Source: the human T2T-CHM13v2.0 reference genome, Homo sapiens
DNA: 64,000 bases
Strand: one strand, 5' to 3'
NCBI RefSeq assembly: GCF_009914755.1
Contig: NC_060928.1
Shown: piece after piece, positions 1 to 64,000 of the stretch
Position numbering within the stretch: the first letter of the stretch is position 1
How the letters are laid out: the number at the start of each line of letters is the position of its first letter
Notes under the pieces: generated by a model
The model's database searches: none
What the model was told of the DNA's origin: nothing
What the model saw: only the letters and a program-made list of their open reading frames with translations
Translations under genes and position numbers: made by a program

Positions 1-983
1 TCCTGACCTAACTTCATGGCAAAATTCCAAGATCCCAAATTCTCCTAATATTTGCCTGCAAATTTTCACACTCAGCAATCCAAAATCTTGGATGTTTGTA
101 GACACTCAATTATTTCATTTTTTGTAGGAAAAAAACCCCACCCAAATGCAAACTTTAACATCCAAACCTTACAGGCTCTTACAACTACTATGCTAGCTAC
201 TTAGTATTTCTTCTTTGGGTCAAAAGGCCAGAACACACCTCAATTTCTTCACTCTAAATCTAACCTTTTGCCTTAAATCTGAGTGCACTTTCTTCCTCTG
301 CAGATCAAATGCATATATTTATCATCCAGCCAACTGGACTGGAACTTGTACACTACTTTACTTTGCCTTTGACATCCAAATTGCTCCTTCTAATCAATCG
401 CTCGCAATCTTGCTTTATAGTTCTAGCAGGGTAGAACGGGCAATCCATCTGATTGCTTTGGCCTAGGGATTGATACTGGATTAAGTACAAGTATAAAACT
501 TGCAGCCCATGCTTATCATGAACCTTGCAGCTCATACTTAATTAAACCCTCTCATTCGAGCTCACCACTGAGCTCAAATGCATCTCCAACACCATGGAAG
601 TACTCCACGATCAGATCGACTCCCTAACAGCAGTTGCTCTCTAAAACTGCTGGGGCCTAAATCTGCTTATGGAAGCCCAAAGAGGCATTTGTTTAACCCT
701 TGAAGAAGAATGTTGTGTTTATGCTAATAAATCAGGAACAGTATGAGACCAGGTGCAAAAGCTCAGGGGCCAAGCTGCTGAAATTGAGGAAAAAGCATCA
801 CAAGGATGGCCTTCATCGACATCTACTTGGAGATGGTTCTCCTGGTTGCTCTTATTCTCTGAGTCACTAACAGGTATTTTATTATTCCTTCTTTTTGGCC
901 CTTGCATGTTCAACTTAGTTGTCAAATTTGTGTCTTCTGTAATTCATCAGTTTCACCTTCAAATGATGCTGCAAATCGGATAA
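1..983 (+). pseudogene. env: Class I (gamma-like, HERV-H/F-related) endogenous retrovirus env remnant, running off the left edge of the window
   Basis: ORF 215-466 has an SU C-terminal motif (PANWTGTCTL) and a degenerate furin site/fusion peptide (RVER/AIHLIALA). The frame from 609 reads [50 protein letters not shown], i.e. a degenerate immunosuppressive domain plus CX6CC. ORF 753-983 supplies the TM helix (LLFLLFGPCMFNLVVKFVSS). Stops and frameshifts are present. Confidence 0.93.
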
Positions 984-1272
984 AAGTCTCTTTCCAATGC
1001 TGCCTGCTACCTTCATGGATCTCCTCTGGATTCAGCCGGACACCAGTTTCTCCTTGACATACTCCCCCTCTCTGATGAGTTCCTTCCTGTAGTGAGATTC
1101 AATATCCTGAGAACCACAGTCTGGGAAAATGACCCCCAGGGTCTCCTGAAATGCCAACAACCATAGGTAGAGTCAACTCTTTGCCCCAGGACAACAGAAA
1201 GTAGTTGGAAGATGAGATCTCCACCTGAATGCCGAAGATTTGTCATCGTCATTCTGCCAGACAAAGGTGGGA

Positions 1273-1651
1273 TTTGGAGTCCTGGAAAGTAAGCAACAAC
1301 GAGGAAAGGGTCCCAGGTGGGAGAAAGCAACTGTTCTGAAAGACAACTAATCACAGGCAACCCACTAGCATGACGACCTGTTTCTAAATACCTCGTTCCA
1401 GTACCGAGTCTCAGCAGCACAGCCTTATCTGCACACCTTGTCTGCATGGAGTCCCTCCAATATGATTCTATAAAACTTCCCTCCAGCCTCTGTCTTTCGA
1501 CAGACAGCTCCTTCTCTGCTGTGTGGCCCCTGCACCCTTGCAACGTATCCTCATACTTTCTCTAATAAATCTGCCTTTCTTTGCCTATGGCTGTCTTAAT
1601 AGATTCATTTACTGACCACAACAACCAGCCTGGCCGGTTGCAACCAGAACA
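1273..1651 (+). mobile_element. ERV1 3' LTR of the env-bearing provirus (possibly MER83-group, unverified)
   Basis: Preceded by a purine-rich PPT-like tract (agacaaaggtggga). Contains TATA-like ctataaaa ~1468 and AATAAA ~1564, and ends ...ccagaaca. It lies ~290 bp downstream of env. Confidence 0.8.
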
Positions 1652-1885
1652 ATTTTCTTTTTGGGTAAACATGATTGTTTTCCCCCTTTATATGACATAC
1701 AGAACTAGGGAAAAAAAATCACCTTCCTGAAGTGTTTAGTAAATCTATTTTAATAGACTGGACTTTTATGGTGTTTTCATGGAAATAGTAACTGAGGCCT
1801 AGGACTTTCATTAAGCAAGATAAATTTTATTTATACAATTAAAAATTAATATAGATGTTACTATAATATTCTTCTTTTCAATCAA

Positions 1886-2490
1886 TGTTGGTTCCTAAGA
1901 CCACCTTCAGAGTCAATGATTTACTGGAAAGACCTGCCAGATTCAGAATACCTGTTATATTCATGGTTATGGTTTATTACAACAAAGGATGCAGCTTAAA
2001 ATCATCAAAAGGAAAAGGTGTATGGCTGAAGTCCAGGAGAAACCAGGTAAAGGCTTTCAGGTATGCCCAACCAGTGGAGTCACACAGGTATGCACTTAAT
2101 TCTTCCAGCAAAAATAGTTGATAACACATGTGAAGTGTTGCCAGACATGGTTTTGTTGGGGTTCAGTATATAATTGGGAATCAGCATAGAGTACCCATGT
2201 AATTAAATTTCTTTCTCAGACTCCAGCCTACCCTAGACTCCCAAAGCAAAATCATTCATTCATCATAAATTATATTGTTAGGCTAAACTTATCTGGTCAA
2301 ATTTGTAGAGCACATCCCAAGGCCTCAGTCATACAAAAAAACCACTCTTATCAAGCAGAATATCCCAGAAGCTCAGAGGTTACTTCCCAGGAGCCAGCCA
2401 AGGGTCAATCCTGAAGATAGATCTTTCTTTGAAATGTGTAGTCATTACTGGTCTACAACCTAAGTCTGCTGACTTGACTCTTTCCTTATC
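1886..2490 (-). mobile_element. Solo LTR of the MER21/MER68/MER77 group
   Basis: Matches remembered consensus blocks: cctaagaccaccttcag, catggttatggtttattac, aaaatcatcaaaaggaaaagg, gtccaggagaaaccagg. Confidence 0.7.
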
Positions 2491-2979
2491 ACCATCCTTG
2501 ATTAATGTGGCTTTTTCTTCAACAAATTTGACGAGCTGTTCCTGATTCAGAATGATTTTTTAAAGCCAAGGAACTCACCAACACTCTGTTTTTACTTTTT
2601 ATAAAAATAGACCTAAGTAAGATGAAATATTCTAGAATTTCGTTTGTCTCAGTTACATTTTATCATAATGACATTGTTTTTGTTACAGGACACTTTATTG
2701 CTTAATCTCCTTAAGACCAGTTTTTTTTTTTGATTTGTAGTTTCTAGTCTTAGAGATACACCCATCATCACTTGGTCAAACAGGTACATTGTTACAAGAA
2801 GTGCAGTGACAACACAATAATTGCCCAGTTTGATCGTGCTGGGATCTTCATATCAAAATAACAATAGATATTTATCTCTTGTGAACTGATTACACAGAAA
2901 CCAGTGATGATTGAATTAGAATATTTTAGATATACTAAGATTACTTGAATTTGTAAGCACTAATGACTTCACTTCTTAA

Positions 2980-3120
2980 GTTATAGTAGGTAGCTAGTCA
3001 GGCATGAGCAGGACAGGAGAGGGCTCCACCCTCACCCCCCCACCAGGAATGTCAGTTGACCATCAGGTGATGGTCAGGCACTTACTACACTGTCTTTCTA
3101 AAATAATAATTGGCTACAAC
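2980..3120 (+). mobile_element. 5' fragment of a MER50-like ERV1 LTR
   Basis: tagtaggtagctagtcaggcatgagcaggacaggagagggctcc...ccaccaggaatgtcag...ccatcaggtgatggtcagg...ctaaaataataattgg; truncated abruptly at ~3120. Confidence 0.75.
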
Positions 3121-3699
3121 GAGGTGGGCATTATCAAGTCAAAGCAAAAGTGGACCAGTCATGAGCAAAGGTCATGGCGACAGTTTTTTGGAATGTTCAA
3201 GGCATTTTGCTCACTGACTTTGTGCAGGGCTAAAGAACAATAATATCTGTTTATTATGAGAGTGTTTTAAGAAAGCCAAAGTTTTAGCTGAATAAATACC
3301 CAGGAAACTTTCACCAGAGAGCCCTTCTCCACCATGGCAATGCTCCTGCTCATTTGCTTCCTCAAACAAGGGCAATTTTATGAGAATTTCTATGGAAAAT
3401 CACCAGATATTCACCTTACAGTTTAAATTTGGCTCTTTCTGACTTGTTTTCTTTCACGAGCTTGAAAAATCTATAAAGGGCACCAATTTTTTTTAGTTAA
3501 TAATATAAAAATAACTGCATTGATGTGGTTAAATTCCCAGGACGCTCAGTTCCTTAGGAATGAGTCAAATGGCTGTTATCACTGCTTATAAAAGGGTCTT
3601 GAACTCGATAGAGGAGTTTATGTTGATAAATAACATTTAGATTTTAATTTTTATCTTTTAATTTTATTTTTTCTACACGCTTTATGAAGTTTCCTCATA
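3121..3699 (+). mobile_element. Hsmar2 (mariner) 3' half with decayed transposase and right TIR
   Basis: gcaaaggtcatggcgacagttttttggaatg (KVMATVFW), ctccaccatggcaatgctcctgctcat (HHDNAPAH-like) and ccttacagt...ttggctctttctgac (YSPDLAPSD-like). Ends ttatgaagtttcctca followed by TA. Confidence 0.9.
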
Positions 3700-3796
3700 C
3701 AGGTCCCATACTATGAAATATTTGTAGACTGGCATGTAATACATTACAATACCAAAAATGCCACTCATAAAAACTTTAAATGTCCTCAGGTATAGG

Positions 3797-4308
3797 TATT
3801 ATGTTCCTATTGCTGCTAGAACAAATTACAAAATTTGTGGGTTATACAATAGAGATTTATTTATTTCTAAAAATTTTGGAGCTCAAAAGTCCATAATGTA
3901 TCTCATGGAACTCAATTCAAGGTTCGAGAAGGTCTGAAATTCCTTCTTGGTGTGTGGAAGATAATCCATTTCTCTGCCTTTTTCAGTTTTCAGAGGCTGC
4001 TCACAATCCTGGGCTTAAACCCATCTTTCTCTATTTCCAAAGCCAGCAATGTCAGGCAGAGTTCCTCTCATGCTGCAATCTCTCTGGTCTCCCTTTTCTG
4101 CCTGCCACTTCCACTTTTAAGGACCATGGTTATGTTGGTCCCGCTGGAATACTCCAGGATAATCTCCCCATTTTAAGGTCAGCTGATTAGCAACTTTAAT
4201 GTTATCTGTATCCTTTAATCATTTTCCCCATCATGTAAACTAACATATTTACATATTCCAGGGAGTAGAATGAAGTCATCTTTGGGGATGATTATTTTGC
4301 ATATCACT
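3797..4308 (-). mobile_element. MaLR LTR, MLT1D-like
   Basis: cctattgctgctagaacaaattac; ttttcagaggctgctcac; ccaggataatctccccattttaaggtcagctgattagcaac; catctttggggatgattatt. Confidence 0.82.
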
Positions 4309-7300
4309 GGGTATGTGATCACGTATTTCACTGTTCCATTTAAAATTTACTTGGCAGCGCTTTAGAAACTGAACAGATACTCTAACATTGAGATACAAAT
4401 ACAATAACATTTAAATGCATAATGCAGCACATTTTTTCAAGTCAAGATGTTTGAATTCCTCAAGACACTTTAACAGAAGTTAGGAAAATCTGATTGTTTC
4501 TTTGTCTGTACAAATATTACTATAGATAGATTGACATAAATAAAAGACAAGCATTACTGTATCTGTAATTCTTTGATAGGTTAGTGTTAATTTCTTTATG
4601 ATATTTGAGTAAATGATAAAAGTATCAAGAAAATCAAACCAGTAATAGTCTTCAAAACAAAAGATAAAATTATCTGATTACAATGACTCAATATTACTTT
4701 TGTTAATCATTGCTATGAACACTGCACCTCTACCTGTGCTTATTAGTACTTCAAGAATAAAAAACATTTTCAAGGGGGATAGGGACAAAATTTGAAGAAA
4801 CTTATTTAACTCTACACATCTATGAGTTCTGACAATTTGTCAACTCTATGCTGAGAGTACACAACGCTAATATTTGTCATGACATGTACAGAAGAAAAGT
4901 GCTTAGTGCTACATTTTCCATATAATTTTAATATCATTTTTCAAAAGGGAGAATTTGCAAGTTAAATGTCAAGAAGTGTAATCTCAATTCCTTTAAAAGA
5001 CATATTAATTTTCCAAAATTGGATTTGTTTCATTAATTATGTCCAATGGGATCAGGGCAGAGAAAACATTTTTTAAATATAAATGCAAGCACAAGCAGTG
5101 GAAAATCCATACTGAAAAACATTTCTCATGTGACTAGCAATTTAACAATTTTGGATTTTTGTTTACATCTGATTAAGATTCTTTGGCAAATTTAAATAAT
5201 TTGACATTCAAGACACAAAATAATACTAATAAATGGGCATGTAATCAATTGCTAGTACATTTTGGATTTGGTCAGATTATAATATTAGTGGTGATGAAAG
5301 TAAATGTTACTTGATTTTAATTAGCAATATCTTCTAGATGTTGGTAAGTAATACGTTGAAAGTTAAGTGCACTTAAAGGCAGAATTTTGTATGAAGGTTA
5401 TTTTCAGTTTAGTTAAAGATTTACATTATCTGCTTTCGGAAAAGAAAAAAAAAACAAAAAAACTTGTCTATGCCTGCAATAAATAATAGGTCTTCCACCA
5501 GTTCTAAGTCTTCTCCACACAGTACTTACTGGAGTACTTTAGAATGTATTCCTGAAAGATCTAGGAAAGAGAAAGATATATGCACCTTATACTCCAGGCA
5601 TAGAACATATAATTGTATAATTCCCAATAAATACAGAGCCTTGTAATTGAAAATTACAACAGTGAGATATTGGGGTAGGGAGAACTAAATTCACATCAGG
5701 AGAATAGAATACAGCATGTAGAATATGTACTGTAGAATATTAATGCAATAGAGTAATAAACCAGCGTCAAAATGAAAAACAACAACATACACAAATCTAT
5801 AGCTATAAATATGAACATAAATAAATATAACAGATTTGGGGTGAAGAAAGTATGTTTAAAAGCAAGTTTAAAATTAAGATGTCATGTAGTTAAATTATAA
5901 AAATTCATATAGTATATATGAATTAGAAAAAAATATTAAAATAAACCCATTAAGAATTTGTTTGTATGCATTAAAATATAAAGATATCTATGCATGAAAA
6001 AGCATAGAAGTGAGTGCAATGGTCAGCTCCTCATAGGCAGATGAATTTATTCAGGAAAGAGACATATAGGACTTCAAATATATTTGTAATATGTGAATTC
6101 TCATGTTGACTGGTAGTTACATCAGGCTTTTTTCAAAGTATTTTGATTGTCTAAGTGATTTCATAAAGACACCTTCCCTTATACAAGTTTTATCGGCTAG
6201 TTCATGCTTTCTGCTGTGTCACTTATTTTTCTGTTTTGTAATAATAAAACTTTAGAAGACAGAGTTAACAGAGATATTCCTTTCCAAAGCATTTTGCCTC
6301 AAGCAGAATGCCCAAAGTGCCAGTCCTGATAAAGCTTGTAGAGTGATTTCCTTTAGAAATCAGGCCAACTTCCATCTCCATCTTCCTTAGTTATTGATGA
6401 GGAGAATGTGGCCAACAGTGCTTTCACAGAATGGAAACAGATCTCGGGTACTAGCTGGCCCTTAACAATTGGCAGTCTGCCCTCTCTGAAATAGAAACTA
6501 GACTCTCAGCTTATTAGACCCTCTTCCCAACTCATCTTCATTCAAGTAATTCAGAAACAAAAATTGTCACTCAAAAACTGTGACATTGGAAACCACTGAC
6601 CTAAAAGATGCTTCCCAGGAAATTTGACTGAGGTCATAGTAGACTCCTTCCCTCAATAGCCGTGCCTGTTGATTCTACTAACAGTGTCTCCCACTATTAC
6701 ATAACATGCATCTGAAAATTTCTATTGCTAACTCATAGCAAATATGCTTATTAAATACATGTTGATTACACAAGAACCTATGGAGAAGAAGCTTGTCTAC
6801 CTTGAGAATGTCAGCTGCCTCAACTTGATGTAGTCACTAGATGCTCTCTTCTTGGGTGAGCATCCAATATAAAAAGTCATGTGAAGATATCAGAAAGGGT
6901 AAACGTTATTATAACATCATCCATCATTACATATTTCTGAAATCATTAGTTCAAGCCCATTTTCAATGTAGCGGGTGTCATTTTCATAATACTGATGCAG
7001 TTTTATTTATTATAGTGTATTTTCATTTTGGATTTCATCTTTAAAAACTACATCATAAGTGGAGTATGATAGAACCTTATGATTAGGTTATTGCTATAAA
7101 TAGTTTGACAGATAAAAACACTTTATGCAAAAACTGTTGTATGAAACTCTGCTATAGGACATTAGCTCTGCTAAGGCAGAATTGATGTGGTAATAGTACA
7201 CTGTATTCTTTATGGTGTCACTACACAAAGGCACAAAGTAGTTTTCAATAATAATAATAATAAAGTGTTCATTTACCTTGGCTTTAAGGTAGCATTTCCA

Positions 7301-9029
7301 TCAAGCGAAACAAACTATTATCAAAGATTCATTTCCTGTTTTGTGTTCTGTAATAAATATTTGTAAAGGAGATGAGGATGAAGTATGCAAATAGCCATAT
7401 TTTACATAGAGATATCTTTAGAAAAATAGGATCTCTTTTTCTCCTTGAATCAACCAAGTTATAACTGAGAATCAATTTTAAATTACTTTTCACTGTAGTA
7501 TTGCTTTCTCAAGATAATTAAAATTCTTGGTTATATCATATACAATATTATACTTCCTTAAATTTCACAGGACAGAAAGAAAGTTTAATACATTGTCTAG
7601 GAAAGTCTTTCAATTGTATAGCTGTCCAAAAGAAAAATCCAATTTCATATTCTAACAGCATGTGTTGAAAAACATAGCAATGATTTCTTAAAAACTCTTC
7701 CTGGAATGACTACAGGAACCCAAATTCTGCTCTGAAAAGGCTATAGTACTTGTTCCTTGACATTTTCAAAGTTCATGTGATCCTGAGAAGTGATTAAAGG
7801 TTATCTCTAGAGCATATTGCTGATGACAGTTTCCCTAGTTTGCTATAGTTCATAGGTAACAAAGAATGTATTGTTTTTAAGAATTTTTATTTCCTTTTCC
7901 ACTTTAGCCTTCAATTCACCACCTAAGACATTATTTGTTCCCTAAGTTGATATAGAGTCCTAGCTATTCCGGGATACTATATTACTGACAATGACATAAT
8001 CATAAAATTCTAGACTTAAAAAGTCATTTTATTTCTATATTTCCTTTGATTTTGTTTCATCTGAATGGTATATTATTCCTTTATCATAAGTGAAAAAAAT
8101 AGAACCCAATAATTATCTTGTAATCTATTACCAAGTTTCATTTGTATAAGGGCTATATACCATAAAACTCAGAACATCTCACACTTGAAATACTTGCAGG
8201 ATTAACATGTATTTTCTATTTTAATCTAAAATTTACTTTCAATTACTATAAGCTAATTTTTAAAAATTCAGACAGTAAATGTAGGCAAAGTATATTTACT
8301 ATTTTATGTTTTAAATTAAACAACTGTAACTATAAATGTAAACATACATAGAATTTCTAAAACCTTCTTCTGCACCCCAAGGAGTCATGTGATCGCTATT
8401 TTAGAGACCACTAATTGAAAGTCTAATATGCAAACATTAACTGGCTATTGCCTAGTCCATACCAAGTTCTTATTCTCTCTCTCATTGATTATAAATTAAT
8501 ACATATCAGTTCTCCTCTTCCCCCTTCTCTCTCTCTTCTACTCTCTCTTCAATTCTCAAGATCTGGAAATGATGTCAAAATGGAATCATGTTGGGTGGCA
8601 GACAGAGTTCATACTTCAAACTCTTTTTTATGCTTTCATGTGGGAATTTTCCAGAGAAAGAGACTTTCTCTATAATCCATAGAAATCTCATGGCAATATT
8701 TCATTATGTAGGAAAATCAAAAGGACAGTTTTCCAAATTTTCCACATTCAGATACCTGCTGATGTTTTGTGCCCATTCTTACTCTCTTTTCTCTTACTTT
8801 TCCCTTTGTTCTATATAGCATGATTTTTTTATTATTCCTCACTTTACAGATGATTTGACTGAGGCACAGTGAACTAAATTGGCTTGTGTATGAGGATCTG
8901 TGATGGACAGTGGGCATAAAGTTGGATAAGGTGTAGCTTCTTCCATTAAGGAGCTCAAAGTCTATTTTGTGATATTGATGTCTATACATAAGTGGTACTA
9001 CAGTAAGATTAATATGAGTGGAACTTTGT

Positions 9030-9185
9030 AAAGCACAGTGACTAAGAGTAAGAACCTTTGAGCCCAGTCTGTGGGTTAATCCCAAATCTAACATAAAGTA
9101 GCTGGGTACCCTTGACCTGGATACTTATCTTTCCTTGCTTCAATTACTTTCCCTATAAAGAGAAGTAATTTTACTAATTGTGTAA
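9030..9185 (+). mobile_element. MIR SINE
   Basis: gcacagtgactaagag...gagcccagtctgtgggttaatccc...agctgggtacccttgac resembles the MIR core. Confidence 0.6.
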
Positions 9186-11362
9186 ATGCATATGACAATT
9201 AATTGGGTTGGAGCAGATAAACAATCAAAAACAGCTTCTAACATAAATGTAGCATTTAAAACAAAAAAGGTACTATTATAAAATATTATGGGAGTATGGG
9301 CAGTCATAAGGGAGAATATAAACTAATTGCAGAGGGCTCCTTAGTGAAGCACAAGAGATATAGTATAATCTAGCTAGTCTATTACTTATTAAACTTTCAC
9401 GTATTGTCTACTTTTAACTTGTTTGATTTTGCTTTTATGAATTGGATGTACCATGGTACTGGATGATTTGTCAGGTCCTCCCGAAATACAATGTTACATA
9501 AAATAAATAGAGGTTTATGAAAGGCCAAGCAGTTGGATCAACTTCACTAACTAACATCAGACTACTTTCACAATATTTCAAAATAATGGACTACTTTTCC
9601 CTTTGGTTTACATAGCTTGATCCTTAAAGGTTATTAGCAAGTTTATCTACAAATCATAATTTTTAAATAATTATCTGAAACAATGTTTTAAGAATGTTTA
9701 ACAATTTCATCTAATAGGACCAGGATATAAGTATGCTGTACTTTCCATTATTGAAATGCACATGAGTTGATTTGATGAGTGTTTGGGGTGGGAGTGGTAG
9801 TGACAGGAGGTAAGAGGAAATGAGCTTGGGAAAATTCAAAAATGAAAATAAGGAAGGCAAAAGAGAAAGGCTGGAAACAACAAAAGCCCTAGAGGTTTTA
9901 CACACTTGGAACACTTAAGAGACAGCTTCCTAAGCTTGGTCATGAGTTTTATCATGACTGTATCCTTACTTGTTGCTTCCAGAAAAAGAAAATTATGTGA
10001 GACTTTGAGACTGATCAAAAATCTTATAACAGGGATAGAGGCAAAAACTAGAGAAACCGGGGTTATAAGTCAGATTGTAGACCATTTCATGTCCTCAAGC
10101 TGCTGTGATGTGAAACATGGAATGAGCACCACAGATAGCCTGAGTATCTATATTGTGCCAAATGTTGGTATAGATAACATGTCCTTCTAAAGACGTTTAC
10201 AAACCAAGCTAGAGGAAAGCAGCAAATGATGTTTCACCAACAGAAAAGTAAAGTAGAGACTACTAAGGCATCACAACTCAAGCATAATTTTTTACAAGAA
10301 TCAATTAAAAGAAGATGCGTATCTCTTGGTCCTGCAGATAAATGGTTAATGCGCTGAAGTGTGATGTTTAATTACCTCTTTTTTATTACCCTTCATTATT
10401 TTAGCTTTCATAGCTACACATGTTATGCTGGTCATAAAATTATATAGTCCATTTTAAGGTGCAGCTACAATATTTTCCTGGCTGATCTCCTGATGCAGAG
10501 TATTTTGCCAGTGGTCAACACTCCATGGGAATGTTTTCCTCCAATTGGTTACAAATTTATAGCCCTTAAACTTTACCAGTGTCATGTCATTAAACAGGGA
10601 AATCTATGTTCCTCTAACCAATTAAAACAGTTTCTAAATTCCAGCCTCCTCCATTTGATCACTCTACTTGACAAGATGAAGATAGTAATCTCAATTTTTA
10701 ATGTTTAAACATACAAAATCTTCTAAATATTATACAAAATCCATCTATATCAAATCCTCTCAAAAAGAGAAAATACATCAATTTGCAGAAAAGTGGCTCA
10801 CTTGTAGTGTACCCATGGTAAGAGCATTCAAAAAATATATATTTGTAAAATTTACTAGTAAATATTGGGAAGATTTTCAATGCAAAAACGTTTTACATTT
10901 TCGTAGTTTCACCAGTATAAAAAATACTATCTGAAACATATTAAGTGCAGAGTATAAATTGCTAACAATTAAAAGAAATTTCTGATTGACTTTATATCCA
11001 AATATTTTTAAATACCAATTTATTATTTTAAAAATTATTAGACTACATCATTCTGATATCTCTCTGTCTCTCTCCTCATATAGGAAGAAAATGTTATACT
11101 AATTAGCTAAATTCTAACATTTTAGTATGCAAACGTAAAAGAAAATAAAAGTATTTTTTCTTCTTCAAATTACATTTTTGTATGGTGCAAGTACTCTCAC
11201 ATGAGAAATATGTATATTTATATATGTATTATATATGCATGTGCTTATGCATTTATATATATAAGATATAGGATAAACAAATATTTCAAAATACAAAACA
11301 AAAAATATTGGCACATATTTTCAACTTCTACTTGATTATAGTACATAGAATGAAAAATTAAC

Positions 11363-11449
11363 ATTGGAATGGTGCAAAAGTAATTTCGGTTTTTGCCATT
11401 ACTTTTAATTACTTTTAAAAATCTCAATTACTTTCATACCAACCTAATA
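11363..11449. mobile_element. MADE1 (Hsmar1-derived MITE) with internal duplication of attactttta
   Basis: ggtgcaaaagtaatttcggtttttgccattac...caattactttcataccaacctaaTA; palindromic Hsmar1 TIRs. Confidence 0.9.
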
Positions 11450-12504
11450 TAAATGTTGAAAAATTCTTGTATCACAGCTGTATGGCAATAGATAAAGAGA
11501 AGATATAAAAACATTGGTTTACTACTTTAAGCATAGAACAATGTGTACTAGTTGATTAATAATACTTTTTGAATGAACATATGGGTGTATAATAATTTTT
11601 ATTCATTTATTTTATTTAATAAAACTTTACTTAGAACCTACAGTTTAGTCTTTAAACATTCCCAGTGGTAAGCACTAAATAAGGATGTTTGTGATCCTGA
11701 GATAAAGTTTGTTCTCAATAAACTCCAAACCTAATGAAATATAAGTCCATTAACATATAATTAAAATGAAATGGTTTTATTGCTATAATATTTAGAAGCA
11801 ATGAGTAATTTCTTTCCAACATTGTATTTGAAAAACCTAAGTGAAGACCTCAGCCTATAACTGGAACAAAATATTTCCTGATTCTCTACTGTTTTAGAAC
11901 ATTTCATTGATAATATTTCTCATCTCTATTAGCCTAAAATATGGTACCAAAAGAAATTCAGTAATTATGTTTCCTTCCCAAATTTATTTTCTTACAATTT
12001 TTGTCTATTCTCATCTCTTTGCAAGTTCACCTTTCTACTGACCCATGTCACTGTGCCATTAAAAATTTCCTTCTGAAAAATCAAATTTTAAGGCTCATCT
12101 TTCCTCAATCTCTTTACAGAGTCCCATTCTATCTCCTCTCAAGTAAAATCTAACTTCTCATTTAGCTGAACTCCTCTCCAGTTTCCTGAATTGGCAGCTC
12201 ACTACACCATCATATCTCTTGGAAGCTTGAGAGAGGTTTAGGCCTTCTCCTATTGTATTTGTTCCATTACAACTTTACCAAAGTCTGCCAAAGATCCTTC
12301 TTTGACAATGTTAAGGCAACATGCTTCTTAACAGAATTTTGAGATATTTATATCCTTGTTAACACAAGAACTCTTCCTTGGTACACCGAAGGCAGGATTT
12401 GCATTAGAAGGAAATTACACTTAATAGAGAGAAAGTAGTTAAAGTCTTGATACACATGGCAGAATAATAATGATAGTAATAATAATAACCTTCCTATATA
12501 TTTA

Positions 12505-13269
12505 AAAGGCCTGGAGATCAGGCAAGATCCAGCACATTCAGAATGTAAAGGCCAGTTTTGAGGGACAGCGTTAGTTCAGACCCTCTAAATCAAGGATGGG
12601 CACACAGATGTCTAAACAGTTAGCAAAGTAAGAGACTTTGCCTCCTGGGTTATTGTGTGGCCCCTGTCATCCATCCCAACAATAAAGGGTTTCCTGCTTC
12701 CCATAGAATTAGGAAAATTATTGACAAAATATCAAGATTCCTAATGACAAAGCCTCCTGGTTATAATGCTCCCAGCAGATATGTTAAAAATGTTTATCAG
12801 CCACTTAGGACAAATTATGAAGACCACAAAAAGCATTGCAGCACAGCAAAAATGTCTAAAATTTCTTAGATTAGAAAGCTTTAACAAAATGCTCATGTTT
12901 TTTTATAGTCAATTGCTACAAGTCTGTAACTAAAACCAAGATTAGAGTAGCTCGACGTACAGAAGTTATAGAGAAGCCAAATTTTGTAAACTTGCCTTTG
13001 GCTTTTGATTTTGGGCTTTTATATTGCTCAAAGAAGGTTAACTGTCAGTGAATGCCTATACGCCTCTATTCCCATCTGGCCTAGAACATTTAAATTCGCT
13101 ATAGGTCTTTTGAGTCTAAATCCCTTGGCCATAGGGGTCCCACTGAGGGACAGGATGGACCTGGGGCAGGTAGCCATGCTACCCTGGTAATACTATGAAC
13201 AGAATAAAAGTTTGGTGGCCACTGATGCTGCCTCTGGATATAACTGGATCTTGGCCAGAAGTGGGTGAA
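12505..13269 (+). mobile_element. 3' portion of MER4-int (non-autonomous ERV1 internal region)
   Basis: ggggtcccactgagggacaggatggacctggggcaggtagcc...aataaaagtttggtggcc...ttggccagaagtgggtgaa (PPT) directly abuts the MER4 LTR. The left boundary is approximate. Confidence 0.75.
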
Positions 13270-14021
13270 TGTAAACCAAAACTAAATTTCTAAGCCCCTC
13301 AAACCAACTAAATAGATTCCTCTTCTTGGCCAAGGGCATTCCACAGTAGACCTGAAAATCTAGTTCAGGCCAAGATAGGAAGGCAGGGTCAGACAGACCT
13401 CGCTATGCCCTCCCCCAGCTGGAATTCAGGCACACTGATAAGCATTAACATTAAAACAGGTCTTAAGCCTGACAAAACAGTCTTCTGTAGCAAAAGACAC
13501 CAACTCCCAGCCTAACTCTAGTATAGTATCATATGACAGATAGCAGGCCCTGAAGGAAATCAAAGTATTTTACCCCAATGTATATTTCTTTGACATATTT
13601 TAAAATGACTCTTCAAAGCTTCCTCTTGTGGGGAAAAATCTACATTCTGCTACCTATGTCTTGCTACCTGGAGGCTTCATCTGCATGAGAAAAACTTGGT
13701 CTCCACAACCCTTATCTTAACCCAGATATTCCTTTCTATTGATTGCAGATCTTTAGATAATAACTCTTTCAACAAATTGCCAGTCAGACAATCTTTAAAT
13801 TCACCCATGGCCTGGAACCCCCTACTTCAAATAGTACCATATTTCCCACCTGAACCAGTATACATCATACATGTATTGATTGACGTCTTATGTCTCTGTA
13901 CAACATATAAAATCAAGCTGTAACCTAACTAACTTGTGCACATGTTCTCAGGATCTCCTGGGGCTGTGTCATGGGCCACTGGTCATTCATATTTGGCTCA
14001 GAATAAATGTCTTCAAATATT
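13270..14021 (+). mobile_element. MER4 (MER4D/E-like) LTR lacking its U5 end, followed by an A-rich tail
   Basis: Starts tgtaaaccaaaactaaatttctaagcccc; internal gcaggccctgaaggaaatcaaagtattttacccc; ends ggctcagAATAAAtgtcttcaaatatt, then aaagataaataaaataaa. Confidence 0.88.
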
Positions 14022-15264
14022 AAAGATAAATAAAATAAAGGCACTGAAATTCTCTAGAGAGAAAAAGGGGGAAAATGGTTTCAGTAGGCTTAAAATCATA
14101 CAAGCCTTACGTTTTTGCTATAAGAAGCAGTTGGGACATTAATAAAGTGGAACTGTGAACCTTGTAAACCACTCCTGTGGCTTGCCTGGCTAGACTAAAC
14201 ACACTTACGACCATTTAAATCCACATTTGTTTGGAAATATAGGATGTTTAATATAATGTGAAATACAGTAAGACACAATCCTGCTACTTTATGTGAAATG
14301 ACACTTTCTTGTGGATTTAATGTTTTGACATGAAGAGATGGATTCTCTGTTCATGCTCCACACCTGTGTCAATAGATACTTAGAGAGTGGAGATCTCACA
14401 GGTCATAGTCTGCCTGTTTTATGTAACAGGTTGTTCTCAGCCAACTAGTTCAGGATCTTAATTTCTTCTCTCTTGATTACTGCAACAAATTGTAAGCTTG
14501 TCATTTGGTCTTCACCTCAATTGCCACTTAATTACTCAAACAACTGCTCAAATAATTCTCTTAAATAAAGGTCTGATTAAATTAATTATCTATCAAAAAC
14601 CTTTAGACTTGATGATATCCTCAGTCTCTTCTCAATTCCTTCATCAGGAAAAAGAGTTCTTCCCAATTTGATTTTTAGTTAATTGCCACGTTTACCACTG
14701 ACAAGCAACTGTTTCCTCCCGCTAATATACTATCATTTTATATTACATTCACTGGAATATGCCATTTATACCATTCCACCTCAGTCACGACACAAATTAC
14801 TCCATTTATCTGGATCTACATTGTGTGTATGCACACACACACACACATACGCTTGTGCACGTATTTTCTATATACATACGCATGCTTGCATACTTACAAA
14901 ACAACATCTTTGGGCTGTTTATACTTTTACTTAGAATCCCACATTAAAAGATGCCTTCCAAAGCAAGTCAATTTCACCTCACTGTAGAGACTCAGTTTGT
15001 TGTGTGTGCTTCTCCCCTTAGCACCTTGCTCTTCTTACTATCATACCTTTAGTCACACTAAAGTGTAATGGCATAATAACCCCCCTGATGATTTCATTAT
15101 GTGTTATATACCTTGTGAGAAAGAACCATGTGTTCTTAGTAGTGCCTTGCCCATTGTAGTGACCAGTAAAATGTTTTGAATGCATAATAAACTTAATCAT
15201 TGAATGTCATGTTTACAATGTTAACTAAAGTCAATACAATAATTTTCCAACATGGTTGTTCATC

Positions 15265-16004
<740 letters not shown>

Positions 16005-18139
16005 AATAGTATTTTATTGCTCTCAGGAAAGAATCAAAATTATTAGAAAAATCAAATGCAGAAGGGATAAAATTGTACTTTAATTTCCCAAATCTAATTC
16101 AGTATGGATTTTGTCAATATGTTATATATTTAAAAAGAAATAAATATTTCAAAGTTCAGAAAGTAGCTCAGTAAACAATGTTTCAGAAAAAAATCAATGA
16201 TTAAATATATGAGGAGAGAGATAATTTAATTTATTCATTACATATTCTTTACCAGACATGAGTTGATCAACTCTGATGTTCAATCACAATTCACTAGCAT
16301 TATGATTTAGTTTATTATGACATGAATTAAATAATTTACATGTAATAAATGTACTACATTTTGTTTACATTACAGCTATTCAACAATTCCCTCTTTACTG
16401 CTAAGATCTTATTTTATTCACTTTGATGTTGATGAAAATCTATACTGTAGAGACAGTTTCCCTTAAAAAAAAAACTTCTGAAAGAGTAAACTTATTATTC
16501 ATAGATTCTGGAATTGAAACGAATTCAAATAGATTCAGCATCCAGATCAATTGCAGCAGGTTTATTTTTAGGTGATAATATTTTATTTAAAAATTTCTGG
16601 AAGGAATTTAGGAAAACATTATACTTTAGAATAGTAAGAATCCATATGAATCAATAAAAAGAAAGTAAATGTAGTGACTTGGAAAAGATTCACTTTCTTA
16701 ATGTTTTTGAATTTGCTGTTTTCAGGCTTATTATTTAACTTTAATATATTACTCTTTTTTACTTTTTACTGATTTTAGCAAGAATTTAAGAGATTCTACA
16801 GTAACCACTGGTAGAAGTTGCATTTTTTTCTAATTCATAAGAAAATATGTTATTTTTTCTGGAATTTTTATTACATTTTGAAAATACTAAAACAGTTTAG
16901 TCTTTGACTGACAGAATAAATTCTCTGGAAATCAGAAAAGTAGCATAAAGTAGTGTGTACTGCAGGGTCCAAATTTGATCTTCTGGTTTGAATAATGTTT
17001 TTCACCCACATTTGAATAACCCAAGAAATTCATTTAAAAAAATTCTTGACTATTAGGAAACAAAGCATATTTTTGTCACTGTTTTGTTTGTTTTTTACAG
17101 TTTAAAGCATTACTATCAGTAAGTTACAAGTGCTAATAAACATTGAGTGATCAGAATGAAGAATCTGGGAATGAGGAAATCATGTCATACAAAGTCTTGT
17201 GAGGGTTCTTGAAACAATTATTCCTATCTCGAAGTCTAAATAACTCAGAAGTTACAAGACATGAGACATGTAGGAGAATATTCATTTAAAAATATTTATT
17301 ACCAAATAATAGTAGTTAACTGAGAAAAATGCAGGCATCAGATAGATAATATTATATACATAAAATATAATCTTATAAGATGAGTGCTATTGGAAGTAGA
17401 TTTCTTCTAATATTTTAATCACATGGAATCACTATGTATTCTTCTTTTCTTGTGTTTACTTTTTAAATGGCCACAGTTCAAGTACATTAAAATGTGAGAG
17501 AGGAAACCGAAAAGTATCTTATGTTGATTTTATATGGACTTTAAAAATGTGGGCTGTCATAAGCAGCAATGAAATGATAGGTTGCAGGATACTAAAGTTT
17601 TGCACTCTCATTTCTTGCTGTTAAGTTTGCGAAAACCATCGGTAACATTTGTGATGCATGATGATAATGGCCTTCACTACTCTAATTTGGCCCCTGTGAG
17701 TCCCTAGATTTGGGTGAGTTTCTTCTCTCAATTCCGCATCTCCTAAAAGGTTTAAAGTGAATCCCTGAAAAAATGTTTGACTCATTAGAAAAAGGAAATC
17801 ATAAAAAGAGACTAGGTCAATTGCAATACTTGGAGCATCCTCCTCTGGAGCTTTATCTTGCCCCTTTTCTTTGGCTTCACAGTGGTAGTAAGGACTGAGA
17901 CCCAGCTTTAAGTCACTTGCCCGCCGGTATTACCAGACACAGTAGCTGATGCCCTTAGCTTAAAAGACAAAAATAATTAATGCCTAAACATATAGTTACC
18001 TCAAAATAAAGACTACGCTAGACAGCTTATATTAAGTGGGTATAGAAGAGACATTTCAGAGATTTAAAATATACCCAATGAATATTCATATGGAGATAAG
18101 GGAAGATATTGAAACATGAACAAGAACTTAATAGTACTA

Positions 18140-18468
18140 ACACACACACACACATATGTGTATATATATGTATATATGTATATAAGTATATACGTATATA
18201 CTTATATATACATATATGTATATAAGTATATACGGATATACTTATATATATACATATATGTATATATATGTGTATATATAGTATATATGTATATGTGTGT
18301 ATGTATATACGTATATGCATATATGTATATACGTATATGCACATATGTATATGTATATATGTGTATATGTGTATATATGTATATATGTGTATATATGTGT
18401 ATATATGTATATATGTATATATGTGTATATATGTATATATGTGTGTGTATATATATGTATATATATAT
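18140..18468. repeat. Complex (CA)n/(TA)n/(TATATG)n microsatellite
   Basis: About 330 bp of near-alternating purine-pyrimidine sequence. Confidence 0.97.
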
Positions 18469-18729
18469 GGCAAAATCAAATAATACAAGGGATAGGAAAA
18501 ATAATGAGATAGATATAGGTGAAGAACAGTTAATTTAAGGCAAACACCCATCAAGCACCTTGAAAGCATTAACAATATCGTAAATAAAAGCGATGATGTA
18601 AGACATATGGAGAAAAAAATACAAGTGCAAACATCTGGATAATACAAGGTTCTCATCAATACAGAAAACAAAGGGGTAAAAAAGGAAAACATAGAGAGAG
18701 AAAGAAAGGGGAGATGTTTTAATGTTAAT

Positions 18730-20331
18730 GGAGAGTGATGTCAACAAGATGATGGAATACAACTTTCCAGTGCTCTTTGCCTCAGAGAAATATTAATTTG
18801 AACAGCTATTCATGCAGGAAAATACATTCACAAGAGCTAAAAAATCCAGGTAAGATATTAGAGTACCTAGCTATATCACAGAAATAAGAAAAAGATAGGT
18901 CAAAGAGGGGAGGAAATACACTCTTGCATTGCTTTATCAATGCCCTTTAAGCCTACAAAGAGAAAACAAAGCTGGAGGCATCACATTTCCTGACTTCAAA
19001 TTATATTACAAAGTGATAGTAAATAAAACAGTGTTGTATTTTCATAAAAATGGACACATAGACCAATGGGAAAAATTAGAGAAAAAAGAAATAAACCCAA
19101 TCATATATGTTCAACATATCTTCAATAAGAATACATAATGGGGAAAAATAGTCTCTTCAATAATTGTTGGGAAATCTGAACAACCACATGAAAGGAATGA
19201 AATTGGATCGTTACCTTAAACCACACAGAAAAAAAAACCTCAAATGCATTGAAGGCTTAAAGGTAAGAACTATAACCATAACATTTTTCAGAGAAAAAAT
19301 CTTCTACATTGGTCTTGGTAATAAGTTTTAGAACATATTGCCACAAGCACAGGCAACAAAAGCAAAAATAATCAAGTGGGACTACATCAAGGCAAACATT
19401 TTCTGCACAGCCTAGGAAACAATTAACAAAATGAAAAGGCAGCATATGAAATGGAAGAAAGTATTTGCAAGCTACATGTATAATAAAAGGTTTATATCCA
19501 AAATATATAAGGAAGTGCTGCAATTCTATAATAAACTAATACATAGCCCAATTTAAAAATAAGCAGAAGATATGAATAGACATTTTTCCAAAGAATACCC
19601 ACAGTGATTAACAAGTATATGAAAAAATACTCAAAATCCATAATCAACAAGGAAATGCAAATCAAAACCATTGAGATATAACCTAACAGCTATTAGGATG
19701 CCTATTATTAAAAAGTCAAAAGATTACAAAAATATTGCCCAGGACATGAAGAAAAGGGAACTCACATACAGCGTTGGTGAGAATCTAAATGGATACAAAC
19801 ATTATTAAAAGAAGTATGGAAGTTCCTAATGAAATAAAAATAGATCTACCCTGTTATCCAGCAATCCCATAACATTCACTTCTTTAAAAAGGAGATCCTG
19901 CTATTTGTGACAACACAGATGAACCTGGAGAACATTATACTCAGTGAATAGGCCAGATACCGAAAGACAAATACTACGTGTTCTCACTTATACATGAAAT
20001 CTGAAAGAGTCAGGCTCATACAAATAAAGTGTGCAATAGTGATTAGCAGATGGAATAAATGGGAAAATATTGTTCAGTGGGTACAGACTTTCAGTTATAA
20101 AATCAAACAGTTCTGGAGATCTAACATACACAATGCTGACTTAGTTAATGTATACTCAAAACTTGCTAAGAGAGTAAATCTCAAATGTTCTTATGATAAA
20201 ACAAAGGATAACTATGTGAGGTGTTTGTATATTAATTAGCTTAATGGTAATATTAATTTCGCAACATCGTGCTGGACACTTCACATCTATGGAAGTTTTG
20301 TTACTCCTTCCTCAATAAATGTGGAAAAAAA
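18730..20331 (+). mobile_element. L1MA-type (L1MA9/10-like) element: 5' end joined to the ORF2 C-terminal region and 3' UTR (internally deleted)
   Basis: 18730-18950 resembles an L1M 5' end (gtgatgtcaacaagatgatggaata...cacaagagctaaaaaatccagg). From ~18960 it reads [17 protein letters not shown]. The 3' UTR ends cctcAATAAAtgtggaaaaaaa. Confidence 0.82.
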
Positions 20332-20339
20332 TGACATAG

Positions 20340-21750
20340 TAATGGATGAATGAATTACTGGACCAGTGGAACACAACAAATATCTTAGGGACAGATGTAA
20401 GTACATAAAGATACTTGTTGTATGATAAAGAGTCCCAGAAATCAATGAGAAGAAGACATAATGTTTATAGATGGTGACGGAAGGAGGGACTTATTATGTA
20501 GGTGAAATAAACCTAGTTTGATCCTTATCTACCATCACACATTGAAGGGAGCTAATATAACATGGATTGAAGATATAATTCAAATACTTGATATGTGAAA
20601 GCCTAACTGTATAACAATAAAATTAACAGTAACAATGTAAAAATTATGTTTGTGACAGGCAATTAGGGATGATAAGGATTTCTTTGAACATCAAAGGAAA
20701 AAATGTTGATTAATTTGATTATATTAAAATTAAATATTTATTTTCAATTAATAATATTTTAAAAAGCTAATAGATAATTGATACTTCAGTGGACAATACA
20801 TGAAATATCTAAAATTGGCAAGTAATTATTAAATTAAAACTATGATAATTCCTCTGTAGGTACATATTAAACATGTAAAAACTCATTGGGAATTTCCTGT
20901 AGGAAATTAAAAAAATGTGAAGACAATGAGATGTAATAAAAACAATAATATCTCAAATTTACATGAGTAATTAGCTGCCAGGAGCTATTCAATTGTGCCT
21001 GACTTTCATCCTCTTCAACTTATTCATCCAGTGAAATTTTTTATATGTATCTATTAATGTCTTGCAGAATACTTTGTGCTAGAGTCATTCTCAATAAAGT
21101 CAAGAACAAGAAAATGATGCCTGTTCGCATCACTATTATTTAAATTTTTCACTGAAGCTAGTAAATGCAGGAAGTAAAAAACAGAAATAATAATTGCTTC
21201 CTTGAACACCTCAAAAAATCCAATTAAAGCTAGAAAGTTATAGAAGTGAGGAAGTTGGCCAGGTATACAGATTTTAAATAGCTTTCTTTCTTATAAAGGC
21301 AAGAAGAAGTTAAAAATATAATGGTGGAAATACATTAGTTACAGTATGAAAACTATAACAAAATTATATAATATAAACCAAAGGATTCAGAGAAAATTAT
21401 GGAGATCTATATAAAAATAAACAGAGATAATACAAATTTGCTGAAGTATATTATTATTTTTTGAGTAAAATGTGATGATATGCTATAAGGCAAAAATCAG
21501 TTTTTTATAGTTTTACATCTAGTGTAAAAAGAAAAAAATTAAATAATTTATTTGGAAATTGATATCATGTGTCTGAAAAATATGAAAACAGAAATTGGTG
21601 ACCATTACTAAGCAAATGTGGCAGAATAATGAATTATTTGTGATAACATAACACAAGTTATAAAAGGAAAAATAGAATACTATCTTAGTGTAGAAAGACT
21701 GATGAAATATGTTCATAAATAAAATAAATTAATAAATGATCGATAGAGTC
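20340..21750 (+). mobile_element. Highly decayed older L1 (L1M4/5/ME-type) ORF2 fragments
   Basis: ggaccagtggaacac...tatgataaag; aagtcaagaacaagaaaatgatgcctgttcgcatcactattatttaa (RT-region remnant). Confidence 0.55.
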
Positions 21751-21779
21751 TCATTAAATCTAACTTGAAAAGTACTAAT

Positions 21780-22170
21780 AGTTTTTTGCCTGGGTCTACT
21801 CGGCTCATACTGTGTGGGGTGCCTGCCTGACCAAGCTCGCTCAACTCTTCTGGCACGTATGATAATAGCAAAGTGAGAGGGAGTTAATTACCTCTGGGAT
21901 GACCTTTGTCCAATAAGGGTGGGATGCAGGAGTAAGTAGATAAAATGGCTTTTTCTTTTTCGAGATAGGATTCCGAGATGTATTCTATACAGTAGGATTA
22001 ATGCTCTGGTGCCCACTGTGATAATCAACTTAATCACGTGCCCTTAGGTTGGCTGCTGCTTCTTAACCACGTGACTCTTTTTTATTCCTTGTTCTTCCAT
22101 GTGACCATTTCCCAGAATAACTCTTTAGGTCTTATATATGCAAGTGCTGATTTTAAGAAACTGAAGCTAC
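21780..22170 (+). mobile_element. ERVL LTR (LTR16-like)
   Basis: gggagttaattacctctgggatgacctttgtccaataaggg...gagtaagtagataaa...gaccatttcccagaataa. Confidence 0.6.
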
Positions 22171-22209
22171 AGGAAGAGATGAGAGTTTCTAAAAAAAAAC
22201 ACACTTGCT

Positions 22210-22435
22210 TGAGATACCCCTTTACTCTTCTACCTAAAACATGGATGTGATGCTTTCAGAGCAAGCAGCTGTCTTTAAAATATGGGATGTTTTAAACAAA
22301 GAGTTTTATTCTAAGACTGGGGAAATACAAAGATGAGAAGAACCTGGCTTTATGGTGATTTCTTAAGCGCTGCTTTTTTAAGCCCCTGATGTAGGTTTTG
22401 CTATTATTTATCGCTAGAAATGTTTCCAACTAATA
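22210..22435 (+). mobile_element. Old MaLR (MLT1H-K-like) LTR 3' part
   Basis: catggatgtgatgct...gcagctgtctt...agaagaacctggcttt...tttaagcc...ccaactaata. Confidence 0.45.
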
Positions 22436-24244
22436 GGATACTACTCTGTAGCCTCAGTTAATCCTAATTTGGAAATGAGAGTAGGACCTACACATCAAAT
22501 AATGACCAAGAGACTTTTATCAGCCTGACTGCTTCTTCTGATTGGTGGGATATAGGACTTTTTAATTTTTTTTGCTATAATTTTCTAGATTTAAAAAATT
22601 TAATGTATCTGAAATTTTAAATTGAAAAGTATAAAAGTCAACAGAAATTTGAACTAAAATTTAACCCTCAAAGGAATAAATTAAGGAACCAATTTGTGTG
22701 TAACAAAGAACCTAAAAGCAGAAAGTGTAATTGGAGATGCAGTTTTGCCACCCTCTCCTCACCTCCCACCGCTCTCTACAGGCCCCAACTGTCCTGTTCT
22801 AACAATAATTTGAGCACCCGTATCTTGTGAAAGGCTTCCTAGTCAGCAGAGCTGTAAAAAGCAGAATCAAGAGAGGTTTTCTGGACCAGAGAAACACCTT
22901 AATTAACCTATCAGATTCTGACCTTTTTTTTAAAAAAAAAGAAATTATAATGTGAATTTAATCCCTAAATAAATTACCTTATACTTCATTTACTTGCCTA
23001 AATCAATACAAATCAGATCCTTTTTTGTCAACATGAAGAATCAAGAACTCTTCCTATCACTTATTCTCATGAACTAAGCGTTTTATTCTCTAGAAAATTT
23101 TAGAATAATTTGTACCTTTCCATTTTCCCTAACCACAAAAACTAAAAGGAATAAAACGTAAAACAGAATGTGTTTAACATTATTTTATTTTGAGAAAAGA
23201 GATTTTTGGAAATCCACTCCAATATACAGAAATTTTCTACTAATCCTCTAAAACTTCAGTTTTGAGAAGTATACAGTTTGAATTCTAAAACACAACATCT
23301 ATTACTACAACCAGTCACCTGCTTAATTGTCATATGATGAAGATTGTTAATGTTTCACTGATTAAGTAAAAAAATTGCCCCCAAATCTATTTTATCCATA
23401 GCATTATTTAATATACTGTCACTTTAGAAGCATATTTGTACATAATAATTTCTCTGTTTGCCAAAACTCTTTCAGTCATCAGTGACAAAAATAACACAAT
23501 GAAACTTGACTAACAAAGCTTGGAAATTTGTCTATTCCCTAGAAATGACTTCAAGCACAAAAGAATCTAATGGCTTAAATGGTCATTTCAGAGCCCTGTA
23601 TCAATCTGTAATTCCCTCTGAAAATTGGTTTTATTTTGCAACTATCATTCTTCCTTGCTACCATGCTATATAGCCACCTAGTAGTTCAAGGGCCTTTTAT
23701 TGTGTGTTACAGAGCAAGTTACTGTGCCTTTTTCACAGGCTCTACCTAACATGTTTCAGGGAATAATCTTATTGGCCCATCTTGTGGATGCAGAATTCTA
23801 ATAGGCTCCCTCTGAGTTCTAAGCCCACCTTTTTGTTGAGAGATGAGGCATTGTTATTGATGATTCCATCTATATTGAGTTATGAAGAGACTACTTAAAC
23901 AAACAAAACCAGATCACCACCTGTAACAACACCAAACAAACAAAACCAAGAACTAGGAAAATGAGGAAAAAATATCTGACTGAATGAAAATTATGTTGGT
24001 TAACTCTTATAATGATTGTCATATATAGCAATACAATAACTAGTAGTAACTAGATTTCAATTATAAGGTATTTGTGATATTGCTATGATGAAGTCAACTA
24101 AGTTTGCCATTGTATGTCAAAAAAAATAAAATAACAAAAAATTTGCTAAGAAAACTAAGTGATAAAACCCCCCTCCCCCAATACAAGGCAATACTTTTAG
24201 GCAGAGTGGACAAACAGAAAGAATGATGTCATGACAGTTATTTA

Positions 24245-24930
24245 TACCTAGGTTGAAATATTGACTTAGTCACTTACTATCTTGATGGATTTGAACAAGT
24301 TCTAATTCTCCAGAAGTTGTTTTGTAACTTGTAATTGGAAACATATAATAGCCTTTTAAAGCAGCAATCCTCAACCTTTTTGGCATCAGGGGCTGGTTTC
24401 ATGGAAGACAGTTTTCCACAGATGGGCAGAGGGGATGTTTAAGGGATGATTCAAGTGTGTTACATTTATTGTGCACTTTATAACTATTATTATTACATTG
24501 CAATACATAATGAAGTAATTATACAATGCACCATTATGTAGAATCAGTAGGAGCCCTGATCTTGTTTTCCAGCAACTATAGAGTCCCATCTGGGGATGAT
24601 GGGAGACAGTGACATATTATCAGAAATTAGATTATCATAAGGAGCATACAATCTAGATCCTTCACATGTGCAGTTCACAGTAAGGTTTGAGCTACCATGA
24701 AAATCTAACGCTGCTGCTGATCTGACAGGAGATGGAGCTCAGGTGGTAATGCAAGCAATGGGGAGTGGCTGTAAATATAGATAAAGCTTTGCTCACTCAC
24801 CTGACATTCACCTCCTGCTGTGCAGACTGGTTCCTAACTGGCTGTAGACTGGTTCCAGTCTATGGCCTGGGGGTTACGGACCCCTGTTTTAAAGTGCTGT
24901 GCATTGGAAATGTTTATGTAACCTTTGCAG
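24245..24930 (+). mobile_element. MIR split by MER1A
   Basis: ggttgaaat...cacttactatcttg...ttgaacaagtt...cttgtaattggaaacatataatag on the left, resuming tgctgtgcatt...tttatgtaa on the right. Confidence 0.5.
24362..24886 (+). mobile_element. MER1A (hAT-Charlie MITE), full length
   Basis: cagcaatcctcaacctttttggca...gggggttacggacccctg, with a perfect 8-bp TSD ttttaaag at 24354-24361 and 24887-24894. Confidence 0.95.
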
Positions 24931-24979
24931 GCCATTAGAAGATACTTCATGAACAAGCCATGAAATATGATGTTCTCTA

Positions 24980-25204
24980 CAAGGTGTCCAATCTTTTGGT
25001 TTCCCTTGGCCACATTGGAACAAGAGGAATTATCTTGGGCCACACATAAAATGCACTAACACTAACAAAAGCTGATGAGCTAAAAAAAAATTCACATAAA
25101 AAAATCTCATAATGTTTTAAGAAAGTTCACAGATTTCTGTTGGGCCACATTCAAAGCTGTCCTGGGTCACATGCAGCTCATGGACTGCAGGTTGAACAAC
25201 CTTG
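24980..25204 (+). mobile_element. MER30 (hAT-Charlie MITE)
   Basis: caaggtgtccaatcttttggtttccc...gggccacacataaaat...gctgatgagctaaaaaa...ggttgaacaaccttg. Confidence 0.92.
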
Positions 25205-28200
25205 ATTTACATTCTTATAATATGTAATGTTATTTTATTAAATTATTTTAATTGTCTGGCAAAGTTATATCACAAGGTATTAACCAGTGAATTTTGTGTA
25301 TTTTATTTCCGTCTAACTTTCTTTCTAGTACCTGAAGCAATACAGAAGGAGTACTTAATGTTCAAATAAAGTCATTGACCAAAGTATGGAACAGAAAATA
25401 TAAATGCATATTTTTAAAGCAAACATTTCATCTCCTAAAGACAAGATAAGACATGGAATGAGAAGGAGAAATAAATTAATCCCACCATCCAACAGTGAAA
25501 GAAAAAACACAGAACATGAGGAGGACCAGAAAGCAATGTGAAAAAGAGTTGAAAGGAGTCACTGCTGAGCTATTTTAGATTCTACACCCTCTATCCAGCC
25601 ATGAACCTATCAGCGATCATGCCTAACTATTGCATACCCCATTAGACAACCTAATGTGAATGTAGGAAGCCTATTCATCTAAAGGACATGGAACCGAGTA
25701 GATGTAACTGATACTTCACTATTGACCTATAGCCTATTAAGATCTACCATGAGTCATATACATTTGACACCGTGGTTTTCATTTCATAATACATATCTTC
25801 ACTAATTTTGTCTATCATTTTGTCAAAGGGCTAAAACTATAGTAATGAGTACATTCTTAATGAGTTTTTCTTTAACTACCACAATTTGTATCTAAATTTT
25901 GTCTCATCTTATGTTCTAAAATTGTCACAGCAAAGTGATCAAGGAAGCTAGAGATTTTACATATGTTCTTCTCAATAAGATGGCTGTATCTCTTCTATAT
26001 CAAGTAAATAAATCCTTGATACATGAATGAAGTAATGGTTCAGTAAACAAATTAAATATGATACGACTTTATTTGTTGGTTCTTTACATATTTATGTTTT
26101 ACTTCACTGGTCTACAAATTACCTATACTGAAACTTCATACTCGTTTATTATTTGGAAGTATTTAGCAAAAGAATTATCCTACCTGAATGTGTCACAGAA
26201 ATCCACAAAACACTCCTGGGATGTAAATTCTAATTCAATAATCCACAATACCTTGAATGTGGCAAGTCTTAAATATGTCCTTCGGCATATTAACAAATAT
26301 TATATATAATAGGCTAATATTAAATTCACATAGTTTTTATGCCACAAGTGCTATAAGAATTTGAAAAAAAAAACCCAAGTTTTTGAACATATAAAGTTTA
26401 TGTTTTCTGGCAACACAAGTACTAGGTTAAAAATGTTAATCCAAAAAGAAAAGATTTTTCATTAAAAAACACACGTAGTGTGAATACATTTAGCCAACCG
26501 GTAAAATACCTTCACTACACTATAAATCATAGGGGTCATTTTAAGTACTAAGTATGTGAAATATGTGAAAAGACCGTAACTAAGTGCTGACCGTGACTTC
26601 AGGAGAGCAGTTTGTGGTAATTAACGAAATATGATGGGTTTAAAAAGAGATACATTACTTGAACTGAAAAGCTAAAATAATTAAGTGATGGCCATTGAAA
26701 TTTGGGATTAGCCCTGCTACAGTTGTTCTTGCCCTTGCTGCCTTTCCTCATAAGACCATTATGAATTTTTGCGAATGTCTTTATGTTTAATCTTGTTCAA
26801 TGAATTGGCTGCCTCTCACTAGGCAAAGTCAAAAAGAGAAATGCAACTGCATATAGAACTCTCTACACAAGCAATGCACTCATAAATAACTCAAAAGTCC
26901 TCTACTTCACATGATTACCCTTTAAGCTGATAATTTAAATGGGAAACTGAGAAAGGTCATTTTATCTGCACTTTTAACAATACAATTCAGGAAACTTTGC
27001 TGTCTTAATATTTTTAAAATGTTTTTGTATTACAGTTTTTAATTTTTAAAAGAATCAATCGGTGAATTTCACATCTTAAAAGCAATGACCTCATTTTTTC
27101 CCAATTTTTTATGAATATATTTAATAAAACCATAATAACCATATTTTAATTTGAGTACTAAACACAATTAATGATTTGCTAATGCCTGTAGTGTGTGTCT
27201 GGACTAAATTTTATAAATATCTGAATTTAGTGGTTTTACATTTCATAAATTATTTTTAAATTTACAGTTAATAAAAGTTTTAGATAACTACTTCTAAATA
27301 TTGATGCTATTTCATCTCTTGGGTAAGCAAATTGATGACAAGGATGATTCATATGTAAGAAGTGACTGTCTGACTGCTAGGTAAAAAATGTATGATTTGA
27401 AAAATTATTTAAGAAGAAGGAAAATAAGGAGGAAAGAAAGAAGAGAGGGAGGCAACAAAGACCAAAAGCCAGCAAGACAGTAACATAAAATACAAATAGA
27501 TAAATGAAATTAATATTCCTAAGGGGTTGTGGTGGGGGAGAACTGGAAGGGGCTGGCAGAGTTAGGAAAATTGCCCGCAACTGATCACTTAAAACTTCTA
27601 AAGTAGTCTTCATTAATGAACATACTTAATTCTAAGATGAGAACCACATAAGGCTGCTATCCCTATGCTTTCTCTAACCGTATTTACAAATTAGATGTTT
27701 AGACAGTGTGGGTGTTATAAGATCCTACTATATCTTTAAGCTTAGATACTATATGTGACACATTTTCACACTGAACAGAAAAAATGACACTTTATTCATA
27801 AACATAAATGTTTCTATTTACCAGTTAATACCTAAATAAGTAAAATAACAGAAAAGGATCCATTATTATAGAGGCAGTATTAATTTGCCCTCTACTCATT
27901 TGCTGTTTTCTAAAAATGTCGCTTCTATCTTTTCTCTCAAGAATCTCCTATGGTAATCAATTTTCTAAATTCCTTGCACTATTTGTCATTTTTCTTTTTA
28001 ATGGAAATCTCTAGAGCATGTTTATTTTCTTTTCTATCTTTGCTCTTAGGATTCAGCATACTCTTATATTTTCCATTTTTATCATTCAAATATATCTTTT
28101 TTTAGAAAAATTGATGTTAGCCTACTTTAATAAGTGCTTATTAGGAACAGCGTTAGGAATGTCTGTGGACATACTGGAGGTAAAAACTGTGATGTTTAAC

Positions 28201-28449
28201 TTTAAGAAGCTTCCATCTAGTTTGAAGTACGGCATCATTACAATGTAATACTGAGACTAATGAAAATGTGTTGAGTTTAGTATTGGTTATGTAAACCTTT
28301 AGCTACAAGAGAGAACTCAGTTTTTCAGTTGAATCTCCAATTTTGTATACATTTTGTTTGTTTCTTTATATCAAGTAGCAAGGAGGCCTGAATTACAAGG
28401 TATATATATGGGATTTTTTTAAGGATGTTGTTTATGGAGAGTCAATCAA

Positions 28450-28830
28450 AAAAATGAAACTATGCTGTACTGAGGGAACAATTAATCCCCAAATCTCAAT
28501 GGACTACAGCAATAAAAATATTTTATTGTTGTTGTTGTTGTTTGTTTTGTTCTGTTTTGTCTTCCCTTTTTCAAGCTATGTATCAGTCAGTGCATGCCAT
28601 CTGCCTACCAGGACCAACCTGAGGGAGCGTCTTCATCTAGAAGACTCCTAATCTTTTAGCAGAAGAAAAGAGCTGTGACAGACGACCAGCTGGCTCTTAA
28701 ATCTCTCCAAATGACACATTGACCAAAGAAAGGCAATATTAGACACTCTTGATATCAGTGGTGTATAATAGAATAACTCTTCTGGAATTAAGCAAATAGA
28801 TTTAAAAAACAATACAAATTATTACAAGGA
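28450..28830 (-). mobile_element. Old MaLR (MLT1J-like) LTR remnant
   Basis: ctatgctgtac...aatccccaaatctcaatggact...agcagaagaaaagag...ctggctcttaaa...cacattgaccaaag. Confidence 0.45.
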
Positions 28831-30892
28831 GTTAACTAAAGATGTAATTTTTTTCTTACATCGTCTACACATGAAACTCGTATCTTACAAAAACATATCT
28901 CATTATCCACCAGAGGCAAGGTTGAAGGTACATGTAAGCAGTTTTATAACCAGCTTCCAGTAGAATGATTGAAACTCAGGCTTAACACATGATACACGAA
29001 CAAAGCCAGGGTCACAGTTGGAACAATAGTCAGCTCATAACAGAGTATTTTTACATGGTGCAGAACATCCCCAGTAATATAATTTTCCCTAAATATCAAT
29101 TTATATATGAAGCAAAATCTTTTATAAAAAGTGTAGATCCTTCTCATCATTGTCATATCAATGTAATGTGACATCACCAGACTATATAATCACAAAATGT
29201 ATTTATTTTATTTGTATTGCTTGTTTCCTCGTATATTGCCTGGATTTTCTTTAGACTTAATGTTCCATTAAGGCAGGTACTATAGTAAAGGGTTCTATAC
29301 AGAGAAGAAGCTTAATAGATGCTCCCAGAATATATGAATGTCAGAAGCCTTAAATGAGCTTTGAAATAATTCAGATGATATTAGTTACTTATAATTATGT
29401 TAAACATTCATAGGTTAACTACATTGATCAGAGGTGGAAAATATGTAAAAAGATTCTGAGTCCAGTAGGATAACGTCATTGTGGACTGCAGACTCTCTTC
29501 TTATATGGTTTCATTATTGCAAGAATTTATTTGGCAGAAAAAGAAATTAGTGTCTCATGCTCTGCTTCTTAAATATATTTATAGAAGTCTTGATTTCCTT
29601 TATTGCTGCTGCTTCTTGTCGGTGGCCCCCACTTCCCATGGTGATGGTAAGTGTGGAGTGGATAATCTAAACAGCAGCCAAAAACTTAGAGAAGTCACAG
29701 ATAAATAAGTGAGTTTCCAGATCATAGGTCCTTCCAAATGTTGTTATGGGGTAGAATAGATGATGCACTGTGGATTTATAACTATAAGATTCACACACTG
29801 ACTCAGCAGGAGAAGGTCCAGGTTGGTGGTAAATGGAAGGACGTACAGCTTACATTAAGCATTTTTTAACATATACATCATTTTCTTCCCTTTGATTCTT
29901 TGTGAGCTCCATCACTCTGGTAGCTCTAACTAAACCACTTTGTAAAATGTAATTTGCAGGTGGTTGTCCTCAGTACATTAATATTATTATTATCACAGGG
30001 TGTGGTAGAAGTCACTAGTGTGACAATGATTTGCATATCTTTGCTTAGTTTTATAAAGACTTTTGTCTCTTTTTCTACTTTACCCTGGTCGCTTAAGAGG
30101 TTAAAATGTTGTAAACGTTTCCTCAGGTCTGCCTGTTTTCTCTCTTTTTTCATGATCTGTATTGTTAATTTTTGCTTTCCATGCAACTCCTTACAATCTC
30201 TAGATAATGAGTAATTTCCTCTGCATTTACTACGTTGAGTCTTTCGATTGTACTCTGCCATCTTGGTGCCCTTCCATCATTCTGTACCATAGCCTCTATC
30301 CTCTGCATTCATTCTTCGACAACATCTAATGTCCAATATTTGCTACTAATTTGGTATGCCTCACGTAGCTTTTTGTTGTTGTTAATTACCTCCTTTAAAA
30401 AGAGAGACAATTAGTATTTTTTCTCTGACTATTTTTAAAAGGCTAATACTATTCATTATTTTTTAAAAGCATTGATCACCTTCCAGGCAGCGTGTCGTTC
30501 TTGTAGTTACAGGTCTGCATGGTCCATCTATCTATTTTGTAACATGGTCATTTGGAAGAACCCATTGTCTGAAAAAGGATTATTTTCTTGATGCTTCATA
30601 TTAGATTTTGGCTGCAGCTTAGATAATCCTCTCTGCCTTTATTCTGAAAATTAGTTGTAAAATCCCAAGACCCCCAATTTCTTCCTCCAAAGGGCAAAGG
30701 TCTCTTTATCAGATCCAAAGCCAGTGTCTTTTGACCATAGTAAGTGGCTTTGATCTAATTATTTGCCGCATTGTTATGTGTCATAATTCACTTCCATTTT
30801 AAAATTTATTAATATTTGGTCAATCACCTCTAAATATAAGTATTCTCACCATTAAACTTCTACCAGATTCTCTGTTTTGAAATAAGTATCCA

Positions 30893-32752
<1,860 letters not shown>

Positions 32753-32799
32753 TGTAAACTAAGGAACAAATAAGGCAAATTTGTCTCCTCCCTTGAGTT

Positions 32800-33045
32800 T
32801 AAAATTTATTTATATGGATATCATAAAATAGGAAAAATATATAAATATATAAATATACACATATGTGGGTAAATGTATGAATATATATACACATATGTAC
32901 ATGTATACCTCTATTTATATAGACATATATATGTAAATATATGCAAATATTTAAATTTATATTTAAATATTTAATATATAAATATTTGTATATTAAATAT
33001 TTATATATTATTAACATATATATTTACATATATATGTATATATAC
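32800..33045. repeat. (TA)-rich low-complexity repeat
   Basis: Degenerate atat/aaatat runs. Confidence 0.9.
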
Positions 33046-33054
33046 AGAGAATGG

Positions 33055-33356
33055 TATTAGGTCGGTGCAAACGTAATTGTGGTTTCTGCTGTTACAGTAT
33101 ATAAAAATGCTCAACTTCACTAAATATCAGGGAAATGAAAATCCAAACCATAATAACATTTCACCTCATTCCTGTTAGGATGGCTGCTATCAAAGATAAC
33201 AAGTGTTGACAAGGATGTGGAGAAAGTGAACCCTGGAACACTCTTGATGAGGATGTAAACTGGTACGGCCATTATGAAAAATTGTAGGGAGTTTCTTCAA
33301 AAAATAAAAATAGAGCTATCACATGATGCCACAATTACATTTGCACCAACCTAATA
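33055..33356. mobile_element. Composite MADE1: left arm 33057-33095, ~233-bp captured L1MA fragment 33096-33328, right arm 33329-33354, TA on both sides
   Basis: TA-ttaggtcggtgcaaacgtaattgtggtttctgctgttac | agtatataaaaatgctcaac...agagctatcacatgatg | ccacaattacatttgcaccaacctaa-TA. Confidence 0.92.
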
Positions 33357-33630
33357 GAATACTTTTCTTTTTTTTTTTCCTGCTCCTTAATTTTTTATTT
33401 TATTTTATTTTATTTTATTTTTATAAATTATACTTTCAGTTTTAGGGTACATGTGCACATTGTGCAGGTTAGTTACATATGTATACATGTGCCATGCTGG
33501 TGCGCTGCACCCACTAACTCGTCATCTAGCATTAGGTATATCTCCCAATGCTATCCCTCCCCCCTCCCCCACCCCACCACAGTCCCCAGAGTGTGATATT
33601 CCCCTTCCTGTGTCCATGTGATCTCATTGT

Positions 33631-37471
<3,841 letters not shown>

Positions 37472-37507
37472 TTAGTTGATGCAGTTTCTTCCTTGTCTTG
37501 ATGGTCT

Positions 37508-38524
37508 TTACATTTTGGCATGATTTTGCAGTGGCTGGTACTGGTTGTTCCTTTCCATGTTTAGCGCTTCCATAAGGAGCTCGTTTAGGGCAGGCCTGGT
37601 GGTGACAAAATCTCTCAGCATTTGCTTGTCTGTAAAGTATTTTATTTCTCCTTCACTTATGAAGCTTAGTTTGGCTGGATATGAAATTCTGGGTTGAAAA
37701 TTCTTTTCTTTAAGAATGTTGAATATTGGCCCCCACTCTCTTATGGTTTGTAGGGTTTCTGCTGAGACATCTGCTGTTAGTCTGATGGGCTTCCCTTTGA
37801 GGGTAACCCGACCTTTCTCTCTGGCTGCCCTTAACATTTTTTCCTTCATTTCAACTTTGGTGAATCTGACAAATATGTGTCTTGGAGTTGCTCTTCTCGA
37901 GGAGTATCTTTGTGGCGTTCTCTGTATTTCCTGAATCTGAACGTTGGCCTGCCTTGCTAGATTGGGGAAGTTCTCCTGGATAATATCCTGCAGAGTGTTT
38001 TCCAACTTGGTTCCATTCTCCCCATCACGTTCAGGTACACCAATCAGACATAGATTTGGTCTTTTCACATAGTCCCATATTTCTTGGAGGCTTTGCTCAT
38101 TTCTTTTTATTCTTTTTTCTCTAAACTTCCCTTCTCACTTCATTTCATTCATTTCATCTTCCATTGCTGATACCCTTTCTTCCAGGTGATCGCATTGGCT
38201 ACTGAGGCTTCTGCATTCTTCACGTAGTTCTCGAGCCTTGGTTTTCAGCTCCATCAGCTCCTTTAAGCACTTCTCTGTATTGGTTATTCTAGTTATACAT
38301 TCTTCTAAATTTTTTTCAAAGTTTTCATCTTCTTTGCCTTTGGTTTGAATGTCCTCCCGTAGCTCGGAGTAATTTGATCGTCTGAAGCCTTCTTCTCTCA
38401 GCTCGTCAAAGTCATTCTCCATCCAGCTTTGTTCCGTTGCTGGTGAGGAACTGCATTCCTTTGGAGGAGGAGAGGCGCTCTGCGTTTTAGAGTTTCCAGT
38501 TTTTCTGTTCTGTTTTTTCCCCAT
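37508..38524 (-). pseudogene. ORF1: L1 ORF1 (RNA-binding protein) with an in-frame nonsense codon
   Basis: MGKKQNRKTGNSK...QNHAKM spans 1017 nt (338 codons plus stop) in one frame. There is a premature TGA at 38135-38137 (codon 130, CGA>TGA-type). Confidence 0.96.
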
Positions 38525-39431
38525 CTTTGTGGTTTTATCTACTTTTGTTTCTTTGATGATGGTGATGTACAGATGGGTTTTTGGTGTGGATGTCCTTTCT
38601 GTTTGTTAGTTTTCCTTCTAACAGACAGGACCCTCAGCTGCAGGTCTGTTGGAATACCCTGCCGTGTGAGGTGTCAGTGTGCTCCTGCTGGGGGGGTGCC
38701 TCCCAGTTAGGCTACTCGGGGGTCAGGGGTCAGGGACCCACTTGAGGAGGCAGTCTGTCCGTTCTCAGATCTCCAGCTGCATGCTGGGAGAACCACTGCT
38801 CTCTTCAAAGCTGTCAGACAGGGACATTTAAGTCTGCAGAGGTTACTGCTGTCTTTTTGTTTGTCTGTGCCCTGGCCCCAGAGGTGGAGCCTACAGAGGC
38901 AGGCAGGCCTCCTTGAGCTGTGGTGGGCTCCACCCAGTTCCAGCTTCCCGCTGCTTTGTTTACCTAATCAAGCCTGGGCAATGGCGGGCGCCCCTCCCCC
39001 AGCCTCGCTGCTGCCTTGCAGTTTGATCTCAGACTGCTGTGCTAGCAATCAGCGAGACTCTGTGGGCGTAGGACCCTCCGAGCCAGGTGCGGGATATAAT
39101 CTCGTGGTGCGCTGGTTTTTAAGCCGGTCCAAAAAGCACAATATTCGGGTGGGAGTGACCCGATTTTCCAGGTGTGTCCATCACCCCTGTCTTTGACTCG
39201 GAAAGGGAACTCCCTGAACCCTGGCGCTTCCCGAGTGAGGCAATGCCTCACCCTGCTTCGGCTTGCGCACGGTGGGTGCACCCACTGACCTGCGCCCACT
39301 GTCTGGCACTCCCTAGTGAGATGAACCCGGTACCTCAGATGGAAATGCAGAAATCACCCGTCTTCTGCGTCGCTCACGCTGGGAGCTGTAGAACGGAGCT
39401 GTTCCTATTCGGCCATCTTGGCTCCTCCCCC
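38525..39431. promoter_or_regulatory. L1 5' UTR with sense and antisense promoters, CpG-rich
   Basis: Intact YY1 motif AAGATGGCCG at the 5' end (ggccatcttg 39411-39420). It is the main CpG-rich block in the window outside the Alus. Confidence 0.85.
38981..39196 (+). CDS. ORF0: L1 antisense ORF0, intact 71 aa
   Basis: gcaATGg Kozak context; MAGAPPPASLLPCSLISDCCASNQRDSVGVGPSEPGAGYNLVVRWFLSRSKKHNIRVGVTRFSRCVHHPCL*; 216 nt. Expression is unknown. Confidence 0.75.
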   Translation: MAGAPPPASLLPCSLISDCCASNQRDSVGVGPSEPGAGYNLVVRWFLSRSKKHNIRVGVTRFSRCVHHPCL

Positions 39432-40818
39432 AGAATACTTTTCTTAGAGAAGAGATGCTGCTTTGTCCCTTAAAACTTAGTATAGTATATGATTCTTGAA
39501 GTAAGGACCATGTCTTATTCCTCATTATAATTTCTTAACACATTCCTCAAAGCTCACTCTAGGAACTTTACATAGAGAAGGTAGTTTAAAAATACTTTAG
39601 GAAACATACACCTCTAAAAGTTACCTAACCTAAAGATTACTCAGACACACTTTGCCTTGTGTAGAATATTTGAAATATATTAAGAGGAGAATATTCTCTT
39701 CCAATAACATTTCTCATTATCTTTAGTTTACACCTTCTGACTCAATTGTTTATGAAGAGGAACTCACTGAGAAAACCTAAAGCTTTCAGCAGAATTATTT
39801 TGAATTAATCATCAAACTAATATAACTTCTGGAAAAAATAATTTCTAAAGTCGAGTTTAATGCTACTCTTCATTAATGGTTACAAATTTTTTTTTAAGGA
39901 AAACAAAGTAGAAAACATAGTAAAAGTCTTGTGAAGTTTTCAACTGTTTTTGTTTTATTTCTGTTTTCATCTGTCCCTAAGACGTGGACAAAGTAATGTT
40001 TACAAGTAGTTTATAATTTTCTAATTCTTAGGTTTGCTTCTTTTGTTATTTTCAAAATATACTAAGTAGAATATTGGTTGTTTGCTACACTCCTGATGTA
40101 CATATAAAAAATAAAATAATTAATGAGTATTACCTGGGTATTTTCTATGATTGGAGTCTGCTTTGTCGTGTTATATTTTACAGTGAACTTAATACAAGTC
40201 TACATAAGTTAATATTGGAGCCTATTCATCAATAACCCCGTCACAGACCCTGTGTAATTTCTACTCATTGCTATATTATGGGCAAAGATTTTCTAATATA
40301 GTTATATAATCATGATTGTAGAAAAAAACCACAGAAGTTTTTTTTTTTGGTTGTTTATCTTTAATTAGTGTGTCTGAAAAATTATATCTATTGCATGAGG
40401 TATGAATTTTATACAACCGTTAATACCGTGATGGAATAGGTCACTCAATAACATTAATTAAATTAGTACAAAAGAAATCTTTTGGGGTTTATCTTTTATT
40501 AGAAATTTAAAAATATATATTCGTTGAGATTATTTTATGTAAGTAACACCTATCATATACCTAAATGCTACAATTTGAAAGTAGAAAAGAGCTATCAGAA
40601 TAGGTTTAAGGAATATTCAATGATTCTAAGCAATATGTTTTTGAGACCTGTTATGTCATGTTAATATGATAAATATGCAAAGTTGTTACATTAGCATCAC
40701 ATACTTTCTATATCCCCCTAATAATGTCATTTTTTTAACTCCCTTTATAACGGGTCTTACACCCTCTATTATCAATAAAAGTTAATGAAAATTCATAATA
40801 CTACCCATTTGGGGAGTA

Positions 40819-41143
40819 CAATTGGCTCTCCATATTCTTGGGTTCTTTATCCATTGATTCAACCAATTGCAGTTAGAAAATATTCAGAAAAAAATCGCTG
40901 AACATGTACAGACATTTTTCATTATTATTTTCTAAACAGCATAGTATAACAACTATTATATAGAATTTACATTGTACTAGGTATTATAAGTAATTTAGAG
41001 ATGATTTAAAGTATAAAAGAGGATGTTCATAGGTTATATCCAAATATTAACAGTGTTCTATATAAAGGATTTGAACTTTCATGGATTTTGGTATCCATGG
41101 GAGGTCCTGGATGGTATTCCTCATGGATACTGAGGAATGACTG
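40819..41143 (-). mobile_element. MER2 (Tigger-family MITE)
   Basis: tttacattgtactaggtattataagtaatttagagatgatttaaagtata...ggattttggtatcc...ggatactgaggaatgactg, flanked by TA. Confidence 0.9.
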
Positions 41144-42895
41144 TATATTATTTTGGTAGGAATCTATGATAAAAAATTTAGCCATTATTCATCTGGCAGG
41201 TGAGCATATGGATAAACCTTGAATCTCAGGAAATAGTGTTTATTCACTTTAGTGGTAAATATTGATATCTCTGATTTTAGAGGTTCCATGATAAAATGTA
41301 TTCTGAATTGAAAATAAGATCTTATTGAAGTTTGGTCACTCTATTTTATATTAGACCTCTAGTGCATTCTAACTTACCGGTTGAAAATATTGTATAGTTG
41401 AATTTCTCTTTTCCTATTGCATTTATACTGAAGTCTCAACTACTAAAAGATGTCACATCTGAAAAGCATGATTTTAAAATTTGTATGTTTTCTAGGACAA
41501 AACTATATCCAGTTTCAGTAAAATCGTCCTAAAGTCAAACACCAGAGTGAATTTAAATCATAGTTATTACTCCTGGAAAATCAAGTATTAAAATGTGCAA
41601 ACAACAGAATCGCTTTCAAATTGTAAATGAAACCAGCCAACCAAAACTGTTCTTAAAATTTTCTAACCTAAAGAATTTGATATCACTGCCTCAGGGTAAT
41701 ATATTCAGTGCCTGTAGTATACATTGTTGGTTAAAGTAAGCTGGGCTCTAAGTCACTTTTTGCCTAAGGCTGACCTAGTAGTGCTTCTGGCATTTTATAT
41801 TTGTTTGTTTTTTGAAAATACTTCACTGGTTCTTATTTAGAAAATGTTAATACACTTTCTTATAGCAATGTAAACAAAGAGACAGAGCTTAGAAATCTAC
41901 ATAAATTAAGTATGCTTTTTTGTATGTCTGTCTTTTACTATATCAAGTCAACATAGTTGGACACAACTTCAATAAATTAAAGCTTATGTTAGAAATTGAG
42001 TAAAGTTGTGCCACTCAAGGTAGCTGCTCTTTGAACTATCTGTTATTGGTCCAGGATGAGATAAGAAGCTTGAGAGAGAAAGTAAATAATACTTAATTTT
42101 TTGAGAATGTCTTGCTATAAAGAAAAGCAAAAGTCAGCTGAAATAAATAGCATGTTTAGTCACAAAGTGCTTTACATTCTTGCACGAGCTCTTTATCTCC
42201 TTGCAATTCACAATAAACGTTCCACAGACCATCATGGATTAGCAGATCTTATTTTTTTTGTTACGCTTCTCTAAAGGAAGCGCAGATATTAGCAGTTAAA
42301 CCTCTAAAAGAGCTAGGGTTGAGATCAAATAACATTTTATTTTATTTCCAATGAGGATAGACTATGCAATTTATTAAGACACGTGGAGAGAAAAAACAAA
42401 CATTAATTTTGAATATGGATTCAAATTTTTAAAAATTGTACATCATCAACCCAAATTATAGATGTTGGCCAATTCTATACAATGCACCCAAAGACAAATT
42501 GAACAGCAATTAATTTATTTACTAATGCTGATTATTATTCTGCCTAGCAATGCAGAGAAGGCTAATTTTAAAGAAATTCATAGAATAATTTTGAGTAATA
42601 CATACTTAAGATTGATTAACTTCTATAGTTATATACTTATATGGAGAACTAGATTTTTTTTTAAATGGGCCAAATTTACATTAAATATAAATTCTATGTC
42701 TATCTTGAAAATAAAATTAATCTTCTTTGTGCTTCTTTGGAACATTTTTAGGAATCAGCCTGTTAAATTCTTTTTCAAAGATGAAGATTTTGCTCTGTAT
42801 TTCACACAAGTTTCATTCCCCTAAAAATTCCAAAAATTATATTTATTAAAATTAGATCTACTTAAAAATAATATAGCACAGTGAAATTGACAAAC

Positions 42896-42896
<1 letters not shown>

Positions 42897-42929
<33 letters not shown>
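42897..42929. repeat. (CA)n microsatellite
   Basis: About 16 perfect AC units. Confidence 0.98.
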
Positions 42930-42931
<2 letters not shown>

Positions 42932-43369
42932 TATCCTCTGTGTAGGCCAAGGGCAAGAATTACTAGAACAATGAAATAGGTTTACTCCACAATTAAATGT
43001 TATTGAAATTTCAACTAACAAACAAAAAGTACACATCAAAATGGCCTGATTTTTCAGACTCCACTAAAAAAATCCCCTGGGATATATTTAAAGATAAAGA
43101 TTAGAACAAATTCTACTGATATTTAGAAAATTCATAATTTAAGGATTAAATAAATATTTATAGTGTTTATAATATTCAATCTTTCCTTCAAAATGTGTCT
43201 CTAAGCACATAATTCTGTCTTCTGTAGATAAATTTCATAATTAAGTGCACAAATACATAAATGTAGTTACATAATACATATTATATACACATATTATTTT
43301 ATAGTTTATTTTAGTAGCTATGTATTTAGTATACATTTTTGTTTTTATTCTTCTTTGTCTTTTTGTTTA

Positions 43370-44720
43370 TTTTAACTATGTCTCTTCTAGACAATACATT
43401 TTGGGATCTCATTTTGTTGTATATCTGAGGATTTCTGTCTTTTAGTTACTGTGTTTAACTCATGGCTATTGTAATTAATATTTTGTTAAAACTTTTCTGC
43501 CATATTTATTTAGTATTTTTAAAGTATTTTATTTAGTTCTATTTATTTATTATTGTTTGTTTTTGATTTTATCTTTTCCATTGGCTAAATCATGTTTTCT
43601 TCCACTCTTGTTATGTTAATTGCCCTCCTTTAAGACTCAAGCCTGTATGTATCGACTCTATTGGTACCTTATACTTACCAATATTTACATCTTTCCTACT
43701 ACAAACAAATACTTTTGCACAATTTTAAGTACTTTTTCTTCCAGGCCTCTCCACACATCATGTAGATATTTTCTGGAATTTTAGTTCTGGGTTATTATTA
43801 ATATAACTCATATTTTCCTTTGCCCAAGCCTTTTTATGAGCAACAATAATAAATTCTACCATAATGGTTTTCCAGCCTTACTTTAAGCAAGCCTCACTGC
43901 AACTTTATGTTTATTGTATTGTCTGAGTACTCTTTAAAAATTGTCTTTAACATGTATCTCCATGACAACTATCTCAAGACCTGAAATGCTTTGCTGGATT
44001 TTTATTAGGCCCTCTAATTTAATTAGTAGTTAGGCTTGATATGAAATATCTAGTTTCAAATACATTTTGGTCTGTGCTTAAAACTGTGCCCCCCCCAACA
44101 CACATATATACACTCAGCTGTGTTTTTATATGTGCTGTAGTTGCTGAGAAATTTGTTGTCTGTATAATTCTCTCACATTATCAGGTAACCTGCTCTTTCT
44201 CTTGGGCAATATTTATGGTTGTCTCTTTGTCTTTAATATTCTTAAAACTTGCCATCATATATGTGAGTTTTTTTTAAGCCCTCATAGGCATGCTTTCAAT
44301 CAGTTGTCTTTCTTCTTCCTTTAATTTTCTAAAACTTATCTTCAATATTTATTTCAATATTTTCTCTTCCTTCTTTAATTTTTTCTTTTTCTGCTGCCTT
44401 TTAACAAAGGTAATTAATCTATTTTTTTCAATTCACTTGTTCATTTTACAGCTATATTCCCCTAATTATGCAATAATCATTATTTATTTCAATAATTTTA
44501 ATGTATTACTTAATTAAAATTGATATCTTTCTTTTTCTCTCTCTGTACACACGCACATATGGGTGGGTAAAGATATAAATATATATTTACTTTTTATTTT
44601 ATGATAATTTTAAGTTATTTTTCTGGCTGCTTCAATAATATCATTTTAATTTTTATGTAGAACCTCTTGTCTTTAAAAAATCTATTTTTCATGTGCAGTT
44701 ATTTTTACTATGAGTTTATT
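43370..44720 (-). mobile_element. Decayed old L1 fragments
   Basis: tgtctcttctagacaataca...atctgaggatttctgtctttt; gttgctgagaaatttgttgtctg; T-rich antisense L1 composition. Confidence 0.5.
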
Positions 44721-46854
44721 TTCTCGATGAAATTATATAAGAGACTATTAGCAGCTGCATAGTCAATGTATGCTAGGGCTTCCTTGGGAAAAATAAAATA
44801 TAAAATATTGATAGTTTAATGTAATAAAGTTTTGCTTCTCATTCTAGTCAAAACTTATTACATACTGAATAGCTTCTTTCCATCCTGTATCTATAGTGTC
44901 TGAAAAGCTTAACTATTTCTTATCACAAAGACATGAAGTGTTAGTCAGGGTCCGCCAGAGAAACAGTAAATGAGAAATGGAAGATATTCTTTAGGGCCAA
45001 GTCTGGGAGTGACTATCAAATTATCTGTTCAAATCTTTGTCTAGAACTCAACCATGTCTCTGCACTGAACTGCAGAGAAGGCAGTATATATCTCTGGGTA
45101 CACATATCTCTATGCAATGGATGCTCCAACTAGTATTTTGCATCAGTAACAGACTGAAGTCCCATCACCACTTCATGAAAGACCTGGAGAATTTAATGAG
45201 AAGGCTACCAATGAGGTTGATAATTCAGGATTGCCATTTCTTCAGAACAAATATGGATCACTCCCACTCCCACTTGATAGTACTCAATGAGGCAAATCTT
45301 ATGATCAAGATTTCACTTTTTAAATCCTCATAGAGAAGCATCATTGGGAGAAAGCAATTTTCATAATTTATCATCCATCAGCCCTGGGTATTCGGAAGGA
45401 AAATATGAAGCAGTAACTCCTTAGAGGTCTGATTTCTCCACTGAGTCTTCATCAAGTCCTTACCCTTCAGGGCTTTGGCACAACCCTCATATCCTCTTGT
45501 CATTTGGTCTAATTTCTGCAGTGAAGTGTCAGTTAAAAACTGTTGCAAAAGCAGAAATAGAACTTAAGACACATCAGCCCAAGACAGCTTTGTGTTCCCA
45601 GAGGTTTCTTATTTTTTCTTTGTTTTTTTGTTTGTATCTGAATTATATTTTTCTTTCTCACTTGTGAAGTCTCTCCAGAATTGATTTTGGAGTAGGGGTC
45701 TAGAAGCTAAAGCTAAGTCATCATCCTGGCAGAAACTATAAATTCAAAACACTATGTCTTTATGCCAGTTATCGATTTTTATTAGCTGACATATCCCAAC
45801 AAAAATAATACAACTAAATGTGCTTTATCAAACATTTAAAAAAGATAAAATATATATATATATATATATATATTTCTTATTTTGTAACAAATATGACATA
45901 GGGTAAATTGGTCAAATATCAAGTTATTAAAATTACATCTGGTGTTTTTAATAAATATTGTCAAATATTTTCATTTAAATGCAGTTTTGAAAGGAATATA
46001 CTTCTCCAAGGACTACTTTTTCTTCTGTTTTTCTTAATGTTGACAACTGATTAAATGTTTAGCAAGATTATGAATCTTAGAATGAGAAATGATTAATAGG
46101 TATAGATTTAAATTATTATGTTCTATTAAAAATGATTTAGTCCTTGATGAACATCTGTTTGGTAATATGTTGTATCTAGATATAGTAAATTAGTGACATA
46201 TATAAAATTATAGGGAAATGACACCTTCAGTTTCATTATGAGGAGAGTTTTTAAAATGCTATTAGTCTCAACCTGTCACCTTATCATTATATAGCATTAT
46301 GTAGCACTTAAAAGATGTATACCCTTTATTTTGAAGTTCTTTAGAAATTTAAAATATTACTCTTTATGGTTTCTGGTTCTGCATTTCTTTATTGCTAATA
46401 AGAACACATCCATATGCTTTGATTCAAGCAGGTACTAAAATTTGGTTATTTGGAATAATGATGTTTACTCTCATCTTCTCACCCTTAGCAGGTGTCCTAA
46501 TTTTAGTACACTTCAGTGATATGATTTCACACTTATTAAAAACATTTATTAAAATTACTGGTGATATTTCAAATTGCTGAACAAAATTCTTATTTTCTTA
46601 AATTTTCTACAAAATATGAGCTTTAAAGTTTCTTTTTTTTGAGGGCGTTATTTTAGGGTCTTCAGAGAGAATCTAGCAGTGTGGAAATCTATACTTTTTG
46701 AATAATTATTATTTGGTAATTCATGTGATTGTTTCTTTAAGGTTCATGTATTTTGTCTGTTACATGTTATTTAATATTTTGAAAGCAAACTTAAATTATC
46801 ATTCACAAAATTTTTTTTTTGAGGAAAGAAGGCAAAATGACATAAAATTGTGCA

Positions 46855-47430
46855 TTTGTTCAACATTAATTTAGGTAGTAATTTATCAAATAACTATTGA
46901 TCATCACTTTGTAGTAGATGGTAGATATTACTTTAGATCACATTGGTCAAAAAAACATGTGTCTTTCTGGAGCTTTAATTTTAATAGGAAGACAAAGTAA
47001 AGCAAAGCTGCCAACCTAAATAAAGAAATTATATAGCATGTTCAAAGATGATGAGTACAATGGGGAAAAAAAGAAAAAAAAATGGATTGATTGGGCTAAG
47101 ATGAATCAAGATTGCTGAGCTGGGATAGGAAGTTAAAGTTTTAATAGGAAGCTTAGTGCAGTGAAGCTTAGTTATTGTGAAGGTAATGTTTAAGCAAAAA
47201 AGGGCAAGGGAGTTTGCCAAGAACTCTCTGTAGTATGACAACTCCAGACAAATGGATTGGCAATTGCAAAGGCCATCAGGTTGAATCATGCCTAACGTAT
47301 CTGAAGAATACTGGCGAGACCACTGGGGTTGCAGAAATGAATGGAAGAGTGGCAAGTAATGAGGTCAAAGAGGCTAAATGAGTGACTTCATGTAAAAGCT
47401 TAGATGTCATTATAAGGCTCTAGCTTTTAT
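46855..47430 (-). mobile_element. L2 LINE 3' fragment
   Basis: ctttctggagctttaattttaataggaagaca; aaggtaatgtttaagcaaa; tgcaaaggcc; gtaatgaggtcaaagagg. Confidence 0.65.
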
Positions 47431-47669
47431 ATTTGAAAACTTACTATGTGATAGAAATTCTGCTGATAACTGAGAGTTTCCTAACTTCTAGAGTTCTTAC
47501 TCTAGTAGGTTAGATTAAGAAAAAGAGTTTGGGTCACAATGTCATGTGACAAATATTGTAAGATGCAAGTATAAGAACTTATGAAAAAACAGAAGTTTGA
47601 CGAAATCAGAGTGATAAATCTGGTGACTTTCTGTGACTATATGTTAATTTGCATTTTCTAGGTTTTTAC

Positions 47670-48197
47670 AGTCCTAGAATCACATGATGTGTAGTCTTTA
47701 TTGTCTGGTTTCTTCCACTCAGCATAATTATTTTGAAAAGCATCCAAGTTGTGTGTATAAACAGTTCTTTCATTTATATGCTATGTAGCATTCTTTTGTA
47801 TGGACATATCATAATTTGTTTATCATTGCTGTATTGATAGACATTTTCCTTTTTTTCAATTGTTACTGTGCTTATAAGCCAACCATGTATATTTGCTAAA
47901 ATGGCTGTTATGTATTTGCTAAAATGTATTTGCTGTTATGTATTTGCAAAAATGGCGGTTAAGTATTTTCTCCATAGATAAAATTAGGTACACTGTTTTG
48001 CTATTAGTGAGGAGAATTTTGTTTCTAATAATGTGAGTAGACATTCTTAATCAAATATAAGATGTGCAAATCCTTTTGGGGCACAGTGATGACAGCAGCT
48101 ATGCTGCCACTCCCTCCTCCCCCTTCTTCATCTTTAATTTTTTCAATAGTGTTTTCAAAAAGCAAAAGTTTTTATTTTGATTAAGTCAAATTAATTA
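47670..48197 (-). mobile_element. Old L1 (L1MC/ME-like) 3' fragments
   Basis: gtctggtttcttccactcagcataattattttgaaaagcatcca; aaaaagcaaaagtttttattttgattaagtcaaatt. Confidence 0.65.
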
Positions 48198-50450
48198 CAT
48201 ACATCCCTGGAAGGTATTGTGGGTTTGGTTCCAGAACAATGCAATAACATGAATATTGCAATAAAAAAGTCACAGTATTTTTTTGATTTCTCAGGGCATA
48301 TAAAAGTTATGTTTACACTATACTCTAGTCTCTTAATTGTGGAACACATTTGTGTTTATACAATGCATATATCTTAATTTTAAAAACTTCATTGCTAAAA
48401 AATGCTAAGGACTATCTGAGCCTTCGGTGAGTCATAATGTTTTTTTGTGGTGGAGAGTCTTGCCTCACTGTCAATGACTACTGACTGATCAGTGTGGTGG
48501 TCGCTGAAGGTTGAGGTGGCTATGGCATTTTCTCGAAATAAGACAAAAATGTTTGCCACGTTCATTGACTCTTTCTTTCATAAAAGATTTTCCTAGAGCA
48601 TTCAATGCTGTTTGATAGTATTTTACTGACAGAACTTTTTTCAAAATTGGAATCGCTCCTCTCAAACCCTGTTGCTGCTTTATCAACCAAATTTTTGTAA
48701 TATTTTAAATCCTTTGTTGTCATTTCCACAGTGTTCATTGCATCTTCAACAGGAGTAGATTCCATCTTAAGAAAACATTTTCTTTGCTCGTCTATAAGAA
48801 GAAAGGCCTCATCCATTCAAGTTTTATAATGAGATTGCAGCAATTAAGTTCCATCTTCCGGCTTCATTTCTAATTCTAGTCTCATGATTTCCATCACATC
48901 TGCAGTTACTTACTGCAGTGAAGTCAAAGTCATCCATTAAGGTTGGAATCAACTTCTTCCACACTACTGTTAACGTTGATATTTTTACTTCCTTTTATGA
49001 ATCATGAATTTCCTTAATGACATCTAAAATGGTGAATCCTTTCCAGAAGATTTTCAATTTACTTTGCCCAGATTTATCACAAGAATCACTATCTATGGCA
49101 GCTATAGCTTTATGAAATGTATTTCTTAATTCATAAGACTTGAAAGTCCAAATTACTCCTTGATTCATGGACTGCAGAATGGATATTGTGCTAACAGGCA
49201 TGAAAACAACATTAATCTCCTTCTACTTCTCCGGCAGAGGTCTTCGGTGACCAAGTGCTTGTCAATGAGCATTTATATTTTGAAAAAAATCTATTTTCTG
49301 AGCAGTAGGTCTTAACAGTGGGCTAAAATATACAGTAAACAATGCTGTAAACTATATCCTCCCATTCAGGCTTTGTAGTTCCATTAATAGAGCACAGGCA
49401 AAGTAGATTTAGCATAATTCTTAAGGGACCTAAGAGCTTCAGAATGGTCAATGAACATTGTTTTCAACTTAAGGTCACCAGCTACATTAGACACTAACAA
49501 CAGAGTCAGCCTATCCTTTGAAGCACTGAAGCCAAGTATTGACTTCTCCTCTCCGGCTATGAAGCCCTAGATGGCATCTTCTTCCAATAGAAGGCTGTTT
49601 GTCTACATTAAAAATTTGTTGTTTAGTGTAGCCACCTTCATCAATGATCTTAGCTAGATCTTCTGGATAACTTGTTGCAGCGTCTACGTCAACACTTGCT
49701 GCTTCACCTTGCTGCACTTCTATGTTATGAGGATGGCTTCTTATTTTAAAACTTATAAACCAACTTCTGGTAGCTTCAAACTTTTCTTCCATGACTTCTT
49801 CACCTCTCTTGGCCTTCACAAAATTGAAGAGAGTTAGGGCCTTGCTCTGGATTAGGCTTTGGCGTAAGGAAATGTTTTGGCTAGTTTAGTCTAGGCAGAA
49901 CACTCAGACTTTCTCCATGTTAACAAAAAGGCTGTTTCACTTTGTTATCATTTTTAATTTGCTTCAAGAACTTTGTCTTTGCATTCATAACTTGCATAAC
50001 TGTTTGGTACAGCAAATGCAGCTATCTCAGTTTATAACATCCCATCCTCACTAAGTTTAATTATATCTAGCATTGGATTAGAGGTGAGAGATGTGTGATT
50101 CTTCTTTTCACTTGAATGCTTAGAGGCCATTATATGGTTATTAATTGGCCTAATTTTAATATTGTTATGTCTCAGGGAGTAAGGACCCTCAAGTAGCAGG
50201 AGAGACACAGGGCATGGCCCTGTGAAGCAGTCAGAACACACACAATAGGTATTGATTAAGTTTGACATCCTATATGGGTTCAGTTTGCAGTGCTCCGAAG
50301 AAACTATAATAGTAACAACAAAGATCACCGATCATAGATCACTATAACAGATATAACAATAATGAAAAAGGTTTTGTAATAATTACCAAAACGTGACGAA
50401 GAGACTCAAAATGAGCACATGATGTTGGAAAAGAAGGTGCAAATGGACCT
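48198..50450 (-). mobile_element. Tigger1 DNA transposon, near full length, decayed transposase, one TIR missing
   Basis: Minus-strand ORF pieces match the Tigger1/TIGD1 transposase: [86 protein letters not shown]. One terminus is TA-catacatccctggaaggtattg. Confidence 0.93.
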
Positions 50451-51500
50451 TTATCATAAGGAGGAAGTTTTTTTATTCCTAGTCTGATGAGAGTTTTATC
50501 AGGAGTAGATGTTGGAATTTATTAAACAATTTATCTACACCTATTGAAATCATCAAATGACTGTCCTTTTATAAGCTGTTAAATGTTAATACATATACTT
50601 TATAAAATGCTAAACCAAACTTGCATTTCTGAGTTTAACCTCATTTGGTCATCACTTATTTAGATGTTTATATATTTGGGGGTTTATTTATTTAATTTAT
50701 GGCTCTTTAATATATGTATACACATAAATAATACTAATTTGTATTTTTTGGTAATTCATTTCTTCTTGTTTTTGCATCAGAGTAATGCTCACTTTGAAGA
50801 ATGAGTTTCGAAGTATTTTTTCTCAATCTTCTGAAGAATTTGTGTAGAATTTATATTATTTCATCCTGAAATATTTGGTAGGACTTCAAAATGAAGCTTC
50901 TCAGCCTGGAATTTGTGAAATAATAATAATTTGAAATATACTTTCTTGTGGCAGGTCTATTCAGTGTGTGTTTCTTCTTAAGGAAGCTTCAATAATTTGT
51001 GCATTTCAAGGGACATGCTATGCCTCTGATTTCTGACATTGGTAAGTCTGGCTAGAACTATCTCTTTTATCTTTTTAAAGAAGGTCATCAATTAACATAT
51101 GCCTATTCTTTGATGGTAATGACTGTTCTGTTATATCAATCATTTCCAGTTAGTTGATAATGTTGCCCAAGTCTTCCAAATCTTACAGATTTGCTGACTA
51201 TTTGTTCTACAAATTATCAAGAGGAGTGTTAAAATTTTCTAACATAATTGCCAATTTTTCTATTTCTTCTCTAAGATATAACTTTATGTCCTATGTATCT
51301 TGAACATTATTAGGTATGTGTATTTCAAGAATTTTTCCCTCTTGAAGAATTGGCTCTTTCATATTTTGAAATGACCTTGTGTCTGGTAATGTATTTTGCT
51401 CTAAAGTTTACTTTGCATAAAGTTTGCATGAAGTTTACTTTGCATCATAATATTACCATTGAAACTTTCTTTGGATTATGGTTAATATATGTTTTTCTCT
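50451..51500 (-). mobile_element. Old L1 ORF2 fragments
   Basis: ttttttattcctagtctgatgagagttttatcaggag; ctattgaaatcatc; gcatcagagtaatgct. Confidence 0.7.
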
Positions 51501-52239
51501 TATTTTTAAGACACTTCTATATTTAGCTCTCAAAAATAAAAGAAGCTGTTGTTTTTACCTCTAAAAGCATCTTCATAAATTATCTTAAAGCATTAAACAA
51601 CCAAGCCAGAGACTCCTGTTACATTAGGTCATTGTCAAAAATATAGTGTTCTCAACTCATTTATCTTTTTCCTAATTCTTATTTTAGTATGCTCTGTTTT
51701 TCTTCCAAGCTTTTTCACTCTTTTTTATATACCGTGTTTCATGAGAAATATGAATTCTACTCTATCATAAAATACTTTTTTGAAATGTTATTACTTCTGT
51801 CTTAGTAAAACTAAGTTTTTGTCTGAATATATTAATTCATCTGACTTTTTTTTAAGTGGTTAATAAACATGTTTCCAAATGTTCTTCTCCTCCAGGCAAG
51901 GAGTGTATTTCAGCCTCATCTTTACTCTTTTTAAAATGTGCTTTTCAAAGAGCTGTACTTCTTTATAAAACCTAAACTTTTTCATGCTCCCTGTTACCCC
52001 AATTGTCTATGTTCATCCCACTTGGTTGGTTACTTCAATAACACATCTGGCTACATACCCTCCTTCATTGAAATCTGTAGCTTGAAATTCATAGTCTTTC
52101 TTTTTGCTCTGTGTTTTACCAGATCCCAGGTGGCTTCATTCATTTATTCATTCTCATAAATGAAAGACCCAATATAACATGTCTATGATGAAATGTATTC
52201 CAAATATACTATGACCTCTTGCTTCTTGAGCTCTGGACT

Positions 52240-53540
52240 TGCTGTTTCAATCACCGTCATGCTAAATTCTAATCATCCTAGAGGTATTTCATCAGAAAGA
52301 ACACTTCTACCCAAAGTTCTCTCCCTGACAGGAAATGGTAACTTCATTCTTCTGTTGTGCACATAAAATAAATTTGGACACATTCTGTCTTGCACATACC
52401 TCATCCCACTCATCTGGAAATTGCATTTATCTACCACTAAAATATATGCAGAGAAATAACTTCTTACTGCTTCCATCACCGCCAGATTGGTAAAACACCA
52501 TTATATGTTACCTGGATTATTGATCTTGTAGGTTTCCCTACCTCTACACCTGTACCTCTCCTCCTTCCACCATAGTCTGTTCCTGGCATAGCAATGTCAC
52601 TTAAAGATAAAGTCAGATGGTTTCATTCCACTGTTACACGTGCTCTAATAGCTTCCCCTTTCACTCGGAGTGAAAAGCGTGCCTTTGTACTAAAAATTGA
52701 TACATCATTACTTCTTTTCCTCTTTGCATTTGTATGCTTTCCACACTGTTCTTCAAATGCGACAGACAAGCTGTTCTCTCCAGAAATATAGTCATGCATC
52801 ACATAACAATATTTTAGTTATCAATGAATTACATATATCATGGTTGCCCTATAAGATTATAATGATGCTGCAAAATTTCTATGGCCAAGTGATGTGGTAC
52901 CCTAGTAGCATTGAAGCACAATGCATTATTTTTTCTATGTTAAGATATGTTTAATAAAATACTTACCATTGTGTTATAATTGCCTACAATATTCTGTTCA
53001 GCAACATGCTGTAAAGGTTTATAACTTAGAGCAACAGGCAGTATCATACATCCTAGGTGTGTAGTAGGCTATACTGTGTAGATTTGTGTAAGTGTGCTCT
53101 AAGATGTTTACATTATGACAAAATTACCTAAAGATGAGTTTCTCATAATGTATTCCTGTTGGTAAATAACACATGACTATACTTGCTTTTCCCTCTGCCT
53201 GACATCCCTTTTCTTTATAATTGCATGTCATCTTCCCTCACTTCCTTTGCCTTTCCACTCAAACAAAATGTTATAAGTAGACATAACATCCCATTATAAA
53301 AGAAAAATAACCTTCCCCCTGACGTTGCCTACTGGCTTTTACCTTGCCTTATTTTGTTTTGTAACACTTATCACCGTCAGCCATTTACTTACTGTACCAT
53401 TATCTGTTTACTTTACCCTTGCACTCCAATAGAATGTAAGCCCTTTGATGGCAGGTATTTCAGATGCCTTGTTCATTTCTATATTCCCTGAAGGATAGCT
53501 GGCACAAGGTAAAGGCTCACAACGTATTTTTAAATATAGT
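52240..53540 (+). mobile_element. L2 LINE 3' region interrupted by a Tigger3 derivative
   Basis: gaaatggtaacttcattcttc; cttcttactgcttccatcacc; ttacctggattattg; tagaatgtaagccctttgatggcagg; ctggcacaaggtaaaggctcac. Confidence 0.75.
52789..53179 (+). mobile_element. Tigger3 (MER7-type) internally deleted derivative
   Basis: TA-tagtcatgcatcacataac...aatacttaccattgtgttataattgcctaca...cctaggtgtgtagtaggctatac...acatgacta-TA. Confidence 0.88.
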
Positions 53541-54393
53541 TTTGTCATCATTGTTGAGCTCCTTTGTAGGCTCTACCTCTTACTTTAGAAGTCTATCCTT
53601 CAATTGCAAGCAGTAGGAATAGAGTCTTGTTGCATGTTCAGATGAATAAAGCCCTGTGCTAAATAGCAAATTTTGAAAGCTAAATGAATGGCCCAATACT
53701 AATATATAGAGGAAAAGAGAACACACTTTCTGCAGTTTGGTAGCAAAACTGTTTTAGAGAATTTCTTTAGAAGCCTGAACTAATGTATTATAATGGGTAC
53801 TTGTACATTACAATTATACAAACAGTTTGGTAATTTATATCCTCTTTGTGATTCATGAATGGATCATTTAATTCCTTAGGAGCATTATAGCATTTCAAGT
53901 TTTCATGCTCAATAAATCTATTGAGATTGCTACCTTTCCTATTCAAATGGAAAAAAATTATCTTGTTTTTTCATCCAAAAGTTTTTTCCTAGGAATAAAT
54001 TATATTAGGTTAGTTGCAGTTTTGTTAAATTTCCAAGTATGTCACTGATAAAAGCCTTTTCATAGAAGAAATAATTTTATGCAAAGCACAGAAGCTATAT
54101 AACACTCAATTATCATACTATATATGTGTCTGTATTACACAGTGATAACATTCACCTTAACTCTATCTAAGATACATAAGTGCCATATGATTTTTCTACT
54201 TGTGTCTTATGAAATTCAACAAAACAAAGTTATTACCTTTGCTGGTGTGAAAACTGGTTTAGAAAAAATATGTTTTGAATGAAAGATAACGTCTTAAGAG
54301 TGATATGGCAATTCCAAACTATATACTTTTATTGTGTTTATTTACATTTTCTAAAATTTTATTTAAACTATCTGCAAAAGAAAAGAGTTATAA

Positions 54394-54785
<392 letters not shown>

Positions 54786-55042
54786 TTATATGTTAATAAG
54801 TTAATCATGTAGGTAGAAATATTTGCTGCATTGAAACTAAAATATTAGGTATTTTGGTGAACAGTCACAGTTAAATTAATATTAATACTACCAATAGATT
54901 TGTAAAAATATAAAATTACATACATTATATGCATGTTGCATGGTAAGTACCTGCCTGATAAATTATATTTACCACGATTTTGAATGAGGAGTGCCATCTG
55001 GCCCTGTTTAATTTCTAACAGCCCTTTTAACTTAAAATTCTT

Positions 55043-55411
<369 letters not shown>

Positions 55412-55669
55412 CTAACTTCTCTCAGTGTCTTCAAAGCTATTTTGAAAATTTCTATCTACTTAGTTATCTTGTAAGTGGTTGTCGAAGCTTTTGTTTGGAA
55501 CCCATGTAGTTTCATAGACTCTTGGCTTTTTCAAATCTTTCTTTCCATCTTGCTCTCAAATATCTGTGCCAACACTCCTCTCCACTTCTGTAGAGAATTT
55601 AGTATTTGAAAACCAAGGACATGAAAAGATTCTCTATTTTCGTGTTTAAACATTTTCATCCTTGTTTTG

Positions 55670-56060
55670 GGCCAGACTTCTTAGAAAACAGAACAGAAAG
55701 CTAAAGCACGTATGCTAATGTTTTAGTGGCGAGTGTAATTCCAGAAAAGCAAAAGTGAGTGAAATGAAGTGTGAGGGAAAGAAAACAAATACAAGGGGAG
55801 ATCACAGCTTTTTACAAGTGTAGTCATTTTGGAACTACAGCATCTCTGAACTGTTGGAAGAATGGGGTTTAGGGCAAGGTAAAGCATTTATTTATTGGTT
55901 ACCTTCTATTCTCATTCGCCAAGTGTAGCCCCACTTCTCAGTTGTGAGTTGCTTTATCTGCTTCCATCAGCAGCCACTGGGGAAGCCAAACACTAGCCCT
56001 GCATTTGACCTTCTGAGAAGATGTGGAGGGACCAGAGTACCCTGACTATGACCACAGTTG
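55670..56060 (-). mobile_element. ERVL LTR remnant (LTR33/LTR16-like)
   Basis: ccagacttcttagaaaacaga...ggcgagtgtaattccag...gaaaacaaatacaagggg. Confidence 0.5.
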
Positions 56061-56449
56061 GGAGAGTGGAGGTATCCTCATGGCCTGCTTTGGCTGAGTT
56101 TATTTATAACTATAATTTATTTCTTTACACTGCTCTACATACTGTGTGTTTAATTTTGTAGGCATCGTTATTTTCAATAATATCCTAATTATATAACTTT
56201 TCTTATCACAACTAATACCCATTACTTCTGAACTTACCAGATACTATGTAATTGAGAAGCACAACTCAGCCAAACTGCAGTAGCACTTTTCTAGATAAAA
56301 TGGCTCACTGGAAACCTTTCGTTTGTATTAGATGAGACTTGCTCTGGTGTATGCCATTGTTCATATGTAAGAAAGTTTAAGTTAATACTCCATAAATAAA
56401 GAAACTTCTTGTTGTTATTGATCCAATAAATTATTGGGTATTATAGCAA

Positions 56450-56853
56450 GAGAGTATTATTCTATTCTATTATAGCAACAGAATATCTGAGACTGGTTAC
56501 ATTTATCATGAACATAAATTTGTTTAACTTGTGGTTCTGGAGTATGGGAAGTCCAAGAGCATGTTGCCAGCTCCTGGGGCAAGCTCACAATATACCTATG
56601 CTGTGTCATCCCATAACAGTAGGCAGAAAGTCAAGAAAGTGTGTGTGAGAGAGACACCAGTAGTCAGGCTTGCTTTATTAAAAAAACACTCTCTTGATAA
56701 CTAACCTACTCCCATGATAATGACATTAATCCATTTATGAAGGCTTATCACTCATGATGCAAATACCACTTATTTGGTTTCAGTACAAACACTGTTGCAT
56801 TGAGTATTATCTCCAACATGTAAATTGTAGGGGGATACATTCAAGAAACAGCA
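56450..56853 (-). mobile_element. MaLR LTR (MSTC/D-like)
   Basis: gaatatctgagactgg...ggttctggagtatgggaagtccaagagcatg...actcccatgataatgacattaatccatttatga...ggggatacattcaagaaacagca. Confidence 0.85.
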
Positions 56854-57103
56854 GAATGTGTAGGGCATCTTTGCTTAACCTGTTTCTGTCACACAGTTCT
56901 ATCTGTATAACAGCACTAAAATGCTTCTTGGGTTCATTACCTAAACTTCAAACTGTGTTATCAATAGAAATAAAATGTAGGATTCTTCCGAGATACCTAG
57001 CTTTGGACTATATTCATCAATTCTACCAGTTAAAGAGAATTAAACTTCAGATTCGATATGAAATTTCAAATTACTTCACATTCATTGACTATAAGAAAGC
57101 ATT

Positions 57104-58030
57104 GCATCTGTGGTTTCCTGACTTTTTAATGATCGTCATTCTAATTGGCATGAGATGTTATCTCATTGTGGTTTTGATTTGCATTTCTCTAATGACCAGT
57201 GATGATGAGCATTTTTTCATATGTTTGTTGGCTGCATAAATGTCTTCTTTTGAGAAATGTCTGTTCATATCCTTTGCCCACTTTTTGATATTTTTTTTTT
57301 TGTATATTTGTGAAGTTCTTTGTAGATTCTAGATATTAGCCCTTTGTCAGATGGGCAGATTGCAAAAATTTCCTCCTATTCTATAGGTTGCCTGTTTACT
57401 CTGATGATAGTTTCTTTTGCTGTGAAGAACCTCTTCAGTTTAATTATATCCCATTTGTCAATTTTAAGTTGCCATTGCTTTTGGTGTTTTAGACATGAAG
57501 TCTTTGCCCATGCTACTATAAAGACACATGAACATGTATGTTTATTGCAGCGCTATTCACAATAGCAAAGACTTGGAACCAACCCAAATATCTATCAATG
57601 ATAGACTGGATAAAGAAAATGTGGCACATATACACCATGGGATACTATACAGCCATAAAAAGGATGAGTTCATGTCCTTTGTAGGGATATAGATGAAGCT
57701 GGAAACCATCATTCTCAGCAAACTATCACAAGAACAGAAAACCAAACACTGCATGTTCTCACTCATAAGTGGGAGTTGAACAAGCAGAACACATGGAAAC
57801 TGGGAGGGGAACATCACACACCTGGGCCTATCAGCAGCTGGGGGTCTAGGGGAGGGATAGCATTAGGAGAAATAAATACTTAAGTAGGTGATGGGTTGAT
57901 GGGTGTAGCAAACCACCATGGCACGTGTATACCTAGGTAACAAAACAGCACGTTCTGCACATGTACCCCAGAACTTAAAGTATACTAAAACCAATAAATA
58001 CATAAAATATGCACAAAAAAGGAAAAAATA
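57104..58030 (+). mobile_element. 5'-truncated, 5'-inverted L1 (L1PA7/8-like)
   Basis: 57104-57513 is antisense ORF2 C-terminal sequence. From ~57510 it is sense: tgctactataaagacacatg...gtaggtgatgggttgatgggtg...cccagaacttaaagtata, followed by an A-rich tail. TSD-like aagcattg occurs on both sides. Confidence 0.92.
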
Positions 58031-59183
58031 AGCATTGGAAACAAGAAAGCAAAACATGTCTTCAAGGCAGTAAAAAATTAGTAATTAACCAAATTTGTTC
58101 AAATTTCAGAAAGGGATTACAATATTATAACAGAAATTTCGATGTTCAAATATTCATTATGTTTAGCCATATCGAGAAAATAAGTTTGGAGAAAATATAT
58201 TTGGCATATATAGGGGCAAAAATCAATCTGTGAAAGGGCAATGTAGTTAAAATTAATGATAGCTACCAAGTAAAGATGCTTGTTGTACAATTCAAACATT
58301 TTAACTACTAAAAATTATAAAAATACTGTATAGAAATAAGTATAATAAATTATACATTATTATTAAGGTATAAATAAAGTTAACGTAGTATAAAATAAAT
58401 TAACATATTTTTAGAAACCAGACGTATACACTAATTTTTTAAAAAATCATGCTACTTAATACGTCCAGTAAATATTATTTAAATTATTTGCCATCGGCCA
58501 GTTTCTAAATACTGCGAGATATCTAAGGTCATTCAGAATGGTGCACAGAGCACGATGCAAAGCAATTTTTCCACTGACCTCCATCTTTGCTGCTGATGTG
58601 AGTCTATGGTATTTAGATGTTCTGAGATTGTCCTATATACAATCTTTTGTTCTGTGAATATATGCATGTGCGTATCTGTGTCTTTTTAACTTTTAACTGT
58701 GTCTTAAGTAGACAACCTCCGTTAGCATAGAAGACAGGTTGTATAAATCAAAAGAGAGGTTATTTGCTTTATTAACACAGTAATTTGATCACAGATGTTA
58801 TCCCCATTTTTTATTCCCATGTTAAACGTTTAAAAATTGCTCAAACATGTCAGTTAATCATTCATTTAAATAACATTTTTAAGTGTATTGGATGTCCACT
58901 CTGTGCCAGCAATTGTTCTAAGATCAAGGAACATAGTTAATGCACAATTCATGTTTCCTAGCTCCCTTTTTACATTTTTCTTACCTTCAAGTTTTTTTTT
59001 CTCCTATCTGTATGCACTTTAGACAGTAATTCACCTAATTTTTTAGATATCCTAATTAAGTTTACAGTACTATTACTATATCCTTAATCTTAAACAAAAT
59101 ATGTCAATGAATAGAAACTAAGTTTGCATTGTTTCACTAATCTTCTTAACACTGGATACTAATAATTCCAATAGAAAAACAAA

Positions 59184-59237
59184 TATTAGGTTGGTGCAGA
59201 AGTAATTGAGGCTTTTGCCATTGAAAGTAATGGCAAT
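59184..59237. mobile_element. MADE1, right arm truncated
   Basis: TA-ttaggttggtgcagaagtaattgaggcttttgccattgaaagtaatggcaa. Confidence 0.88.
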
Positions 59238-60639
59238 ATTTTACACATTATTTAGTAGTGCTTTGTCTCTATTTTTAAGACTGTGTATTTAAATGCATGG
59301 CTTTTGTGTTGGCAAAATGACTCATGCTTTTAAGATTTAAAAGTATCTGATGAAATAGGCAATATCATTATAATATTCCAATTAACTTAAAAAACTGAAA
59401 TTCTAAAATAAAAAAATTGAGAAAGTCATGTTATATCAATGACAAGAGTCAAATGAATTATTGAAGGACACTGCATTATCTACTTGTTTTGAGAAAACTC
59501 CAGGAGCTGAGAATAAATACTCAGCAGAGAGTAAGGGGGAACTACTGAATCACTGGCAACAGAAAATAAAATCACCCCAGTGGCATTAGATAGAGCGTCA
59601 GACCTTAGCAGCTGTAGGCCTCTGGGTAATACAGAATGGATGACTGGTTAAAATATTATAACATAGACTTTTTCTGAAAGAAGACAAAGAAAAGGGTAAG
59701 TCTGAACTCATTTAAAAGAGTAGTTACTGGGAAGGATCTTGTTTCCTTTGCATATTTTTGTGAACTTTGGCAGAACTTAGTTTTTACTTTTGGAGATTTT
59801 GTTATTCGCTTTCCAATAACCAGGACAGGTGTACACTGTTTAAAAACAAATATCTGTAGGAAAGCAGCACAGGAAAAATTGTAAACTTTTGTGCAGTTAT
59901 TTACATATTTATAAGGACCATGGGCTTCTGAAATGAGAAAGGGCTTTTCATTGGAAAAAGAAGAAAATTCAGGGTCAGGATAATTGTGGGCAAAGAGTAT
60001 AATTTGCTCTCTGAAATTAAAATTTTAAAAATTGAAATACTTACTGAAATTGCATGTAAATGTTACACAATAATGAAAAACAAAGAGGACTCCTTAAACA
60101 TTTAGTATATGTACATAAAATAAAGGCAAAAAGACGCTATATTATATTTTAATGGCAAAAAATTGTATCTTAGGCATACCTTGAAAGAATATTAGCAACA
60201 TATAAAAAATACATGTTGGATAAGTCCCCAAACTTGTTAGATATAATGCAGATTAAAGTAAATTCATGATGTAAAATCTTATAAAAACTTAATTAAAAGT
60301 TTTTTTTTAAAGTAATAGTGGTAATTCAGTAACTAAAAACTAAAAAAGTCATCATAATATATTTATTTTTTGAACCTGGTATTTAGACTGATGGACTTTA
60401 CAGAAAAATACAAAATGAACACATATACAAAAATTTTAATCTCTTCATTACATCTTTTAATTATCAAACTTTCTGCCTGATGTTCAGATAAAATTTTTTA
60501 AAAGTTCTTTTATAAGGTTTTTCAAGATTGTTGATAAATACAGAAAAAATCTTGACAATTTTCAATACCTTGACTTTTTAGTTATAGCTTTGAAGATATG
60601 CTGTGTCATGTATCAGAAGGTAAGATCATTGATTTGAGA

Positions 60640-61730
60640 CAATTTTTTTTTAATGTAAGAATTTAATGCTCTAAATTTTCTTGTAAACAAACATTCCTTT
60701 AGGAGCGCTTCATACATGTTAACATTTTTATTTATTTTTATATGTTTTCTAGTATCTATTTTGGCTTCCACTTTAACTTATTTGGTAGTTAGAAATGTGG
60801 TGTGTAATTTTCAATTATTTTGAGATATTTCAGACATCCTTATGTTATTTAATATTAATTGAATTATGTTGTGGTCTAAGAAAAGACTTTGTAAGATGTT
60901 AATTCTTCCATACTAGTTTCCAACCACCATTTGTATTATGGTGAAGGATATGGACTAGCTCAGTGAAGGTGCCGCATGAACCTGCAAAGAACATACTGTC
61001 GGTTTAGTTCAGTGTGTTCTATCAGTCAATGTTAATTAGCTCAAGGTGGTTAATAATGTCAGTGCCTCAACTTTTTTACTGATCCTTTGTCTATTTTTCC
61101 CCTTCTAATAATGAGAGAAAAGTATCCTTTGAGTATTTACACTTTTTATTCTTATGCTGTTTTGTGAGTGTTTTATTAATTTGAAATATCATCCCGTGTT
61201 GTTGGTAATATTACTTTCTCTGAGTCTATTTTTTGTGAAATTTCAATTTTATTTAGCAATTTCATGTAGCTATTTCAATTTGCTTTTGATTAGGGTGAGT
61301 GTGTTATATCTTTCCACAGTTTTTTCTTTATCCCAAATGTCTTAATACTTTAAGTAAGATTCTTGAGTGCAGCCTGTATTTGAGAGGTTTTTATTTAATT
61401 CAATCAAGTGCTTTCTGTCTTTCATTGAGGTGTTTTCAACATCTATATTTAATGTAATTATACATATGACAGATTTAAATCTACCATTTTTTATTGTATT
61501 CTATTTTTCCTATTTTTTATTACTTTATTTTTTCTGTTGTCTGTCTGCTTTTAAATGGAGAAAATGTTATAATTTAATTGTATTTTTATTATTGTCTTGT
61601 ATTTATATCTCTAATTTTTAAGTGATTGTCCTGGGATTTACATTATAATGGTTTTGAATTGTCTCAGTACTATTTGAAATAACATTATATAACTTCTTAC
61701 TTCTAGCAGAAACCTTTTACAAGTATTTCC
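60640..61730 (-). mobile_element. Decayed old L1 (ORF2 N-terminal region)
   Basis: ttaatgctctaaattttc; gtggtctaagaaaagactttgtaagat; tttatttaattcaatc...ctgtctttcattgaggtgttt. Confidence 0.6.
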
Positions 61731-61799
61731 ATTCTTTCCTCTTTTTTTTTTTTTGTTGTTGTTGTCGTGTGTGTCATTGTGGTCATCAGCACAGCAAAT

Positions 61800-62140
61800 T
61801 AAATCTATCAATAGATTACATGAGTAACACATCATGACCAAATGATGCTCTTCCTGGAATTACAAGGTTGGTTTAACATTCAAAAACCAATCATTTAATT
61901 TCCCATTCTCAACAGACCAGACTAAAAAAGAATAACATTATTTTAATAGACACATAAACATGTTTAACAAAATACAATGTCTAATTATAATAAAAACTCA
62001 GAAAGCTAAGAAACAGAATCAAAGAAAAATCTACAACCCATGCTACACTTAGTGGTACAAGACTGAATTATTTCCTTCTAAAACGAGGAAAAACTGAAGA
62101 TAAAATTCCATTCACTTCTCCTATGAAGCATGATACTCGG
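61800..62140 (+). mobile_element. Old L1 ORF2 RT fragment
   Basis: catcatgaccaaatg...cctggaattacaaggttggtttaacattcaaaaaccaatc (HHDQ..PG.QGWFNI). Confidence 0.75.
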
Positions 62141-62489
62141 TATTATCTTGTAATATCTTCAACTCTTCATTCTACTAAATTGAATTTCTCTTGATTTCAT
62201 TCATTTTTCCCTCTTCTCCATCATGATTGCATGATTGCATTCCAACAAAATAATTTTTTTTCTAAACTTTCACTTTGATTTCCTCTCTGCAGTTATACAT
62301 TCTCACATACAATTATTTATCTAAACATTTAAATTTTCATTCCATTATTTGCTGCTGGGTGTTTCCAAGGCATTGTTTTCATTGCTGGAAACAACATTAT
62401 AAAGGCTTCTTATGAGGAAATATAGTCATTTTCAACTTTCTATTTAGGTGTCACCTTCTCATCAAAAATTTCTATTGACCAATATCCTA

Positions 62490-62720
62490 GATCTCTTTCT
62501 TGGGGAGGCAGAGGGAGATGGTTTAGTGGGAAGAATATTTATTAGAGAAACAAAATCTGTGGAAGGAAGAAGGAAGCAAGCCTGGCCAGAGAGAGAAGTT
62601 GAGCTGCAGTGCTGCCTTGGTTCACTCCACAGGGAGCTCTGGAACTAAAATTACCAATCAGAGTTGCACTGCATCATATGAAAACTTTTAGGCCTTTGTT
62701 TCCCCTATATTATCCCATTT
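62490..62720 (-). mobile_element. ERVL LTR33-like remnant
   Basis: ggaagcaagcctggccagagagagaagttgagctgcagtgc...ccacagggagctctggaact. Confidence 0.6.
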
Positions 62721-62729
62721 ATGCAATAT

Positions 62730-62970
62730 TCTCTAAACGCAAAAACAATTGAGGCAGAAAACAGTCAGTCATTGTCAGGTGCTTGGGGTGGGGCATAGGC
62801 AGGAGAGTGACAAAAAAGTTGCATTAAATAAGTTTTTGAGGTGATGGAAATCTTTGATATCCTGACTCTGTGACAGACTATATGTGTTTGTCAAAATCAT
62901 CAACTTGTGCATCTAAGTAGAATTAATTTCCGAATACCTAATTATTTCTCAATCCACCAGACAAAAAATA
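62730..62970 (+). mobile_element. Old L1 (L1MC/ME) 3' UTR
   Basis: gaggtgatggaaatctttgatatcctgact...tgtgtttgtcaaaatcatcaacttgtgcatctaa...attatttctcaat. Confidence 0.65.
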
Positions 62971-63379
62971 AAACTGAATGAGTTTTAATGACAATATTAA
63001 AATTAATAGACAAACATCTGGCGTACCTAACAAAGAGTGAAGAGAGAAAATTCAGGTATATAGCATTTATAATTAAAAACATATAAAATAGGTTTTTTAA
63101 CACAATCCACACAAATTTGAAAATTCTTTAAAATTTGTTCTTTAAAGTATATATATACGTTTCTGTGTGTGTGTTCATGTGTGTGACTTCATAAGACTAT
63201 CAGAAACTTTCAAAGATAGTAGCAGAAAAAAGTAAAATCTGAATAAATTAATAATAAAGTTAAAAATGCTGTCAAAAACTACTTTCACTAACGATTTTAC
63301 TGATGATTTAGTTTTAAAGAAGAGTTACCTTCTGTGGTCCTGTTTCTTAGACTTTAATATACATTTATACTATTGGATA

Positions 63380-63480
63380 ATTTGGAAAATGCAGATTCTT
63401 TATCACTACATCTTGAATATGGTTGAAGAATCTGTGTTTTAATAAATGCCCAGATAATTTCAGTGTTACTTGTGCTTGAA
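63380..63480. mobile_element. MER5A-like hAT fragment
   Basis: gaaaatgcagattct...agaatctgtgttttaataaatgcccagataatt. Confidence 0.5.
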
Positions 63481-64000
63481 TTTTCTTTCAGTAGCAAAAT
63501 CGTATGATACTTAAAGTGCTTTATATTTAGAAAATGATAATATTTGTAAGAACTTTAAAAACTATCATCACAAGGTGGAACTAAAATCTTAGAAAATTAA
63601 CTTAATCAGTAATTTACCAAAAGAACATACATGTAGACACAGACACACACACACAGACACGTACACATGAGAATTTTTAAAATCAAATTTCCAAAACTGT
63701 TGTAAACATAGCAGCAAAAAAGTAAAGCCTGCTTGAAGAAAACCAGTAAAGCTTATAGTAAACTGTCAAAAATTAAAAGTATGAAAAGATTCTTTTTTTA
63801 TTTGTGGTTGGAAAACTCAATCTTGTTAAGTAGTATCTGCAATTTTATAAAATGATACAAAATATCATCTGAAAGCCTAAAAAATATGGGAATCGAAAGG
63901 CTTAAAGACAGAGAAAACCTGTACAGCTTCAATTGAAGATAACATTTTTAGCATGATAGAAGTGACAAGAAATAGAAGACAGATCAATGTACTGAGAAAA

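What the first reader, a model, noticed from the sequence alone, without database searches (positions are those of the whole stretch)
33055..33356. MADE1 mariner MITE that captured an inverted copy of neighbouring DNA (Pack-MITE-like templated insertion, datable by an Alu)
Seen: both MADE1 arms and both TA flanks are present, but ~15 bp of the centre is replaced by 233 bp of L1 ORF2 sequence with no poly(A) tail or TSD, so this is not an ordinary L1 insertion. The filler is nearly the reverse complement of the L1MA ~1 kb to the left (31900-32132 plus 31565-31582). The two share changes I recall as non-consensus: gctcaacTtcac, gaaatgAaaatc, ccaTaatAa, ctcaTTcc, ggctGCtatc, gttgAcAagg, cttgAtgAgGatgtaaaCtgg, attatgAaaaaTTg, gagTttcTtc. 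The copy runs straight across the site now occupied by AluSc (31583-31899), so it predates that Alu. At the right junction the donor continues catgatCCAGCAATT, which resembles MADE1 CCGCAATT; at the left junction donor acAGATATAT meets MADE1 ttAC. Inference: a break within the MADE1 (Hsmar1 excision or hairpin cleavage) was repaired by abortive gap repair/SDSA with a template switch to nearby DNA. The product is a two-TIR cassette with cargo that could in principle have been mobilised, plus a ~230-bp local inverted repeat. Such capture is established for plant Pack-MULE/Ds and Drosophila P elements; I do not know whether this primate locus has been described.
Basis: partly seen in the sequence, partly recalled or inferred. 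Interest (0 to 1): 0.8.

Follow-up and report, generated by a model that had tools for sequence, protein, structure and literature searches.

The report
MADE1 transposon patched with neighbouring DNA
An 80-base MADE1 transposon relic on human chromosome 4 broke in its middle long ago and was mended by copying 233 bases, in reverse, from an old L1 element 1 kb away, a real and datable example of a repair scar that has already been described in animals.

Summary
Window 33057-33354 is one MADE1 with TA on both sides. It keeps 38 nt of the left arm and 26 nt of the right arm. About 16 central nt are replaced by 233 nt of L1 ORF2 sequence with no A-tail and no target duplication.

The filler is an inverted copy of the L1 at 31565-32132:
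- The donor is the best genome hit (86%; next best 80%).
- Filler and donor share 21-25 changes absent from other L1 copies, against 12-13 private ones each.
- They are sisters at 100/100 among 55 copies.
- The copy crosses the site now holding an Alu, so it predates that Alu.

Junctions show 2 nt (AC) and 6 nt (GCAATT) of microhomology.

The kind is already published as animal "Pack-TIRs" made by gap filling (Tan et al. 2021, PMC8277862). Their human list has 33 cases, one of them a MADE1. This locus is not listed and would fail their filters.

No second copy of the cassette exists, so it was not mobilised. A partial survey found seven more unlisted MADE1s with locally templated fillers. This is a new member of a known kind, of modest interest.

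The parts
33055..33056 (.). Left TA target-site duplication of the MADE1
   Evidence: Read. TA precedes TTAGG, as in the majority of 38 other arms.
33057..33094 (+). MADE1 left arm, positions 1-38. Base 33095 (C) could be MADE1 or donor.
   Evidence: 31 of 35 firm columns match the majority of 38 other MADE1 arms; the arm core occurs 3 times in the window against 0 expected.
33096..33328 (+). Filler: 233 nt of L1 ORF2 3' part, sense on the + strand, an inverted copy of the local L1. Base 33328 (G) is explained by neither donor nor MADE1.
   Evidence: Translation shows a decayed ORF2-like frame. The homologous stretch of the neighbouring L1 lies downstream of its RT domain.
33329..33354 (+). 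MADE1 right arm, terminal 26 nt
   Evidence: 24 of 25 firm columns match. pair I7: pairs with the left arm at 86% over 35 nt.
33355..33356 (.). Right TA target-site duplication
31900..32132 (-). Donor, main part: the stretch of the old minus-strand L1 that was copied. It carries a 9-nt tandem extra (AAAAAGATA) that the filler lacks.
   Evidence: Best genome hit of the filler.
31565..31582 (-). Donor, distal part, left of the Alu. The next bases (31555-31564, read as CCAGCAATTC in filler orientation) give the exit microhomology.
   Evidence: (pair I5)
31583..31899 (-). Alu inserted into the donor after the copy was made. Its A-rich tail and target duplication blur the left boundary by about 15 nt.
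   Evidence: Non-CpG divergence is 13/232 from the majority of 48 other Alus.
32133..33054 (.). Spacer between donor and MADE1: the rest of the old L1 plus an AT-rich simple repeat (about 32794-33051)
   Evidence: families D2, D4 against the neighbouring L1; D3, D5 for the simple repeat

Best explanation
One MADE1 MITE inserted at a TA next to an old, already decayed minus-strand L1. Later the MADE1 was interrupted near the centre of its palindrome, either by a double-strand break or by a stalled fork.

A free 3' end then primed on 2 nt (AC) of the L1 about 1 kb away on the same chromosome. It copied about 233-250 nt of that L1 in inverted orientation. It returned to the other MADE1 half through the near-identical run CCAGCAATT / CCGCAATT (6 nt exact). 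About 16 central MADE1 nt were lost.

The result is a single-copy 'Pack-TIR' with both transposon ends, both TA flanks and foreign cargo, made by gap filling and not by transposition. An Alu later split the donor. The cassette never moved and has no sign of function.

Shown: the anatomy, the donor-copy relation, the order L1 decay > copy > Alu, the microhomologies, and single-copy status.

Inferred: the break, its position, the direction of synthesis, and that the trigger was transposase-independent. I put the transposase-independent trigger at about 60-65% given the core claim. The confidence below is for the core claim, a locally templated repair insertion inside one MADE1.
For: Donor-copy relation:
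- The local L1 is the best genome hit at 86%, against at most 80% for the other 38 scored places.
- Ungapped identity is 88.4% between filler and donor, against a mean of 77-78% (maximum 82%) to 28 other copies.
- Shared-derived sites number 21, against 12 filler-only and 13 donor-only.
- With 25 outgroups picked by likeness to the donor instead, the counts are 25 / 12 / 13.
- Filler and donor are sisters at 100/100 support in a tree of 55 rows.
- The donor L1 is itself only 70-74% like its best relatives elsewhere, so the shared sites are copy-specific decay and not a subfamily signature.

One MADE1, not two halves:
- The arms are complementary parts of one element, positions 1-38 and the last 26 nt, with TA on both sides.

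Not retrotransposition:
- There is no A-tail and no target duplication.

Order of events:
- The filler is continuous across the Alu site.
- Private divergence is 12/223 for the filler and 13/223 for the donor. This is about the Alu's 13/232 non-CpG divergence.

Microhomology:
- A 6-nt run (GCAATT) lies at the exit. Only 3 of 1024 positions of the local L1 reach that length.
- AC lies at the entry.

The process recurs:
- Of 11 other-sized MADE1s tested, 8 (this one included) have a filler whose donor lies within 5.2 kb on the same chromosome.

Published model:
- Tan et al. 2021 report single-copy Pack-TIRs with cis bias (mostly under 5 kb), microhomology, internal breakpoints, and most human cases arising after DNA transposons went silent (sections read).
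Against: - No orthologous primate locus could be examined. The intact MADE1 before the capture is therefore inferred, not seen.
- One base at the right junction (G, 33328) fits neither template. The 4 nt before CAATT match neither the donor (3 mismatches) nor MADE1 (2 mismatches) cleanly. The exact crossover is unresolved.
- Genome searches scored only 40 of 3934 and 40 of 11565 candidates. A closer L1 elsewhere is unlikely but not strictly excluded.
- On the trigger: the event's age (about 5.5% per lineage) is not clearly later than Hsmar1 activity.
- MADE1 arm divergence (5/60) is not significantly above that of the filler (12/223).
- My survey could only find breakpoints in MADE1 positions 24-57 by design, so 'central breaks' in the other loci are partly an ascertainment effect.
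Confidence: 0.88

Rival explanations
1. Same product, different trigger. Hsmar1 transposase cut the MADE1, by excision or by an abortive or single-end cut. Gap repair from the sister copy aborted and switched template to the nearby L1, as in P-element and Ac/Ds filler events.
For: The private divergence of filler and donor, about 5.5% each, equals that of an AluS-type insertion. By recalled calibration that is near the end of Hsmar1 activity, about 37 My or earlier as cited by Tan et al. (passage). Gap repair after excision is an established source of internally deleted, filler-bearing elements (recalled; Tan et al. cite the P-element case).
Against: - Both ends and both TA flanks are intact, and only about 16 of 80 nt are lost from the middle.
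- Tan et al. argue that excision-triggered repair should give larger, end-biased gaps. They date 22 of 33 human Pack-TIRs to after DNA transposons fell silent.
- Two sibling loci are only about 3-3.5% diverged per lineage: L062 at 94% and L061 at 93%. That looks younger than this Alu-age event, so the process does not need the transposase.
Confidence: 0.25
2. RNA-mediated capture. A read-through transcript of the dead local L1 was reverse-transcribed and its cDNA was captured at a break in the MADE1. This would be an endonuclease-independent L1-type or templated-sequence insertion.
For: The filler lacks an A-tail and target duplication. Both are also typical of endonuclease-independent insertions (recalled). 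The filler carries the donor's private changes, which an RNA copy would also carry.
Against: - The donor is 1 kb away on the same chromosome.
- Seven sibling MADE1 fillers, six of them unique non-repeat DNA, all have donors within 5.2 kb. That cis bias is what DNA-templated repair predicts and is not expected of cDNA capture.
- Both junctions have microhomology to the DNA that flanks the copied stretch.
Confidence: 0.04
3. No copying at all. An unrelated L1 fragment sits between two independent MADE1 half-elements, or an ordinary L1 insertion landed in a MADE1, and its likeness to the local L1 is family resemblance.
For: Both pieces belong to the same old L1 family and the same ORF2 region, so some likeness is expected (many hits at 75-80%).
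Against: - 21-25 shared derived sites, and sister grouping at 100/100.
- The donor is 86-88% like the filler but only 70-74% like its best relatives elsewhere.
- No A-tail or target duplication.
- The arms are complementary parts of one element with TA flanks.
Confidence: 0.02

Closest known systems
Animal Pack-TIRs made by transposition-independent gap filling (Tan et al. 2021, Nat Commun, PMC8277862). I read the abstract, sections 8 and 14, passages, and Supplementary Data 1 (parts 2-3), 3 and 4.
   Same: - Two pieces of one TIR element, with its target duplication, flank a 100-5000 nt copy of host DNA.
- The product is single copy.
- The parental copy lies on the same chromosome within 5 kb.
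- Breakpoints carry microhomology and lie inside the element, not at its ends.
- MADE1 is among the elements listed: 7 rows in Supplementary Data 1 (count), one of them human (chr8).
   Different: This locus is not among their 33 human cases. It would fail at least three of their filters:
- Identity to the parent is 86-88%, below their 90% cut-off.
- The parent is now split by an Alu, so the length ratio falls outside 80-120%.
- The parent lies inside another TE.

The cargo is itself a decayed L1, not unique or genic DNA. The event is older than most of theirs. Their relaxed set of 199 human candidates is not listed in the supplements I saw, so I cannot say whether it includes this locus.
Filler DNA and flanking-DNA capture at P-element and Ac/Ds excision sites; plant Pack-MULEs (recalled; cited within Tan et al.)
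   Same: An element keeps both ends and acquires host DNA internally through interrupted repair synthesis and template switching.
   Different: Those events follow transposase cutting, and Pack-MULEs are often multicopy and mobilised. Here nothing shows transposase involvement, and the cassette is single copy.
Template-switch mutations, FoSTeS/MMBIR, and fold-back inverted duplications at breaks. Search listing and abstracts only: PMC7954356, PMC8421209, PMC11724301.
   Same: Microhomology-primed copying of nearby sequence gives a local inverted repeat that replaces a few original bases.
   Different: Short-range template switches are usually tens of bases copied from within about 100 nt. Here 233 nt were copied from about 1 kb away, and the site is a transposon palindrome.
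Ordinary or endonuclease-independent L1 insertion (recalled)
   Same: A piece of L1 ORF2 lies inside another repeat.
   Different: There is no A-tail and no target duplication. The piece carries the private mutations of the dead copy next door.

Membership tests
MADE1 (Hsmar1-derived MITE) | Terminal inverted repeats of the MADE1 sequence at both ends | tested here: met
   left arm 31/35 and right arm 24/25 firm columns match the majority of 38 other MADE1 arms., pair I7: the two arms pair at 86%.
MADE1 (Hsmar1-derived MITE) | TA target-site duplication | tested here: met
   TA at 33055-56 and 33355-56
MADE1 (Hsmar1-derived MITE) | About 80-nt palindromic body | tested here: not met
   The element is 298 nt long. 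About 16 central nt are replaced by 233 nt of L1. The mir-548 model finds the window's other MADE1 but not this one. This is the finding itself, not an argument against MADE1 origin.
Pack-TIR (criteria of Tan et al. 2021) | Internal sequence of 100-5000 nt flanked by two pieces of the same TIR element, each covering at least 10 nt of its terminus | tested here: met
   233 nt between arms of 38 and 26 terminal nt
Pack-TIR (criteria of Tan et al. 2021) | A unique best parental copy elsewhere in the genome | tested here: met
   the local L1 scores 269 bits and the next hit 212. Only 40 of 3934 candidates were scored.
Pack-TIR (criteria of Tan et al. 2021) | At least 90% identity to the parent, length ratio 80-120%, and no TE within 100 nt of the parent (their cut-offs for young, clean cases) | tested here: not met
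   Identity is 86-88%. The parent is split by a 317-nt Alu and is embedded in an L1. These are ascertainment filters, not features of the mechanism.
Gap-filling origin (as opposed to transposition) | Single copy, parent in cis within a few kb, microhomology at breakpoints, small internal gap in the TE | tested here: met
   Single copy. Parent 1-1.5 kb away. 2-nt and 6-nt microhomologies. 16 of 80 nt lost.
Gap-filling origin (as opposed to transposition) | The plain TE without cargo is present at the orthologous site of outgroup species | not testable with these tools
   No primate genomes are held.
Mobilised Pack-MITE / Pack-MULE-like family | Further copies of the same arms-plus-cargo cassette elsewhere in the genome | tested here: not met
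   apart from itself and the donor, no hit exceeds 80% identity.
L1 retrotransposition (target-primed) | 3' poly(A) tail and flanking target-site duplication | tested here: not met
   The filler ends ...CATGATG against the MADE1 arm. MADE1 bases are lost, not duplicated.

The most novel reading that the evidence does not exclude
MADE1 palindromes may be recurrent, long-lived hot spots for templated insertion in primate genomes. The published survey missed them because of its identity and repeat filters.

In a partial scan, 8 of 11 tested size-expanded MADE1s carry a copy of DNA from within 5.2 kb, against 1540 normal-sized elements under the same arm criterion. Their filler-donor identities range from 85% to 94%.

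If the events continued after Hsmar1 died out, then something intrinsic keeps breaking or stalling replication there. Candidates are hairpin or cruciform formation at the 80-nt palindrome, or binding of the domesticated transposase SETMAR to the TIRs.
Probability: 0.2. Interest if true: 0.55.

Novelty: new member of a known kind. Interest (0 to 1): 0.3.

Why it matters
It is a clean, internally dated fossil of a microhomology-primed template switch in the primate germ line. The donor's own decay before the copy (21-25 sites) and the Alu that later split the donor bracket the event without needing other genomes. The six-base return microhomology is unusually clear.

It does not reveal a new mechanism, because Tan et al. 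2021 described this class in animals and in humans. Its practical value is as evidence that older, repeat-derived cargo is missed by the published filters. Together with the seven sibling loci found here, it gives a starting set for asking whether MADE1 palindromes break more often than other DNA, and why. There is no sign of transcription, coding or regulatory function at the locus.

Tried and rejected
- An exact-match pattern for gap 200-230 found nothing, so I allowed 2 mismatches.
- The survey covered only gaps 161-190, 191-220 and 230-260 plus the normal size class 25-50. Gaps 51-160, 221-229 and above 260 were not scanned.
- An inverted-orientation bias looked likely after (4 inverted, 1 direct within 1.5 kb). 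It vanished once donors further away were found, giving 4 inverted and 4 direct. I dropped the idea that fold-back priming is the general rule.
- Folding the window's other MADE1 as single-stranded DNA gave a weak hairpin (z -1.5), because that copy is decayed. It says nothing about the ancestral palindrome.
- Folding the cassette only shows the arms pairing.
- Rfam gave no useful match at the locus.
- Comparing arm divergence (5/60) with filler divergence (12/223) to show a lag between MADE1 insertion and capture was inconclusive.
- Twin priming was considered and rejected. The filler duplicates the same ORF2 stretch as the donor and does not continue it.

Full report
**What is there**

The sequence reads, left to right:
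- an AT-rich simple repeat;
- TA (33055-56);
- TTAGGTCGGTGCAAACGTAATTGTGGTTTCTGCTGTTA(C) (33057-33094/5);
- 233 nt of L1-like sequence (about 33096-33328);
- CCACAATTACATTTGCACCAACCTAA (33329-33354);
- TA (33355-56);
- after 8-10 nt, the T-run of a long minus-strand L1.

Against their column majority:
- The left arm follows the majority through position 38, with 4 of 35 firm columns different.
- The right arm follows it through 26 nt, with 1 of 25 different.

The two arms are therefore complementary parts of a single 80-nt element that has lost about 16 central nt. The arm core occurs three times in the window against none expected.

**The filler is a copy of the neighbouring L1**

- The repeat finder gives inverted arms 31899-32025 / 33189-33315 (127 nt, 91%) and 32029-32125 / 33098-33194 (97 nt, 87%). 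A third pair, 31550-31593 / 33299-33342 (80%), lies on the far side of the Alu at 31583-31899.
- A search of the whole assembly with the filler (40 of 3934 first-look candidates scored) puts the local L1 first at 86% including gaps, E 8e-70. The next place is 80% and the remaining 37 are 75-79%.
- I aligned filler and donor with those 28 fetched copies and scored 223 columns. 176 are the same in all three classes. In 21, filler and donor share a base that differs from the majority of the others. 12 are private to the filler, 13 are private to the donor, and 1 differs three ways.
- To avoid bias from choosing outgroups by likeness to the filler, I repeated the count with 25 copies (of 29 loci) chosen by likeness to 861 nt of the donor L1. 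This gave 25 shared, 12 filler-only and 13 donor-only.
- In a maximum-likelihood tree of all 55 rows, filler and donor are sisters with 100/100 support.
- The donor L1 is only 70-74% like its best relatives elsewhere. The shared sites are therefore the private decay of this one copy and not a subfamily signature.

**Not a retrotransposition, not mobilised**

The filler has no A-tail. MADE1 bases are missing at the junctions, not duplicated. It is the sense strand of the ORF2 part downstream of the reverse-transcriptase domain:
- Its counterpart in the neighbouring L1 lies at about 34050-34290, within the ORF at 33982-34491.
- That ORF follows the RT-bearing ORF at 34545-36161 and the endonuclease-bearing ORF at 36275-37444.
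- The filler's own frame is decayed, with stops.

No other place in the genome resembles the cassette beyond ordinary L1 family likeness, so there is no evidence that it ever moved.

**Order of events and age**

- The 21-25 shared sites show that the L1 had already diverged by about 9-11% when it was copied.
- The filler runs uninterrupted across the point where the donor now carries an Alu with its A-rich tail. The copy therefore predates that Alu.
- Since the copy, the filler has gained 12/223 private changes and the donor 13/223.
- The Alu differs from the column majority of 48 other Alus at 13/232 non-CpG sites. That figure includes any subfamily-diagnostic sites.

These numbers agree with the structural order but do not add resolution. 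By recalled primate calibrations they mean some tens of millions of years, near the end of the period when Hsmar1 was active.

**Junctions**

- At the left, the arm ends ...GTTAC and the donor reads ...CAAC|AGATATAT. Two bases (AC) are shared.
- At the right, the donor continues CCAGCAATTC after the last copied base, and the MADE1 resumes CCGCAATTAC. They share a 6-nt run, GCAATT, at a shift of one base.
- Only 3 of 1024 positions along the local L1 offer as long a run.
- One base (G, 33328) fits neither template, so the exact crossover is unresolved.
- A sibling locus (L074) returns to its MADE1 at the same CAATT and has lost the same central stretch.

**Mechanism**

The simplest account has four steps:
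1. The MADE1 was interrupted near its centre.
2. A 3' end primed on minimal homology in the L1 about 1 kb away.
3. It synthesised about 233-250 nt.
4. It annealed back to the other MADE1 half through the fortuitous CCAGCAATT / CCGCAATT match.

Because the copy is inverted and the donor lies to the left, there are three possible templates:
- the same strand folded back after resection;
- the lagging-strand template behind a stalled fork;
- a sister duplex.

The sequence cannot tell these apart, and the direction of synthesis is inferred.

**Is it known?**

Yes, as a kind. Tan et al. 2021 (PMC8277862) describe 370 'Pack-TIRs' in 100 animal genomes. I read the abstract, sections 8 and 14, passages, and Supplementary Data 1 (parts 2-3), 3 and 4. 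Their main points:
- 33 of the cases are in humans.
- Single-copy cases arise by transposition-independent gap filling.
- Their evidence is cis bias (most parents within 5 kb), microhomology at breakpoints, plain TEs at orthologous sites of outgroups, and small internal gaps.
- MADE1 appears in 7 rows of Supplementary Data 1 (count). The one human case is on chr8 with a chr10 parent.

No chr4 locus is in the human list. Their pipeline would all exclude this locus. It requires at least 90% identity and a length ratio of 80-120%. It discards parents with TEs within 100 nt. A relaxed set of 199 human candidates is mentioned but not listed in the files I saw.

Searches for MADE1 / Hsmar1 / filler, for templated insertion / transposon excision / template switch and for Pack-TIR turned up no other description. 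The library lacks most subscription journals.

**A partial survey**

I scanned the assembly for the two MADE1 arm cores (16 nt each, at most 2 mismatches in all) with different inner gaps:

| Inner gap (nt) | Places found |
|---|---|
| 230-260 | 9 (this locus included) |
| 191-220 | 7 |
| 161-190 | 7 (two are an X/Y pair with the same preview) |
| 25-50 (normal size) | 1540 |

Of the 23 expanded places I tested 11 for a donor (then genome searches). Eight have a filler whose best or only other copy lies within 5.2 kb on the same chromosome:

| Locus | Orientation | Identity | Donor distance |
|---|---|---|---|
| This locus | inverted | 86-88% | about 1 kb |
| L061 (C1:241010643) | inverted | 93% | about 0.4 kb |
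| L071 (C2:116190968) | inverted | 88% | about 0.8 kb |
| L074 (C3:118493633) | inverted | 91% | about 0.2 kb |
| L072 (C3:168676933) | direct | 88% | 1.2 kb |
| L062 (C4:13091897; also L1 cargo, next-best hit 84%) | direct | 94% | 1.55 kb |
| L070 (C4:164288136) | direct | 85% | 2.1 kb |
| L075 (C12:126930400) | direct | 89% | 5.1 kb |

For six of the seven siblings, the filler and its donor are the only two places in the genome.

The other three tested loci had no donor. L067 has an AT-rich simple filler, which I did not search genome-wide. L073 and L076 have extra MADE1 pieces inside.

Twelve places were not tested:
- four Alu insertions and one pair of separate MADE1s, read;
- seven judged or left aside from 80-nt previews only.

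None of the seven siblings matches the human list of Tan et al. by chromosome and element family.

Two caveats apply. The arm criterion confines detectable breakpoints to MADE1 positions 24-57. The gap classes 51-160, 221-229 and above 260 were not scanned.

**Trigger**

Several points favour a transposase-independent break:
- Both ends and both TA flanks are intact.
- The central loss is small.
- The sibling events span 85-94% filler-donor identity.
- Tan et al. date 22 of 33 human Pack-TIRs to after DNA transposons fell silent.

For this locus alone the age does not exclude Hsmar1. I put about 25% on a transposase-linked trigger.

**Verdict**

The finding is a new, older, repeat-cargo member of a published class. 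It has no sign of function or mobilisation. Interest is modest. The recurrent MADE1 cases are the part most worth following up.

Noticed in passing
L061 (G000:C1:241010643-241010932); L071 (C2:116190968-116191214); L074 (C3:118493633-118493828); L072 (C3:168676933-168677163); L062 (C4:13091897-13092176); L070 (C4:164288136-164288368); L075 (C12:126930400-126930594): Seven other MADE1 elements carry a filler copied from DNA 0.2-5.1 kb away on the same chromosome (3 inverted, 4 direct; 85-94% identity). None is in the human Pack-TIR list of Tan et al. 2021. L062 also carries a piece of a neighbouring L1, from the ORF2 5' part by my reading.
   Followed up: partly
L073 (G000:C6:53670727-53670971) and L076 (C3:183366054-183366300): These MADE1 elements are enlarged by extra partial copies of MADE1 itself, arranged as nested or repeated palindrome pieces. 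L061 and L070 also show short repeated centre pieces beside their fillers, which suggests several template switches in one event.
   Followed up: no
window 11362-11449: A second, decayed MADE1 of normal size. It matches the Rfam mir-548 precursor model below threshold (40 bits, gathering 90).
   Followed up: partly
window 33357-39434, minus strand: A long L1 sits directly right of the MADE1. Its T-run starts about 10 nt from the TA. ORF2 is split into at least three open pieces: endonuclease 36275-37444, RT 34545-36161, and C-terminal part 33982-34491. The subfamily (reader: L1PA2) was not tested.
   Followed up: partly
window 32063-32080 (donor) against 33189-33194 (filler): The donor has 9 extra bases (a tandem AAAAAGATA-type repeat) that the filler lacks. 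Either the donor gained a small duplication after the copy or the filler lost them.
   Followed up: no
window 32794-33051: An AT-rich, imperfect TATA/TATG-type simple repeat with many short direct and inverted repeats lies immediately left of the MADE1 (families D3, D5, I4-I17). It may itself be a fragile or slippage-prone context.
   Followed up: no
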